A DNA stretch of 58,857 bases, from NCBI GenBank assembly GCA_964623775.1, contig CAZUVH010000002.1, positions 176,454 to 235,310 on the forward strand, given 5' to 3'. Positions 1 to 58,857 of this stretch are shown piece after piece. The position numbers and the translations under genes were made by a program. The notes beneath the pieces are model-generated. The model saw only the letters and a list, made by a program, of their open reading frames with translations. It was not told the DNA's origin and did no database searches. Source of the DNA: an uncultured Candidatus Saccharibacteria bacterium. GTDB lineage: Bacteria; Patescibacteriota; Minisyncoccia; Phycocordibacterales; UBA2100. Each line of letters starts with the position of its first letter. The stretch's first letter is position 1.

Positions 1-1
1 T

Positions 2-211
2 ATCGAATTACAGGCGATTTACGACCACTACAAAAGCCGTACCGTGACTACGGGCGGATGGCTCGAGGATGACGTTTTTGTCACATCGTACGATCGTGCG
101 ATGCGATTTTTGGGTATCAAATACCATATCGAGGGAGACAAGGTCATCGTGGACGATCTCTCAAAGCTCACCAGTGATTTGAATACATACAAGGAGCGCC
201 GCGCCGCGTGA
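2..211 (+). CDS. C-terminal fragment of an unidentified protein (5' end lies outside the window)
   Basis: Frame 2 is open from the window edge to TGA at 209-211 (..GGWLEDDVFVTSYDRAMRFLGIKYHIEGDKVIVDDLSKL..KERRAA*). It is absent from the ORF track because it has no start. No family recognised. Confidence 0.3.
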   Translation: MELQAIYDHYKSRTVTTGGWLEDDVFVTSYDRAMRFLGIKYHIEGDKVIVDDLSKLTSDLNTYKERRAA

Positions 212-274
212 ACTTGACTAAACCTTTTTTTGTTATAAAGAAAAGACAGATTCATAAGGAAACAGGAGGTTCCG

Positions 275-1297
275 ATGAACGATCGGGCAAGAGTTGTTAC
301 GGTCCTTGAGGGCGACGGGATCGGCCGGGAAATTCTCGGACCGTCGATTCGTGCGACACTCAAGGTTGCGCCGTATCTCGTGTTTGAACGCTTCCCGTAT
401 GGAGCAGCGACGCTCGGTAAATTCACCGATGAGACGCGTCTCTCCATGGAGAGTAGCAAGCTTCTTCTCAAGATGCCCACCGGCACACCGAATCCGGTAA
501 CAGACAAAGTGCTCTACAAAAGTCCTGCACAGAACGCGCGCATTGAATTGAAGACGTATTCGAATGTGCGACCGTTCTCGATCTGGCCACGCATCAAGAC
601 ACGTTACGACGACAAGCCGCTCAATTTGGTGATCATCCGGGAAACATCGGAAGGTCTGTACGAGGCGGAAGAGGTCGGTCATGGCGAAGGAGATGATTAC
701 TACGTTGATACGACCTATAGAACGAGCAGGCGTGCATGCAAACGGATCGCGCGATTCGCGTTTGAATTTGCGCATACGACGGGCCGCACGCACATCACTA
801 TCGGCCACAAGGCGACGATGCTAAAAAAATCTCACCTGGTGTGGCTCGAGGAAGCTCGAAAGATCGCTGTGGAATATCCAGAGATCCAATTGCGCGAACT
901 GATCATCGACAACTGTGCGATGCAACTCGCCGCTAATCCCTGGCAATTCGAGATACTGCTCTTGAATAACGATCACGGTGACATTCTCTCGGATCAGGCA
1001 GCGGGCCAAGTCTTCCAGTCTCTCGGACCGATGGCAGCTGGCAACATCGGCGACGGTGTGGCCATGTTTGAACCCGGACACGGCACTGCACCCGACATCG
1101 CCGGCCAAGGAAAAGCCAACCCAGCAGCTGCAATGCTCTCCTGTGCATTGATGCTCGATTACATCGGCGACATTTCGGCAGCGGAACGTCTACGCGGAGC
1201 CATCAGGGACGCGTGGACCAACGGCGAAGCCACTCGTGATCTGGGTGGCACGCTTTCCACAGAGGCGTGGGCCGACGCCGTGATCGCCCGACTATAA
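275..1297 (+). CDS. isocitrate/isopropylmalate dehydrogenase family protein (beta-decarboxylating dehydrogenase)
   Basis: 340 aa. AGGAGG lies 6 nt before the ATG. Motifs VLEGDGIGREI, LVIIRETSEGLY and NDHGDILSDQAAG fit the family. Substrate is not assignable by eye. Confidence 0.85.
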   Translation: MNDRARVVTVLEGDGIGREILGPSIRATLKVAPYLVFERFPYGAATLGKFTDETRLSMESSKLLLKMPTGTPNPVTDKVLYKSPAQNARIELKTYSNVRPFSIWPRIKTRYDDKPLNLVIIRETSEGLYEAEEVGHGEGDDYYVDTTYRTSRRACKRIARFAFEFAHTTGRTHITIGHKATMLKKSHLVWLEEARKIAVEYPEIQLRELIIDNCAMQLAANPWQFEILLLNNDHGDILSDQAAGQVFQSLGPMAAGNIGDGVAMFEPGHGTAPDIAGQGKANPAAAMLSCALMLDYIGDISAAERLRGAIRDAWTNGEATRDLGGTLSTEAWADAVIARL

Positions 1298-1318
1298 TCC
1301 TTGTTCTATTGAAACCGG

Positions 1319-1347
1319 GGGCCGCGCTTTGCGCGGCCCTCTTTCTA
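1319..1347 (+). terminator. intrinsic terminator after the IDH-family gene
   Basis: GGGCCGCGC / GCGCGGCCC stem followed by a TCTTTCT tract. Confidence 0.6.
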
Positions 1348-1428
1348 TATTTTCGTGTAATTTGACTCATCTGTAATTTTATTGTACTTTGCGTATAGAT
1401 CATAGACGCAATTCAGTGGGAGAGAGCA

Positions 1429-2790
1429 ATGCGCAGCTACGATGTTGTTATCGTCGGAGCGGGCGTCAGTGGGACGTCGCTCCTCAGGGAAATCGCCCTG
1501 AACAGTAATGTGAAGAGAATCGCACTTATCGAGAAATACGGCAGCGTCGCACAGGTAAATTCTCACCCTGCCAATAACGCCCAGACCTTGCACATCGGTG
1601 ATATTGAGACCAACTACGATCTCGCTCATGCGCGGAAAGTAAAAGCGTCGGCTGAAGTGCTGCTCGCCTATGTCGAGCGTCGCCATACATACGGGCTCTA
1701 CAGAAAAATGCAACGCATGGTGCTCGGCGTCGGCAGTGCTGAAGTGCTAAAGTTGAGGGCACGCTACGAAGAATTCAAGGCGGATTATCCCGCGCTACGC
1801 CTTATAAATGCCGAACAGCTCGCGAAAATCGAGCCGAACGTGATGGCGGGGCGCGATCCACTTCAAGAAGTATGTGCACTCGTTTCGGAAGAGGGCCACG
1901 CAATCAATTACCAGATACTCGCGAAGTGCTTTCTCGAAGACGCCTTGAGTGCAAATCCCGAGATCAAGACATTCTTCAATACCTCCGTGATAAAGATTGA
2001 GAAGTCCGGTGAACAGACGATTCTCACGACCAACAAGGGCAAGATCATGGGTCGTATCGTCATGTTTGCTGCGGGGGCATACAGTCTGCACTTCGCGCAC
2101 CAGCTCGGCCTTGCGAAGAATCTGATGATTCATCCGATCAACGGCGACTTCTGGGAATCGGCGGTCCGGGTAGACAATAAAATCTACCGCGTGCAGAACG
2201 ACGATATCCCCTTCTCGAAGTGTCACTTCGATCCCGATGTGATTGATCCCTCACGCTCACGATTCGGACCGACGACCAAATGGTCGCCGTTCTATATACG
2301 ACACTCGTTCCCAAGTATGTTTGATTATCTCCGCTCTCCGGTACACACGTACCGAGGTATCAGCCAGTCGCTGAAGCTCTTCCTGCAGCGGAAATATTTC
2401 ACGTACATCATGAGAAATCTTTCCTACGACATTCCCGTCATTGGAAAGTACTTGTTCTTGAAAAATGAAGCACGTGAGATTATCCCGAGCCTCCGGTATT
2501 GCGACATCAAGAAACTAAGAGGCGCTGGCGGCACTCGCCCGCAGATCTTCAACTTGATGACCGGCGAACTAGAGATGGGTGACAAAACGCTCATATCGCA
2601 GTGGTGCATCTTCAATACGACTCCCTCGCCGGGCGCTACTGTATGCCTCGCGAACGCTCAACGAGATGCTGCCCAAGTGGTACGACTCCTGAACGAGCAG
2701 ATGGAGGTCAGAGAGGTGTTTCGTTACAATCTCCCGAAATCGCTCCGAAGTCTGGGACTTGAGAAAAGAATCCCGAAGTTCGTTGCCTGA
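1429..2790 (+). CDS. mqo: FAD-dependent malate:quinone oxidoreductase (short, Helicobacter-type MQO family)
   Basis: 453 aa. N-terminal DVVIVGAGVSG dinucleotide fold. NSHPANNAQTLHIGDIETNY and the C-terminal FNTTPSPGATVCLANA resemble MQO signatures as I recall them. Confidence 0.7.
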   Translation: MRSYDVVIVGAGVSGTSLLREIALNSNVKRIALIEKYGSVAQVNSHPANNAQTLHIGDIETNYDLAHARKVKASAEVLLAYVERRHTYGLYRKMQRMVLGVGSAEVLKLRARYEEFKADYPALRLINAEQLAKIEPNVMAGRDPLQEVCALVSEEGHAINYQILAKCFLEDALSANPEIKTFFNTSVIKIEKSGEQTILTTNKGKIMGRIVMFAAGAYSLHFAHQLGLAKNLMIHPINGDFWESAVRVDNKIYRVQNDDIPFSKCHFDPDVIDPSRSRFGPTTKWSPFYIRHSFPSMFDYLRSPVHTYRGISQSLKLFLQRKYFTYIMRNLSYDIPVIGKYLFLKNEAREIIPSLRYCDIKKLRGAGGTRPQIFNLMTGELEMGDKTLISQWCIFNTTPSPGATVCLANAQRDAAQVVRLLNEQMEVREVFRYNLPKSLRSLGLEKRIPKFVA

Positions 2791-2796
2791 TTTTTT

Positions 2797-2832
2797 GCCC
2801 GTGTCGCTTATGCGACACGGGCTTTGTTTTTT
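2797..2832 (+). terminator. intrinsic terminator after mqo
   Basis: GCCCGTGTCGC-TTAT-GCGACACGGGC hairpin followed by TTTGTTTTTT. Confidence 0.85.
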
Positions 2833-2937
2833 ATTTTAGAATGCGAGCCTCTCGTATATAGTGCTTATATGGTCGCAAACAATATGCCACGGAGGCCCCG
2901 CATGGGCGGCAAAACCGAAGCTAATAAAGGATTCCCG

Positions 2938-3618
2938 ATGCGCATCAATAAATACCTCGCCGTCCAAAAATACTGCACCCGTCGTGCGGCCGATCTCCTC
3001 ATTTCCGGCAGTAAGGTGCTTATCAATGGCAAGGCTGCTGTACTCGGCGACAAAGTCCAGGAGGGCGATGTCGTCGAGGTACGATTCCGCCCGAAAAAAT
3101 ACCGCTATTTTGCGTACTACAAACCGCGCGGGATCATCACGCATTCGGCGCAGGGCGACGATGAAGAAGAGATCGCGGACATTATGCCAGTCGAGGGAGT
3201 CTTCCCCGTCGGGCGTCTCGATAAGGATTCGTACGGTCTCATGATCTTGACCGACGATGGCCGGATCACCGATGCACTACTCAATCCCAAGTACAAGCAC
3301 GAGAAAGAATACAAGGTGCGCTGCACCGCTCCGCTGCCGAGCCACTTCAAAGAAAAGATGGAGGAGGGTATCGATATTGGCGGATATATTACCAAACCGT
3401 GCCGCGTAGAGGTCTGGGCACCGAATGCGTTTTCAATCACACTTACCGAGGGCAAGAAGCACCAGATCAGAAAGATGGTCGGGACATTCGGACTCAATCC
3501 ATCGGAGTTGCAGCGCGTGCGCGTCATGAACATCAAAATCGGCAATCTCGCGCCCGGCTCATACCGCGCAATCAAGGGCACCGAACTCGACATTTTCCTT
3601 CGCTCTCTCGGAATGTAG
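2938..3618 (+). CDS. pseudouridine synthase, RsuA/RluB family (S4 domain plus catalytic domain)
   Basis: The ORF-track start at 2824 is a TTG inside the upstream terminator, so I moved the start to the ATG at 2938 (MRINKYL..). S4-like N-terminus and catalytic GRLDKDSYGLMILTDDG motif. Confidence 0.85.
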   Translation: MRINKYLAVQKYCTRRAADLLISGSKVLINGKAAVLGDKVQEGDVVEVRFRPKKYRYFAYYKPRGIITHSAQGDDEEEIADIMPVEGVFPVGRLDKDSYGLMILTDDGRITDALLNPKYKHEKEYKVRCTAPLPSHFKEKMEEGIDIGGYITKPCRVEVWAPNAFSITLTEGKKHQIRKMVGTFGLNPSELQRVRVMNIKIGNLAPGSYRAIKGTELDIFLRSLGM

Positions 3619-3656
3619 AGCGAACGGCTCAAATACTGGTATTTGAGCCGTTACAT

Positions 3657-3687
3657 TAAAAGGCGGGGTGCAGTCCCGCCTTTGTTT
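3657..3687. terminator. bidirectional hairpin terminator between convergent genes
   Basis: AGGCGGG-GTGCAGT-CCCGCCT stem with an A-tract upstream and TTGTTT downstream. A second hairpin lies at 3623-3652. Confidence 0.6.
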
Positions 3688-4021
3688 ACTTGAGATTCAT
3701 GCGAAATTCTTTGCCGTAGTCGGTGAAGCCGAGTCGCAGATACCACTCATGCACCATCGTTCTCGTACCATCATTGCGGCTTGTCGCGATAAGCTTGTAG
3801 CATTTCTCGATCTTCGCCCGCTCGATCACAGTGTTCAATAATTCCCTGCCGAGGCCGCTTCCTCGCTGATCGTCATCCACATGCACATCTTCGAGAAATC
3901 CGAATGGCTGATCATGCAGATCATTTTTCAGGAGATAGAGATACGCATGCGCGACCTCTCTGCCTTCTTTTGCAAAAGAAAATCTGACCCCCCGACCGTC
4001 TACATCCCGTGTCTCCATCAT
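3686..4021 (-). CDS. GNAT family N-acetyltransferase
   Basis: 111 aa. Acetyl-CoA motif QRGSGLGRELL. GGAGAG SD before the ATG. Confidence 0.8.
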   Translation of the reverse strand: MMETRDVDGRGVRFSFAKEGREVAHAYLYLLKNDLHDQPFGFLEDVHVDDDQRGSGLGRELLNTVIERAKIEKCYKLIATSRNDGTRTMVHEWYLRLGFTDYGKEFRMNLK

Positions 4022-4073
4022 GCTCTCCAGTATATCCTGCAGAGATTCTACAAGACTGATGAAGAGATGCCAC

Positions 4074-4325
4074 TTATTGGAGTGGGCCGATGATACGGTT
4101 GAGCCACTTTTCTGTCTTCTCGAACAACTCGTGCGTTTTTGGATATTTTCTGGTGTGGCTCTCTACCCACGAGCGTATGCGCACCGAGGAAATTGAAAGC
4201 AATATCGCTCCGATGATCATGAAAAGAAATCCCTGTAAAAAAGGGAGCGCGAGGCCGATGACGCCCGCGATCAGGAAGAGCACCCCCGCAACAACGACAG
4301 CCAAGCGTTTCATCTTCATCTTCAT
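4074..4325 (-). CDS. small two-TM membrane protein (YbaN/DUF454-like N-terminal half, tentative)
   Basis: 83 aa with a hydrophobic core, GVIGLALPFLQGFLFMIIGAILL. The family guess rests on motif resemblance only. Confidence 0.5.
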   Translation of the reverse strand: MKMKMKRLAVVVAGVLFLIAGVIGLALPFLQGFLFMIIGAILLSISSVRIRSWVESHTRKYPKTHELFEKTEKWLNRIIGPLQ

Positions 4326-4391
4326 AAGCCGATTCTATCAAAATATACTCTCTTCTCATATCTCCCTTCCTTTTACATACAGGCGGAATAC

Positions 4392-4492
4392 ACCACTACA
4401 CCAATAGCTGTAATCATACGCAACGGAATCGAGATTTCGTCATGCTCGGTAGTTCGCGATTTTCCAAGCATTGCAGCTATTGGTGTAGTGGT
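4392..4492. repeat. perfect 19-bp inverted repeat (arms 4392-4410 and 4474-4492) with a 63-nt spacer
   Basis: ACCACTACACCAATAGCTG and its exact reverse complement CAGCTATTGGTGTAGTGGT. The repeat lies in a divergent intergenic region, and the right arm overlaps the -10 region of the 4504 gene. Confidence 0.9.
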
Positions 4493-4497
4493 ACAAT
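4489..4497 (+). promoter_or_regulatory. extended -10 (TGgTACAAT) 6 nt before the ATG at 4504; leaderless design
   Basis: TGGTACAAT, then tttcat, then ATG. There is no SD. Confidence 0.5.
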
Positions 4498-4503
4498 TTT
4501 CAT

Positions 4504-5412
4504 ATGGTCAAACACGTCGCTACGACGCGCGTTTTATACTCGATGATTACTGCCCTGCTCGCTGCAGCGCTTCTCTACGGCGGATATAATTTTTACTTCT
4601 TGAAAGTCGCATACGAGGAGTCCCTCACGTCCAACGAGCGCTTGCAATATGGATTCGATATACTGCTCGATAAACTACGCGCCTCTACGGCCGAAGTGGA
4701 AAAACTCAGCTCGCAAAACAACGATCTCCTGATCGTCTTGCAGGCAAGTACGCAAGAGAGAGACGCGTTGCAGCAGCAGACGCAGACACTCTCGTCGACT
4801 GTCTCGACGCTCGATAAGCTGGTCAAGACCGACAAGCAGCTGCTCGAAAAATATTCCTCGGTCTACTTTCTCAATGAGAATTACCTGCCGAGGGACTTGT
4901 TTGCGCTCGACAAATCCTACTTACTTCGTCCGGATAAACCAGAGCAGGTCATCGTCGGTATCGTGCCGCACCTGGTCGATCTCATGAAAGCCGCTGAGGC
5001 TGCAAAAATCCCGCTCAAAATCCTCTCCGGATACCGCTCCTACGGCACACAGTCAGCACTTAAGTCTACCTACAAAGTCGCATACGGTGCGGGCACGGCC
5101 AATTCTTTCTCAGCAGATCAGGGATATTCTGAGCACCAACTCGGCACGACGGTCGATTTCACGACCCCGACTGTCGGCGCGTCGCTTGCCGGCTTCGACA
5201 AGACGAGCAGCTATGCATGGCTGCAGAAAAATGCCCATCTCTATGGTTTCTCGCTGTCATATCCCAAGGGCAACGAGCATTTCGTCTTTGAGCCATGGCA
5301 CTGGCGCTACGTCGGCGTAGCGCTCGCTACGAAACTTTACAACGAAAAAAAGACGCTCTACGACCTCGATCAGCGAGAGATCGATACATACTTGATCAAG
5401 TTTTTTGACTAG
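4504..5412 (+). CDS. membrane-anchored D-alanyl-D-alanine carboxypeptidase, peptidase M15B/VanY family
   Basis: 302 aa. N-terminal TM helix and a coiled-coil segment. Zn-peptidase motifs SGYRSY, SEHQLGTTVDF and EPWHWRYVG. Confidence 0.85.
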   Translation: MVKHVATTRVLYSMITALLAAALLYGGYNFYFLKVAYEESLTSNERLQYGFDILLDKLRASTAEVEKLSSQNNDLLIVLQASTQERDALQQQTQTLSSTVSTLDKLVKTDKQLLEKYSSVYFLNENYLPRDLFALDKSYLLRPDKPEQVIVGIVPHLVDLMKAAEAAKIPLKILSGYRSYGTQSALKSTYKVAYGAGTANSFSADQGYSEHQLGTTVDFTTPTVGASLAGFDKTSSYAWLQKNAHLYGFSLSYPKGNEHFVFEPWHWRYVGVALATKLYNEKKTLYDLDQREIDTYLIKFFD

Positions 5413-5460
5413 AATGACCCGCTCAGAGCGGGCCATCCGTAGCGTAAATGTAGCTGTTAA

Positions 5461-5985
5461 TTACACGCCCATCTCCTGGAAAGTTACACCGGAGGGCAGT
5501 GTGAATTTTGAGGCATCGGCCGTCCATGCCTCGCAGTTATAATCGCCAATCTGCTCGGCGTTGAAACTGTACGAGCCGGAAGTTGGTGCACTGGTATCAC
5601 CGGTTGCATTCGCAGCCACTTTCACCTTGAAGCCCGTGTTTGGCATCATTGATGTCCAGCTGTATGTGTATCCATCACGAACGATCATCGTGGAATTCAC
5701 ATCCATACCCTGCACTTTCGTGCTGTATTCCCCGCGGATCATGCCGCCACTCATGTATGTCGTGCCCTCGGTCTGCACACCACCCACATCCTGACGCACT
5801 GTGCATTTGTACGAGCCTCCCTGCTTAATAAACTCAGAAAACGCCATTCTTTTGCCGGTCGGCGCGGATGTATCCGAATTCGCCGGCTGCACCATCGCGT
5901 CTCCTCCCTTATTCGAATTAAAATAATAGTAACCACCCCCAGCGACTACAGCCGCCGCTACTACGATCATTATGATTTTTGACAT
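5461..5985 (-). CDS. hypothetical exported or membrane-anchored protein
   Basis: 174 aa with an N-terminal hydrophobic anchor, IIMIVVAAAVVAGGGYYY. No family recognised. Confidence 0.6.
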   Translation of the reverse strand: MSKIIMIVVAAAVVAGGGYYYFNSNKGGDAMVQPANSDTSAPTGKRMAFSEFIKQGGSYKCTVRQDVGGVQTEGTTYMSGGMIRGEYSTKVQGMDVNSTMIVRDGYTYSWTSMMPNTGFKVKVAANATGDTSAPTSGSYSFNAEQIGDYNCEAWTADASKFTLPSGVTFQEMGV

Positions 5986-5991
5986 GGCGGC

Positions 5992-6000
5992 AGTATACCA
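5992..6000 (-). promoter_or_regulatory. extended -10 (TGgTATACT) 6 nt before the ATG at 5985; leaderless design
   Basis: Minus strand reads TTGAGC, 16 nt, TGGTATACT, gccgcc, ATG. Confidence 0.55.
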
Positions 6001-6024
6001 TTCGGCATATACCGCTCAATGGAA

Positions 6025-7128
6025 TTATGCGCTTTCGCGCTCTTGGAAACGGAATGTGATGGTCGATAGGAAAAAGAGAACTGCACCCCAGATGATCATC
6101 GCAATGATATCGCTTTGTATATCGAAGAGTCCGGCACCCTTGGTCATGATCTCGCGCAATGCATTTGAGAAAAAAGTGAGCGGGAGAAATTGCGCGAATG
6201 CCTGGAGCCAGCCGGGCATACTAGAAATCGCGAAGAACGTCCCGCCCAGGAAAAGCATCGGGAACACGATGAGGTTGGCAATCGCCGGTACCGAGTCGAC
6301 GGTCTTTGCAAGACCCGAAATCGTGAAGCCAAGGCCGAGAAACATGAGCGCTCCGAGAATCACTATGAAGAGTAGGAGCAGGTATGAGCCGACGACATGC
6401 ACCTTAAACAAAAGCAGTGCGACGAGAATAAAGATGAGCGCCTGTACCACACTGATGAGAAGACGCGTAATCGCGTTTGCCGCGACGAATTGAATCGGCT
6501 TCATCGGAGTCGCGAGAATGCGCTTCAAGACACCTTTTTCCTTGTACTGCGTAAAGACAAACGCGACAGAGAAGACAGACATCTGCATGATCGAAAGTGC
6601 AATAAGGCCCGGCAGGAGGAATTCTATATAACGGAGATTATTGGCATTGACCTCCTTTTCTAGGAGATTGAATTCCGGCTCTACGTTGGCAGCTGCGATC
6701 GTTGCCCTGTCGATGAATTGATTGAGGATCGTCACCACTGTTTGAGCCTGGCCGGCCTGACCGGCGTTTTTATGCACGACGATTGATTGCCGCTCCCCTG
6801 GGAGCTGAGGCCCTTTTGGCACGAGGTAATCGGGCACTTCCAAGACCGCCGCGCGATTGCCCCCTGCAAGCTGCGCGAGCTCTTCATCATGTGTGCCCTC
6901 GTAGATCGTAAATGCGGGGAATTTCTTGATCTGCTCGATAAACTGCTGCGTTTCGGCAGATGGTTTGTGTGTGACGAGTCCGACATCGATCACCGGCGGC
7001 TTATCAAAACCGATGTATCCAAAGATAAGCATGATGAAAAGCGGCATGAAGAGCGTAAAGAAAAGCGCCTGCCGATTTCGAAGGAATGCAATGATCGAGT
7101 AGCGTGTAAGTTTCCAAATCATGCTCAT
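6025..7128 (-). CDS. ABC-2 type transporter permease
   Basis: 367 aa. One N-terminal TM, a large loop and five C-terminal TMs, as is typical of ABC-2 permeases. It lies directly downstream of the ATPase gene. Confidence 0.85.
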   Translation of the reverse strand: MSMIWKLTRYSIIAFLRNRQALFFTLFMPLFIMLIFGYIGFDKPPVIDVGLVTHKPSAETQQFIEQIKKFPAFTIYEGTHDEELAQLAGGNRAAVLEVPDYLVPKGPQLPGERQSIVVHKNAGQAGQAQTVVTILNQFIDRATIAAANVEPEFNLLEKEVNANNLRYIEFLLPGLIALSIMQMSVFSVAFVFTQYKEKGVLKRILATPMKPIQFVAANAITRLLISVVQALIFILVALLLFKVHVVGSYLLLLFIVILGALMFLGLGFTISGLAKTVDSVPAIANLIVFPMLFLGGTFFAISSMPGWLQAFAQFLPLTFFSNALREIMTKGAGLFDIQSDIIAMIIWGAVLFFLSTITFRFQERESA

Positions 7129-7132
7129 ATAT

Positions 7133-7903
7133 TTACTCGCGAAGAGCGTGACCAGTCATAGTAAGAAATACGTCTTCCAAATTCGCCTTTTGCTGCAATA
7201 CAGGTTTTGAAAATCCCGTGGCAAGAAGATTTTCGATAAGTTGCTTGGGAGTCTCGAGCGTAATGATCTTGCCAGCATCCATTATTGCGATGCGATCGCA
7301 AAGAATTTCCGCCTCGTCCATGTAGTGAGTGGTGAGTATTACCGTCTTCCCTTTTTGCTTGATCGATTTCACGAGTTCCCAGAGGTGGCGGCGTGCCTGC
7401 GGATCGAGGCCCGTCGTCGGCTCATCGAGAAAAAGTACTTTCGGGTCATTCACAAGCCCGACAGCAATCGAGAATCGCTGCTTCTGACCCCCAGAGAGCT
7501 CTTTCACTTCCGCTTTCGCCTTGTCGGTAAGCTCGACGTCGGCGAGAAGCTCCATCGGATTGACGGTACGACCATACATCGCGGCAAACATATCGATGAG
7601 TTCGACAAGATTGAGATTTTCGAAGAAAGACGAGGCCTGTAATTGCACGCCGATCACGGATTTAACCGCATCGGTCTCCCGCTCGACGTCCTTGCCGTCG
7701 AGGATGATGGTTCCGCTCGTTGGTTGTTTGAGACCTTCGATCATTTCAAGTGTCGTCGTTTTACCCGCGCCATTGGGACCGAGTATGCCAAAAGTCTCTC
7801 CTGCCTCTACCGAAAAGGAGATGTCGTTGACTGCCGTAAGATCCTTACCGGACCGGCCGGAGTATTTTTTTGTGAGATTTTTTACCTCGATTATCGATGC
7901 CAT
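7133..7903 (-). CDS. ABC transporter ATP-binding protein (ABC-2/DrrA-like)
   Basis: 256 aa. Walker A GPNGAGKTT, signature LSGGQKQR, Walker B LFLDEPTTGLD. Confidence 0.9.
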   Translation of the reverse strand: MASIIEVKNLTKKYSGRSGKDLTAVNDISFSVEAGETFGILGPNGAGKTTTLEMIEGLKQPTSGTIILDGKDVERETDAVKSVIGVQLQASSFFENLNLVELIDMFAAMYGRTVNPMELLADVELTDKAKAEVKELSGGQKQRFSIAVGLVNDPKVLFLDEPTTGLDPQARRHLWELVKSIKQKGKTVILTTHYMDEAEILCDRIAIMDAGKIITLETPKQLIENLLATGFSKPVLQQKANLEDVFLTMTGHALRE

Positions 7904-7951
7904 ACGCCACAGTATATGTTCGCTTCTCCGCCATGGAAAGCGAGTGAAGGA

Positions 7952-8578
7952 TTAGAAACCAAGCTTTTCGTTGACGAAGATTATGTGCACAGTGCGGCCA
8001 AGCATCGGGTTCTCGCCATGCAAGACAACCGTCTTATTGTGCTGCGTAGGGACACCGTACGCCTGTTTTGATCGCTCATCCTCAAGCGGCACTACATAGC
8101 GCTCGATGCGTTCAAATGCATCATGCAGTGTCGGGACGATCTTCTGCGTGCTGACGACGAGGATAATATTTTGTGAGGTAAAGACGATGTGAGGCATCTG
8201 GCTTCCCGTATTGGATGCGATCACGACCTCCCCATCTTCGGTGATTGCGTGCGCACTGCCGAGGTAGTAGTCCGAAAGTACTGACTGTTTGCGGAGCACG
8301 CCTTGTTTCGTGGGATCCTTCTCCTCAAGAATGACTTTGTGAAGATTACTCCAGACGTGCTTGTCAGACTTGAGATATTCTACAAATCCGATCTGCTCAA
8401 GCGTTCGCGACGTGCCGTTCATGACCGATGCGCTGGCGGGAATACGCGATATCACTTTCTCGAGCGCCTCCGCACCACTATCGACCGATTCGGCAGAAAA
8501 ATGCCGCGCGCCGAGCGCCTGGACGGTCTTGGTAACGACGTCTGATGATTTTAATGCGTCAAATGCGATGGTGGTCAT
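7952..8578 (-). CDS. LUD domain protein (LutC/YkgG-like)
   Basis: 208 aa. The segment LGSAHAITEDGEVVIASNTGSQ is typical of LUD/DUF162 proteins. Confidence 0.7.
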   Translation of the reverse strand: MTTIAFDALKSSDVVTKTVQALGARHFSAESVDSGAEALEKVISRIPASASVMNGTSRTLEQIGFVEYLKSDKHVWSNLHKVILEEKDPTKQGVLRKQSVLSDYYLGSAHAITEDGEVVIASNTGSQMPHIVFTSQNIILVVSTQKIVPTLHDAFERIERYVVPLEDERSKQAYGVPTQHNKTVVLHGENPMLGRTVHIIFVNEKLGF

Positions 8579-8579
8579 A

Positions 8580-8900
8580 TTATTTTTTTCGGCCCAGGGC
8601 CGATCCGTCTTGGGCGGACTTTTTAGGAAGATCTGTTGCTAATTTCTTTAAGAGCGAAGCCATGTACGATACATTGACTGTATAGACCACCTCCTGTCCG
8701 TGACGCGTATCTTCGACAAGATTCGCTTCCTTGAGGACCTTAAGATGCTGGGAGACGGCTGGCTGTGGGAGGTCGACATCTACCGCAATCTGCCCGACGG
8801 TACGCGGCTTTTTCATCACCGCCTCCAAAATGCGATACCGATTCTCATTACCGATCCCTTTGCCCATTTTTGCTATCTCCCTACAAAGGTCGGTCATCAT
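8580..8900 (-). CDS. ArsR/SmtB family transcriptional regulator
   Basis: 106 aa. Winged HTH: RYRILEAV..TVGQIAVDVDLPQPAVSQHLKVLKEANLV. Confidence 0.85.
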   Translation of the reverse strand: MMTDLCREIAKMGKGIGNENRYRILEAVMKKPRTVGQIAVDVDLPQPAVSQHLKVLKEANLVEDTRHGQEVVYTVNVSYMASLLKKLATDLPKKSAQDGSALGRKK

Positions 8901-9412
8901 AGATCTTTGAGCGGGAGACCGTTGATGTAATCGGCCTTGCCGAGCGGGACGCCATTTTTGCGCGCAATCGCGTACGCTATCGTGACGTGAAAGAGAAAAT
9001 TCGGGATTGCATACCCGGTCGCGTACTCCGTACCAGTCATGTATTTATTGGGGTAATACGAGAGCGAGATCTTGCGATCTCCCGCGCCTTCAAAATCCGC
9101 TTCAGTCGCGCTTTGCACAAATGCAATCGTCTTGTCGATGCGTTCATGCAACTGGGTGAATGTGGTCTCCGTGTCCTCCATCTTTGGGTTTTCCTTGCCG
9201 GTGAGGCGTGAGACCGCGCCCTTGGCGTTGTCGCTTGCGATCTGAATCTGTCGCTTAAAAGGAAACATGTCGGGCGCGAGCGCGTCGTTGAGGAAAGCAT
9301 CTTCGCTCACGCCCTTTTCTTTTATATGCGCCTCGGCTTTTGTAAGGACAGTCTTCAGTCCTCCGAGCATTTTGATAAAGACAGGAGTGGTAATCGAATA
9401 GATGTTGATCAT
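8897..9412 (-). CDS. DUF1993 family protein
   Basis: Start moved from 9499 to the ATG at 9412 (MINIYSITTPVFIKML..). APDMFPFKRQIQIASD and PNFLFHVTIAYAIARKNGV match DUF1993 as I recall it. The stop overlaps the arsR start (ATGA). Confidence 0.7.
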   Translation of the reverse strand: MINIYSITTPVFIKMLGGLKTVLTKAEAHIKEKGVSEDAFLNDALAPDMFPFKRQIQIASDNAKGAVSRLTGKENPKMEDTETTFTQLHERIDKTIAFVQSATEADFEGAGDRKISLSYYPNKYMTGTEYATGYAIPNFLFHVTIAYAIARKNGVPLGKADYINGLPLKDL

Positions 9413-9513
9413 ATATGCGAATATTAGCATATTTCTATATTTTCGTGCAAGCGGTTTTACATTTTTGGTGCCCAGATGTACATTTGCCGCAGGAATCATA
9501 GGAGGAGAGTTCC

Positions 9514-9867
9514 ATGACCGATCCGATCATACTCGTCTCGTCGCTAGTGGCAGTGGGCGTCCCCGCTACCATCATTTTTTGCATAGCAAAGTACTGGAAA
9601 ACAGCCTGGTGGCTTGGCCTCGCGTCGAGCGTCGCCGCTATACTCGTTTGTTTTCTTATGGCTCTCGAGGTGGATCCGACATCTCGGCAAGATACAAGCG
9701 TCAAACTTATGTGGGCAATCCTCTGGCTCGGCGGCTGCTTCGGAATTGTGGCCTGCTTCGCCTCAGGAATCCTCTGGTATTACGATCGATCCGAAAAGCG
9801 CAATCCCCCGCGGACCATGCGAGATATTGCGTATCCACCAAAACGATTCAACAAATACGACGTTTGA
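9514..9867 (+). CDS. small multi-TM membrane protein, hypothetical
   Basis: 117 aa. GGAGGAG SD before the ATG. Three to four hydrophobic helices. Confidence 0.6.
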   Translation: MTDPIILVSSLVAVGVPATIIFCIAKYWKTAWWLGLASSVAAILVCFLMALEVDPTSRQDTSVKLMWAILWLGGCFGIVACFASGILWYYDRSEKRNPPRTMRDIAYPPKRFNKYDV

Positions 9868-9875
9868 GTTCAATC

Positions 9876-9910
9876 AAAAACCACCCCGAGCTGGGGTGGT
9901 TCTTTTTTTA
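9876..9910. terminator. bidirectional intrinsic terminator
   Basis: AACCACCCC-GAGCT-GGGGTGGTT stem flanked by an A-tract and a T-tract (T8 downstream). Confidence 0.8.
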
Positions 9911-9916
9911 TTGTAA

Positions 9917-10057
9917 TTATTTCGCGCGGGACCAGGCGACTGAGCCCCGGCGCATCCCCTTCGCAGCGAGCATCTCGCGCTTTTTAGCGAGGCGCTTCGC
10001 GGTCTTCCTGGATCGCGACTTCTTCTGACGGATATCTACATACGCTCGTTTTACCAT
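9917..10057 (-). CDS. 46-aa highly basic small protein, hypothetical (below the ORF-track cutoff)
   Basis: ATG at 10057, TAA at 9917: MVKRAYVDIRQKKSRSRKTAKRLAKKREMLAAKGMRRGSVAWSRAK. It sits 26 nt after the upstream stop and directly before the terminator. The SD is weak (AAGGT). Confidence 0.35.
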   Translation of the reverse strand: MVKRAYVDIRQKKSRSRKTAKRLAKKREMLAAKGMRRGSVAWSRAK

Positions 10058-10083
10058 ACGGCTGTTTATACCTTAGATTTCTA

Positions 10084-11865
10084 TTACTGACAACTGGTCG
10101 TGAACTGCTTCATGCGTGTCTTGTCGCCGTTGTAGCGATTGCGAAGCATGGTGAAGAGTCTGCTGATGGCACGCTGCACTTCCTTGGCCTCAAACACCTG
10201 CTCAGGATTAGTGCGATGCGTCTCAAAACCATTGTCTTCCACCGTGAGCGTACAGCGACTCACCCATCTATTATTGGCACACTGTTCCCACCGCGTACAG
10301 GTAAGCGTGAGTTTCTTGATACGGTACTCGAGCCAATAATCTCCAAGTCGCTGCTTATCCTGCATGATGGTGTAGAGCTCATGCATTGATTTAGTGAGGT
10401 TGTCGATGCCCTTGTCGTACCACTCGAGGAAATCCGGAAATTCCACCGCGTCAGCTGCTCCCGAGAGCGATTTATCGAGATACGCGTCCGCACCGCCCTT
10501 CATCTGCTTGCCCATCATAAAGACGTCTTTGATGGTCTGGAGATAATCGACAAATTTCATCGCCTCATTGCCCGCATCTGAGTAGATCCTGTCTTGTTTG
10601 AGCACCACACTCGGTAGATCGAGAATGGATACGTCGATCGACTCGTTGCGCTCATTACGCTTCTCGCCGTCGATGCAGACGCGTCGCGGCGGATCATCAT
10701 GCTTCTTTTCAGGAGGTTTTGTGCCTCCACCCGTCGTAGGAGGCGTCGTGCCTCCCTGGCCGGACTGGCCGCCATCACTTCCGCCACCATTCGTAGTCGG
10801 TCCGGAATTTCCTCCAGTTGGAGGCGGTGGAGTCGGGGGAGTTTCCGGCTTCGGTACCCCAATTCCACCGATGCAGACCTTGAGCGCTGCGGCTGCCGCT
10901 TCCCACGCAGCCTTCGCGGCTTCCATGGCGCTCTTTGCGCTTTGCCAGGTATTGTCACCTCCTGCGGCATCATAATCCTTCTTCGCTTTTTTTGCCGCAT
11001 CGGCCGCTTCATTGGCCGCACTCGCCGCTGCATCTGCCTTTGCCCCAAGCTCCTTATTTTGCCAACCCTCTTTGTGCACTTCGATATGCTCTCCTTCCCA
11101 ATCGGTCGAGCCGTGTGCGCTCCACCTGCCCCCCGCTGCTCTCGCCGCAGCATCGGCGGCATTGCGCGCATTTTGCGCATTGAGACGCGCGTCACTCGCC
11201 GACTTTTTTGCACTATCGATCGCGTCGAATTTTGCGCGCGCCGATTCGTACGCAGCTCGTGCGGCTGCTTCATCACGACGCTGCTTGGCACATGGATCAT
11301 CCTCTTCTTTGCGATCAACGAAAAGACCGTTGTTGTAGAACCACCAGCCGCCATACAAGATGAGTGCGAGTAGCGGGATCAGGAAGTAGTAGCAGTATTC
11401 ATAGAAAAAATCTTCCCAGTCTGCAAAAATTTCAGGATAATACACCGGCGCATTGGTGAGGCACGGAGCTCCATCGCCACTTTCCGATCCATCGTACGAG
11501 CACAATACCGAATCCTTCCCGTCGCTCACGTGCACCATGATCGATCCGTCGTGGCTCGTGCCATCCTCATGCGGACAACCAAAAGGCGGTATTTCGTTGG
11601 GATGCGCCCACGTCGCGCTCTCTACGACCGAATCGTGAAATAATCCGCAGGCGACGTCGCCATCCCATCTGTAGGTAAGTTGGTCGCCATCCGGATCTGT
11701 GGCCTCCACGGTGTATATGGTCACTGGTGCGACCAGATTCGCGTGGATCGGCTTTACGATCGGCGGACGATTACCATCCCCCTGCGCAAATGAGACAAAC
11801 GGAATAAAAGTAAGTAATAATAGGAGACCAAGGCCAAAAAAGGCTGAACCCCGAGCTAATTCCAT
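10084..11865 (-). CDS. bitopic membrane protein with an Ala-rich coiled-coil and a Pro/Gly-rich linker, hypothetical
   Basis: Start moved to the ATG at 11865 (MELARGSAFFGLGLLLLLTFIPFVSFAQG signal peptide). Exported domain with DPDGDQLTYRWDGD, one TM, an AAARAAYESARAKF-type low-complexity stretch and a PPTPPPPTGGNSG linker. Confidence 0.7.
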   Translation of the reverse strand: MELARGSAFFGLGLLLLLTFIPFVSFAQGDGNRPPIVKPIHANLVAPVTIYTVEATDPDGDQLTYRWDGDVACGLFHDSVVESATWAHPNEIPPFGCPHEDGTSHDGSIMVHVSDGKDSVLCSYDGSESGDGAPCLTNAPVYYPEIFADWEDFFYEYCYYFLIPLLALILYGGWWFYNNGLFVDRKEEDDPCAKQRRDEAAARAAYESARAKFDAIDSAKKSASDARLNAQNARNAADAAARAAGGRWSAHGSTDWEGEHIEVHKEGWQNKELGAKADAAASAANEAADAAKKAKKDYDAAGGDNTWQSAKSAMEAAKAAWEAAAAALKVCIGGIGVPKPETPPTPPPPTGGNSGPTTNGGGSDGGQSGQGGTTPPTTGGGTKPPEKKHDDPPRRVCIDGEKRNERNESIDVSILDLPSVVLKQDRIYSDAGNEAMKFVDYLQTIKDVFMMGKQMKGGADAYLDKSLSGAADAVEFPDFLEWYDKGIDNLTKSMHELYTIMQDKQRLGDYWLEYRIKKLTLTCTRWEQCANNRWVSRCTLTVEDNGFETHRTNPEQVFEAKEVQRAISRLFTMLRNRYNGDKTRMKQFTTSCQ

Positions 11866-11971
11866 ATGTGGACATAATACCGTCTTCCCCTCCAAAGCAA
11901 AGTAACCACAAACGCATCTTTCTTGCGTTTGTGATTCAGGCCGATGCATTGCGAAGGTTCAGTTTCTGCCG

Positions 11972-11977
11972 TACAGT
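11972..11977 (+). promoter_or_regulatory. -10 hexamer TACAGT 6 nt before the ATG at 11984; leaderless design
   Basis: TACAGT, then ttctct, then ATG. There is no SD. Confidence 0.4.
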
Positions 11978-11983
11978 TTCTCT

Positions 11984-12310
11984 ATGAAAACAACCGTAGA
12001 CAAACTAAAAAACAACCGGACGCTTATTATGGCGCTCACGTATCTCGTCTTTTTCCTCCCCCGCTTCACGCAGTACAAGGCCGACCCCGAAATGCACTAC
12101 CACATGAAGCAGGCGCTCGGGATTTTCGTAGCATCCTTTGCGATACGCGGCATTCTCGGATCGCTGGCCCCTCTCGGCATGCCCTACGGATCGGTGATGC
12201 TCCTCCAGACTACTACCCTCGTCTACATCTTCCTCGGCATACACAATGTCGTCTACGGCAGAATGCGGCCTCTTCCTTACATCGGCAAATACGCCGAGCG
12301 AGTCTTTTAA
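11984..12310 (+). CDS. small membrane protein (DUF4870-like, tentative)
   Basis: 108 aa with three hydrophobic helices. The stop is 1 nt before the next ATG. Confidence 0.55.
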   Translation: MKTTVDKLKNNRTLIMALTYLVFFLPRFTQYKADPEMHYHMKQALGIFVASFAIRGILGSLAPLGMPYGSVMLLQTTTLVYIFLGIHNVVYGRMRPLPYIGKYAERVF

Positions 12311-12311
12311 C

Positions 12312-12707
12312 ATGAGCGTCCCAGTAAAGAAGACGGTATTAATCGTGGAAGACGAGCCAGAAATCCGAGGACTCTACGCACGTAAACTCATTGAATCAGG
12401 CTACGTAGTACTCAATGCGCAAGACGGCGCAGAAGGACTCGAGCTCGCACTTGAGAAGCGGCCCGATATTATCCTTCTTGATTACATGCTCCCAAAGATG
12501 AACGGCCTCGACATGCTCAAGAAACTGCGCGGGCACAATGAATGGGGTCAGCACGTGCCGACGATCATGCTCACCAACATCAGCCCCGACAATTCCATGT
12601 ACGAAAAGATTGTCGATACGACACCCACGTACTATCTCATCAAAAGCAACAGTAGCCCCGACGACATCGCCGAGAAGATCCGCGAACGCCTCGCAGAGCA
12701 AAACTAG
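12312..12707 (+). CDS. stand-alone response regulator receiver (CheY-like)
   Basis: Start moved to the ATG at 12312. Motifs VLIVEDEPEIR and DIILLDYMLPKMNG (phospho-acceptor Asp region). No output domain. Confidence 0.85.
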   Translation: MSVPVKKTVLIVEDEPEIRGLYARKLIESGYVVLNAQDGAEGLELALEKRPDIILLDYMLPKMNGLDMLKKLRGHNEWGQHVPTIMLTNISPDNSMYEKIVDTTPTYYLIKSNSSPDDIAEKIRERLAEQN

Positions 12708-12716
12708 GTTCCTTAT

Positions 12717-15700
12717 TTACTTAACAATTTCGTAACGAATTCGAGCGGTGTCAACTCGCTTCCCATCGCTTTCATTTCCCACTGTAAAGGGGATCGTGAT
12801 CTTCAATTCTTTCTCTGCGCGCGATCCCATCCCGTCGCTGACAAGTTTTTTGATTGCAGCTCCCGAATATCCGGAGGAAAACGCGTTTGTTATCTTATTT
12901 CTTAAATCTCTTGATACGCCAATGTTGCAAGAGACCACGTAGTCGTCAATACTGACTTTTTTCAAGCTAAGTTCAAGCGAATCGAAAGTAGCGATCGTAC
13001 GGAACCCCTCAAATCGCGAACCAAGACCAAAACGTAGCAAATCGGTCGCCGGAATCTCATGTGGCACACCCCGCATCTCTTCTGTCCGGAAAGAAAAATT
13101 CTTGTACGGCCCATCTCCCGTCACGGTAAAACGCTCTTTTGAATCGAACTCTTCGCGAAGGTCATCAAAAAACGCCCCTACTTCCGAATCTTGATTTGCA
13201 AAGTACCTGCTCAGCTCGGCATCATAATCAGCATACCGAAATACTGAAGCGGTATTTTCAGGAATATTTTCAAGTGCAGGTGCCCGCCTTTTTTCCTGCT
13301 CAGTGAGTGCAAGTCCTGCTGCCGGACCCACCTTATAGATCTCTGTGCCGATATATCGTGACGCGACAGGAAGCCCGTCGTTGATTTCGGGGACCGAGAA
13401 CGCTTCAGTGCGAGCAGATTGCCTTGAACGTGCGGTGTCGATATAAAGAACATCGTCGAGATTTTTTCGAAACCCCTCGATATATGCGAGGAATTCACTT
13501 TGAGTGTTGAAGGTTTTGTTTTCTATATAACCAAAGCTATCGATCGTGACAGACTCAATCAAGCCTTCCTTCTCGCGAAGCTCGACTCGATCTCCTTCCT
13601 GATTCACAATTGCAACTGGATCACGTCGAATCACTCGCAATAATCGGTCGGTGTTAGACAAAAAATCTGTGAGGTCTTCACGAAACGAAAGTCTCTCTGG
13701 ATCAGTGAACTCGACCAACTTGTCGGTCTTGTCTTCAAACCCGTGCGCATAGACGTAGTGGTCACCGTAAAAACGCTCTACTCCGCCATCCTTTCCTGTG
13801 GCAACCACCATTATATTATTCCCGTCTCTCTCGAGTCTTTCGGCCCGGAGCCCGGGATGCGGATAGATGCGATGGTAGTATGATTCAATTTTTTCGCGAG
13901 GAAACTCAAGAGCGAGCTGGTGATAGCGGACGCGACACCCTTCGACGAAAGCTTCTTTCGTGGGGAATGATTGTCCGATCCAATCAATTCGTTCCACGAA
14001 ATCAAGCTGCGTCGTGCTCATGCCGACCTGGCTTTCGTACCCGAGTATGACACCGACAATCACCTTCATCCCATCGCCCTCGCCTGATACAACAAGGTTT
14101 TTTATACCTTTCATTGGGAAGGGGTTCTCCGGGTCACTGAGGCGCCTTGCGGCTTGCGCAAAAGACATAACTTTTGCGTCATTCCCGTTTTCGTATTCTT
14201 CCTTTTCTGCCACAAGAATATTTCGCGTCCCTGCATCCGATTGATTGAGTGTTATTTTTTCCTCGCCGATCCCGGTCGTAAATATCACCCGATCGATTTC
14301 CACTTCGACTACCCTGCCGCCTCTTTTATCGACGAACCCGACCACGTAATTTCCGAGAGCTCTATCCAAACCCCCGTAGGGCTTCCGTATATGACGGACA
14401 TCAGCACCGGTAAGCGTTTCGCCGGAGAGAAATTGATTAATTCGCGCGTGTTCGCCGTACGACGACTGATGCGGGTACGCCTCCATGCTCGTGTCTGCGG
14501 GGCTCGTAGCTGCATAGTCACTGAACGTGCTCAGTGTCTGTGCGGTGCCTGGAAGTGCCGGCTCATCGCGTAGCATTTTGCGCACTCGGTTGTTTTTACG
14601 AAAAAGAGGTGATTGCATTTGCGCGAATTGACCGCCGATTCGCATATCTCGTTCGAACGTGAGGGCCGGATTGCTTGGGACAATCATCTGTCTGTTGACA
14701 TTCCATATCGCTGCGTGCACGCCGCTCCCAATTACACCTTGTGCAACGTACCGGCGCCTTTGCCCATCCAAAAGCTCCAATATATTACGCGAGCGATTTT
14801 CTACCGTCTCGTCGATCGCCATATCAAGAAGCGGCCTCGTCCGCTTGCCCATCATGAGCCCGACAAGCATCGGCGTGAGTGCTCGGTGCTTTTCGTCTCC
14901 ACGCTGCAGTGCAAGAATCTCTTTTCGCCGCGAAAGCATGGTGTCATATTCATGACGGAGCTCCGGATCCTGGAGCATACGCGAGAGAGCCTGAAACGGG
15001 ACGCTCCGACGCAAATGCTGTACGCGATCTCGAAGCGCTTCACGGTGTTTCAGATCTCTCTCAGCGTTAAGATCTTTCTCATTCTCATCAGAAAAAGAAT
15101 CAAAATCATCATCGGGAAAAGGGTCGTCGTCAAAAGAAGATTCGAAGGAGTCACGAAAAGGATCATCGAGCCTGCTTTGTATTCGTCTTTCTGCTTCAAG
15201 CTGTCCGTAACGTTGCTGTATTCGCTCATCTTCGAGCCGTCGGAAGCGCTCTCGTTCTCGTTCTGCCTGCCTCTCTTTCAGCTTTCTCAGGGCTTCTTCT
15301 TGAAGTCTTTTTAAAATCTCAGGGTCCACGTCTCCCGGTCGATTTCTTAAAGACACATCACGGGTACCGTCCGGCAACGGCCGTGCCGGTTTGAGTTCAG
15401 TCGTAGGAACAGGAATTTCTGTCTTTTCTTCTTCAATGATTGTCGATACGAGGACACCCATGCCCGGCTGATCAGGCCGAGTATTCTCTCGCACTTGCAC
15501 AGAATATCCCTTGAAAGGGTCGAGCTTGAAATCCGGAGGAAGATCTTTTTTTCTGATAACGATTTTTTTTCCTTCGAGCGTTTCACCACGATATTCAGTG
15601 ATTTCCTGTTTCTTATTAAAAGCGGCCTTTAGCCGTAAATTATTTATGACTTCCAATGTTGACTCGTTTTGAGAGATGGATTCTTTCTTTTCGTTTTTTT

Positions 15701-15725
15701 TTCGATTTGGAAATCCTTCGATCAT
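12717..15725 (-). CDS. large (about 1000 aa) hypothetical protein with a charged N-terminal region and two dinucleotide-binding-like motifs
   Basis: The ORF runs to a TTG at 15836; the first ATG is at 15725, so the start is uncertain. ERERERFRRLEDER and DDDPFPDDDFDSF low-complexity stretches, then VIGSGVHAAIW (GxGxxA), VVSGEGDGMKV and YKVGPAAG. Confidence 0.65.
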   Translation of the reverse strand: MIEGFPNRKKNEKKESISQNESTLEVINNLRLKAAFNKKQEITEYRGETLEGKKIVIRKKDLPPDFKLDPFKGYSVQVRENTRPDQPGMGVLVSTIIEEEKTEIPVPTTELKPARPLPDGTRDVSLRNRPGDVDPEILKRLQEEALRKLKERQAERERERFRRLEDERIQQRYGQLEAERRIQSRLDDPFRDSFESSFDDDPFPDDDFDSFSDENEKDLNAERDLKHREALRDRVQHLRRSVPFQALSRMLQDPELRHEYDTMLSRRKEILALQRGDEKHRALTPMLVGLMMGKRTRPLLDMAIDETVENRSRNILELLDGQRRRYVAQGVIGSGVHAAIWNVNRQMIVPSNPALTFERDMRIGGQFAQMQSPLFRKNNRVRKMLRDEPALPGTAQTLSTFSDYAATSPADTSMEAYPHQSSYGEHARINQFLSGETLTGADVRHIRKPYGGLDRALGNYVVGFVDKRGGRVVEVEIDRVIFTTGIGEEKITLNQSDAGTRNILVAEKEEYENGNDAKVMSFAQAARRLSDPENPFPMKGIKNLVVSGEGDGMKVIVGVILGYESQVGMSTTQLDFVERIDWIGQSFPTKEAFVEGCRVRYHQLALEFPREKIESYYHRIYPHPGLRAERLERDGNNIMVVATGKDGGVERFYGDHYVYAHGFEDKTDKLVEFTDPERLSFREDLTDFLSNTDRLLRVIRRDPVAIVNQEGDRVELREKEGLIESVTIDSFGYIENKTFNTQSEFLAYIEGFRKNLDDVLYIDTARSRQSARTEAFSVPEINDGLPVASRYIGTEIYKVGPAAGLALTEQEKRRAPALENIPENTASVFRYADYDAELSRYFANQDSEVGAFFDDLREEFDSKERFTVTGDGPYKNFSFRTEEMRGVPHEIPATDLLRFGLGSRFEGFRTIATFDSLELSLKKVSIDDYVVSCNIGVSRDLRNKITNAFSSGYSGAAIKKLVSDGMGSRAEKELKITIPFTVGNESDGKRVDTARIRYEIVK

Positions 15726-15829
15726 ACGAATTCTCGTACAGTTATTGTAGCAAGTAATAACGAACGAGAAACGCATCCAGGTGGAAAACGGACCCGAAAT
15801 TAGGGCGCTAAATAAGGAGTTTTTAGGGC

Positions 15830-15857
15830 TTGACAAATAATTTATATGTGATAGGAT
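15830..15857 (+). promoter_or_regulatory. near-consensus sigma70-type promoter (TTGACA, 16 nt, TGaTAGGAT)
   Basis: TTGACA at 15830-15835, a 16-nt spacer, and the extended -10 TGATAGGAT at 15849-15857. This is the only perfect -35 I found paired with an extended -10. Confidence 0.55.
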
Positions 15858-15863
15858 TCCAGT

Positions 15864-16154
15864 AGATATAGGAGGTTCACCGAGGGTTGAGCTGTAATAG
15901 CGTCAGCTAACGCCAAAACAGTTTAATCTGAGGTAAAGTGCCCACTCTCACGGGTTCGGAAGGGAGAGAAGTTGGGGAGATCGGATCTGCAAGGACGAGT
16001 CCGGCCGGACGATTCCTTGGATACCTACTCTTTAACTTGGTGGTTTCCTAGTAGGAAACTGGGCATAACGGAAGGGGTCGCTCCCTTGCCTGCTCGTAGC
16101 TGAGCTGAACCGGAAGTAACCCCCCATCTCAATGAGGTGGGGGGGTTTTATTTT
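15864..16154 (+). ncRNA. candidate structured small RNA of about 290 nt, family unknown
   Basis: It lies between the promoter above and a strong terminator. There is no ATG until 16132. Serial hairpins at 15941-15977, 15990-16019, 16043-16059 and 16072-16087. It is antisense in orientation to both flanking genes. Confidence 0.45.
16118..16154 (+). terminator. intrinsic terminator on the plus strand
   Basis: AACCCCCCA..TGGGGGGGTT stem followed by TTTTATTTT. It overlaps the last codons of the convergent minus-strand gene. The minus-strand reading has no T-tract. Confidence 0.75.
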
Positions 16155-17421
16155 GCATAACGCTTATCTCCGCAACGGCGTGCAGTGCGCTTTGAAACGC
16201 CCCCTCTACCGTAGCCATCGAGCCGCCTTTTGTAAGCGCCTCACCGCAAAAAAAGATGCGGTCATTGACCGGTTTCAAAAGCTCATCGACCGCGGCATCG
16301 CTTTCCGGCGTCATATAGCTGTACGACCCGCGTGTATAGGGATCCTTTTGCCAGTTAGCCACTTTGTAATGCACGAGTTCTTCGCGTAGCGTCTCGATAT
16401 TGATATTAAAAATATTTGACAGCGACTTGAGTGCTACGTCGCAGATTTCTTCGTCGGTATCATCTCGAAGTTCCAGCGCCCTCGGCCTGGACGTCCACCC
16501 TGTCAACACCACGCGAGGTTCTGGGTACTGTGTCCACCACGTTGGCACCTTTTCCTTTGAAATAAGGAAAAAGAGTCGTTCGAAAATATTTTCCCGCACT
16601 CCCGCCCACCATTTTGTCTTAAATCGAAGAAGTATCTTTATGATCGCGCCAAAACCAATCTTTTCGATAGCAGCAATTTTCTCTGGGAGAGCAGGTGAGA
16701 ATTGGATCGTCCGAATGAGAGGGAGTGGCACTGTCACGAGCACTTTGCGAGCAAGATACACCGAGTCGTCATTACATCGTACAGAGAGGACCTCATCTGT
16801 ATGATCGATGCCGCGTACATAAGCGCTGAGGATAATGCGGGCGCCGTTTTTCTCACACTCGCGCCTCAAATACCGCACGAGCGCCCCATACCCCTCTTTG
16901 AGATTTCGCTGCAGTGCATCTTCTTGATGCAGCATTTCATTGCGAAAGCCGAAAGTACTCATGTGCTTAGGGTCGGCTGTGTCATACCCTTCCACCCAAC
17001 GACACACATAATCACGCAACTGGGCATGCTCCTCACCCGGAAAATGGGTATCAAGAAATTCCGATACCGGCATATCGTGATCGACTTTTTTCAGAGCCTC
17101 TATGAGCTGCGGGTCGTTGGGCGTATTGTCTTCGATCTTTTTCGGCTCGCCATCACGCACACTCCACCACTCCGTGGGGTGAGTGAGCGTGAGTCCCGCC
17201 TCTGCAATAATTCCGCACGTAATTGGCGCTTCGCCATGCACGAATTCGGCACCTCCCTGAGCTTCATAGCCGAAATCTTCTGCGGAAAGCGGAAATATAC
17301 GACCACCGACACGATCACGCGCTTCAAGTATCAAGACTTTCCTACCAACCTTTGAAAGCTCGCGTGCCGCGAGTAATCCTGACGCCCCCGCGCCGACAAT
17401 AATGACGTCTGCACGCTCCAT
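16129..17421 (-). CDS. flavin-containing amine oxidase family protein
   Basis: 430 aa. VIIVGAGASGLLAARELSKVGRKVLILEARDRVGGRI is the classic amine oxidase FAD fold. Confidence 0.85.
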   Translation of the reverse strand: MERADVIIVGAGASGLLAARELSKVGRKVLILEARDRVGGRIFPLSAEDFGYEAQGGAEFVHGEAPITCGIIAEAGLTLTHPTEWWSVRDGEPKKIEDNTPNDPQLIEALKKVDHDMPVSEFLDTHFPGEEHAQLRDYVCRWVEGYDTADPKHMSTFGFRNEMLHQEDALQRNLKEGYGALVRYLRRECEKNGARIILSAYVRGIDHTDEVLSVRCNDDSVYLARKVLVTVPLPLIRTIQFSPALPEKIAAIEKIGFGAIIKILLRFKTKWWAGVRENIFERLFFLISKEKVPTWWTQYPEPRVVLTGWTSRPRALELRDDTDEEICDVALKSLSNIFNINIETLREELVHYKVANWQKDPYTRGSYSYMTPESDAAVDELLKPVNDRIFFCGEALTKGGSMATVEGAFQSALHAVAEISVMQNKTPPPH

Positions 17422-17427
17422 GGGACT

Positions 17428-17436
17428 ATCCTATCA
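17428..17436 (-). promoter_or_regulatory. extended -10 (TGaTAGGAT) 6 nt before the ATG at 17421; leaderless design
   Basis: Minus strand reads TGATAGGAT, agtccc, ATG. Confidence 0.5.
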
Positions 17437-17444
17437 AACAGCTA

Positions 17445-17960
17445 TTACTTAAACGTGAGCGATCCGCCGCCCTTGAGGCTGAGAACCATTTCGCCTTTCG
17501 AAGTGAAGTAGAATTGCTCGGCCTTGCTCAAGAGTCCGGTGAAGACTGCTTCTTGCGATCCCTCGCACGCCTTTTCCGTCATCGTCATGTCGCCGAATTG
17601 CACCACACCGCTTTTTGCAGCGAAGAGTCCGCCGCCAGAATTGCAGTCTGTGGTTACTGTGTATTTACCCGCGTTGAAATCGAAGGAAAGTGTAAACGGC
17701 TTCTCGCCCACGAGCGCGATCTTGCTGCCGGACTTGTCTTTGGCACTGACCCAGCCCCAGGTCTTCATACCAAGATACATGTTTTCGGGATCGACGGTAC
17801 CGCCCGTATTCTCATCGACAATTGGCGTGAGGGTAACCATCTGTTCGTCGGCGGCCTTCTTGCCGCCTGAGACGTAGAGGCTGAGGAGGTATAACACCGC
17901 GATAAGAACAATAATTACACCGATACTATAATGGAGCTGCGAATCTTTTTTGTGAGTCAT
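17445..17960 (-). CDS. membrane-anchored META domain protein (HslJ-like)
   Basis: 171 aa. N-terminal TM. TTDCNSGGGLF..TMTEKACEG matches the META domain Cys pattern. Confidence 0.7.
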   Translation of the reverse strand: MTHKKDSQLHYSIGVIIVLIAVLYLLSLYVSGGKKAADEQMVTLTPIVDENTGGTVDPENMYLGMKTWGWVSAKDKSGSKIALVGEKPFTLSFDFNAGKYTVTTDCNSGGGLFAAKSGVVQFGDMTMTEKACEGSQEAVFTGLLSKAEQFYFTSKGEMVLSLKGGGSLTFK

Positions 17961-17966
17961 ACATTA

Positions 17967-17975
17967 AAAGTAGCA
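17967..17975 (-). promoter_or_regulatory. extended -10 (TGcTACTTT) 6 nt before the ATG at 17960; leaderless design
   Basis: Minus strand reads TGCTACTTT, taatgt, ATG. Confidence 0.45.
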
Positions 17976-18105
17976 TCCTCTAGGGGGCGAATGTAAGGGG
18001 TGGGGATAACTCCTACCTACCGGCAGGCAGGTTTTCATGAGGCGAGACACTTGAATTTTTACAAATTCGTGATAGAAAGTGATTCGGACAACATGGAGGC
18101 ACGCG

Positions 18106-18378
18106 ATGGATGCTCGCGAAGAAATTATCAGTCGGGAAGACTTCCGACTAAGGCTCAATCAGATCAGGGAGAAAGCCTGTCTCAATAACAAGTCATTCGT
18201 TACGATTCTCCCAGAGGCTCTCAAAAAGCACAGTGAGGAGAAGTACCGCTGTATGGGGCCGGGCATACTTGCACTCTGGCTCGTCGGGATCTGCGCACCG
18301 TATCCCAGCGTCCGAGGCGAAATCCTTGCTGTCGCGGAAGCGGTCGCAAGCGACAAGCCAGGCAATACGAGGAACTGA
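18106..18378 (+). CDS. hypothetical 90-aa protein (possible HTH at the N-terminus)
   Basis: Start moved to the ATG at 18106, which has GGAGG 6 nt upstream. FRLRLNQIREKACLNNKSF is vaguely Xre-like. Confidence 0.45.
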   Translation: MDAREEIISREDFRLRLNQIREKACLNNKSFVTILPEALKKHSEEKYRCMGPGILALWLVGICAPYPSVRGEILAVAEAVASDKPGNTRN

Positions 18379-18382
18379 TCAG

Positions 18383-18598
18383 ATGCTGCAGCGATATTCA
18401 TTTGCGATCTGGTACCTGGTGATCGTCGGCGGCATCGCCCTCATTGCTACAGTATTCACCTCTTGGGCGCACCCGATCGTCCCCCTCTTCGGTCTTCTGA
18501 TGGTGATCGGCGCTGTCACGTATGCAATTCTCTTCATCAAGAAGGGCCCGATTGCTATACGGCGCAAGCCCCGCAAGTGTAGACGATGCTCTTTTTGA
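18383..18598 (+). CDS. 71-aa two-TM membrane protein with a basic Cys-containing tail
   Basis: ATG at 18383 with GAGGA 9 nt upstream. Two hydrophobic helices, then RRKPRKCRRCSF. Confidence 0.55.
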   Translation: MLQRYSFAIWYLVIVGGIALIATVFTSWAHPIVPLFGLLMVIGAVTYAILFIKKGPIAIRRKPRKCRRCSF

Positions 18599-18603
18599 AA
18601 TCC

Positions 18604-18636
18604 AAACAACCCGCTCCAGCGGGTTGTTTCTTTTCT
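18604..18636 (+). terminator. intrinsic terminator (copy 1 of a duplicated terminator module)
   Basis: AAACAACCCGC-TCCA-GCGGGTTGTTT followed by CTTTTCT. Confidence 0.8.
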
Positions 18637-18691
18637 GGCAAAAAACAATTATTGATGTAAAGTGTCGCCAGTTTCCACAACATGGGACGGA

Positions 18692-18955
18692 ATGAACATG
18701 AGTCGTCATCTGACCAGCTCTGCAATTCTACTCGCCATTATCGGGGTCGCCGCAATCGCCTACCCCCTCGTGAGCGGGTCTCACTCGCCTGCCATACCGT
18801 TTGTGATGATGGGTGGTTTTCTCGCGATCTGCGTAAGTGTCGCCCTGATCCCGATTGCGAGGATGCGTGAATTTCGCGCCTACTCGCCTACTTCCACCCG
18901 GAAGGATGCGGGCACGTGCGACGACTGCAATCACCATCACAAAAACGAAAAATAA
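18692..18955 (+). CDS. 87-aa two-TM membrane protein with a Cys/His-rich tail
   Basis: The start is ambiguous (GTG 18662, ATG 18692 or ATG 18698). Two hydrophobic helices, then CDDCNHHHKNEK. Confidence 0.5.
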   Translation: MNMSRHLTSSAILLAIIGVAAIAYPLVSGSHSPAIPFVMMGGFLAICVSVALIPIARMREFRAYSPTSTRKDAGTCDDCNHHHKNEK

Positions 18956-18966
18956 CACACCTTCCC

Positions 18967-18996
18967 AACAACCCGCTCCGGCGGGTTGTTCCTTTT
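18967..18996 (+). terminator. intrinsic terminator (copy 2, 23/24 identical to 18605-18628)
   Basis: AACAACCCGC-TCCG-GCGGGTTGTT followed by CCTTTT. Confidence 0.8.
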
Positions 18997-19004
18997 AATA
19001 TTAG

Positions 19005-19030
19005 AAAGCCCCGAAACTTGTCGGGGCTTT
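19005..19030. terminator. hairpin terminator serving the convergent 19046 gene
   Basis: AAAGCCCCGA-AACTTG-TCGGGGCTTT. Confidence 0.6.
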
Positions 19031-19045
19031 GCTGCGTTTGGCGGC

Positions 19046-19258
19046 TTACTTGTCGGCCCAGATAAAAACCAGGCAGACAATCAGAACAATGATGAAAATA
19101 ATTTGCATGCCACCTAGGAACCAGAGTCCGAGACCGACTACGAGTACCCGTGCGACATCGCTTTCCGGGCCAATAATGGCATATGCTGCCCACCAAACCC
19201 AGATAGGCCAGAGGCAAACCGCGACCGCCGCGGCCGAACTCCACATTTTTTTGATCAT
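19046..19258 (-). CDS. 70-aa two-TM membrane protein, hypothetical
   Basis: Trp-rich hydrophobic sequence WPIWVWWAAYAIIG..IIFIIVLIVCLVFIW. Confidence 0.55.
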   Translation of the reverse strand: MIKKMWSSAAAVAVCLWPIWVWWAAYAIIGPESDVARVLVVGLGLWFLGGMQIIFIIVLIVCLVFIWADK

Positions 19259-19328
19259 TTCACTCTCCTATAGGGGACTCTCCGAGCAAAGTATTACTAC
19301 CTTTCTGATGCATAGTCAACGAAGCAAA

Positions 19329-20741
19329 TCATCGGTAATCCTCGTAGGTGACAGTGACGGGCTTCTCGAGGACGACCTCGGAGGCGTAGTTGGCGATATA
19401 TTGAAGACCTGTCTTGATCGCGCCCTGCGCCTCCACGCGGCGGGCAGAAGCGTAGCTGAAACATGAGAGGAGGAATCGCACTTTGCCTACCGCGTGCATA
19501 CGCCGAGCTATATTCGTGTCCTCGCCATAAAAGACGATACTCGTATCGAACCCGCCGATCTTTTCAAGCGCACTCCGCTTCAGCGCAAAATTCCCTCCTT
19601 GCGCCATGTATCCCGTCACCCAATACGCCGGCATCGCGAAAATCCAGTACGCCCACATCATGAGTCCCCCGATCTTACTGATGTCGTAATAAATATGTGG
19701 ACCACTCACGCACACTACTTTCTCATCAGCGATAGCGGCGTCGAGTACGCGACGGATCAAACCACGCCTCATGATCACATCGGCATCGACATTAAAGATC
19801 CACTCGCCGCGCGAGAGCCTGAAGCCGTGCTGCCTCGCATGCGTGAGTCCCTTTTGCGATTCATTGGCTACGATGACGCCGTGGAAACTTTTTGCCACAT
19901 GCTCAGTCTGATCGGTGCTCGCGTTGTTGACCACGATCACCTCTGCGTTATGGACACCGCGCTCGATATCGAGGAGAGTCGATTGCAGGCACGCGCCGAT
20001 GTACGCCTCTTCGTTGTGCGCCGGAATGACGATGCTGATCGAGGGATCCCGCTGTCGTTTTTTTACACGCAAAGAGCGCATGCGGATGATCTGGAGGCCC
20101 GCGCCGAAGACACCGACCTGCCCGAAAATATGCTTCATCATACGTATATCGCCTTTCACGCCGCTCCAAAAGCCGTACTTCTCTGATTTGAGTGGGCTGC
20201 GCACAGATTTCCAATCGACAATGCAGATCCTACTCTGCTGTTCGATGAGGATGCGATTGAGGAAGACTTCGAGGCCGAATCCCGTGATTGTGCGTATCTT
20301 TTCGATCTCACTTTTTATGAGCGCCTTTGGAAAGACGCGCTCCCCCGAGATGTAATCGAGTCCGATCATCTTCCACGGCCACGGTGTGTTGCCGCGCAGC
20401 GAGATCGTGACATCGGCAAAACCATTGGTCACCGGCTCGATGAGCTGCGTGATCGTTTGTGGCGTTACATTCTGCAGATCGGCGTCGAGGAAAAAAAGGT
20501 GCGTGCCGGTCGCGGCCTTGATGCCGTCGTATACTGCTCCGCTTTTTCCCGTATTCTTCTCGTGTCGGATGAGATGGATGTTACCGCCAAGTGACTGTAC
20601 AAAATCACCCGTCCCGTCTTTGGAGCAGTCGTCTATCACGATCACTTCTTTAATGAGCGGATGATCTTTTACGGCGGCAAGCACACCGCCGATATTTTTT
20701 TGTTCATTGTACGCGGGGATTATGCAGGAAACTTCGTTCAT
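19329..20741 (-). CDS. fused double glycosyltransferase family 2 protein
   Basis: Start moved to the ATG at 20741, which overlaps the dedA stop (ATGA). There are two GT2 cores: IIPAYNEQKNI..VIDDCSKDGT and IVIPAHNEEAYI..VVNNASTDQT. Confidence 0.85.
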   Translation of the reverse strand: MNEVSCIIPAYNEQKNIGGVLAAVKDHPLIKEVIVIDDCSKDGTGDFVQSLGGNIHLIRHEKNTGKSGAVYDGIKAATGTHLFFLDADLQNVTPQTITQLIEPVTNGFADVTISLRGNTPWPWKMIGLDYISGERVFPKALIKSEIEKIRTITGFGLEVFLNRILIEQQSRICIVDWKSVRSPLKSEKYGFWSGVKGDIRMMKHIFGQVGVFGAGLQIIRMRSLRVKKRQRDPSISIVIPAHNEEAYIGACLQSTLLDIERGVHNAEVIVVNNASTDQTEHVAKSFHGVIVANESQKGLTHARQHGFRLSRGEWIFNVDADVIMRRGLIRRVLDAAIADEKVVCVSGPHIYYDISKIGGLMMWAYWIFAMPAYWVTGYMAQGGNFALKRSALEKIGGFDTSIVFYGEDTNIARRMHAVGKVRFLLSCFSYASARRVEAQGAIKTGLQYIANYASEVVLEKPVTVTYEDYR

Positions 20742-21343
20742 GGTATTTCGGGGTCTTTGTCTTTCTGACGCCTTACATACATATAATACCCGACGATACA
20801 GATGATGAGGAGGAGGATGAGCGAACCTTTTTCGAGATAGGAATTGAGCAGCACGTACTGATGCCCGATGAAATATCCAATGAGTGTAAAGACGAGTGAT
20901 TTCGGGAGCGTGCCGAGGAGGTTGTACCAGAGGAATTTCCAAATGGGCATTTCAGCGGCACCAGCCGCGACCAGGATGATGAAGCCCGCAGAATGCGTCC
21001 ACTTACCAAAGAGGATGGTCTTGCCGCCCCTCTGGTGAAATTGCTCTTCGAGTGCAGCGAGTTTTGCCTGATCCAACTTGATATGCGGACCCCAGCGCAC
21101 CAAGAGAGGCTTGCCCCACCTGCCGAGTGCATAGTATGCAAGATCGCCCACCAGGTCGCTCGCGACCACGACGAGGTATACGGCATATATATTGAGGTAG
21201 CCTTGCGAGGCCAAGAGTGCCGCGATGATCGTAATGATCGGGCCCTCGAGCGCCGCGATCGGGAAAAGGAATATGTAGCCATACTGCTGGAGCAATATGA
21301 AAATAGTGGCAAGACCGGGAATCATTGTGTAGCAGTTTACCAT
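20738..21343 (-). CDS. DedA family (SNARE-associated) membrane protein
   Basis: Start set at the ATG at 21343, with AAGGA upstream. YGYIFLFPIAALEGPIITIIAALLAS..DLVGDLAYYALGRWG. Confidence 0.85.
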   Translation of the reverse strand: MVNCYTMIPGLATIFILLQQYGYIFLFPIAALEGPIITIIAALLASQGYLNIYAVYLVVVASDLVGDLAYYALGRWGKPLLVRWGPHIKLDQAKLAALEEQFHQRGGKTILFGKWTHSAGFIILVAAGAAEMPIWKFLWYNLLGTLPKSLVFTLIGYFIGHQYVLLNSYLEKGSLILLLIICIVGYYMYVRRQKDKDPEIP

Positions 21344-21382
21344 TTTGTCCTTGTGCCGATTGGTGTAAAAGAATCTCCAGAG

Positions 21383-21388
21383 TAGTAT
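21383..21388 (+). promoter_or_regulatory. -10 hexamer TAGTAT 6 nt before the ATG at 21395; leaderless design
   Basis: TAGTAT, then gccttt, then ATG. Confidence 0.4.
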
Positions 21389-21394
21389 GCCTTT

Positions 21395-22660
21395 ATGCAG
21401 GTAAAAGCTTCTCAAGCAGGTGAGGAAATATGGGACATCGCCGTGATCGGCGGAGGTCCTGCTGGGATGATGGCTGCCGGGAGGGCTGCGGAGCTCGGTG
21501 CCAAAGTCGTCTTGATCGAGAAAAATAGATCGCTCGGCAAAAAGCTCCTCATCACCGGCGGCGGCAGGTGCAATGTGACCAATGCCGAATTGGACAATCG
21601 GAAATTTCTCGCGAAATTCCGGGACAGCGGCAAATTCCTCGCCTCACCATTTTCCCAGTGGAGCGTGCAGAAAACGCTCGATTTTTTCCACGCGCGCAAC
21701 ATGCCGACCAAAGTGGAGGCTGAGCAACGTGTCTTCCCTCTTTCAAATACTGCGCAGTCCGTATGGGATACGCTAGTCGGGTACATGAGGGAGCACAATG
21801 TCACTGTGATTTCAAACGCTCCTGTCACGAAGCTTCATACAGAGGGTGAGAAAATCTCGACCGTCGAGATTCGTGGAGGCCAGACCATCCATGCCAAATC
21901 ATTCATCCTCGCGACCGGCGGCACATCGCATCCGGAGACCGGCTCGACGGGCGACGGCTACGCGTGGCTGCGTGCCCTCGGTCACTCAGTATCCGAGGCA
22001 AGCGCTGCGCTCGTGCCGCTCGCGCTCAAAGATCCCGCAAAAGATGCTGCGGGTGTCAGTGTGCGCAATGCGAAAATTACACTTTTTCAAAATGAGGTGC
22101 GGCAGGCGCAGAATGTCGGGAAGATTCTTTTCACACATGTCGGGCTCTCAGGCCCCGCAATTCTCAACATGAGCCGCGAGATCGGCGAGCTTCTCAAATA
22201 CGGCGACGTCATTATCGAGATTGATCTCTTGCCTGACATGGGATACGAAAAGGTAAATGCGGCGCTGCAGGATACTTTCAAGATCAATAGTAATAAAAAG
22301 CTCAGAAATTCTCTCAAAGGTCTCATTGCTCCGGCACTCGTGACCGCAGTGCTTGAAAAAGTGGAGATCGACGGGGAGACTGCGTGCAACAGCGTGACGC
22401 GCAATGCGCGCGTGCGACTGATGAAAACACTCAAGCACCTTCGATTTGAAGTAAAAAATTTGCTCGGTATGGAAAAGGCCGTCATCACCGCCGGCGGCGT
22501 ATCGCTTACCGAAGTCGATTTCAAAACGATGCGATCGACCAAATACAATAATCTCTACCTCGTCGGCGACATCCTCAATATCGACCGCCCGTCGGGAGGC
22601 TATTCGCTCCAGCTGTGCTGGACCACCGGCTTCGTCGCCGGTTCATCTGCCGCTCGCTAA
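21395..22660 (+). CDS. NAD(P)/FAD-dependent oxidoreductase, HI0933/YhiN-like flavoprotein
   Basis: 421 aa. DIAVIGGGPAGMMAAGRAAELGAKVVLIEKN and the family motif GGGRCNVTN. Confidence 0.85.
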   Translation: MQVKASQAGEEIWDIAVIGGGPAGMMAAGRAAELGAKVVLIEKNRSLGKKLLITGGGRCNVTNAELDNRKFLAKFRDSGKFLASPFSQWSVQKTLDFFHARNMPTKVEAEQRVFPLSNTAQSVWDTLVGYMREHNVTVISNAPVTKLHTEGEKISTVEIRGGQTIHAKSFILATGGTSHPETGSTGDGYAWLRALGHSVSEASAALVPLALKDPAKDAAGVSVRNAKITLFQNEVRQAQNVGKILFTHVGLSGPAILNMSREIGELLKYGDVIIEIDLLPDMGYEKVNAALQDTFKINSNKKLRNSLKGLIAPALVTAVLEKVEIDGETACNSVTRNARVRLMKTLKHLRFEVKNLLGMEKAVITAGGVSLTEVDFKTMRSTKYNNLYLVGDILNIDRPSGGYSLQLCWTTGFVAGSSAAR

Positions 22661-22869
22661 TCGTGCTTCACAAATGACGGCTCGGGCGGGATCAGGAATA
22701 TCAAAATGATATAAGCGATCACTCCAGGGAAAATACCGGTGAAGATAACGATAAGTACCCAGAGTACGCGGATCGCGACCGGATCGACATTGAAATATTC
22801 ACCGATACCGCCGCAAATGCCCGCGATTACCCTGTTCTTCGTGCTTCTGTAGAGACGTTTTGGTTCCAT
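22657..22869 (-). CDS. PspC domain membrane protein
   Basis: 70 aa. RVIAGICGGIGEYFNVDPVAIRVLWV. Confidence 0.8.
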   Translation of the reverse strand: MEPKRLYRSTKNRVIAGICGGIGEYFNVDPVAIRVLWVLIVIFTGIFPGVIAYIILIFLIPPEPSFVKHD

Positions 22870-22875
22870 AGCCCC

Positions 22876-22884
22876 ATTCTACCA
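22876..22884 (-). promoter_or_regulatory. extended -10 (TGgTAGAAT) 6 nt before the ATG at 22869; leaderless design
   Basis: Minus strand reads TGGTAGAAT, ggggct, ATG. Confidence 0.5.
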
Positions 22885-22900
22885 TTTTCGATCCTTAAAA

Positions 22901-23320
22901 TCAGGCGTCGAAATAGTTTCTGCCATTTTTTAGTGCCTCAATATAGTTGTCCACCGCACCAAAAAGCGGCGAGGGAAGCTCATCAAGGTCGTACCAATTC
23001 CAGCTCTCTACCTTCTCAGGCTCCCTGACGCTCGGCTCGCCCGATTTCCAATCCGCCACAAGACCGATATCTACGTAGTGTTTGGGCGCATACTGTGTCA
23101 GATTCGAAATGCAGAGAAGTCGGATATTCTCGATTTCGACGCCAGTCTCTTCGAGCGTCTCCCGCCTGGCACATGTATCAAGTGATTCCATGTGTTCGAG
23201 ATGCCCGCCGGTTCCACCATACTCCGCATCTCCATGGGAACCCCTTCGTTTGCCGAGAAGAACTTTCCCGTCTTTCATCACCATCACGCCGATCCCGACC
23301 AGCGGCTTCATGCCGAGCAT
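22901..23320 (-). CDS. NUDIX hydrolase
   Basis: 139 aa. Nudix box GGHLEHMESLDTCARRETLEETGV. Confidence 0.85.
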   Translation of the reverse strand: MLGMKPLVGIGVMVMKDGKVLLGKRRGSHGDAEYGGTGGHLEHMESLDTCARRETLEETGVEIENIRLLCISNLTQYAPKHYVDIGLVADWKSGEPSVREPEKVESWNWYDLDELPSPLFGAVDNYIEALKNGRNYFDA

Positions 23321-23337
23321 TGTAACATTTTCACTTT

Positions 23338-23374
23338 CTAAAAAAGATGGGGCCCTGACAAATAGTCAGGGCCC
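23338..23374 (-). terminator. intrinsic terminator after the vWA gene
   Basis: GGGCCCTGAC-AAATA-GTCAGGGCCC. The minus strand is followed by CATCTTTTTT. Confidence 0.8.
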
Positions 23375-23390
23375 GTGCCGCGTCAGCGGC

Positions 23391-24467
23391 TTACCGATCG
23401 AGATCAACCTCATAGAGGAAACGGGTACCGTCCACAAGTTTCCGATTGTACGACGTGCTCTGCACGAATACATCATACAGATCGAGATCAGCCGGACGGA
23501 TGCGGCCGCGCGTACCGTGCGGCAGTCCGATCATGTTGCGTGCTTCATCGCCGGTGAACATATCGCCGGTGAACTTGTCGCGTAGTACGACCTCCTTCTT
23601 CTCCTGCACGGTCTCTGTTTTCGTGAATTCGTAAAAGCCGCGACCCTTCTTGAATTCGAGGCCATTTTTTTCCACGAATCTCTTAATGTCACAGCCGTGA
23701 TCGACATCAAGAATTTGGAACCGCCCCGGGGATACCGGATGGAGTCCCGACTTGACCGGCTTGAAACGCTCAGAAGTTTTGCGACCCGCAAGGACGCTGA
23801 ACGAGCGATCCAGTGTGCGGTTCATACGGCCGGCGCTCTCGACCTGCTTCTCAAAACGAGCCAGCGGCTCCTGGCCCATCTGCTGATAGCAGATCGCCAT
23901 GATGAGATCGGTCACCTCGTCGAATTGATCGAGCGTCAGGTGGTAGCCGCCGGTCATCGCCGCAAGCTCCCGATAGAACGGCGTCGCGTGACTCTTGCTC
24001 AGGCATTGGACCGTGTAGACGACGACACCCATGTCGCGCAGCTTCTCCGCTTCCTTGCGCCAGTCGAGCCGAAGCGTGTTCTGGCGGTCGTTTGCCGGAT
24101 GCGGCACTTCGTCGCCGCACATCACGAGCACCTTTTTGGCGTTGACGCTCCAACTCAGCTTTTGCGCTTCGTGAAGGACGCGCTCATAGCACTCGGGCGC
24201 GTCGCCGCCGCCGGTGTAGCCGACATTGCGGACGAACTTCGTCAGTCCATGCAGGTCAGTCGTGAGATCAAGCCACTTGGTGACGTAGGTGGTACCCGCA
24301 TCACAATAGTCGCCGTGAGCGCCGATGCCGATCGCAAGGTTCGGAATTTCTTTCAGCAAGGGTGCGAACGTACCCTCCACGTTGCGTTGAACGCGCGCAA
24401 TGCACGGTCGCATCGAGCCTGTTGTGTCTTTCGTGAAGACCACTTCGATTCTCTGAGCCTCGGACAA
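23391..24467 (-). CDS. von Willebrand factor A (vWA) domain protein with an uncharacterised C-terminal half
   Basis: 358 aa. TTG start with GGAG 8 nt upstream. MIDAS-like VVFTKDTTGSM; GGGDAPE and VLVMCGD strands. The C-terminal ~150 aa is unassigned. Confidence 0.65.
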   Translation of the reverse strand: MSEAQRIEVVFTKDTTGSMRPCIARVQRNVEGTFAPLLKEIPNLAIGIGAHGDYCDAGTTYVTKWLDLTTDLHGLTKFVRNVGYTGGGDAPECYERVLHEAQKLSWSVNAKKVLVMCGDEVPHPANDRQNTLRLDWRKEAEKLRDMGVVVYTVQCLSKSHATPFYRELAAMTGGYHLTLDQFDEVTDLIMAICYQQMGQEPLARFEKQVESAGRMNRTLDRSFSVLAGRKTSERFKPVKSGLHPVSPGRFQILDVDHGCDIKRFVEKNGLEFKKGRGFYEFTKTETVQEKKEVVLRDKFTGDMFTGDEARNMIGLPHGTRGRIRPADLDLYDVFVQSTSYNRKLVDGTRFLYEVDLDR

Positions 24468-24559
24468 TCTCGTATCTCCTCTGTGTTGTAAGGAACAGTC
24501 CCCAACCGCCTTGGTTGGATGCGCTACCGTAACACAAATATCAAGGATTGGCTAGTGCC

Positions 24560-26020
24560 TTATTTTCCCAGATCGAGCGTGTCGTCGATGCGGATTTGTG
24601 ATACAAATTCAGGGACGTGCGAGACGAGGATCATCGCTCCTTCGTATTCGTCGAGTGCTTTTGCGATCACGGGGATGTGGCGGAAATTGATATGGTTGGT
24701 CGGCTCGTCGAGGATGAGAAGGCCCGGCTTCATCAAGACAAGTCGTGCAAATGCCACAAGGCCCTTCTGCCCTTCCGAGAGATGTCCGATCTTGGTGAAG
24801 ACTATGTCGCCGGTAAGGAGAAATCCCGCAGCGGTCGCGCGCATCGTCTCGACAAATTGCTTATCCATCACCTTGAGAAGCACGTCGTGCACCGTGTCTT
24901 CGGGATTGAGATTTGAGAAATCCTGGCGGTAGTATCCGATCTTCACGCCTGGCAAAACTTCCGCACCCTCAGCTTCCTGATTCGCGATCGATTCGAGCAG
25001 TGTCGATTTGCCGATGCCATTGGGGCCCGAGAGGAGTAGGTGCTGCTTTTTTCGCAAGACGATTTTTTTCTTCTTGATCGTCGGTTTGTAATTCTTGATC
25101 ACTTTAAATTGCGAGATCGTGAGGATGTCACCGACCAGATCCGCTTGGCACGGAATCTTGAACGCATTGATCGTCTTGTCTTCGCGACGCACATCCACCA
25201 TCGCCTCTTCCGCTTCTTCTGCCTTGATGCGCATGCGCTTTGCCACCAAGCGGAGGTTGCCGCCTTTTTTAGCAAAGAAGTTCGCCTTCTCCTTATTCGC
25301 GATCGCTGTTTTCTTGAGCTGCGCATTCTTCATATTTTCTTTCTCCACACGCGCTGTGATGTCTTTGAGTACATCGAAATAGTTGCCGACATATTGCTCC
25401 ACCTTGTGAGTGTGCACATCGAGATACAGGACGCCCTGTGTAAAGGAATTGAGGAAATCCGCATCGTGCGAAATGACGATGCAGGTCTTGTCGTAGTCTT
25501 TGAGAAATTGTGTCAGATGCTCGATGCCTGCCTTGTCCAAATTATTGGTCGGCTCGTCGAGCAGAAGGAGATCCGGATTCTGGATGAGCGCTGCAGCGAG
25601 GAGGAGTCGTGCTTGCTGGCCGCCGGAAAAGGTCTTTACGATGCGATCGTGCATTTTTTCGTGACCGACAAGATTAACAATCTCCAGCACCTCATCAATA
25701 CGCGGATCGATGTCGTAGACCTTTTTCGGAAAAACTTTCTGGAAAAAATCGCGTACCGTGAGATCGAGTTCATTGCGTGGTATCACCTGACGACCCACTG
25801 CGATCGTAAGGCCGTGCGGGATATTGATGTCTCCCTCTTCGGGCTCTATCGCCCCGGTGATAAGGCCAAAGAGCGTGCTTTTGCCCGCACCATTTTGGCC
25901 CATGAGCGTATACTTCACGCCTTTGCGCACGACAAAAGACACCTCATCGAGGATCTGCTTGTTCGCGGTGTGTTCATACGTTACGTCTTCAAAACGTACA
26001 ACTGCCTCATCTCTTTGCAT
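24560..26020 (-). CDS. ABC-F family ATP-binding protein (two fused ABC domains, no permease)
   Basis: ATG at 26020 (track TTG at 26023). Walker A GQNGAGKST and GPNGIGKST. Signatures FSGGQQARLLLA and LSEGQKGLVAFA. Confidence 0.9.
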   Translation of the reverse strand: MQRDEAVVRFEDVTYEHTANKQILDEVSFVVRKGVKYTLMGQNGAGKSTLFGLITGAIEPEEGDINIPHGLTIAVGRQVIPRNELDLTVRDFFQKVFPKKVYDIDPRIDEVLEIVNLVGHEKMHDRIVKTFSGGQQARLLLAAALIQNPDLLLLDEPTNNLDKAGIEHLTQFLKDYDKTCIVISHDADFLNSFTQGVLYLDVHTHKVEQYVGNYFDVLKDITARVEKENMKNAQLKKTAIANKEKANFFAKKGGNLRLVAKRMRIKAEEAEEAMVDVRREDKTINAFKIPCQADLVGDILTISQFKVIKNYKPTIKKKKIVLRKKQHLLLSGPNGIGKSTLLESIANQEAEGAEVLPGVKIGYYRQDFSNLNPEDTVHDVLLKVMDKQFVETMRATAAGFLLTGDIVFTKIGHLSEGQKGLVAFARLVLMKPGLLILDEPTNHINFRHIPVIAKALDEYEGAMILVSHVPEFVSQIRIDDTLDLGK

Positions 26021-26063
26021 CAAGAGAACCTATCCTATTTTGGCCCAAAATCAAAGTATTGCG

Positions 26064-26786
26064 TCAGGCATTTGCATGAACGAGTGTCACGCTTGTCCCC
26101 CTTTGAGTCCGCTCCGTTTTGATGACCGCCTGCAGCTGCTTGGCGAGCGCACTGATAATACTTGCGCCAAGTCCGGGCTTGCCCACTTTTTTTACCGTAT
26201 CGGATTTTGCCACACCATCGTCGCTTACACTGAGTGACCATCCCTGTGGCGTTTTTTTATGTGAGATGACAATGTGGCCGGGCCGATCGTCGGGAAATGC
26301 GTGCTTCAATGCATTGATCACAAGCTCAGTCGTCACGAGCCCCATACTGATCGCGGTTGCCGACGGGACCTTTCTTTCCACTCCCACCACCTCGATCGTC
26401 ACGGGCTTCTTTTTGTCGACGACCGATCTCGAGAGCCATTTGCATAGATTATTGAGATACTCCTTCGCTTCAATTTCCTCGCCCGTCTCGACGCGGTCAA
26501 GATTAAGCTGTTTTTGCATTTCGGCTAAGGCAACGATGCGTTCATGCGCATCAATAAGATGCGGCCGACTCTCTGGCGTGACCTCCTCGGCACGCATCAA
26601 GAGCATGTTGGCGATGAGCTGCAAGCTATTGGCTATGCGATGCCTCATCTCTTTTATAAGCAGTGCCTTTTGCGCTATGAGCCTTTCCCTCTCGGCATCA
26701 AAAGCCACATGTGCAAGTCTTTGACGATTTTCTCGTGCAGCGTAAGGAGGGGCATCAGCTCTGCCCCTGGGAGCTTTTTTTGTCAT
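26064..26786 (-). CDS. soluble HWE/HisKA_2-type histidine kinase core (no sensor or TM domain evident)
   Basis: H-box EMRHRIANSLQLIANML, N-box ELVINALKHAF, G-box PGLGASIISALAKQL. The start is uncertain (ATG 26786, 26834 or 26876). The track start at 26915 lies inside the upstream terminator. Confidence 0.7.
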   Translation of the reverse strand: MTKKAPRGRADAPPYAARENRQRLAHVAFDAERERLIAQKALLIKEMRHRIANSLQLIANMLLMRAEEVTPESRPHLIDAHERIVALAEMQKQLNLDRVETGEEIEAKEYLNNLCKWLSRSVVDKKKPVTIEVVGVERKVPSATAISMGLVTTELVINALKHAFPDDRPGHIVISHKKTPQGWSLSVSDDGVAKSDTVKKVGKPGLGASIISALAKQLQAVIKTERTQRGTSVTLVHANA

Positions 26787-26900
26787 ACACCAGGAGCTTA
26801 CGCCGGACTCGTGAAAGTCAACTGAAAGATACATAAAATTTTCATCAAATTTCGATGAATCCCCCCTTATCTTCATGAAGCGGCGTTCTGGCGGCTTACG

Positions 26901-26931
26901 TACACAAACGGCCACCCCGTTGGGGTGGCCG
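26901..26931 (-). terminator. intrinsic terminator after the DoxX gene
   Basis: CGGCCACCCC-GTT-GGGGTGGCCG. The minus strand is followed by TTTGTGT. Confidence 0.65.
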
Positions 26932-26958
26932 CTCGTTGGAAACTCTGCAAACGAAGCC

Positions 26959-27384
26959 TTACATTTTCAGAAATTTCTTGTCGGCAGACCATGAGCCAGG
27001 TCCCACGACCAAGATCATGAGGGAAGCGGCGAGAAGGAGAAGGATGAATTCATAGCCACCGTTTTGCACGAAGAAGCCCTTGCCCACATGCACCGTGAGG
27101 AGCGCGACGAATGCGACGATCGCCGTCAGCTTCGCAGCAAGGCGGGTAAAGGCGCCCAGTATGAGTGCAGCGCCGCCGATGACCTCAACGCCGACGAGCA
27201 ATACCGCAAAAAGCGCGGGCGCAGGGAACTGGAGCGACGTGAGGAATGCGGTGACACCCGCCAAACCTCCCTCCCACTTTTGCCAACCGTGCATAAAGAA
27301 AACCAAACCTGTCGTTACGCGCAAGAAGAGCAAGGCGACATCGCTATGCTTGGCCGCCCACTCCCCCGTGATGATATTTCGCAT
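26959..27384 (-). CDS. DoxX family membrane protein
   Basis: 141 aa. LLFLRVTTGLVFFMHGWQKW plus four TM helices. Confidence 0.85.
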   Translation of the reverse strand: MRNIITGEWAAKHSDVALLFLRVTTGLVFFMHGWQKWEGGLAGVTAFLTSLQFPAPALFAVLLVGVEVIGGAALILGAFTRLAAKLTAIVAFVALLTVHVGKGFFVQNGGYEFILLLLAASLMILVVGPGSWSADKKFLKM

Positions 27385-27429
27385 GAATATAGTGAACTAT
27401 TTTATTAATGTATTCAGTATACCCCGTCC

Positions 27430-27461
27430 ATAAAGAAAGGCGCGCAGAGCACTGCGCGCCT
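27430..27461 (-). terminator. intrinsic terminator after the 27487 gene
   Basis: AGGCGCGCAG-AGCA-CTGCGCGCCT. The minus strand is followed by TTCTTTAT. Confidence 0.7.
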
Positions 27462-27486
27462 GAGTTGAAGGCGAATCCCGACGATT

Positions 27487-27900
27487 TTACTTTGATGCGG
27501 CTTTCTTGATCGGGGGATAGATGGACTGGATGAGATCGTTCAGTCGGTTCCCCTCGATTTTCATCTCATCGATCTTGTCATCGGGAACGACAACTGTATG
27601 GATCTTGATCCGATCCCGGATGGACTGCAAGCGCAGCGCATCGATCGAGAGTTCGTATGCCAGGATATGCTCACGTCTTTTCGCTATGACGAGATTGTAA
27701 CCACTGACGCACGCTTTCTTTGCATCCGCGGTCACTTGCGAACACGCCTCGTCGCGATTCTTCTTCGTGACCTCGATCGCTTGAGTGAGCTCCGCGATCA
27801 ACACTCGACACTTCGCCTCGTACTCCGCGTCTGTCATGGCGTACACAGCAGTACTGAGACACATGCAGACCAGTGCAATCATTGCAAGAAACATGCGCAT
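27487..27900 (-). CDS. secreted hypothetical protein
   Basis: ATG at 27900 with AAGGTG 6 nt upstream (track GTG at 27909). Signal peptide MRMFLAMIALVCMCLSTAVYA. Confidence 0.6.
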   Translation of the reverse strand: MRMFLAMIALVCMCLSTAVYAMTDAEYEAKCRVLIAELTQAIEVTKKNRDEACSQVTADAKKACVSGYNLVIAKRREHILAYELSIDALRLQSIRDRIKIHTVVVPDDKIDEMKIEGNRLNDLIQSIYPPIKKAASK

Positions 27901-27950
27901 GGGATTCACCTTTTTCTATTGCTCCACAACGGCGTGGAACTTCTATTACT

Positions 27951-27959
27951 ATTATACCA
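27951..27959 (-). promoter_or_regulatory. consensus extended -10 (TGgTATAAT) for the 27487-27900 gene
   Basis: Minus strand reads TGGTATAAT about 50 nt upstream of the ATG. This is a leadered transcript with an SD. Confidence 0.45.
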
Positions 27960-28022
27960 TATTTGACTATTTTATCAATAGCAGTACCTATCCACTGCCC
28001 AGAAAATGGCCTCAAATAAGGC

Positions 28023-28031
28023 TGGTACGAT
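28023..28031 (+). promoter_or_regulatory. extended -10 (TGgTACGAT) 6 nt before the ATG at 28038; leaderless design
   Basis: TGGTACGAT, then gtatac, then ATG. Confidence 0.5.
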
Positions 28032-28037
28032 GTATAC

Positions 28038-31000
28038 ATGTTCAAAAAGGGTGCTCTGTTTTTTACTGTCGCAACGGCTCTCCTTTTTACAGGTACTTCA
28101 GCAGTGTTCGGCGCTACAATGACAGGGCCATCGCTGTCTACGACAGGGTCAACAGCACCACTTAATTATAGTCAACTCACCTTAACATCTGCGCCCACCG
28201 CCCCTGCCCCAAAAGCGCCCGCCTATGACCAGGCTGCGGCAGACAAAATGTGTCCGCCAGTATCCGCCACTGCCTGTTATTTTTTGAGTAAGACAGCAAA
28301 CGTATGTGAACCGAGGGACGAGAAATGTTATGTACCGACGGCGAAGACAACACTAAAAGCGACCTCACTGTTTTCTCAGACTGCTGGAGTACTTGCTGCC
28401 ACAAGTTGCGTGGCTCCAAATAAAATGAAAAGGAACTTATCTCTAATCGCCTGTTTTGCGAAGGACACGACTGGCAAACAAGTGACTCAAGGACATTGTG
28501 TATATGAAAATAGATGTACAACTGAAAAGGTTTTGGCAAAGGTCATGGAAAACGGACAGATGGTTGAAAAATGGGTAGAGCCCGAGAAGGTACAAAATGT
28601 GAGCGTCGGCGGCGCCGTTGGCTCTTCAGGAGGTGGTTCCGTCTCGGGTGAAACACCAAAGGCTCCAGCTCCGCCGCCGCCTATCACTACTAATCCCGCC
28701 GGTGCTCCAGGTGACTACAAGCCGGCACCGGGCACGGGGACACAGACGGGTTCTACGCAGGCGCCTCCACCCTCGTCCCAAACTCCTCCCGACACCATTT
28801 CGAATACGGCGGGTAATGTACCCCAGGGAAGTATATCGGGATCTGCCCCAAAAGCGCCCGCTCCGGCTACTTCCGGTAGCATCACAGGTGCGCCCGCTGC
28901 GGCCCCCGCTCCATCCGCTCAATTCTCCGGATCGGCAGGTCTCACAAAGACGGGCAGCCTCCCGTCTACCGGTGCCCCCGCCGCGCCTACTACCGGCTCC
29001 AATCCCGCGTCGGCCGCAACCAATCCATCGCAGTACACGCAGCAGCCTTCCACCTTTGCGAGCGCAAATACAAAAACGGGCTCACCAGGCAACACTACCG
29101 GCTTTGATGGTTCATACTCATCGCCTTCTGCTGCAAGCCGAGCGGTCTCAGCATTCACAAGTTTTATTGCTTCGGTCGGCAGTACCATTGCTTCAGCAGG
29201 TAGTGGCGCCGTCGAGTACGTGAGGAACACCGTCTCTCCACCTCCATCTCCGAAGCCTGTCGTAAAACCGCTCACACTCAATGAAGCATTCCCGCGGCCG
29301 ATGCAGACAGGGTCAACGCAAACATCTACTACGAATACCGCCGCGACGGCTGGAGCGACGACCGCATCTCCCACTCAAATAAGTTCAGCGGGGACAATCT
29401 CGCGACAAATAATTCTTTCGACTTCTCAGCTCTCCCCCGCTTCTGGTGCACAGATGCCGACTAAAAACACTCTGGGTACGCCGTACACAGATCCTGATTT
29501 GATCGGGACCAATCATCAGGTCCGCAGCATGGACCTCCCGATTCCGCCGCAGACGTCGCAAGATGCGTCGGCAATTGACGGCGCTGGATCATATCAAGCG
29601 CAGGCGCGATCAGTACAGGCGAGCTCGGGAGGCAAACCCCTCCCCTCCAGTTCGCTTTCTGCCGCTCAAAATGTGAGGAATAGTCTGCCGACCGTTCCCG
29701 TCTCTGCAATAGATTATTCGGCGGATTACTCATCTCTCTGGTCGGAAAAGCCGGATGCTGCCGCAAAGAGGGCTGAGGAAGCGATGTCCGCGCTCTCACA
29801 TTGGGCGCCACCTTCAGCGATCACTGCAGGGACGCCGGTCGCTGCCGGCATATCGACATCGAATCTCGGCGTATTCATCAATACACTCGTCGGCAAATGG
29901 ACGCGTGGCATCCCCACCTCCTGGGAGCAGGCACAAATGGATCTCGCCATAGCAGAAGCGCAGAGCAACATGACCGGACTTCTCGCGCAGATCGATGCAT
30001 GGAAACTCGCGCAAGAGGTAAAGGAGTGCGATGCCGTGTGCGAATCTTCTCTGCAAGCCCTGGAATTCGGCCGGCCGATCCAGGAGGCGACCATTAAGAC
30101 CCTCCTGCAAAAGCGTGCGGATGCCAAATTTGCGATGGAAACGGCAAGGCCGTTCTTTAAGGGCAGCGCGCAGGTAGGAAATGCACTTGTGTCTTGCGAA
30201 GAAAGCGGCCTGTGCTCCGTGCAAGATTTCCCCAAGGCGGGGGCGGATCCCAAACCATCGGCAGTCATGTCGTACGAATATGCGACACGATTTATCGATG
30301 AATCTGCAGTGGTCCAGACGCCTGGTCCAACTGAGCAAAATACGAAACAACAGATCGAGGAGATTTCTATACGACTCAATCAACTGCAAAGTGTCCTGCA
30401 AGAAATGATCGCGCCACGAGCACAGGGGGCTTTGGCCGAAAATAGTTTGCCGCGACTCAATGCGGTACTGAGCAATGTCATTGCGAAGGAGGGCCTCGAT
30501 CTCTATACCGACAGCGATTACGACGGAATCTCAGATTACGACGAGATACACATATACGAAACCAATCCGCGCAGTGCACACACGGGCGGGTCCAATCTGA
30601 CCGACGGCGAACGCGTGCTTTTTGGCCTCGATGTACACACAAGTACCACCGAGCGCATCGCGGTAGAATCGCCACGCTTAGGCGGTGCGACGAGTACAAA
30701 AATCTTCGAAGTCTATTCAATTGATATCGCTACCTCCACGATCGACGCGGAGAGCAAACCAATCGTTCAAGAGACGACGATCACGGGCCGCGCGCTTCCC
30801 AATAGCTTCGTGACGCTCTATGTCTTCTCCACGCCAGTCGTCGTGACGGTCAGAGCGGATTCGCAGGGTCTCTGGAGTTACACCTTTGATATGGAGCTCG
30901 AGGACGGCGATCACGAATTGTACGTGGCTTCGATCGACTCAAGCGGTAAAATCATTGCGAAGAGTCCCGCTGTACCATTTTTCAAGCGCGCGACTGCCGC

Positions 31001-31169
31001 CGTATTCACGCCACTTCTCATGAACGAGACGCCGGTCACAGATCCACTCGACACGCTGCGCTATACACTCATCTCGCTCGCGATCGTCAGTATCATCCTC
31101 TTCGGGATTATCGGGATCGTAATCTTGGGATTCCGCAAGACGCGTCTCACAGAAAGCAAAGTGGCCTAA
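28038..31169 (+). CDS. giant Ser/Thr/Pro/Ala-rich surface protein with a C-terminal membrane anchor
   Basis: 1043 aa. Signal peptide. Hundreds of residues of S/T/P/A low complexity with the PKAPAP motif three times. Thrombospondin-type-3-like DSDYDGISDYDE. Ig-like segment ITGRALPNSFVTLYVFS..SQGLWSYTF. C-terminal TM followed by RKTR. Confidence 0.75.
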   Translation: MFKKGALFFTVATALLFTGTSAVFGATMTGPSLSTTGSTAPLNYSQLTLTSAPTAPAPKAPAYDQAAADKMCPPVSATACYFLSKTANVCEPRDEKCYVPTAKTTLKATSLFSQTAGVLAATSCVAPNKMKRNLSLIACFAKDTTGKQVTQGHCVYENRCTTEKVLAKVMENGQMVEKWVEPEKVQNVSVGGAVGSSGGGSVSGETPKAPAPPPPITTNPAGAPGDYKPAPGTGTQTGSTQAPPPSSQTPPDTISNTAGNVPQGSISGSAPKAPAPATSGSITGAPAAAPAPSAQFSGSAGLTKTGSLPSTGAPAAPTTGSNPASAATNPSQYTQQPSTFASANTKTGSPGNTTGFDGSYSSPSAASRAVSAFTSFIASVGSTIASAGSGAVEYVRNTVSPPPSPKPVVKPLTLNEAFPRPMQTGSTQTSTTNTAATAGATTASPTQISSAGTISRQIILSTSQLSPASGAQMPTKNTLGTPYTDPDLIGTNHQVRSMDLPIPPQTSQDASAIDGAGSYQAQARSVQASSGGKPLPSSSLSAAQNVRNSLPTVPVSAIDYSADYSSLWSEKPDAAAKRAEEAMSALSHWAPPSAITAGTPVAAGISTSNLGVFINTLVGKWTRGIPTSWEQAQMDLAIAEAQSNMTGLLAQIDAWKLAQEVKECDAVCESSLQALEFGRPIQEATIKTLLQKRADAKFAMETARPFFKGSAQVGNALVSCEESGLCSVQDFPKAGADPKPSAVMSYEYATRFIDESAVVQTPGPTEQNTKQQIEEISIRLNQLQSVLQEMIAPRAQGALAENSLPRLNAVLSNVIAKEGLDLYTDSDYDGISDYDEIHIYETNPRSAHTGGSNLTDGERVLFGLDVHTSTTERIAVESPRLGGATSTKIFEVYSIDIATSTIDAESKPIVQETTITGRALPNSFVTLYVFSTPVVVTVRADSQGLWSYTFDMELEDGDHELYVASIDSSGKIIAKSPAVPFFKRATAAVFTPLLMNETPVTDPLDTLRYTLISLAIVSIILFGIIGIVILGFRKTRLTESKVA

Positions 31170-31871
31170 TCACTTCTTGCGAATATCGGAGGCACTCCAG
31201 ATCTCTACGTGCTGCGAGGGATTTTCAGCCGTGAGATTGTCTACCACAATCTGTGCCACATCCTTTGGCTCCATGGATGTCTCATAATCACCGTGCTTAT
31301 CATCACCAAAGAGCCCTGTTTTCATGCGATATGGGTACACGCCGATCACTGAAATGCCCGTATCTTGTAGCTCGTCGCGCACGGCCTGCGTGAATCCTTC
31401 TGCAGCAAATTTGCTTGCGGAATATACGGCGCCGAGCGCCTTGCCCTTGAGGGCTCGTACCGAAAGTATATTTAAAATAATTCCGCTGCCGCGCGGTTTC
31501 ATGTGATTGATCGCCTCGATCATGCCATATGCGAGACCGAAATAATTTACCTCCATGAGGAGATGCGCGCGGCCAAAATCCACTGTGTCGACTGGCGTGT
31601 ACGCGGTCCAGATACCCGCATTGTTGATCCAGATGTCGATCGTGCCATACGCATCGATAGCGGCTCGGCCAAGTGCCATCACTTGTTCGCGATCTGTGAC
31701 ATTGCAATGCACCGGCGTCGCGTCGAGCTCCTTCGCGAGATCTTGAAGATCGGGACTGTCGATATCAGAGATGACGATGCGCGCTCCGCGAGCCGCGAGT
31801 GTGCGAGCGATCTGTGCCCCCAAGCCCCGCGCCGCGCCCGTGATGACAACCACTTTGTCTTTCAAATCCAT
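31170..31871 (-). CDS. SDR family short-chain dehydrogenase/reductase
   Basis: 233 aa. VITGAARGLGAQIA (TGxxxGxG) and catalytic YSASKFAAEGF. Confidence 0.9.
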   Translation of the reverse strand: MDLKDKVVVITGAARGLGAQIARTLAARGARIVISDIDSPDLQDLAKELDATPVHCNVTDREQVMALGRAAIDAYGTIDIWINNAGIWTAYTPVDTVDFGRAHLLMEVNYFGLAYGMIEAINHMKPRGSGIILNILSVRALKGKALGAVYSASKFAAEGFTQAVRDELQDTGISVIGVYPYRMKTGLFGDDKHGDYETSMEPKDVAQIVVDNLTAENPSQHVEIWSASDIRKK

Positions 31872-31881
31872 TTAGTGAATG

Positions 31882-31890
31882 ATTATAGCA
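31882..31890 (-). promoter_or_regulatory. consensus extended -10 (TGcTATAAT) 10 nt before the ATG at 31871
   Basis: Minus strand reads TGCTATAAT, cattcactaa, ATG. This implies a leader of about 3 nt. Confidence 0.5.
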
Positions 31891-31912
31891 GAGGGAAATG
31901 CTCCGCACGCAT

Positions 31913-31940
31913 AAAATCCAAGAGGCGACACCTCTTGGAT
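31913..31940. repeat. 28-nt hairpin repeat, copy A (AAAATCCAAGAGGCGACACCTCTTGGAT)
   Basis: 10-bp stem ATCCAAGAGG/CCTCTTGGAT with loop CGACA. Identical to 32646-32673 and in the same orientation. Confidence 0.9.
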
Positions 31941-31945
31941 TTTTT

Positions 31946-32620
31946 CTACAACTCCAAGGCTGCGTAGTATTCCCTCGCCTCACGCAATATTTCCCTAAAG
32001 GGTGGCAGCTCGCTTCGTAGGAATGCAGAGGAGTCCTCATCGAGCACCGCGTTCTCGGGGCGGGCGATCAATGCGTAATCGGGAAGGCTTGAGAAAGGAA
32101 ACGTACGTATCTGCTTTTCAAGTAATCTTATATTTCTCACCTTCCCCTTCTTCCATTCTGACTCGAAAATCTCAGCGGGATTGAGGTGAATGTATTGCGT
32201 GACCCGGTACAGATATCCTTCGGTAGGAATGTGTTTCGAGCGAAAAGGACGGACGAACAGATTGCCTATGCGGGAATATTTTTCATTGAAATACATCGAA
32301 TACCCCGTGCCGACTTTTTGCATGAACTTGGATATGCCGCCATCGGCAACCTCTTTCAAAAGAAGATGATAATGATTCTTCATAAGACAATACGCACCGA
32401 TGGCGACAATTGGCTCCGTCCGTCGAAGTTGTAATATTTCGCGGTGATCTAAATGATAAAAATTACCGCGCTCTATCGGTTTCGTGTCATTTGCCAGATA
32501 CAGCAGCTGAATGAACCGCTTACAGTCTTCCTCGGACTCGAATGTGTTTCGTTTATCGATACCTCGCGAGTAGCAGTGGAACCATTCACCTTCGGCAAAC
32601 GGGGTCCTTCGGTATCCCAT
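31946..32620 (-). CDS. Y1 (HUH) tyrosine transposase, IS200/RayT (REP-associated)-like
   Basis: 224 aa from the ATG at 32620. HUH motif CLMKNHYHLLLKE. C-terminal catalytic Tyr region YLYRVTQYIHLNPA. Confidence 0.8.
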   Translation of the reverse strand: MGYRRTPFAEGEWFHCYSRGIDKRNTFESEEDCKRFIQLLYLANDTKPIERGNFYHLDHREILQLRRTEPIVAIGAYCLMKNHYHLLLKEVADGGISKFMQKVGTGYSMYFNEKYSRIGNLFVRPFRSKHIPTEGYLYRVTQYIHLNPAEIFESEWKKGKVRNIRLLEKQIRTFPFSSLPDYALIARPENAVLDEDSSAFLRSELPPFREILREAREYYAALEL

Positions 32621-32626
32621 CACGGC

Positions 32627-32635
32627 ATCTTACCA
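32627..32635 (-). promoter_or_regulatory. extended -10 (TGgTAAGAT) 6 nt before the ATG at 32620; leaderless design
   Basis: Minus strand reads TGGTAAGAT, gccgtg, ATG. Confidence 0.5.
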
Positions 32636-32645
32636 ACCTCTCGGT

Positions 32646-32673
32646 AAAATCCAAGAGGCGACACCTCTTGGAT
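32646..32673. repeat. 28-nt hairpin repeat, copy B
   Basis: Exact copy of 31913-31940. Confidence 0.9.
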
Positions 32674-32677
32674 GATA

Positions 32678-32704
32678 CTAAAAGGCCGGACTCGCGGTCC
32701 GGCC
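32678..32704 (-). terminator. intrinsic terminator after rdgB
   Basis: GGCCGGAC-TCGCG-GTCCGGCC. The minus strand is followed by TTTTAG. Confidence 0.75.
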
Positions 32705-33322
32705 TTACGGTGAGATTTTGAATCTCTGTAAAAAATCCCTGACTTGCCGAAATGCCTTACCACGATGAGAAACGGCATTTTCTTCGGCAGTCGACATCTC
32801 CGCCCATGAAAGATCCTGACCCTGCGGGACGAAAAGCGCGCTATACGGCATCTTTGGTTGTGGCTCAACTCGCGGTGCCTCGAGCATGTGTCCCGCTACT
32901 TCTCCATTGAATACGTGCGTGTCACCTTCCGGAGATATCACCACGACCACGGTGCGAAATACAGCTGTTCGGTCCCTTGCCCCCAGAAGTCGTTCGAGAC
33001 AGTAGTTCATTGTCTTCTCGATTGAGGCGCCTTCACCTGCCCAGCGGGCTGCTCTGATGCCCGGTTCACCGTTCAGAGTACTGATGAAAAGACCAGTATC
33101 ATCCGCCATCGCCCAGGTTTTTTTGCCCGATTTTTCGTACGCAAACCAGGCCTTCTTGAATGCATTCTCCTCAAGAGTCGCCCCGTCTTCGACCGCTTCA
33201 CCTTCGATCTGCATCTCATCGAGCGTACGCACGCGAATATTGGAGCCTGAAAACAGCTCCTGTATCTGAAGGGCCTTGCTCGGATTTCGTGTTGAGAGAA
33301 TCACGTCCATTGTGTGCTCCAT
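32705..33322 (-). CDS. rdgB: non-canonical purine NTP pyrophosphatase (RdgB/HAM1 family)
   Basis: 205 aa. ILSTRNPSKALQIQELF, GEPGIRAARWAG, VSHRGKAF. Confidence 0.85.
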   Translation of the reverse strand: MEHTMDVILSTRNPSKALQIQELFSGSNIRVRTLDEMQIEGEAVEDGATLEENAFKKAWFAYEKSGKKTWAMADDTGLFISTLNGEPGIRAARWAGEGASIEKTMNYCLERLLGARDRTAVFRTVVVVISPEGDTHVFNGEVAGHMLEAPRVEPQPKMPYSALFVPQGQDLSWAEMSTAEENAVSHRGKAFRQVRDFLQRFKISP

Positions 33323-33367
33323 AACTCTTCAAAATCTACCTTGGGAATTTCCTTTAGCAAACCCGCT

Positions 33368-33721
33368 TTAATTTCGTATCGATAATTGTTTATTGTGCCT
33401 CGTCCTGATCTTTTTGGTCTTATCCGCAAGTGCTTTTTTCATGTCGACGTTCATTGCCTTGGCTATCAGGAAGGCGACGATCACCACATCGGCAAATTCG
33501 CCCTCAAGGTCGACTTTCTTCTTCAACTTCCCCTTCCGATGGTCTCCTGCGGTAGCGAGGATTGCGTCGCAGAGCTCTCCGTATTCTTCACCAAGCTTTA
33601 CCGTCCGTGCAAAAATCGCCTCCATCCCCGTGCCGCCTTTCCGAAGTGATCGGAATAATGCGTCCTGCTCATCAATAAATTTCTGAAATTCCTCCAATGT
33701 CATTGCCCAACTATACCGCAT
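33368..33721 (-). CDS. MazG-like nucleotide pyrophosphohydrolase
   Basis: 117 aa (alternative ATG at 33703). KLGEEYGELCDAIL and LEGEFADVVIVAFLIAKAMNVD are EExxE/D-type MazG helices. Confidence 0.7.
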   Translation of the reverse strand: MRYSWAMTLEEFQKFIDEQDALFRSLRKGGTGMEAIFARTVKLGEEYGELCDAILATAGDHRKGKLKKKVDLEGEFADVVIVAFLIAKAMNVDMKKALADKTKKIRTRHNKQLSIRN

Positions 33722-34077
33722 TAGAATTCGTAAAGCTTGTCGGCGAAATTCTTGATGCGATTGTTTTTATCCAATTCGATCTTTTCTTTTTTATAAAGAG
33801 CGAGGCGTTTCTTTTTTGTATCGTTACTGAACCACACGCGACCGTCACTATATACGATACGGTGCCACGGTATTTTGTGCTCGCCCGCATCCCACGCCTT
33901 TCCCAGAATAGTGGTGATGCTTTGTGCGGCCATAGCGCCACCTCCTGCCCTCTTCGCAAGTATTCCATATGAAGTGACGCGGCCCGCGGGGATTTTGAGC
34001 GCGAGCTCTACCACCCGATCGCTAAATGTCTTCTTGGCCGCTTTGTGTGTCATCGGCCGCTCTTCGAAAAGAGTCAT
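33721..34077 (-). CDS. alkyltransferase-like protein (ATL; MGMT fold with the active-site Cys replaced by Trp)
   Basis: 118 aa. DNA-binding-domain motif IPAGRVTSYGILAKRAG. IPWHRIV stands where MGMT has PCHRV. Confidence 0.7.
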   Translation of the reverse strand: MTLFEERPMTHKAAKKTFSDRVVELALKIPAGRVTSYGILAKRAGGGAMAAQSITTILGKAWDAGEHKIPWHRIVYSDGRVWFSNDTKKKRLALYKKEKIELDKNNRIKNFADKLYEF

Positions 34078-34078
34078 G

Positions 34079-35170
34079 TTAGCGGATATTCGAGATCGAG
34101 TTCTTTGCCGTGTCGTGCCTCGTCTTTAGGACGTTGGAGATCGATGAGAGTAGCTGTGCCTGCGCCTTGATGCCCTGCTTGATCGTAAACGACTCGATCT
34201 TGCTCGCTGCCTCCGCTTCAAAACCGTCGGCATCGAAATCGGTGGTCGCGAGGAAACTCCACCAAGGGAACTTCACTTTTACGCGATCCTCCACGCCATC
34301 TGAGTCCATATCAGCGACAACAACGAATCGTATCGGCAGCTTGATGAATCCAAAGAGCTTCGCCTCTTCCTGCGATTCCACCTCGACGACATTTTCTGTC
34401 ATCCTTATACCCCTGATCGCGACATTGTCGTCAGCCACGAGTTCTATAAATGTATGGAGATCTTCGTCGGTCCCCACATCTTGCGGACGGCCGAGAATCG
34501 CTTCTTTCTTCTTTGGATCCCATCCGCGCACCTCTACCTTTGCAAACGATCGGTCACCGTCATCGCGCCATATGAGATCGAAGTCAGGGTCGCCCGGAGG
34601 AAGTTGGCGCTCTTCGACATCATTCACCGCGTCATCGTCACCATCCCGATCAAGATCGCCCGCCTGCAATTCGCCCTTGATCGTGCCGCCATCGACTGTA
34701 CGCAGCACATCAGGACGACCATCACGATTGAGATCGGCAGCCTTAAGGTCAAAATCAGGATCGCCAGTTATATTCACCGCTGGCCCCTGCGCATCGACAG
34801 TAAACTGCCTTTTCTCGACGACCGTCGTCGCGCCCGCGCGATCTGTAGCCCGAAGCTCAAATACATACGTGCCCGGCGTGCTCGGTGTAAAGGATAGTTT
34901 CGTCGTCGTATCACCCTTGAGGGCAACCGTCGGCCCGGATACCTGCGTCCACGTGTAGGTTTTGATTTCTCCGTCGTCCGAGCTCCTCGTGCCATCGAGC
35001 ACGATCGTCGTCCCGACCCTGCCGGTATTGATCACCGTCACAAGATTCATTTTGACCGACGTGTCGCCGCTCGCCTGAAACGAGACAGCTTGAATGGTCT
35101 GCGCGCTCGCAACGCCCGCCATCATTAATAAAACCCCCGCCCCCGCTCCAATGCTTTTGAGAATATTCAT
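34079..35170 (-). CDS. secreted protein with a PKD-like domain and Asp-rich Ca-binding-like repeats
   Basis: 363 aa. Signal peptide. IVLDGTRSSDDGEIKTYTWTQVSGP is PKD-like. DLNRDGRPD and GDLDRDGDDD motifs. Confidence 0.65.
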   Translation of the reverse strand: MNILKSIGAGAGVLLMMAGVASAQTIQAVSFQASGDTSVKMNLVTVINTGRVGTTIVLDGTRSSDDGEIKTYTWTQVSGPTVALKGDTTTKLSFTPSTPGTYVFELRATDRAGATTVVEKRQFTVDAQGPAVNITGDPDFDLKAADLNRDGRPDVLRTVDGGTIKGELQAGDLDRDGDDDAVNDVEERQLPPGDPDFDLIWRDDGDRSFAKVEVRGWDPKKKEAILGRPQDVGTDEDLHTFIELVADDNVAIRGIRMTENVVEVESQEEAKLFGFIKLPIRFVVVADMDSDGVEDRVKVKFPWWSFLATTDFDADGFEAEAASKIESFTIKQGIKAQAQLLSSISNVLKTRHDTAKNSISNIR

Positions 35171-35176
35171 AAAAAT

Positions 35177-35185
35177 ATAATACCA
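35177..35185 (-). promoter_or_regulatory. extended -10 (TGgTATTAT) 6 nt before the ATG at 35170; leaderless design
   Basis: Minus strand reads TGGTATTAT, attttt, ATG. Confidence 0.5.
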
Positions 35186-35189
35186 GAAA

Positions 35190-35774
35190 CTAGCCTATTT
35201 TCTGCCTTAGATAATCGCCGATTTCCGTAACGATCGAATTTACCTCAGTGCTGAAAGAATCCTCCTTCTCAAAGGTACTTGTGTCGTAAATGATGTAATG
35301 CCATTTCATATCTTTGGGATTGAAATATGGATTGGAAAAGCGTTGCCATAAAGTAAAATTCAGATCGGCGACTTTTTTATACATTGGTTGAATTTTTTTT
35401 TGCACTTCAGAGCCCCAAAGGACTTCAGCCGCTAAGGCATGGGACTCGACTTCTGTTCTTGCCATGGTTATCTTTTGCCATCGCATTTCATAGACATGTG
35501 GGCCCGTATTCTGCGCGATTTCCTCGACTGGTTTGTTGGGGTGTCTTTTCTTAGTGTACTCCACGGCTTCGTTACTTTCGGAGGGCCATATTGCAGGATT
35601 TCTAACGAATTTAACCGCATCTCTGAGTTTTAAAAGTGATAAGTGTAAATTATATGCGGCATCAAATTGCCTTACCCCTTTGGTTTGTTTTTTCCAAGTC
35701 GAGAGGCCTTCCGCCGCAATAACAAGACCGAGCGCAGTGAGAACAAACGTAACAATATCTTTTATATCAATCAT
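35190..35774 (-). CDS. hypothetical N-terminally anchored protein in a markedly A+T-rich gene
   Basis: 194 aa with one N-terminal TM. In the lines I counted the gene is about 30-35% G+C, versus about 55% in its neighbours. Its start overlaps the upstream stop (ATGA). Confidence 0.6.
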   Translation of the reverse strand: MIDIKDIVTFVLTALGLVIAAEGLSTWKKQTKGVRQFDAAYNLHLSLLKLRDAVKFVRNPAIWPSESNEAVEYTKKRHPNKPVEEIAQNTGPHVYEMRWQKITMARTEVESHALAAEVLWGSEVQKKIQPMYKKVADLNFTLWQRFSNPYFNPKDMKWHYIIYDTSTFEKEDSFSTEVNSIVTEIGDYLRQKIG

Positions 35775-36364
35775 ACATTCTCTGTGGATCTAAATATGCT
35801 CTTAGTGCTCTTACGATAGTTGTCGACAATCTTTTTTACGCGCTTGTCGCGAGTCGCTTGTTGGACACCGCGGAGGATGAAGCGGTAGAGGGCGCGCTTC
35901 ATGGAGGGGGCGACTTTTTCAAATGTCTTTTTTGCTGCAGGGTCTTTCGCGAGCGCTCGCTTGAGTTCGATCGGCATATCGGGATTCTTGGGAATACCGT
36001 GATCGTGCGTCGGCTTTGCCTTCCCCATTTTATAGAAATGAATGCCCTGCTCCTGCATCCGCCCCACCTTTATCAGTGCCTTGGCATACGAGAGCGTGTT
36101 GTCGCTCCACTTACTCCCCTCGTTGCGTTTAGAAAAATTGCGTACAAAAGTGTCTTCGTCGATGCGCTTGATCGTCGTATCGATCCAACCGTAGCAGATC
36201 GCCTCTTCAATGAGCTGTCGGTGCGTCGGAAATCCTTTGCCTGTGTGTTTCTTATGTATGATCACTCGCACTTTCGACTCTTTCTTGTGGTTCTTCTTGA
36301 GCCACTTCTGAAAGTCTTGAGCCGTATACGCATTGATTTCGGGGATTTCCATAGTGGCATCCAT
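35771..36364 (-). CDS. YdeI/OmpD-associated family protein
   Basis: Start moved to the ATG at 36364, downstream of the terminator. FQKWLKKNHKKE..EEAICYGWIDTTIKRIDEDTF..KWSDNTLSYAKAL. Confidence 0.7.
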   Translation of the reverse strand: MDATMEIPEINAYTAQDFQKWLKKNHKKESKVRVIIHKKHTGKGFPTHRQLIEEAICYGWIDTTIKRIDEDTFVRNFSKRNEGSKWSDNTLSYAKALIKVGRMQEQGIHFYKMGKAKPTHDHGIPKNPDMPIELKRALAKDPAAKKTFEKVAPSMKRALYRFILRGVQQATRDKRVKKIVDNYRKSTKSIFRSTENV

Positions 36365-36365
36365 T

Positions 36366-36396
36366 ATACAGAAAAGCCGCTCCCGAGGGAGCGGCT
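36366..36396 (-). terminator. intrinsic terminator after the HD-domain gene
   Basis: AAGCCGCTCC-CGAG-GGAGCGGCTT. The minus strand is followed by TTTTCTGT. Confidence 0.75.
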
Positions 36397-36402
36397 TCAA
36401 TT

Positions 36403-37059
36403 TTAGACTTTCAGAACTCCGGCCTTGTACAATGCCTCGACGAGCTTCTTTTTGTCGGGATTATACTCGAACATTTTCGCCCTCACTTCCTCGCCGCTGA
36501 GCCCGCCACCCTCTTTGAACTTGCTGTTGGCGCGATGGAGCGCATCGTACACATCGGCGAGAGCGAGAATGCGGCCGTACTCCACGATCAGGAGCTTCGC
36601 CCCCTCACTGTACTCGTGCATGGGCTTCGGCATGACCTTCGGATATCCGTTGGTCTGGAACTTGTGATGCCAGAGGATAATCTCCGCGGTGAAATCAAAC
36701 TTATCGCGAAGCATCCGATAGCTGTCCATGACATGCTTTCGCATGATCACGTAATCGGCTTCGGTAAATGGCGTCGTCTTGCCGAGCACTGCTTTCGGAA
36801 CCAGTGCTTTCCCGATGTCGTGGAGCGCCCCGGCAAAAAGAAGAGGTCGCTCTTCGCAATGCGTGTACTTTGCGATGGAGCGTGCGACGATCGCGACACG
36901 GAGCGAATGCAGATAGTGCGCATGCGTCACTTCATTCTTGTCTTTGAGCGGCGCCATGAGCGAGCGAATCGTGAGGCGGTCTCTATCCTTGACCTCTGCC
37001 CCTTCGCAGGCACGACGGAAATCGTCTTCGAGTTTCTCTGTCTCGGTCACTTCCGCCAC
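36403..37059 (-). CDS. HD-GYP-type HD domain phosphohydrolase
   Basis: 218 aa. GTG start, uncertain. HSLRVAIVARSIAKY, GALHDIGKALVP, ILWHHKF. Confidence 0.8.
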   Translation of the reverse strand: MAEVTETEKLEDDFRRACEGAEVKDRDRLTIRSLMAPLKDKNEVTHAHYLHSLRVAIVARSIAKYTHCEERPLLFAGALHDIGKALVPKAVLGKTTPFTEADYVIMRKHVMDSYRMLRDKFDFTAEIILWHHKFQTNGYPKVMPKPMHEYSEGAKLLIVEYGRILALADVYDALHRANSKFKEGGGLSGEEVRAKMFEYNPDKKKLVEALYKAGVLKV

Positions 37060-37262
37060 CGCTCCAGAGACCGGCCGACGTCGCCGACGATCTCATTGAT
37101 GCGGGTGTTCTTTTCGACTTCAGTGACGCCGAGCACATCATCAAGCTTTCCGTGACGCCTCAGCACGCCGAGCATCGCAAACGTGGCGGACTCCGCCGGA
37201 CTCTGCGGCTGGTGTTTCTTCTCACCACTCGCTCGCATGAGGTAGCGATTCCAGATGTCCAT
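37047..37262 (-). CDS. 71-aa hypothetical protein upstream of and overlapping the HD gene
   Basis: ATG with a strong AAGGAGAG SD. 13-nt overlap with the HD gene start. Confidence 0.5.
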   Translation of the reverse strand: MDIWNRYLMRASGEKKHQPQSPAESATFAMLGVLRRHGKLDDVLGVTEVEKNTRINEIVGDVGRSLERWRK

Positions 37263-37346
37263 TGGTCTCTCCTTGGATTCAATTGACCGGAAATACTATA
37301 TTGAAATTATGGAAAATGTCAACAAAGTGTGGTAGTGTACGCCTTT

Positions 37347-37787
37347 ATGAAAAGAATTCCGAGGAGATGGGTGGCGCTTCCCTTTGATCTGGAGGTCCGA
37401 CGCTCACGCACGGGCCGCGGCATGTTTACAAAAGAGCCCATTTTGCGCGGAGCGTGCATTATTGAGTACACGGGACGCGAGTTGAATAAAAAAGAACAAG
37501 AGAAAGGTGGTAAATACTTTTTCTGGACCTCTCCGCGGACGATGATCGACGGCAACATCAAGGGCAATCGGGCGCGCTTTATCAATCACTCATGCAGGCC
37601 CAATTGCGAGATTGATATCCGTAAGCAAAGGATCTTTGTATTTGCCAAACGCGCCATCAAAGCTGGTGAAGAGCTCACCTACGACTACGACACCGAATAT
37701 TTTGAGGAGCACATCAAGCCCCGCGGCTGCCTATGCGACAAGTGCCGTGAAAAAAGAGGGGCTACAGCGCATGCACCGGCGCGGTGA
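37347..37787 (+). CDS. SET domain protein (putative lysine methyltransferase)
   Basis: Start at the ATG at 37347 (track GTG at 37329). GRGMFT.., ARFINHSCRPNCE, GEELTYDY and a post-SET-like CLCDKC. Confidence 0.85.
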   Translation: MKRIPRRWVALPFDLEVRRSRTGRGMFTKEPILRGACIIEYTGRELNKKEQEKGGKYFFWTSPRTMIDGNIKGNRARFINHSCRPNCEIDIRKQRIFVFAKRAIKAGEELTYDYDTEYFEEHIKPRGCLCDKCREKRGATAHAPAR

Positions 37788-38553
37788 GATCGCGTTCGGC
37801 GCGATTGACGATGCGTTCCATGGTAGCGACTACTTCGGTGGGATGTTTGCCGAGAGCGCTTTCTTCCGAGAGCATGACGGCGTCGGCGCTTGAGAGGATC
37901 GCGAAAGACACGTCTGTCACCTCGGCGCGCGTGGGTTCGAGATTTTCCGTCATTGAGAGCATCATTTGCGTTGCGACGATGACGGGCTTGCCCGCGCTCT
38001 TCGTGCGCGCGATGAGATCGCGCTCCACAAATGGAATGTCCTCTATCGGTATCGCATTTCCCAAATCCCCGCGGGCGATCATGATCGCGTCGGCGGTCGC
38101 AAGTATCGCATCAAAGTTATCGATTGCTTCACGTCGCTCGATCTTGGCGATTATCGGGAGATTCGCGCCGCGCTCCACAATACGTGCACGCAGCGCCGAG
38201 ACATCGTCCGCGCTGCCGACATATGACTGCGCTATGTACTCGACCTTGAGCCCGAGTCCAAAATCGAGATCGAATAGGTCTTTGTCGGTGATCTCGGCGC
38301 TCGTACTATCGAACGCATGACCGGCGTCGGTGCGTTGACGGGGGCCCGAGAGATCGAGAATGACCGGAATGCGTTTTTGTGCCTCCTGAGCAGCCGCGCG
38401 GATGTTTTGAATAAAACGGCCGTTGGTCTCGTGCGTCCCGTGCGAGCAGTTGATTCGCGCGACATCCATGCCGCCCTCAATCATCTTCGAAAGAATCTCG
38501 ATCTCACCGCTCGCGGGCCCTACGGTTGCTACGATCTGTGCTCGTGAGCTCAT
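37762..38553 (-). CDS. minimal pyruvate kinase-like protein (A-domain barrel only)
   Basis: 263 aa. IVATVGPAS, ARINCSHG, IAKIERREA, MIARGDLG, VATQMMLSM and MLSEESALGKHP are collinear with pyruvate kinase. The lid (B) domain and the C-terminal domain are absent. Confidence 0.8.
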   Translation of the reverse strand: MSSRAQIVATVGPASGEIEILSKMIEGGMDVARINCSHGTHETNGRFIQNIRAAAQEAQKRIPVILDLSGPRQRTDAGHAFDSTSAEITDKDLFDLDFGLGLKVEYIAQSYVGSADDVSALRARIVERGANLPIIAKIERREAIDNFDAILATADAIMIARGDLGNAIPIEDIPFVERDLIARTKSAGKPVIVATQMMLSMTENLEPTRAEVTDVSFAILSSADAVMLSEESALGKHPTEVVATMERIVNRAERDLTAPVHAL

Positions 38554-39767
38554 ATGGTTGTGCCACTTATTATAGCGAGACGTTCGTACTTCGCCCGCCT
38601 CTCCTTTTTGCGCAGTGCTCCCGCCTTGAGACCGAAGGCTCCAAAAGCATAGGCGAGATCCGCGATGAAATCGTCCATGGTCTCCCCGCTTCTATGACTC
38701 ACGATGCAGTCGATCTCGGATTCGCGCGCGAGCTTCATTGCCTCAAAGACTTCCGAAAGCGTGCCGATCTGATTCGGCTTGATGATGATGCCCCTGATAC
38801 TACGTGATTCAATCGCGCGTTTCAATCGCATCGGGTTCGTGACAGTGAGATCGTCGCCGACGACGCGTGTATCGGTCGATGCCTGGAATTTTGAGAACGC
38901 ATCAAACGCGTCTTCGTGAAATGGGTCCTCGATCGAAATGATCGGATACTTTTGTATCAAATCGGCATACAAAGCGGCGAGTTCATCGGTACTATATGAG
39001 CGCCCGCCGACCGCGTACCCTCCGTCCTCAAAGAACGAAGACGCTGCAACATCAATCGCTATCCTGACGCGACCCTCAAAGCCCGCTTGTGCGATCGCCT
39101 GAGAGAGAAGATCAAACGGCACATGCGGATCAGATTCGGGAATCACATAGCCGCCTTCGTCTCCCGCCGAGCGCGCGCTCTCCTCGCTATACCGGCTTCG
39201 AATCACCTCCTCAAGACGACCTCCGATCTTTTCGAGCATACCGACTGATTCGGCTACGCTCTCGGACTCTGGCACGAGCATGTGCTCTTGAAACGAGAGT
39301 GGCGAAGACGCATGCTTGCCGCCGTTGATGTAGTTGGAATACAGATACGGGATATCCCGTGATGGCTTGATCTCGGCGCATGAACGTAGGTGCTCATAGA
39401 CGGGAATGTTTTTTGCCGCGGCAGCGGCTTTTGCGCACGCGATGCTCACCCCGATAAGGACGTTGCCGCCGAGATTCGATTTATTAGGTGTGCCATCGAT
39501 CGCGATGAGCCTATGATCGACCTCTTCTTGGTGGGTGACATCAAGGCCGACGAGTGCAGGCCGCACCGTCTCGACAACATTCTTGATCGCAGCGTTCATA
39601 TGCCCATCTGTATCGCGAAGCTCACATGCCTCCGCCGATCCGGTCGATGCGCCCGACGGCACGGAAAACGTGCCCGTACTTTCTCCCGTGTGGACAGTGA
39701 CCGCGATCGTCGGCTTGCCGCGCGAATCGCGGACCTCCTCGGCAGTGATGTTGGTGATCGCGCTCAT
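38550..39767 (-). CDS. eno: enolase (phosphopyruvate hydratase)
   Basis: Start moved to the ATG at 39767 (ATGA overlap with the upstream stop). EEVRDSRGKPTIAV, VPSGASTGSAEA, SHRSGETMDDFIADLA. Confidence 0.92.
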   Translation of the reverse strand: MSAITNITAEEVRDSRGKPTIAVTVHTGESTGTFSVPSGASTGSAEACELRDTDGHMNAAIKNVVETVRPALVGLDVTHQEEVDHRLIAIDGTPNKSNLGGNVLIGVSIACAKAAAAAKNIPVYEHLRSCAEIKPSRDIPYLYSNYINGGKHASSPLSFQEHMLVPESESVAESVGMLEKIGGRLEEVIRSRYSEESARSAGDEGGYVIPESDPHVPFDLLSQAIAQAGFEGRVRIAIDVAASSFFEDGGYAVGGRSYSTDELAALYADLIQKYPIISIEDPFHEDAFDAFSKFQASTDTRVVGDDLTVTNPMRLKRAIESRSIRGIIIKPNQIGTLSEVFEAMKLARESEIDCIVSHRSGETMDDFIADLAYAFGAFGLKAGALRKKERRAKYERLAIISGTTI

Positions 39768-41029
39768 ACCTTGCGAAGATACATAAAGAGATCCGAGACA
39801 TTGGATTCCGTCTGGCCCGTATAAAAGAGGTCGCCTGTCGATTGAAAGAGTGGCAATGTGTTGAAATTTTGCAGACACGCGTCGATATCGAATCCACCGC
39901 GTACCGCACGTTCGATCGTCCCCATATCGGCAAGCGCACCCGCAGCGTCGGAATTATCAATCCCGTCGGAAGCCATAGAGACGAAAATTTGTTCGTGATT
40001 CATAAATTTGAGGGATGCAAGCGATGTGTATTGGCAGCGGCCGCCGAGCGCATCTTTTTGAGGAAGCACGATACGCGGCTCGCCGCCCGCGATCGCAGCG
40101 GAGACTCCACTGATCGCACTATGCATTTTCCCCACGAGCGACATCGGCTCATCGTAGAGCGCGTCGCCCACTTGTGCGACCTCATATCCAAGCTGCGAAG
40201 CTTTCAACTGCATCCACTCGAGCGCCACGCGGTTGGAAACCATGGGCACATTGCGAATGCCGGCAAAAAGCGTCCGATCTTTCGGTGTTTCCCTCAGAGT
40301 GTAGCCGGAGAGCCCGTACTTGTGCAGGATTGCGGCGGCGTCCTCTTTTGTCGATTCGTCGAAATACGTGGGGCCTGAGGCGACGTCGCCATACTTGTCA
40401 CCCGGCACATCGCAGAAAATCAGCCCGACCACAGTCGCGGGGTGCAGCATCGCGGCGAGTCCACCGCCTTTGACCTCCGATATATGACGACGAACAAGAT
40501 TCATCTCATCGATCGTGGCACCTACGCGCGCGCAGTCATCGTAGAGCTTTGTGCCCTGTTCACATTCGTCGAGCGGCCAGCACAAAAGCGACGACCCGCC
40601 CCCCGAGACGATTACGAGGACAAGATCCCCGGCACTCACTTGCCCGGCCATGTTCACGATTTTCCCCGTGTGTGCGACATTTTCTTTTGTCGGGTGAGGA
40701 TGTGAGCCCTGTCGAATTTCAATGATCTCACAGACACCCGGCCGCACGTCGATCGCGACACCCTCGGCGATGCGGCCATGCAGCATCGACTCCACCGCAG
40801 CAATAGCCTTGCATGATGCCTTTCCAAAACCAATAACCTTGACGCTGCGATATTTTGAAAGGTCGTAGAGGGTCTTGTCGATTGTCAGCACCTGACCATC
40901 GAAATGCATCTTCTCGCGAACAACACGTTCCGTGTCGATACCCATGTAGGCCGCTTCGGCTATCGTAAGCGCATCTCTGCGAAGAGTCGTCGTCGCAAGC
41001 TGATCGAAATTTTTTATGATGCCAGCCAT
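39764..41029 (-). CDS. glycerate kinase, MOFRL family (glycerate 2-kinase/TtuD-like)
   Basis: 421 aa. LVLVIVSGGGSSLL, GGEPRIVLP, SDGIDNSDAAGA. Confidence 0.8.
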   Translation of the reverse strand: MAGIIKNFDQLATTTLRRDALTIAEAAYMGIDTERVVREKMHFDGQVLTIDKTLYDLSKYRSVKVIGFGKASCKAIAAVESMLHGRIAEGVAIDVRPGVCEIIEIRQGSHPHPTKENVAHTGKIVNMAGQVSAGDLVLVIVSGGGSSLLCWPLDECEQGTKLYDDCARVGATIDEMNLVRRHISEVKGGGLAAMLHPATVVGLIFCDVPGDKYGDVASGPTYFDESTKEDAAAILHKYGLSGYTLRETPKDRTLFAGIRNVPMVSNRVALEWMQLKASQLGYEVAQVGDALYDEPMSLVGKMHSAISGVSAAIAGGEPRIVLPQKDALGGRCQYTSLASLKFMNHEQIFVSMASDGIDNSDAAGALADMGTIERAVRGGFDIDACLQNFNTLPLFQSTGDLFYTGQTESNVSDLFMYLRKV

Positions 41030-42027
41030 TATGAGACGATATTACGCGGGGTTCCGCCGATAAATCCAAGAATGTTGTCTACGGTCGTCTGCAGTATCTC
41101 GCTATACGCCTCTTTCGAGAAAAAGGCGATGTGCGGCGTCACGACGACACGCGGCATCCGCACAAGCATGTGATCGCGAATGATTGATTTCAAATCCTGC
41201 ATAGATTCGGAATTCTTCACGAGCTCCATTTCGTCTTTCAGCGATCGCTCTCCTTCGAGAACATCGAGTCCCGCTCCCGCGATGCGTCCTCCTCGGAGTG
41301 CCTCGAGAAGCGCTTCGGTATCGATAAGCTCCCCGCGCGCTGTATTAATGACATATGCTCCGTGCTTCATTTTCGACAGACGTTCTCCATTGAGGAGGTG
41401 GTGATTCTCCGGGACATAGGGCACGTGGAGAGTGACGACATCGGATGCGGCAAGAAGCTCGTCGAGTGAGACGTACTTCGTGTCCTCCTTTTCGAGTGAA
41501 TTGTCGGGGAATTTGTCGAACATGAGGACGTGCATGCCAAAACCCTGGGCGATCCGGACGACATTGCGGCCGATCGCGCCCGTACCGACGACACCGATCG
41601 TCTTGCCAAAAAGATCGAAGCCGCCGAGTGCTGCGGTATCAAAGCTCTCTGTTTCCTTTACCTGATGGATCGCTTCGGGAAAACGACGAGAAAGATTGAG
41701 AAGCAGTCCGAATGCGAACTCGGCGACGGTACGGGCGCCATATTTCGCGACGTTGGCCACGGCCACCCCTTTTTCTTTTGCATGTGGGAGATTGATGTGG
41801 TCGACACCTGTCGAGCGCGCCGCGATCAGCTTCAGATTCGGCAACGCGTCGATGTATTCCGGAGTCACCGCAGATGGGACGAAGACCGAGAGCGCCTGTG
41901 CATCCGCGTGAGCACGCACAAAATCCATTGATATTCGTTCATTGGTATACACGATTTCATGCCCTACGAGCTTTTCTGCAAATAATGAGCGGAGCGCCTC
42001 ATCGGCGTCTGTGACGATGATTTTCAT
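41029..42027 (-). CDS. D-isomer-specific 2-hydroxyacid dehydrogenase (glycerate/lactate dehydrogenase-like)
   Basis: 332 aa. GVVGTGAIGRNV NAD fold. VINTARGELID. Catalytic-region VVVTPHIAF. Confidence 0.85.
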   Translation of the reverse strand: MKIIVTDADEALRSLFAEKLVGHEIVYTNERISMDFVRAHADAQALSVFVPSAVTPEYIDALPNLKLIAARSTGVDHINLPHAKEKGVAVANVAKYGARTVAEFAFGLLLNLSRRFPEAIHQVKETESFDTAALGGFDLFGKTIGVVGTGAIGRNVVRIAQGFGMHVLMFDKFPDNSLEKEDTKYVSLDELLAASDVVTLHVPYVPENHHLLNGERLSKMKHGAYVINTARGELIDTEALLEALRGGRIAGAGLDVLEGERSLKDEMELVKNSESMQDLKSIIRDHMLVRMPRVVVTPHIAFFSKEAYSEILQTTVDNILGFIGGTPRNIVS

Positions 42028-42063
42028 GCATTAATTATAGCAACCAAAAAAACACATCCGCGC

Positions 42064-42705
42064 CTAGTGCGGGCTCACGTAGCTTTGGGTAAATCGCTCG
42101 TCCCGAGAAATGAGCCGGCCGTCGGTATCGACCCGGTATATGAGCACATTTCCAAACGGCATCTCCACATCCTTAATGCCGTCATCGGAGATACTTTCAA
42201 TGTATTTCATGAGTGAACGGATCGTATTGCCGTGCGAGACCACGAGTACATTTTTGCCACTCCTCAGCATCGGAAGAATGGTCTCGAGATAAAACGGCAC
42301 GGCGCGCTCATAGACCATTTTCAGGGTCTCGCCATGCGGTATCGGGTACGTGAATTCACGATGCATGCGATTGAATTCCGCCTCGCCCATAAGCTCCTTC
42401 ATGGCGAGCTTGTTCTTGCCCGTATAATCTCCGTAATCGCGCTCGTTGATCGCAGCATCTCGCAGCACAGGCACATCCTCTTGCCCCATAGCGCGGAGCA
42501 TTTCTTCGAGCGTCTCTTTTGAGCGGCATTGCATCGAGCAGACAGCCTGCTGAATCTTAAATTCGCGTACCTGCAGACCCATCTCGTACGACATCTTTTT
42601 GCCAAAAGGCGTCAGGTGGACGTCGCGGCTTCCGGTCCATGTACCGCTTTTGTTCCAGAGCGATTCGTGATGACGAGCGATAAATAGTGTGCCAGGGGCG
42701 GGCAT
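42064..42705 (-). CDS. gpmA: 2,3-bisphosphoglycerate-dependent phosphoglycerate mutase / histidine phosphatase family
   Basis: Start set at the ATG at 42705. FIARHHESLWNKSGTWTG (RHGE-type motif) and VVSHGNTIRSL. Confidence 0.8.
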   Translation of the reverse strand: MPAPGTLFIARHHESLWNKSGTWTGSRDVHLTPFGKKMSYEMGLQVREFKIQQAVCSMQCRSKETLEEMLRAMGQEDVPVLRDAAINERDYGDYTGKNKLAMKELMGEAEFNRMHREFTYPIPHGETLKMVYERAVPFYLETILPMLRSGKNVLVVSHGNTIRSLMKYIESISDDGIKDVEMPFGNVLIYRVDTDGRLISRDERFTQSYVSPH

Positions 42706-42724
42706 AGATGTATTGCATGCTACC

Positions 42725-44395
42725 ATGATTATGAATTCACCCTCGACCCATATGACAAATAAGCCACTCGATGTCGCATATTTTTCGATGGAATTCGCCC
42801 TCGACGACCGATTTCATAATTTTGCGGGTGGTCTTGGCGTGCTCGCCGCAGACACGATGTACTCATTTGCCGACCTCGGCATCAAAGCTGTGGGAGTAAC
42901 GATGTGGTACCACCAGAGCGAAGAAGCGGGCAAGACACTCGATCCGAGTCCGTATATGAAAAAGCGAGATGAGACCGTCGAGGTGCAGATCGAAAACAGA
43001 ATAGTGAAGCTCGCGATTTGGGAGTACGAAGCAAAGGGCCACAGCGGAAATTCAGTCCCCGTACTTTTTTTGAGTGCAAACCTGCCTGAGAACAAGCACT
43101 GGGATCGCGATCTTACAAAATTCCTCTATGCATCAGATCGCTATACGCGCCTCGGTCAGGAAGCGATACTCGGCATCGGCGGATATCGCGCACTGAAAGC
43201 TTGCGGCTACGGCCCAATCGCCTACTACCACATGAATGAAGGCCATACCGCACTCCTGGGCCTCGAGCGATTGCGCGCCAATGGGTACAACTACGACATC
43301 GTCCGTTCCAAATCCACCTTCACGACGCATACACCGATTCCCGCAGGCCACGATTACTTCGACTACGATCTCGCACGCGCCTCTGTCGGCTACATTCTCC
43401 CTTCCAATATTCAAGAGCTCGCGACACACGACAGCCTCGGCATGACGCAGCTCGCGATGAATCTGAGCGTCCGCACAAATGCAGTCTCGCGCACGCACAA
43501 ACACGTGACCGAGCAGATGTTCCCCGGGCGAGCGATTGAATACGTGACCAACGGCGTCTACCACCCTCGCTGGGTCGGTGACCGGCTGCGCGAGCTTTTT
43601 GACACACGCCTCTCAGGCTGGCAGCAAGACCCTTCGCGGCTTGAAAAAGTATTTGATATTCCGGATGAGGCGCTTGCATCGGCAATGCGCGAGCAAAAAC
43701 GATCGCTCGTCGATTGGATCAACGAACAGCCGCGCTGCTTCCATAAAGACCAGGCGGTGCAGGATGATAAATTTGATACGGATACGCTCACGATCGGCTT
43801 TGCGCGTCGCTTTGTGCCGTACAAGCGCCCGAGTCTTATTTTCAAAAATATCGATCGCCTGCGATCGATCGGTTTCCGTAAACTTCAATTTGTTTTTGCG
43901 GGCAAGTGCCACCGGAATGACGCCTACTGCAATCAGCTCCACGACACTATCGCGCACTATGATTGCGAACTCCGCGGACAGATCCGTGTCATAGTCCTCC
44001 CCGACTACAATCTTGAGATCGCCAAGCGACTCATGACAGGCGTCGATGTCTGGCTCAACAACCCGGTGCCCCCGCGCGAGGCGAGCGGGACGAGCGGCAT
44101 GAAAGCGGCGCTCAACGGCGCACTTAATCTTTCGATACTCGACGGCTGGTGGGTCGAGGGTTATGAAATGCGGCCAAAAGCCGGCTGGGGCATCGTCGGC
44201 AATTCCGGCGAAGGCGAAGAGAGCGACGCACACGACAACGCTGCGCTTCTCGATGCTCTTGAGGAGATGCTCCGCATCTACCACGACAATCCACCTGAGT
44301 GGCGCGATCGCGTAAAAAATTCAATTGCACTTGCAGGTTACTTCAATACACACCGCATGATTCGCGAATATCAGGAGCGCGTCTGGAAGAAATAA
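42725..44395 (+). CDS. alpha-glucan phosphorylase (GT35, short archaeal/bacterial type)
   Basis: The start is ambiguous (42725, 42731 or 42752). AGGLGVLAADT and the PLP-lysine motif EASGTSGMKAALNGALNLSILDGWW. Confidence 0.85.
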   Translation: MIMNSPSTHMTNKPLDVAYFSMEFALDDRFHNFAGGLGVLAADTMYSFADLGIKAVGVTMWYHQSEEAGKTLDPSPYMKKRDETVEVQIENRIVKLAIWEYEAKGHSGNSVPVLFLSANLPENKHWDRDLTKFLYASDRYTRLGQEAILGIGGYRALKACGYGPIAYYHMNEGHTALLGLERLRANGYNYDIVRSKSTFTTHTPIPAGHDYFDYDLARASVGYILPSNIQELATHDSLGMTQLAMNLSVRTNAVSRTHKHVTEQMFPGRAIEYVTNGVYHPRWVGDRLRELFDTRLSGWQQDPSRLEKVFDIPDEALASAMREQKRSLVDWINEQPRCFHKDQAVQDDKFDTDTLTIGFARRFVPYKRPSLIFKNIDRLRSIGFRKLQFVFAGKCHRNDAYCNQLHDTIAHYDCELRGQIRVIVLPDYNLEIAKRLMTGVDVWLNNPVPPREASGTSGMKAALNGALNLSILDGWWVEGYEMRPKAGWGIVGNSGEGEESDAHDNAALLDALEEMLRIYHDNPPEWRDRVKNSIALAGYFNTHRMIREYQERVWKK

Positions 44396-44397
44396 AT

Positions 44398-44429
44398 TAT
44401 GAAAACAGGCCGCACTATCGGCGGCCTGT
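44398..44429 (-). terminator. intrinsic terminator after the 44433 gene
   Basis: ACAGGCCGC-7 nt-GCGGCCTGT. The minus strand is followed by TTTTCAT. Confidence 0.7.
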
Positions 44430-44432
44430 AGA

Positions 44433-45038
44433 TCAGATATCGACGCGGCCCTTTAGCCGCGGGACGATATGACACTTCTCTCCTATCAGTCCCTGAAGCT
44501 TTTTCAGCTCATACGCACTGATGCGGATTGCGACGGTAGTACCTGTCGGGAACGTGTCGACAATATCAACATCCACGACGGTCGGCAAAAAATCCTCGAG
44601 TCGCGGACTATCTTGCCTGAGATTTCCGAGACTGGATCCGCGTTTCAGCGAGACGATTCGCTCAAGCATCTTTTCCTCTGCTTCCTGATCTTCGTATCCC
44701 TGGACAACGTAGAACGTGCGTGAAAGCGCGTTGGCAAGACCGTTGGTGAACGAATCCCGTACCGCGCTGCGCACGATGACTGAATCTTCTCCATGGAGAT
44801 CGACGCGCATCCAGCGCCGCACATCACCCTTCCTCGTGATCCATCCGTCTTCCACATTGAGATATGCGGGACGTCCGGGCAGTATGATTATCCAATAGTT
44901 ACCGACGCGTTTGCATGAGCCAATGCCGCCTAGAAAACCCTGGATGTACGACTCGATCCTTTCTGGACTAGGCCTCTTGGCTTTCATCCATCGAATCCTG
45001 TTGGCAACAAGCCAGCCCGTTTCCGATTCTTCGGTCAC
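44433..45038 (-). CDS. hypothetical protein
   Basis: 201 aa. GTG start with GGAGG 5 nt upstream. No family recognised. Confidence 0.55.
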   Translation of the reverse strand: MTEESETGWLVANRIRWMKAKRPSPERIESYIQGFLGGIGSCKRVGNYWIIILPGRPAYLNVEDGWITRKGDVRRWMRVDLHGEDSVIVRSAVRDSFTNGLANALSRTFYVVQGYEDQEAEEKMLERIVSLKRGSSLGNLRQDSPRLEDFLPTVVDVDIVDTFPTGTTVAIRISAYELKKLQGLIGEKCHIVPRLKGRVDI

Positions 45039-45096
45039 CTTTTCCTCCTAAAATTATCTGTAGCAAAGATACCATATTCAGACTTCCACGCCGCCT

Positions 45097-45705
45097 TTAG
45101 AGCGGTACGCTCGTTTTGATCTTGAAATTGCCGCGGAAGAATGGATGCTCCGCATCTCCCTCTCCGAGCTCCCCGACCATGATTTCGTATCCGCCGTCTT
45201 CGTGCGCAAAGACGCCGATCTCATTACCCCCGCCGGCAAACCAGCACTGTACGGCGGAGAGCTCCCCTGCGAGCAACCCCTTGCCATCGATCCCTCCCGA
45301 TGCCCCGATCTCGCTGCAACTGCCGGTAAATGTGCCTACGTCGTGCACCTTGCCATTTACCACTGCTTTCACACTGGTATGCGGCATCCCATCGCTTCCT
45401 TCCGTACTCTCCATGCGCCATGTGGTCGTGATCTTGGTGGCAGCACCTTTTGCCTGATATATGTCCTGCTCTTTAACGACCGTATCACCCACAACGTAAT
45501 CCTTGGATGGATTATATTCCTTCAATCCGATCATATCGCGATCATCCTGAAGATTCGCCGTCGAGTCGATCAAATTACTGAATTGCTGTTCGGTCGGCTT
45601 ATCGCCCGTCTGGAAATACTGCTTCAGCACACTGCGCGGCACGAGCGCATACGTCGCACCTGCGATGATCACAATCACTCCGATACCGATAAATATGTTT
45701 TTCAT
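45097..45705 (-). CDS. hypothetical N-terminally anchored protein
   Basis: 202 aa. TM anchor IGIGVIVIIAGATYAL, then the motif GDKPTEQQFSNLIDS. Confidence 0.6.
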   Translation of the reverse strand: MKNIFIGIGVIVIIAGATYALVPRSVLKQYFQTGDKPTEQQFSNLIDSTANLQDDRDMIGLKEYNPSKDYVVGDTVVKEQDIYQAKGAATKITTTWRMESTEGSDGMPHTSVKAVVNGKVHDVGTFTGSCSEIGASGGIDGKGLLAGELSAVQCWFAGGGNEIGVFAHEDGGYEIMVGELGEGDAEHPFFRGNFKIKTSVPL

Positions 45706-45711
45706 ACCGAC

Positions 45712-45717
45712 ATTATA
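45712..45717 (-). promoter_or_regulatory. consensus -10 TATAAT 6 nt before the ATG at 45705; leaderless design
   Basis: Minus strand reads TATAAT, gtcggt, ATG. Confidence 0.45.
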
Positions 45718-45761
45718 GCCTTTTACTTTTAGGGTAACAAAAAAGGCGGCACTGTGGCCGC

Positions 45762-46076
45762 CTAAATCCTGTGTCTGATATACACCTGGTCACTGACCAA
45801 GAAGTACAGCACGGCCTTTTGGTCGTAGTAATGTTCGAGCGTGAATTCGATGATTTCCGTGATCTTCTTCTCGTCACACATAACGAGAACGGGGACCATC
45901 CCCTCTTCAAATATCTCGCCCTCGGGAGATTCCCAGATGCCCCTTACCGACTTGAGAATCGTGAGACCGCCCGAAATCATTCGCACCTGTTCGTCCCATT
46001 GGCGATGATAATCCAAGGGAATTTCCTCCCCATCGTTCCATTTTCGTGGGACGAGGATTTGCCACAGTTTACTCAC
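45762..46076 (-). CDS. hypothetical 104-aa protein
   Basis: Start moved to the GTG at 46076, with GGAGG 5 nt upstream. 8-nt overlap with the preceding gene. The upstream part of the track ORF is Arg/Ser-rich shadow sequence. Confidence 0.5.
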   Translation of the reverse strand: MSKLWQILVPRKWNDGEEIPLDYHRQWDEQVRMISGGLTILKSVRGIWESPEGEIFEEGMVPVLVMCDEKKITEIIEFTLEHYYDQKAVLYFLVSDQVYIRHRI

Positions 46077-46365
46077 GCGGACCTCCGCCGAGGATATTGC
46101 GAACAGCTTGGATGGTGACGGCTTGATCCGCATAAAACTGATCCGGACCCTCCCCGTAGCCGATATCCATTTCGGTGCCTTTCTCCCACTGCGAGACGCC
46201 AAATCCTTGGTTGGGCCTCCATTCGACGCACACGATTTTCTCCCCGTGGATGATGTCGAGAAACCACGTGCCGCCGTTCTCGACATGTAACGGCGTATCG
46301 ATCTCGATCTTGATACCCGGAAATTCGGCATGGATTGCTGCCTTGATCTGCTCAATTGCATTCAT
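46069..46365 (-). CDS. hypothetical 98-aa protein
   Basis: Start moved to the ATG at 46365 (MNAIEQIK..), with GGAG upstream. Confidence 0.5.
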   Translation of the reverse strand: MNAIEQIKAAIHAEFPGIKIEIDTPLHVENGGTWFLDIIHGEKIVCVEWRPNQGFGVSQWEKGTEMDIGYGEGPDQFYADQAVTIQAVRNILGGGPRE

Positions 46366-46477
46366 CTGATGCTCCACATCTTTGTCCGGAAATAATCTAC
46401 AACAAATTACAAAAATGTCGAGCCAGTAAAATAAAAATTTAAACTGCACTCTCGACGAGGGCGTTCTTATATTCAAA

Positions 46478-46912
46478 CTAAAGACGTTTTCGTCCGGGAT
46501 TATCTTTATCCGAAAAGGCATCGGCAATTACATTGAACAGCTCGGTGCCAGTCTTAGCATGGACTCTGAGATTGCGAACGAACGCTTCCGCTTCTGTTGG
46601 CCACCCTTCACTCTGCAGCAATTCGCGGTGGGATTCAAGGTGCTGACTGAGTGAGTGCTCGTCATACACATAGAGCGCGCCGCTCCACACTGCTGACTCT
46701 TCCCGATTAAGACGAAGTGTTTTCAATCCTCTTGCATTCATCTCTTTGGCAAATGCCTCCGGGTCCACGTGGCATATGTCAATTAGAGTTTCAATCGGCA
46801 AGTAACCCAACGGTTTATGAGATCCAACCAGGCGCAAGTCGTCGAGCAGCGCTTCTTTGTCTTTTTCAACGCCTTCCTTCTTCCCCTCTAAATTATTCCT
46901 GGATTTTTCCAT
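46478..46912 (-). CDS. hypothetical 144-aa protein
   Basis: Start moved to the ATG at 46912 (MEKSRNN..). No family recognised. Confidence 0.45.
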   Translation of the reverse strand: MEKSRNNLEGKKEGVEKDKEALLDDLRLVGSHKPLGYLPIETLIDICHVDPEAFAKEMNARGLKTLRLNREESAVWSGALYVYDEHSLSQHLESHRELLQSEGWPTEAEAFVRNLRVHAKTGTELFNVIADAFSDKDNPGRKRL

Positions 46913-46953
46913 ACAGTTTCGAGACTCGCCGACAAGTACAAAATTGGAAACGC

Positions 46954-47349
46954 CTATGTAGACATTTGAGCGACCCAGGTAAGGACGTCCGGGCCACACA
47001 AGTAAAGTGCTGAGAGGCGACCGTCGCTATATTCGCCACCGATATACAGAGCGAGGGGATTATTTTCTTTCACCGCCGCGTGCCCACTACCATACACAAA
47101 TAATCTTTCGTGCCATTCGATTTTTGCAGCTTCTTCGGAATTGATCTTTATTAACTGCTGATTTTCTCTGTGCACCTTGTACCAGCCCGTCTCTGTGGGC
47201 ACGTCACCCCATCCCACCCAACACCAATCATGCCTGGCATTCTCAATAAACTCCCTATCCATTACAACATCTATAACGCTCGCAATTCCACCACCAGTAT
47301 CAACTATTTTGTCGTACGTAACTTTATTTTCTGATCGTTTCAGATTCAT
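46954..47349 (-). CDS. hypothetical 131-aa protein
   Basis: ATG start. Trp-rich segment HDWCWVGWGDVPTETGWYKV. No family recognised. Confidence 0.5.
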   Translation of the reverse strand: MNLKRSENKVTYDKIVDTGGGIASVIDVVMDREFIENARHDWCWVGWGDVPTETGWYKVHRENQQLIKINSEEAAKIEWHERLFVYGSGHAAVKENNPLALYIGGEYSDGRLSALYLCGPDVLTWVAQMST

Positions 47350-47355
47350 GCATTT

Positions 47356-47361
47356 AGTATA
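47356..47361 (-). promoter_or_regulatory. -10 hexamer TATACT 6 nt before the ATG at 47349; leaderless design
   Basis: Minus strand reads TATACT, aaatgc, ATG. Confidence 0.45.
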
Positions 47362-47441
47362 GCTTTCTTCCTCGTCTGAGACGATATGTGAACCACTGCG
47401 TTAGAAGAAAACCCCCAGAAAGGTCTGGGGGCTTAGATCAT

Positions 47442-47996
47442 TTAGTCAACGAGGCGCAGTGCCGGAAAAAACACAGGCTCGCGATAGTACGCGAGGGCAA
47501 GCTTCTTTTCCATTGCGGGCCCCGCGGTCTCGGCAAACTGCTCGGATGCCGATTTCTCCTTGGGATCGATAAAGTAGAACATCACCGCAAGAGATAGCCC
47601 GCCAAGAAAGAACTCTCCGGCATCTTTGAGACCGAAGTACTGGTACATAAGCCATGTGCCAGCTCCGATAAGCAGGAAATACGGGGACAGCCGACGACCA
47701 CTCAATGTCGGCCACGGTTCGATCTTGATGATCTTCATACGTCCCTGCAGGTAACTGCCGCGCGCATAAGAACCATCGATCAGGAAGCCGATGAGCCGGA
47801 ACAAGACGAGGAGCATGAGAATCATCACTGCGGCAAACGTACGGATGAAAGCCATAAAGATGAGCAGGAGCCCGAACAGCCCCAGTGAAATGCGGGCGCT
47901 TCTCGGCTCAGGAAGTCCGTCAACGAACCATCCTTTGTCACGACCAAATACGAAACCGTACAGTTTCGATGAGCGAGAGAGGCTAAGCTGCTTCAT
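47442..47996 (-). CDS. hypothetical multi-TM membrane protein
   Basis: 184 aa with about four hydrophobic helices. Confidence 0.55.
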   Translation of the reverse strand: MKQLSLSRSSKLYGFVFGRDKGWFVDGLPEPRSARISLGLFGLLLIFMAFIRTFAAVMILMLLVLFRLIGFLIDGSYARGSYLQGRMKIIKIEPWPTLSGRRLSPYFLLIGAGTWLMYQYFGLKDAGEFFLGGLSLAVMFYFIDPKEKSASEQFAETAGPAMEKKLALAYYREPVFFPALRLVD

Positions 47997-48161
47997 TCCG
48001 TACTCCTTTTTGACACACTGATGGCGGGAGCTATCTGCCGAGGAACATACAATAATTTTCCCAGAAATACCAGTGGAGCGTACACGACCGTTATCGAATC
48101 GAGATCAGCTTGACGCTTCAGTAATTACAACGTAATACGGTATTAGAAAGAGAGGTGCAAC

Positions 48162-48380
48162 ATGCCCAATATGTTCGGTGGATCACAGTATCATCCTGCC
48201 TACGACCCCCGCTGGAAGGCCACCGAAGACGAGGACTGTCTTGATGGCGTCCTGTACACGGTGAGAAAGTATCACGACCAGTGGTGCGTCGTCGCCGAAG
48301 ACGTCACTGGACGCACGTGGATCGTCGACCCCCCTACCGAAAAGCTGCGCAAGCGGCTGGCGCAGATGCAGGCGGCATGA
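48162..48380 (+). CDS. hypothetical 72-aa protein
   Basis: AGAGAGG SD before the ATG. A TTGACG, 17 nt, TAATAC promoter lies upstream. A strong terminator follows. Confidence 0.5.
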   Translation: MPNMFGGSQYHPAYDPRWKATEDEDCLDGVLYTVRKYHDQWCVVAEDVTGRTWIVDPPTEKLRKRLAQMQAA

Positions 48381-48385
48381 GCTAC

Positions 48386-48427
48386 AAACGCGATTGGGAG
48401 CAAATTCTCAATCGCGTTTTATTTTTT
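48386..48427 (+). terminator. intrinsic terminator
   Basis: AAACGCGATTG-12 nt-CAATCGCGTTT followed by TATTTTTT. Confidence 0.8.
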
Positions 48428-48462
48428 GCTGAGGGACAGGGACTCGAACCAAGATACTCGCC
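48427..48462 (-). pseudogene. decayed copy of the 3' half of tRNA-Gln (anticodon-stem 3' strand to acceptor end)
   Basis: Minus strand GGCGAGTATCTTGGTTCGAGTCCCTGTCCCTCAGCA versus tRNA GGCGTTTATCGGGGTTCGAGTCCCTGTCCCCCAGCCA. There is an 18-nt exact core, and no foldable 5' half. Confidence 0.65.
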
Positions 48463-48480
48463 TTCCGAGCAGTATTATTT

Positions 48481-48804
48481 CTACGCTTTTTTATTCAATA
48501 AAGTATTCAAATAATCTACAAATGCCTGCTGTTCTTCTGTGCTCCCCTTCCAAAATTCGATCAGAATCCAACCTCCTGAATCACCCTGTAAAAAGGCACC
48601 TACTTTTGTACGCATCTGATAGTCGGGGTCGCCCATCATATTAGACGACAGGACTCTTTTAATTATTGTGCGTGTTTCAGAAGATGCGTCTTTGATCTCG
48701 ACAGCAGGGAGGCCTTCCGGAGATTTACTTAACAACAAATGCACCTCAGTAGTTTTTTGTACTTTTTCAACTTTTGAATTTAATTTTTCCGGACCGTTTT
48801 TCAC
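48481..48804 (-). CDS. hypothetical 107-aa protein between the tRNA and its partial copy
   Basis: GTG start with a weak SD. Partly A+T-rich. The stop abuts the tRNA fragment. Confidence 0.4.
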   Translation of the reverse strand: MKNGPEKLNSKVEKVQKTTEVHLLLSKSPEGLPAVEIKDASSETRTIIKRVLSSNMMGDPDYQMRTKVGAFLQGDSGGWILIEFWKGSTEEQQAFVDYLNTLLNKKA

Positions 48805-48866
48805 GTCTCTATTCTACTACAAGCGGGTGAAATGGTGCGTCTCGGGCACAATGACCTATCTCAAAT

Positions 48867-48940
48867 TGGCTGGGGGACAGGGACTCGAACCCCGATAAAC
48901 GCCTCCAAAGGGCGCTGTCCTACCATTAGACGATCCCCCA
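48867..48940 (-). tRNA. tRNA-Gln (anticodon UUG), CCA encoded
   Basis: 74 nt folds as a cloverleaf. Acceptor UGGGGGA/UCCCCCA with U1-A72 and G73. D stem GUCU/GGAC. Anticodon loop CUUUGGA. T arm CGGGG-UUCGAGU-CCCUG. Confidence 0.9.
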
Positions 48941-48980
48941 AATTGCGAACAAGTAGATAGTAACAAACGTTGAGGCGTTA

Positions 48981-49014
48981 TAGAAATAGAAAGACCGGCA
49001 CGGTGTGCCGGTCT
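48981..49014 (-). terminator. intrinsic terminator after the 49020 gene
   Basis: AGACCGGCAC-GGT-GTGCCGGTCT. The minus strand is followed by TTCTATTTCTAT. Confidence 0.75.
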
Positions 49015-49019
49015 CGGAT

Positions 49020-49520
49020 TTACGGCAAGAGTTCCTTTCGGATTTCCGCCCATGAATTCACTCGTAGTACCTGGTTGAGGTGCTCGGCAAATGGCTGCAC
49101 CTCTGCCCAATCGGGGCGGAAAAGGAAGCGATTCTGCACCATCGTGAGATGACTTAGCACTTCGAGCCGGTCGTCGATAAAATGCGTGATACCGAGCTCT
49201 TTGCATATCGCGGCCTTCTCACTCCGCTGTCGGCAGAAGCGCACATTATCCGACGGGATGTCTGTGAATTCGAAAAACCATCTGTCCTCAAGCCACTTAC
49301 GGATGCCCTGCTCAGCTTCCTTATCGCACTTCGAGACGAGATACACACGGTCGCCGAAACGGCCATGCACCAACGCCCACAGCGTCCCCATAGCTTCCGG
49401 AATCGCCGTCGCATTGCGATAGTCTCCTGCGAAAAAGGAGCTTGTGGCCACGTCGCTCGCCCCTCGCTCAAAGATGACCCCGCCCATATCGACACCCAGC
49501 GCTTCTCTCTTCACTTTCAC
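49020..49520 (-). CDS. HAD-superfamily-like protein with a degenerate motif I
   Basis: 166 aa. LGVDMGGVIF stands where HAD enzymes have DxDxT/V. A later FIDDRLEV is motif-IV-like. The call is tentative. Confidence 0.45.
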   Translation of the reverse strand: MKVKREALGVDMGGVIFERGASDVATSSFFAGDYRNATAIPEAMGTLWALVHGRFGDRVYLVSKCDKEAEQGIRKWLEDRWFFEFTDIPSDNVRFCRQRSEKAAICKELGITHFIDDRLEVLSHLTMVQNRFLFRPDWAEVQPFAEHLNQVLRVNSWAEIRKELLP

Positions 49521-49637
49521 GTGGACTCTCCTTGTTGCAAGTGAAATTCGCTAGGCTGTTTCTAACACAAAATACGTGAGGTGTATAGACTTTTTGCAAA
49601 TCTCATGTAACCTCCAGGGCAGAAAAAGGAGTTTCCG

Positions 49638-49907
49638 ATGCGGCCAGTTCTAATCATCGAACGATACGAACTTGCGGTGGCACTGCGGAACAAGCAGAGT
49701 CACGCGATGACCAAAGCGATTTACGACACATTGAAGAGGTATGGAGCCGAGATCGAGCCGTTCGCACCAAAAGCTTATGGCGACCCTCTGATCAAGTGGT
49801 TTCGCATAAAGGTCGCGGATGGTAATCGCAGTGCACTGCTCGCTGCGCTCAATCTGCTCCCAGGTGTTGATGATGCTCGTCTGGAGCCTGATCAGCCTGC
49901 TCATTAG
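49638..49907 (+). CDS. 89-aa hypothetical protein, paralog of 50402-50656
   Basis: AAGGAG SD. An ungapped alignment with the 84-aa paralog gives about 40% identity (VLxI..LAxALR..H..AIxDTL..GAxIxP..ALL..L..LPGV). Confidence 0.6.
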   Translation: MRPVLIIERYELAVALRNKQSHAMTKAIYDTLKRYGAEIEPFAPKAYGDPLIKWFRIKVADGNRSALLAALNLLPGVDDARLEPDQPAH

Positions 49908-49910
49908 TCA

Positions 49911-49940
49911 CGAAAGGCCCGCATCGCGCGGGCCTTTTTA
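49911..49940. terminator. bidirectional intrinsic terminator
   Basis: AAAGGCCCGC-ATCGC-GCGGGCCTTT followed by TT. Confidence 0.8.
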
Positions 49941-49942
49941 TG

Positions 49943-50332
49943 TCACCAATAAATCCAGAGACCGTAGGCGCGTAGCAATGGGCCAATGAAATATGATGCG
50001 ATGTTGCACACGATCGATGCGGCGAGTGCATACTTCCAATTGAGTTTGAGGACACGATTGTAGATGAGCGCCTCGACGAGCACCGCAAAAGGCTCGCTCC
50101 ACATGAGCGAGGTGGCGCGCGGCCAATAGGTGATAAACGGAAAGACAAACCACACGTACGGGATGGTCGCGAACGAGCCGAGGACTCCCGCAAATACAAT
50201 ATCCTTTAGTTGTTCCCTCTTTTTGAATACGTAGACAAGGAGCAGGAGGAGGACGATGGTCTCGATCGTCGTCGTGAAAACCAGCGACGAAATGAATCGG
50301 TGGACGTAGTCGATGGTGTTGGCGGGGTTCAT
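49943..50332 (-). CDS. 129-aa four-TM membrane protein, hypothetical
   Basis: Hydrophobic helices with conserved-looking charged residues (TTIETIV.., WSEPFAVLVEALIYNR). No family recognised. Confidence 0.6.
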   Translation of the reverse strand: MNPANTIDYVHRFISSLVFTTTIETIVLLLLLVYVFKKREQLKDIVFAGVLGSFATIPYVWFVFPFITYWPRATSLMWSEPFAVLVEALIYNRVLKLNWKYALAASIVCNIASYFIGPLLRAYGLWIYW

Positions 50333-50401
50333 ACAGCAATACTACCAAATCGCATAAACAGCTATATACTTTGTCCTAGGAAACGTCACAAGGAGTAAAA
50401 A

Positions 50402-50656
50402 ATGACAGCAGTCCTTGTAATCAAAAACTGGGATCTCGCACTCGCACTTCGCCATCACCGCAACCATCCGCTTGCGGTCGCGATCCGAGATACACTGAGT
50501 GATTGTGGAGCTTCTATTCACCCGCTCAATCTTCCCTTTACCGACGATGGCACCGAAAAGCTTTTTGTCGTTCAAGCAGAGGTAGGTGTTCTTAACGCCC
50601 TACTCCGCGATCTTCGCCATCTCCCCGGCGTCGCTGGAGCATACATAAAAGGCTAA
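50402..50656 (+). CDS. 84-aa hypothetical protein, paralog of 49638-49907
   Basis: AAGGAG SD. See the paralog alignment under 49638-49907. Confidence 0.6.
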   Translation: MTAVLVIKNWDLALALRHHRNHPLAVAIRDTLSDCGASIHPLNLPFTDDGTEKLFVVQAEVGVLNALLRDLRHLPGVAGAYIKG

Positions 50657-50669
50657 AAATACTTGGGTC

Positions 50670-50699
50670 GCCGCTCTTCACGAGCGGCTTTGTTTTTTT
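50670..50699 (+). terminator. intrinsic terminator
   Basis: GCCGCTC-TTCAC-GAGCGGC followed by TTTGTTTTTTT. Confidence 0.8.
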
Positions 50700-50705
50700 A
50701 AAACA

Positions 50706-51758
50706 CTATCCTTCTTTCTTGGCAGGTGTACTGCAATCAATGATCGCGAGCTCCAGCGGAAGGTGCGGCACGGCCGCGTACGCCATGCGCTCGTACGCTT
50801 CGAGGAGTGAGCGGAGGGTATCGGATGTGATTCCCGGATTCTTCACAATATCTTTCGCGAGCGCGAGATCAGCTTCGGTCAATTCATGCGAAAGTTCCTT
50901 TGCGAGCTCGGGCGCAAAACGCAGGAGCAAGACGACACGCATCCGATGGATAAGAAGCTTGGCGAGCGTGCGCATGTCCATGTTCTCAGATACTGCCTGC
51001 TGCACCGCGCGCAGCGATGTAGAAGAATTCTTCTGTGCAAGGCCGCTCAATATCTGTCGCACGAGCTCGCCGCGCGGAGCTCCGGCCACCGCTTCGACTT
51101 CCCCCACATCTACCTTCTTATCTCTCGAGACGGCGAGAACCTTTTGCAATATCGAAAGCGCATCACGGAAGGAACCTTCGGCCAAGAGTGCTACCAATTC
51201 CGCTGCCGCGCGCTCAAATGTATACCCCTCTTTCTTTGCGACGTCGGTCACAATCTGGGTCAGTACCTCTCGCGTCGGCTGATTAAAAGTGTAGATCTCG
51301 CAACGTGACTGGATCGTGTCGGGCACTTTGTCGCGGTCGGTCGTCGCAAGTACAAAAATCGCGTGCGCCGGCGGCTCTTCGAGCGTCTTCAAAAATGCGT
51401 TCCATGCTTCTTTCGTAAGCATGTGGGCCTCGTCGATTATGTACAATTTGTATTTCGAATCGAACGGCATCGCATAGACTCCCTCGCGCAATTCACGGAT
51501 ATCGTCGATACCGCGATTGGACGCAGCGTCCATTTCATACAAATCCTTGTCGGAGACGCCAAGCTCGCGCGCGAGAATACGCGCGACCGAGGTCTTCCCC
51601 GTCCCGCGACCGCCCGCAAAGAGGTATGCGTGCGCGATCTTTTTATTTTTTATCGCCTGTTCGAGGACTTCGGTCACCTGTGGCTGCCCCCGTACCTCGT
51701 CAAAAGATCCCGGTCGATATTGTCGATAAAGAGTCGTATGCTTTTGATCCTTGGCCAT
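50706..51758 (-). CDS. dnaX: DNA polymerase III subunit gamma/tau (short form)
   Basis: Start moved to the ATG at 51758, downstream of the terminator. YRPGSFDEVRGQ, Walker A GGRGTGKTS, and IIDEAHML Walker B. Confidence 0.9.
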   Translation of the reverse strand: MAKDQKHTTLYRQYRPGSFDEVRGQPQVTEVLEQAIKNKKIAHAYLFAGGRGTGKTSVARILARELGVSDKDLYEMDAASNRGIDDIRELREGVYAMPFDSKYKLYIIDEAHMLTKEAWNAFLKTLEEPPAHAIFVLATTDRDKVPDTIQSRCEIYTFNQPTREVLTQIVTDVAKKEGYTFERAAAELVALLAEGSFRDALSILQKVLAVSRDKKVDVGEVEAVAGAPRGELVRQILSGLAQKNSSTSLRAVQQAVSENMDMRTLAKLLIHRMRVVLLLRFAPELAKELSHELTEADLALAKDIVKNPGITSDTLRSLLEAYERMAYAAVPHLPLELAIIDCSTPAKKEG

Positions 51759-51765
51759 CAGCGGC

Positions 51766-51774
51766 AGTATAACA
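51766..51774 (-). promoter_or_regulatory. extended -10 (TGtTATACT) 7 nt before the dnaX ATG
   Basis: Minus strand reads TGTTATACT, gccgctg, ATG. It overlaps the T-tract of the upstream terminator. Confidence 0.45.
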
Positions 51775-51805
51775 AAAGAAATGCCCCACCATTGGTGGGG
51801 CATTT
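51770..51805 (-). terminator. intrinsic terminator after the 51813 gene
   Basis: AAATGCCCCACC-ATT-GGTGGGGCATTT. The minus strand is followed by CTTTTGTT. Confidence 0.8.
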
Positions 51806-51812
51806 AGAGTAG

Positions 51813-53084
51813 TTAGGCGTCTTCATACTGACGGCTGTAGCCATGCAGAATCTGCAAAAGCTCTGGACGCTTCTCGAAGAGCGCCTCCACCTCCTTTTCC
51901 GACATCTTCGCGGCCATCGCCACATTGGCAATCGTCCGCTCATTCTTCGGAAGGAGCTGAGTCTTGTACACAGCGACGAAACACCTATTGTACGGTCTTG
52001 AACTCGGTGCCTTGCTCGCAGTTTTCGTAGACCGTTTCTCAAGTACGTCATGGACCTTGGGCCCTGGCACGGATTTTTTGCGTACCGAGAGATGCCCTTC
52101 ACCGCGCAGATCGAGTGCACGGATATCGTCGCCTTTCAGCCGCTTTTCTACAAATTCGAGCATCCGGGGCTCCGATACGCTAAATGATCGAGCTGCGTTT
52201 TTCGCCAGTTGTATTCGGGTCGGCTTCGCGGTCGTAAAATTCTTGCGCGCCAAATACAGTAGTGCGACTTTTTTCTTGTCATACGTACACCGATGCTTCA
52301 AATCAAGGGCTACTTCATCCTCGAGCTTGAGCGCAGTGCACAAGAAGTTGGTGTGGAACAGTCCGGGCGTCATATACGATGAGCCGCCGGTATCCTTGCG
52401 TAAACGCACCGCAACTTTTGCAAGTTCGAGAAACGTCGGCTTACCCTTAAACTTTTTTCGAGCCTTCTTCGCTGCTTCCAAGAGCTCCGCATACGGAATC
52501 TGGTGCGGGAGCACATCAAGACTTTTTCTGTGTTTTTCACGTAAACGGAAAAAAAAGGTTTTCAGAGCCGCCACCTTGTACTTTGATGACGCTGCTGCAC
52601 GTCTACAGAGATCCAGCACTGTCGGCTTTTCACAGCCGAAAGTGGCCCGAGCCTTGAGGAGACATTGGTACTTCGATTTGTACGGTGCCATATGCGCTTT
52701 GAGACCCAATTCTTTTCGAGTCTCATCACTCATTCCCGTGAGATAGTCGCGCATTCGTCGTACCGGAACGCCAGCATACTGTGGCGCGAGCCTACAGATC
52801 TCATGATGCGAATAGCGAGTACCTTTCGAAAGGAAATCCTTGAGCGGCTTGAAAAGATCCGCGTCGCTCCGAGCCCCGTACCTTGGAGGCTGTTGCAGCT
52901 GCAGTGCAGCGCGTTTAGCTACCGTCAGCTTACTCATCAATTGAATCAGCTGTTTTTTTGTCGCCTCGCACTTCTTCGAAGCGGCTTCTACGAGCTCTCC
53001 GCGCTCCGGCTTATTTTCGCCGAACTCCTTTCGAGTCTCGAACAGGACGCCAATTAACCTCTTCCTTCTTTCACCCGGACGCAT
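51813..53084 (-). CDS. hypothetical protein built of about six copies of a ~60-aa helical (HTH-like) module
   Basis: 423 aa. GAGGAG SD. Modules include YAELLEAAKKARKKFKGKPTFLELAKVAV.., YKSKYQCLLKARATFGCEKPTVLDLCRRAA.. and LLYLARKNFTTAKPTRIQLAKNAA.. Confidence 0.6.
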   Translation of the reverse strand: MRPGERRKRLIGVLFETRKEFGENKPERGELVEAASKKCEATKKQLIQLMSKLTVAKRAALQLQQPPRYGARSDADLFKPLKDFLSKGTRYSHHEICRLAPQYAGVPVRRMRDYLTGMSDETRKELGLKAHMAPYKSKYQCLLKARATFGCEKPTVLDLCRRAAASSKYKVAALKTFFFRLREKHRKSLDVLPHQIPYAELLEAAKKARKKFKGKPTFLELAKVAVRLRKDTGGSSYMTPGLFHTNFLCTALKLEDEVALDLKHRCTYDKKKVALLYLARKNFTTAKPTRIQLAKNAARSFSVSEPRMLEFVEKRLKGDDIRALDLRGEGHLSVRKKSVPGPKVHDVLEKRSTKTASKAPSSRPYNRCFVAVYKTQLLPKNERTIANVAMAAKMSEKEVEALFEKRPELLQILHGYSRQYEDA

Positions 53085-53163
53085 GGGGCGCTCCTCAGTG
53101 TCTATTTACTAGCACATTGGTATCACAAGTCTGTCAAGAGCACAATAACCCACGGCTTCAGGC

Positions 53164-53198
53164 ACAATAAAAGGCCGTCGAACAAGTGTTCGACGGCC
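53164..53198 (-). terminator. intrinsic terminator after the 53205 gene
   Basis: GGCCGTCGAAC-AAGT-GTTCGACGGCC. The minus strand is followed by TTTTATTGT. Confidence 0.8.
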
Positions 53199-53204
53199 AC
53201 TCCT

Positions 53205-53843
53205 CTATTCTTTCGAATACATACCCGAAGCGCGTCTCTTTACCCGCGCAGTGCGGATATTAAGCCCGGTTTTGTGTTCGCTCGGGATTTCGTTACAAAT
53301 GAATGCGTACATTTGATCTGCCGTCAGGCCGGCAAGCGGAGCCGCTGCCATCGCGAGATCCATTGGGGTAACGAATTGTCTTCGATGACTCTTACGATAA
53401 TCCGTGAGAGTCGCCAGTGCCCTTCGAAGCGTCATGATCGTATTCCAGTAGGAAGCGTCTTTGACTCCTGCAAATCCATACTTCAATTCAAATTTCTGGT
53501 TCCAGGAGAACGCCCGCCACAACTTGAAAGCCCCCCACATATTCAAATGCAGCTTTGGTGCCGTCCTCTCTGCAAGTTCAGTGCATGAAACGACGTTTTT
53601 TGCGATCTCCGACCGAGTGGATCGAAATACCTTGAAGACATCGTCAGACGACTCGCCCCAGAGCACGAGCTTGAGCGCCCTCTTTTTTTCTGACGGCAGC
53701 GATTTGATCATGACTCTCGCCTGCTTGACCGTCAGCCCAAGTAGAGGAGCCGCTTTTTCTGCGAGACGCGTGGCCGTTACGACCGATTCGGGCAACAATG
53801 AGCGCGCCTCTGCAATTTTTTCGTACTGCACACTTGCTGGCAT
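53205..53843 (-). CDS. hypothetical protein with three copies of the same module (divergent variant)
   Basis: Start moved to the ATG at 53843, with AAGGTG upstream. Modules VVTATRLAEKAAPLLGLTVKQARVMI, VVSCTELAERTAPKLHLNMWGAFKLW and FVTPMDLAMAAAPLAGLTADQMYAFI. Confidence 0.55.
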   Translation of the reverse strand: MPASVQYEKIAEARSLLPESVVTATRLAEKAAPLLGLTVKQARVMIKSLPSEKKRALKLVLWGESSDDVFKVFRSTRSEIAKNVVSCTELAERTAPKLHLNMWGAFKLWRAFSWNQKFELKYGFAGVKDASYWNTIMTLRRALATLTDYRKSHRRQFVTPMDLAMAAAPLAGLTADQMYAFICNEIPSEHKTGLNIRTARVKRRASGMYSKE

Positions 53844-53917
53844 TGGACCGCACCTTTTCTGCAAAACTAGCACAGTGATATCACTCTTTTGTCAATATCG
53901 CAACAAAATTCTTCAGG

Positions 53918-53956
53918 CAAAAAGAAGGGGCCAATGAAGTTTTAGTTCATTGGCCC
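53918..53956 (-). terminator. intrinsic terminator overlapping the end of the 53947 gene
   Basis: GGGCCAATGAA-7 nt-TTCATTGGCCC. The minus strand is followed by CTTCTTTTTG. Confidence 0.75.
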
Positions 53957-54693
53957 ATGATTTCGACGGAAGCACACTGACCTCCCCTAAATGGTGAGTA
54001 CGCCGGAAGATCCCAGTGCACATTCAGTAATTTTTTATCACCATCTCGAAGTTTTGTGAGCATGAATTGTTTTATCCAATTCTCAGAAACAGCAAGCGCT
54101 GACGCAGCAATTCCAGCGACCTGCTGATAGGTAGGCTTGCCCGAAAATATCGAGCGGGCTTCATGAATCGCAGAGAGATTTTTCGCGTAAGTTCGCTCGC
54201 TCGCTCTCCTATGGCCACTTCGGATCGCATCATTTCTTTTCTGGAGAGTGACTGCCCGCGACTTCAGTCGAAGTGCATACCGGTGCGGCTTACGGAGCAC
54301 TGGCCAGAACCTCTTAAAGCACGCATATGTCCGGCCACTCTGTTCAGCAGCCCGGATGAAGAGCTGCCGCGGCGTCGGCTTTTCTTTGAACGTGGACCGC
54401 GCTACGCGCAACTGCTGTAATTTTTCCGCGTATCCCGTCTCCAACCTCTTCTCAGCGAGAGCAAGATCCTCGATATCACTTTTCTTGAGAATTGAGAGGA
54501 AGACCTTGAGCGATTTTGCATTGAGATTGCCAAGTTTCGCTGCAGACTTCGCAAGTGTTGCGCGCGTGGGTTTCTCACAGAAGTTATTCCGCGCCAGTTT
54601 CAATAAACTTAGCTTGAACGCATAACTCGTGTCAGGCAGTCGCTTTCTTGGGGTCGCGCGCGATGCACCGACCCGATCTCTGTGGGTCGACAT
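53947..54693 (-). CDS. hypothetical protein with three copies of the same module
   Basis: 248 aa. Modules YAFKLSLLKLARNNFCEKPTRATLAKSAA.., YAEKLQQLRVARSTFKEKPTPRQLFIRAA.. and YAKNLSAIHEARSIFSGKPTYQQVAGIAA.. Confidence 0.6.
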   Translation of the reverse strand: MSTHRDRVGASRATPRKRLPDTSYAFKLSLLKLARNNFCEKPTRATLAKSAAKLGNLNAKSLKVFLSILKKSDIEDLALAEKRLETGYAEKLQQLRVARSTFKEKPTPRQLFIRAAEQSGRTYACFKRFWPVLRKPHRYALRLKSRAVTLQKRNDAIRSGHRRASERTYAKNLSAIHEARSIFSGKPTYQQVAGIAASALAVSENWIKQFMLTKLRDGDKKLLNVHWDLPAYSPFRGGQCASVEIMGQ

Positions 54694-54732
54694 CGTTTAA
54701 CCTTTGCACTGTTTTAAGCTAACACATTATTA

Positions 54733-55692
54733 TCACGGTTTTGTCAATAGAGCAAGAGCTGCCTTCACGCTTTCGGTCTCCATCAAATGCACGCGTAATT
54801 CCTTGGCACCGTCCCACCCTGATACGTAGGCCTTGAAATGCTTTTTCATGACGGCGAAATTGGTGTTGCCGGTCAGTAATTCGTCGAAAAATTCGAGATG
54901 CTTGATGAGAGCGGCGATTCGCTCTTCTTTGGTCGGTAATTTTTCCCGGTCGAGAAAGAGCCAGGGATTCCCAAAAATCGCACGACCGAGCATGACACCG
55001 TCGCATTTCGTGACGGCAGCTTTTGCACGCGCATCTTTCATATCCTGCACATCACCGTTACCCAAGATGAGTGTCTTGGATTTCAGACTATCGCGAATCT
55101 CTACCGCGCGAGCGATCCTCTCCCACCTTGCGGGCACCAGCGACATCTCCTTGCGTGTGCGCGCGTGCATTGTGATCGCGACGGGATTTTCGGCGAGCAA
55201 TTCAGGGAGCCAGGTCTCAAGCTCATCGGTGTTGTATCCAAGGCGCGTTTTGACGGACACCGGCAATCCTGCGGTCTTTGCGGCACGAATAAGCTCGCGC
55301 GCACGTGGTGGATCTTTCATAAGTGCGGCGCCGCACGCCTGGCGGACCACTTCGTCGACTGGGCACCCCATATTGATATCGATCCCATCAAAACCAAGCT
55401 CGGCAGCGAGCTTCGAAGCTTTTTCCATATATTCCGGATTGCCGGAAAAAAGCTGTGCGACAATCGGCCGCTCTGTCTCTGAGTACAGTAATTTCTTGCG
55501 TAATTTCCGCTGCCCGTTTTCATCGGCAAGTATGAGACCGTCGGCCGACGTGAATTCGGTAAACATCACATCTGGCTTGCCGTACTCGGCAATGATCCGT
55601 CGGAATGCCGCATCAGTCACATCCTCAAGCGGCGCAAGTGCAAAAAAGGGCTTCGGGAGAGATTGCCAGAAATTTTTCCCTGAAATTTTCAT
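54733..55692 (-). CDS. tRNA-dihydrouridine synthase (Dus family)
   Basis: 319 aa. LAPLEDVTDAAFRRI, GFDGIDINMGCP, and a TIM-barrel FMN pattern. Confidence 0.9.
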   Translation of the reverse strand: MKISGKNFWQSLPKPFFALAPLEDVTDAAFRRIIAEYGKPDVMFTEFTSADGLILADENGQRKLRKKLLYSETERPIVAQLFSGNPEYMEKASKLAAELGFDGIDINMGCPVDEVVRQACGAALMKDPPRARELIRAAKTAGLPVSVKTRLGYNTDELETWLPELLAENPVAITMHARTRKEMSLVPARWERIARAVEIRDSLKSKTLILGNGDVQDMKDARAKAAVTKCDGVMLGRAIFGNPWLFLDREKLPTKEERIAALIKHLEFFDELLTGNTNFAVMKKHFKAYVSGWDGAKELRVHLMETESVKAALALLTKP

Positions 55693-55716
55693 TGGCGCAT
55701 AGTATCACTCACCCAC

Positions 55717-56646
55717 TCACTCTGCAGCATTTTCCCCTTGAAATTTAAAATACACACGATTGCCAAATCTGAGATCGACGTATGCGAGGTCTGATTCCTT
55801 CCCCTTTAGCGCGTCCGACGAGAGGACAAGCTGCAAATCGCGTACGAGTTTGCTCGCATCCACTCCGAATCGAATCTTGATGTCATAGCCCTTGATGAGG
55901 TGTGCTCGATAATCAGTATCGGATTCGACCGAAGCGCCGCCTGCAGCAAATCCCGATTTGCGCAGGCGTTCGAGGACCGCAAATATCTCCTGCAAGCGTC
56001 CACCTGCAAATGTCTGTCCGATGGGTGCAGATGACGTCGCCACACCGCCATCAAATGTGTATGACGTCACCGTAATCGTGGAGGCCTCATCGAAGATAAA
56101 GCCGGAATCATCCATTCGATAACACACGCTGTTTTCGGAGCACCACAGAGCTGCCGGGCGTCGCTCGTCAATCGCAATCATGAGTGATTGCGAGAATTTA
56201 GACTGGCGCGTGATCTTGACCGCTCGAAGGCGGGGCATGTCGCGCAAAAGCCCTTGCTCAATCGCTACTCGGTCAAAAAAGAAAATATTTTTCTGCGAAA
56301 TATAGTGCCACGTGGAATCATCGATCTGTTTCGAGACGTACTCCATCACTGTCTGCTTTGAAATCTCGTTATTTCCCGTCACGTGTATCGAATTGATCAC
56401 AAAACGCTCGTGGCGCGAGAGCCAACTGATCCCGAATACGAGCACTGCTACCAGGCAGAGTATGATCGCCGCCACTATGAGGCGCGCCTTGCGTCTACGA
56501 GCACGTAATGGCGTTGCTTTTTCCGATCGCTTGGCAAATGAGCTTGAGCGCCGCTCGAGGAAACGGGCACGTTTTTCCCTAAGATCGAGCATTTTTTGAA
56601 AAGCCATACCAAATATCCCGGGCGGAATACCCGAGTGTCCCCTCAT
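55717..56646 (-). CDS. ftsQ: cell division protein FtsQ/DivIB (POTRA domain)
   Basis: 309 aa. GAGG 6 nt before the ATG at 56646. Basic cytoplasmic tail, one TM, then POTRA INSIHVTGNNEISKQTVMEYV. Confidence 0.8.
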   Translation of the reverse strand: MRGHSGIPPGIFGMAFQKMLDLREKRARFLERRSSSFAKRSEKATPLRARRRKARLIVAAIILCLVAVLVFGISWLSRHERFVINSIHVTGNNEISKQTVMEYVSKQIDDSTWHYISQKNIFFFDRVAIEQGLLRDMPRLRAVKITRQSKFSQSLMIAIDERRPAALWCSENSVCYRMDDSGFIFDEASTITVTSYTFDGGVATSSAPIGQTFAGGRLQEIFAVLERLRKSGFAAGGASVESDTDYRAHLIKGYDIKIRFGVDASKLVRDLQLVLSSDALKGKESDLAYVDLRFGNRVYFKFQGENAAE

Positions 56647-56718
56647 TATAACCCTCGGCCGTAGCCCTACGGGCGAGGCGTCCCGTGGTAGGGCCGTTGC
56701 GGCGCGAGCCCACCTCTC

Positions 56719-57984
56719 CTATTTTTTCGCAATACTATCCTTACCCATGTACGGCCTCAATGCTTCGGGAATCGCAATCGATCCATCAGCCTGTTGGTAG
56801 TTTTCAACGATATGGCAGAGGATGCGCGGGAGTGCGAGCGCTGTGTTGTTGAGAGAGTGTGCAAATCGTACCGTCTCGCCGTCGCGATAGCGGATATTGA
56901 GGCGCCTCGTCTGGAAATCATGGAAATACGACGATGAATGCGTCTCGCGGTAGCGCTTCTCGCTCGGCATCCATGCTTCTATGTCGTATTTCTTCACCTG
57001 CCCCAGGCCGATATCGCCTCCGCAATTCAAGACAACATGATACGGAAGCTTGAGTTCCTGCAAAAGCGCTTCGGAATTCGCCGTGAGCTCCTCGTGATGC
57101 CTGACCGATTCTTCGTGCGAGGCTTCGCAGAGTATCACCTGCTCGTATTTCACAAATTCGTGCACGCGAAAAATTCCCTTCTCGTCTTTACCATGACTCC
57201 CCGCTTCACGGCGGAAGCACGGTGAGAACGCGAAGAATTTGATCGGCAGGTCTTTCTTATCCAAAATCTCGTCCATGTAATATCCCATCGCAGCGACCTC
57301 TGCCGTCCCGGCGAGATAATCGCCGTCTTGAGTCTTGTACAAATCTTCCTCGCTCTGTGGCAAATATCCTGTGCCCATAAACGGCTCTTTGCGTACGAGT
57401 GACGGGACGATCATCGGCTGAAATCCCTCGCGATTCATAAATCGATCTTGCACGAATCGCTCAAGCGCCCACACAAGCCGCACGCCGTCGTTTTTCAAAA
57501 AGTAGCCGCGGAAGCCGGCGACCTTTGCGCCTCGCTCCAAATCCGCCATATCATTTGCGAGAAGAAGTTCCGACGCCGATTTCGGTTCAAAATCAAATTT
57601 TGGAAGTTCGCCCCATAGCTTTACCTCTTGATTGTCGGCATCCGATTCGCCTTCCGGGACCGAGATATCAGGGACGTTGGGTACATGGAGCATGAGCAAG
57701 CGCCACTCTTTCATCACCTCGGCGAGCGATTCCTCGGCAAGCTTGAGCGTCTCTTTGACCTGCTGCATGCTCGCGATGAGTTTCTGGCGCTCTTCCGGCG
57801 AGGCCTTGGCAATCGCTTCGGATGCCACATTTTGTTCAGCGCGCTTTTGATCGTAGGTCGCCTGAAGTTCGCGGCGCTTGGTGTCGAGCTCCAGGAGCCT
57901 CTCGATGTCCACCTTGATGCGCTTCTTGCGCGCGCCCGCTTCTACGATATCCTTATTTTCTCGGATAAATTTGATATCCAGCAT
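56719..57984 (-). CDS. serS: seryl-tRNA synthetase
   Basis: 421 aa. N-terminal coiled-coil MLDIKFIRENKD... Class II motifs FRVHEFVKYE and NNTALALPRIL. Confidence 0.95.
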   Translation of the reverse strand: MLDIKFIRENKDIVEAGARKKRIKVDIERLLELDTKRRELQATYDQKRAEQNVASEAIAKASPEERQKLIASMQQVKETLKLAEESLAEVMKEWRLLMLHVPNVPDISVPEGESDADNQEVKLWGELPKFDFEPKSASELLLANDMADLERGAKVAGFRGYFLKNDGVRLVWALERFVQDRFMNREGFQPMIVPSLVRKEPFMGTGYLPQSEEDLYKTQDGDYLAGTAEVAAMGYYMDEILDKKDLPIKFFAFSPCFRREAGSHGKDEKGIFRVHEFVKYEQVILCEASHEESVRHHEELTANSEALLQELKLPYHVVLNCGGDIGLGQVKKYDIEAWMPSEKRYRETHSSSYFHDFQTRRLNIRYRDGETVRFAHSLNNTALALPRILCHIVENYQQADGSIAIPEALRPYMGKDSIAKK

Positions 57985-57986
57985 TC

Positions 57987-58856
57987 ATGAATAATACCAT
58001 AAACGATACTTTGAAATCGCTCGCCCCGTCGGAATTTCCGTCGCTTCTGAGGGAAATTCCGGGTGCACCGAAGCAGCTCCATGTGCGTGGAGAATTGCCC
58101 TCGTACGATCTGCACTGGCTCGCCGTCGTGGGATCACGTGCGCTCACGAGCTACGGCAAGCATGTCATCGAGTATTTAATTGAGGGTTTGCGTGGGTACC
58201 CGATCGTGATCGTCTCCGGACTCGCCTACGGCGCAGACGCCGAGGCTCACAAAGCTGCAATACGAGCCGGCTTGCCGACGGTCGCCGTGCCCGGCAGCGG
58301 GCTCGATTGGGACGTGCTCTACCCGCGTGCCAATGTTGGCCTCGCAAAAGAAATCCTGAAGTCAGGTGGCGCACTCCTCTCCGAATTCAAGCCCGACATG
58401 AAGGCGACGGACTACACGTTCCCTCAGCGCAATCGCGTGATGGCGGGCCTCTGCAAAGCGACCCTCATAATAGAGGCAAAAGAAAAATCAGGATCTCTTA
58501 TCACCGCACGCCTCGCTGCCGATTTCAACCGCGACGTACTTGTGGTGCCCGGACAGATCTTCAGTCCGGAGAGCAAGGGCACGCACCAATTCCTGCGCCT
58601 CGGCGCGACCGCGGTCACCTCACCTGAAGACATCCTGCAGGCGCTCGGAATTACTGCGCGAGATACCACGACGACGCTGCGTACCGATGTCTCCGATGAA
58701 GAAATGCGCGTACTCACCACAATCGCGACACCTCTCTCTCGCGACGAGCTGCTTCGTGAGCTTGATATGGAAATTCAGGAGGCCAACATTCTGCTTTCGA
58801 TGATGGAAATCAAGGGCCTCATCGTTGAGGAATTGGGCGTCGTCAGGGCCCGCTAG
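57987..58856 (+). CDS. dprA: DNA processing protein DprA (SMF family)
   Basis: 289 aa. LAVVGSRALTSYG, IVSGLAYGADAEAHKAA, FPQRNRVMAGL, KSGSLITARLAADFNRDVLVVPG. Confidence 0.9.
   Translation: MNNTINDTLKSLAPSEFPSLLREIPGAPKQLHVRGELPSYDLHWLAVVGSRALTSYGKHVIEYLIEGLRGYPIVIVSGLAYGADAEAHKAAIRAGLPTVAVPGSGLDWDVLYPRANVGLAKEILKSGGALLSEFKPDMKATDYTFPQRNRVMAGLCKATLIIEAKEKSGSLITARLAADFNRDVLVVPGQIFSPESKGTHQFLRLGATAVTSPEDILQALGITARDTTTTLRTDVSDEEMRVLTTIATPLSRDELLRELDMEIQEANILLSMMEIKGLIVEELGVVRAR
57991..57999 (-). promoter_or_regulatory. extended -10 (TGgTATTAT) 6 nt before the serS ATG, located inside dprA codons 2-5
   Basis: Minus strand reads TGGTATTAT, tcatga, ATG(57984). Confidence 0.5.
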
Positions 58857-58857
58857 A

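Follow-up and report, generated by a model that had tools for sequence, protein, structure and literature searches.

A candidate structured noncoding RNA gene that accompanies a divergent gene for a 1002-residue flavoprotein-like protein

The OLE RNA of the Bacillota is a large structured noncoding RNA with the protein partners OapA, OapB and OapC, which was discovered by comparative genomics and whose biochemistry is unknown. Bacterial Y RNAs such as YrlA are structured noncoding RNAs of 100–200 nt, and the YrlA gene lies beside that of its binder Rsr, the Ro60 orthologue. In the pairs OxyS-oxyR, GcvB-gcvA and SgrS-sgrR, an RNA gene and a protein gene have back-to-back divergent promoters. 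The raiA motif, GOLLD, ROOL and HEARO/omega RNA are structured bacterial RNAs that were recognized by their conservation before their function, and omega RNA is encoded adjoining its protein.

Here we describe a locus that shares features with each of these systems. It lies in a stretch of DNA of 58,857 bp (the window), in which an earlier note, made from the sequence by eye, had picked out a promoter-to-terminator unit for a candidate structured RNA outside the known families. In our reading, positions 15830–16154 of the plus strand would be the free-standing gene of a structured noncoding RNA (~290 nt), with the strongest consensus promoter of the window and an intrinsic terminator, and this gene would form a two-gene cassette with the divergently transcribed gene of a 1002-aa protein.

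The layout is like that of OLE in that the gene of a structured noncoding RNA adjoins the gene of a putative dedicated protein partner, but the window RNA has no match to the Rfam OLE model and is ~290 nt long where OLE has ~600, and its putative partner is divergently transcribed rather than encoded in an operon and would be a flavoprotein-like enzyme of 1000 aa that includes an OB-like domain. The RNA gene adjoins a protein gene in the case of YrlA and Rsr as well; here, on the other hand, there is no Rfam Y-RNA match, and the 1002-aa protein has no Pfam match, so that no Ro60-type (TROVE) domain is detected in it. With OxyS-oxyR, GcvB-gcvA and SgrS-sgrR the locus has the back-to-back divergent arrangement in common, whereas no DNA-binding domain is detectable in the 1002-aa neighbor and the window RNA is much longer and more structured. 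A small RNA paired with a transcription factor in the manner of OxyS-oxyR was considered and rejected, given that the neighbor has no Pfam or NCBIfam domain and that its fold hints at a flavoprotein with an S1/OB domain. The window RNA resembles raiA, GOLLD, ROOL and HEARO/omega RNA in being recognizable by conservation and, for omega RNA, in lying next to its protein gene, but none of their Rfam models matches it. Unlike the orphan large noncoding RNAs, it has no transposon or phage context: BLAST searches of phage and plasmid collections returned nothing relevant to the RNA region, and around the cassette there are no flanking repeats that would mark it as mobile. In the literature searched, neither this RNA nor the RNA-protein pairing is described.

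Promoter, terminator and fold of the RNA gene

The −35 hexamer TTGACA at 15830–15835 of the plus strand is present as TTGACA(A) in all seven related loci described below, and is separated by a 16-nt spacer from the extended −10 element TGATAGGAT at 15849–15857 (+). A −10 element of the form TGnTAnnnT is found in the window, L002, L004 and L030, and the remaining four related promoters also have a TG before the −10. The strict pattern TTGACA-N13-15-TGnTAnnnT has a single match in the window, both strands counted, which bears out the proposal that 15830–15857 (+) is its best promoter, and the plain pattern TTGACA-N16-18-TAnnnT has only one further instance in the window, at 37322 (−). Over 112.8 kb searched on both strands (the window and eight loci) the strict pattern occurs four times, always at this position. 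The consensus character of the promoter suggests that an RNA of 15862–16154 may be abundant.

The predicted transcript of ~290 nt spans 15862–16154 (+), its start being placed from the −10 element and its end from the T tract, and as previously remarked there is no ATG over about this length after the promoter (none from 15858 to 16131). The intrinsic terminator at 16120–16154 (+) consists of an 11-pair stem (16120–16144, with 8 G-C pairs) followed by GTTTTATTTT, and was called by a terminator scan, in keeping with its description as a strong plus-strand terminator at the end of the unit. The scan makes no call for the same hairpin on the minus strand, so that the terminator is indeed oriented for the plus-strand transcript. 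As had also been seen, it overlaps the last codons of the right-hand neighbor, a convergent flavin amine oxidase gene (16129–17421, minus strand), whose product ends 9–10 residues beyond the homologue P0007 (71% identical); this extension is the part that overlaps the terminator. The gap between the flanking genes, given earlier as 292 nt, had to be revised: because the identical contig L006 carries a gene call of 1002 aa and the alignment of homologues agrees with it, the left-hand gene starts at ATG 15725 and not at the mechanically assigned TTG 15836, and the intergenic gap is therefore 403 nt (15726–16128). GC skew is positive in the RNA-gene interval only.

In a search of the whole window with Rfam 15 (4227 covariance models), the only match at gathering score was a tRNA at 48870–48940. 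When the threshold was relaxed to E≤10 for 15700–16250, only terminator-like partial matches of at most 15.6 bits appeared, and the related loci had no family match either. The view of the earlier note that the unit belongs to no known RNA family thus stands, as does its proposal of a promoter-to-terminator unit for a structured RNA, which is supported by the anatomy, by the absence of Rfam matches and by the non-conservation of the short open reading frame (ORF) within the unit discussed below. A riboswitch or T-box is unlikely, as had been argued, and so is an attenuator leader, since the window terminator enters the 3' end of the convergent amine oxidase gene and no aptamer family matches; the next gene beyond the RNA is convergent in L004 and L030 too.

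The full unit (293 nt) has a folding energy of −119.8 kcal/mol and a z-score of −4.4. Without the terminator the z-score is −2.5, so that part of the folding z is due to the terminator, and the reverse complement is equal in this respect (−2.7), which means that the folding z does not separate the strands. The plus strand has a lower energy than its reverse complement (−96.6 vs −78.7) and 11 G-U pairs vs 2. All eight RNAs of the window and the related loci fold better than shuffled sequences, with z-scores of −3.4 to −11.3 for the full units and −1.7 to −6.3 when the terminators are omitted.

The hairpins at 15990–16019, 16043–16059 and 16072–16087 that had been drawn by eye were confirmed in the sequence. 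The minimum-free-energy fold features a 5' stem-loop at 15884–15929 (+) with a 12-pair, G-U-rich stem and the cap GCGU-CAGCUA-ACGC, which lies outside the covariance model described below. It is followed at 15940–15969 (+) by the block GCCCACUCUCACGGGUUCGGAAGGGAGAGA, which is common to the window and L004 RNAs (21/30 bases identical by eye). A long hairpin arm of 9 + 5 + 6 + 4 pairs spans 15971–16036 (+), includes the palindromic 15990–16019 hairpin and has 7 compensatory pairs relative to L004. The three-way-junction domain at 16037–16113 (+), with 4 compensatory pairs relative to L004, is closed by a helix of UUGGU with ACCGG around hairpins at 16044–16058, 16072–16087 and 16092–16105, the second of which stacks on GGGC/GCCU, and its conserved single-stranded bases are GG, CGG, UAG and UGAA.

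Searches with blastn and nhmmer found no similarity between the RNA region and the related loci. The window and L004 RNAs nevertheless share the words GGAGAGA, AAGGACG, UGGUGG, CUGGGC, CGGAAGG, UGCCUGC and GCUGAACCGGA in the same order, and their best colinear word chain comprises 51–57 bases vs 27–33 (sd 7) in shuffles, a length reached by 1–2 of 1000 shuffles. A single-sequence covariance model of the window RNA, covering 15961–16117 with 49 pairs in the long arm and the three-way junction, ranked L004:795-964(-) first in 61.6 kb (both strands) with 19.1 bits and E = 0.002, the next match having E = 0.39. In L004, 21 of the 49 modeled pairs are unchanged, 3 are changed on one side, 11 are compensatory, 3 are broken and 11 are gapped; the 11 compensatory pairs, as against at most 3 in slid controls, come from a comparison of two sequences only, with an alignment fitted to the structure derived from one of them. 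A model of the window and L004 RNAs together detected none of the other six. At the level of sequence the window and L004 RNAs are the only two that are demonstrably homologous, and since their joint model misses the other six and the UUAGCCA profile described below misses these two, the equivalence of the unit across all eight loci rests on synteny and promoter similarity.

Related loci and the divergent protein gene

The unit had been described as an orphan, which did not hold: the RNA gene is the conserved divergent partner of the adjoining 1002-aa gene. Relatives of that gene have the same layout, with a TTGACA/TG-extended −10 promoter facing away from the protein gene, a unit of 185–343 nt and a strong terminator. 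The coordinates of these loci are given with the protein turned to the plus strand, so that each unit lies on the minus strand just upstream of it. The unit of L004 (~289 nt) has its promoter at 1060 to 1032 and its terminator stem at 774–747, and that of L002 (~205 nt) has them at 583 to 555 and 376–354. In L030/L031 the unit of 343 nt runs from a promoter at 2656 to 2629 to a terminator stem at 2319–2289, folds with z = −11 and contains no ORF of 40 aa or more. The corresponding positions of promoter and terminator stem are 2852 to 2825 and 2665–2640 in L032 (~187 nt), 2361 to 2333 and 2172–2151 in L033 (~184 nt), 2353 to 2325 and 2162–2131 in L034 (~197 nt), and 1388 to 1360 and 1058–1032 in L131 (~330 nt), again all on the minus strand.

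Beyond the RNA every locus has different genes, among them an amine oxidase, DAGK, a membrane protein, DUF1653, a response regulator and Peptidase_M24. The RNA gene and the protein gene stay neighbors while their other neighbors change, which is the behavior by which a protein-associated noncoding RNA is recognized. The nearest syntenic relative of the window, L005, has an amine oxidase of 71% identity and the gene order META, amine oxidase, a replaced interval, response regulator and a 93-aa gene; a 161-aa gene takes the place of the RNA and the 1002-aa gene there, and the flanking genes are the same. The RNA and the protein gene therefore behave as one cassette which, judged from gene order, comes or goes in one piece.

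Outside the window and L004, the RNAs have features of their own. The 7-mer TTAGCCA (UUAGCCA in the RNA) is present in L002, L030, L032, L033 and L034, whereas shuffled sequences predict 0.00 such 7-mers in five of the eight RNAs. In four of the five it is part of a hairpin, either (G)GUU-AGCCA-AACC or one much like it (GGGU-UAGCCAC-ACCC in L002), and L032 retains only the UUAGCCAAA loop of this hairpin. The outer stem differs in sequence between the RNAs, with GGGUG/CACCC, AGCA/UGCU, GGGCG/CGCCC and GCGACG/CGUUCGC as aligned by eye. A profile of this second type of motif found neither the window RNA nor that of L004, and the L131 RNA belongs to neither sequence type. Because the window/L004 and UUAGCCA models miss each other, the RNAs found at this conserved position fall into at least two sequence types.

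The same motif raised the question of a DtxR/IdeR iron box. The 13-mer GGTTAGCCAAACC of L030, L033 and L034 is the core of the irp1 DtxR site, TTAGGTTAGCCAAACCTTT (PMC524172), and the core of the 1002-aa protein weakly resembles siderophore N-hydroxylases. The arms of the 19-bp box, on the other hand, are unmatched in the related loci (13–14/19), L032 retains only TTAGCCAAA, and the motif lies ~32–123 nt downstream of the RNA start, at a distance that varies (estimated from the coordinates). In the window RNA the best iron-box match is 12/19, which was equaled by 63 of 300 shuffles. With mismatched arms, a varying position and no box in the window, the iron-box reading of the motif was not adopted.

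The divergent partner gene (12717–15725, minus strand) encodes a 1002-aa protein for which searches of Pfam, NCBIfam, PADLOC and the PDB sequences all came back empty. A profile search of 1.84 billion representative proteins returned 622 relatives at E≤0.001, none of which is annotated; 200 of these reach E≤1e-30. When the word-index protein search was repeated with an alignment of 19 sequences, the same five proteins came up. GTDB genomes scanned with a pattern of the 1002-aa protein gave no relative, and the proteins of the window were met again in three Logan assemblies only, in which the DNA is identical. Pattern scans for the RNA gave no candidates that could be kept: all 17 matches in GTDB genomes were attributed to chance, as they fall within coding DNA and are not accompanied by the other motifs, and in viral contigs the long pattern had no match and a 14-mer had 96, a number that chance can explain, none of them close to a protein homologue.

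Alignment of the homologues delimits a conserved core at residues ~320–665 (13731–14768, minus strand) with two GxGxxG-like motifs. The core has a weak fold likeness to the N-hydroxylating flavin monooxygenases SidA/PvdA/DfoA (Foldseek E ~1e-5, TM ~0.2), a result that rests on a poor full-length AlphaFold model (pLDDT 52), and one family member gives a weak hint of Pfam NAD_binding_9. Ahead of the core, residues ~25–100 (15426–15653, minus strand) form a predicted six-strand β domain, the presence of which tracks the RNA gene. The model of this domain has a pLDDT of 67 (75–87 in its core), and its best Foldseek matches are the NusA S1 domain, Rpb7/A43, IF1, the MiaB TRAM domain and bS1 (E 0.01–0.1). 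The assignment to the OB fold, which was made with a four-sequence alignment, weakly suggests an S1/OB-like domain, an RNA-binding type of fold.

This domain of ~75 residues is common to the window, L004, L002 and L030 proteins and absent from those of L027, L029 and L003. Among the best family representatives, 17 are matched by a profile of it, the L032, L033, L034 and L131 proteins among them; the profile has no match to the proteins of L132, L027, L029 and L003. The RNA unit is present in all eight inspectable loci with the N-terminal domain and in none of the four without it (L003, L027/L028, L029 and L132/L133), a split for which a one-sided exact test gives 1/495 with kinship ignored and which may partly reflect a single clade. 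Where the unit is missing, the divergent promoter of L003 drives two coding genes, L027/L028 and L029 have high G+C and coding DNA upstream, and the upstream gap of L132/L133 is merely 57 nt.

Interpretation of the RNA-protein cassette

We consider it likely that the locus contains a real noncoding RNA gene of a new family that is linked to the 1002-aa protein. Because the two travel as a cassette, the RNA and the protein probably work together, and on balance we favor the reading in which this is a stand-alone noncoding RNA gene, in a cassette with the gene of the 1002-aa protein, whose RNA is most likely that protein's dedicated partner. The protein would combine the N-terminal S1/OB-like domain with the flavoprotein-like core, and the RNA would be bound via the OB-like domain and act as a scaffold, a regulator or a substrate of the enzyme. 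The sequences themselves show the anatomy of the gene, its absence from Rfam, the homology and compensatory changes with one relative and the strict co-occurrence with the domain-bearing protein; from there we infer transcription of the RNA, its physical binding and any biochemical role, and direct binding by the N-terminal domain in particular is put forward tentatively, as a possibility somewhat short of an even chance.

A trans-acting regulatory small RNA could instead have its bidirectional control region in common with the protein gene and act on other mRNAs, with no protein binding, much as in the pairs OxyS-oxyR or GcvB-gcvA. The divergent back-to-back layout, with 73–194 nt between RNA start and protein start in the four loci measured (window, L004, L002 and L030), would suit such an RNA, as would the rapid divergence of sequence between lineages and the combination of a strong promoter and a Rho-independent terminator, which is typical of many small RNAs. 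We nevertheless regard it as unlikely. The neighboring protein lacks a detectable DNA-binding domain, and RNAs of 185–343 nt are long and heavily paired for this role. Antisense control of the neighbor itself was rejected, in that complementarity to its start region was not above that of shuffled sequences (duplex energies were within the shuffle range at four of four loci). The link between the RNA unit and an N-terminal RNA-binding-like domain would also be left unexplained.

It is less probable still, at roughly one chance in ten, that the transcript is functionless and that the divergent promoter and the terminator control the protein gene by promoter competition, supercoiling or insulation from the convergent neighbor. 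The promoter is the best conserved part of the unit, with 22/28 bases identical by our own count between the window and L030, whose proteins are 36% identical, and the RNA bodies are mostly unalignable. A functionless RNA, on the other hand, would not be expected to have the compensatory changes seen between the window and L004, a motif in five of eight RNAs whose surrounding stem looks covarying by eye, or consistently negative folding z-scores, and insulation does not call for 185–343 nt.

A short protein or a dual-function RNA, encoded by the 37-codon GTG ORF at 15938–16051 with GAGG 4 nt upstream, is very unlikely. In three of the four RNAs examined (window, L002 and L030) UGAGGU is followed by a start codon 3–4 nt on, and within the first 12 codons the window departs from L004 in a 6/1/5 distribution over codon positions 1/2/3. 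In the remainder of the ORF, on the other hand, the distribution is 13/11/16, the GTG of L004 has no preceding Shine-Dalgarno sequence, and the spacings between the blocks shared by the two RNAs differ by 8, 8, 7, 1, 1 and 20 nt, so that the frame is not kept. The short ORFs of the window, L004, L002 and L030 RNAs encode unrelated peptides of 37, 27/29, 64 and 17 aa, and that of L002 passes through the terminator. Conservation of the GTG ORF had been named in advance as evidence that would speak against a noncoding RNA, and the ORF was found not to be conserved among the related RNAs. With frame-breaking spacings, unrelated peptides and overall no codon-position bias, a short protein or type I toxin gene was rejected.

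A divergent housekeeping RNA (6S, SRP, RNase P or tmRNA) missed by Rfam in an unusual lineage is extremely improbable. Sampling of the source organism does seem to be poor, and the amine oxidase has its best named homologues, at 52–57% identity, in the candidate-phyla-radiation (Patescibacteria) groups Candidatus Adlerbacteria, Kaiserbacteria and Paceibacterota, which weakly suggests a placement there. But the 6S RNA, SRP RNA, RNase P RNA and tmRNA models have no match in 15700–16250 even at E≤10, ARAGORN finds no tRNA or tmRNA gene in 15600–16300, and such an RNA would neither track one accessory protein gene through eight neighborhoods nor be missing from the syntenic L005.

Within the reading of the RNA as a dedicated partner of the 1002-aa protein, a more specific and rather doubtful version is a new kind of ribonucleoprotein of poorly sampled bacteria, in which a flavin-dependent monooxygenase-like enzyme would use the RNA held by its S1/OB domain as a scaffold or specificity element, or would modify the RNA chemically. 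Few bacterial noncoding RNAs of such size have a dedicated protein partner, and to our knowledge no bacterial noncoding RNA pairs with a flavoenzyme-like protein. Since protein-associated noncoding RNAs have precedents, the novelty would lie in the family and in the pairing and not in the principle. We therefore present the RNA as a candidate for a new class of protein-associated structured noncoding RNA, as suggested by the sequence comparisons. Its co-occurrence with an RNA-binding-like domain leads to a testable hypothesis, namely that the protein binds the RNA and that this affects enzyme activity. If real, the unit would represent a class of structured RNA new to bacteria, linked to a likewise new and sizeable protein family of 622 relatives.

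The 1002-residue protein family and the starts of its genes

The 1002-aa protein encoded on the minus strand at 12717–15725 of the window belongs to a family without annotation: of 1.84 billion representative proteins, 622 score as relatives at E ≤ 0.001. The protein contains two GxGxxG-like motifs, and its fold weakly resembles that of siderophore-type N-hydroxylating flavin monooxygenases. The N- and C-terminal extensions differ between family members. At several related loci that pair a homologue with an upstream RNA unit (L004, 1030–1101; L002, 700–745; L030, 2690–2739), the protein genes lack a Shine-Dalgarno sequence, and -10-like TATA(T/C) elements are found immediately 5' of the ATG. 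Judged from sequence, the mRNAs of these protein genes look leaderless or near-leaderless.

The cassette boundary and neighboring features

Compared with a homologue of 71% identity, the amine oxidase encoded convergently to the RNA gene is 9–10 residues longer at its end (window 16129–16160, minus strand). The additional codons (…MQNKTPPPH) are the opposite-strand reading of the RNA terminator, which suggests that the 3' end of the amine-oxidase gene was reshaped by the boundary of the cassette formed by the RNA and 1002-aa protein genes. In several loci, response-regulator receiver genes adjoin the cassette or, where that is missing, the empty site; they are located at 12246–12707 on the plus strand of the window, at 1090–1943 of the related locus L033, which also carries a PAS histidine kinase, and at 2737–3156 of L005, a syntenic relative with the empty site. 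Elsewhere in the window, two nearly identical terminator-like hairpins, AAACAACCCGCTCCAGCGGGTTGTTT (18604–18629) and AACAACCCGCTCCGGCGGGTTGTT (18967–18990), are spaced about 360 nt apart on the plus strand, and three large ORFs are without an NCBIfam or Pfam match (621 aa, 10084–11949, minus; 1043 aa, 28038–31169, plus; 423 aa, 51813–53084, minus).

Sequence elements within the RNAs

ORFs were examined in four RNAs, and three of these, from the window (element at 15928–15940), L002 and L030, contain an SD-like UGAGGU followed after 3–4 nt by a start codon (cugagguaaaGUG, cugaggugaAUG and augagguaguAUG); the peptides that follow are unrelated. The window RNA and the L030 RNA also have a further SD-like site, AGGAGG/AGAGG, at their 5' ends. 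The covariance model built from the window and L004 RNAs gave a weak full-length match (11.2 bits, E = 0.12) at 6419–6539 on the plus strand of L027, where a homologue with no upstream RNA is encoded approximately 1 kb upstream of the match; this match is probably noise.

The motif GGTTAGCCAAACC occurs in the RNAs of L030 (at 2520–2538), L033 (at 2266–2284) and L034 (at 2268–2286), in each case on the minus strand, and is identical to the core of an experimentally known DtxR binding site of irp1 in Corynebacterium diphtheriae (PMC524172). Neither the flanks nor the position of the motif fit an operator, and a reading as a DtxR operator was set aside. The identity of the core is nonetheless intriguing, as a siderophore-hydroxylase-like protein is encoded next to it.
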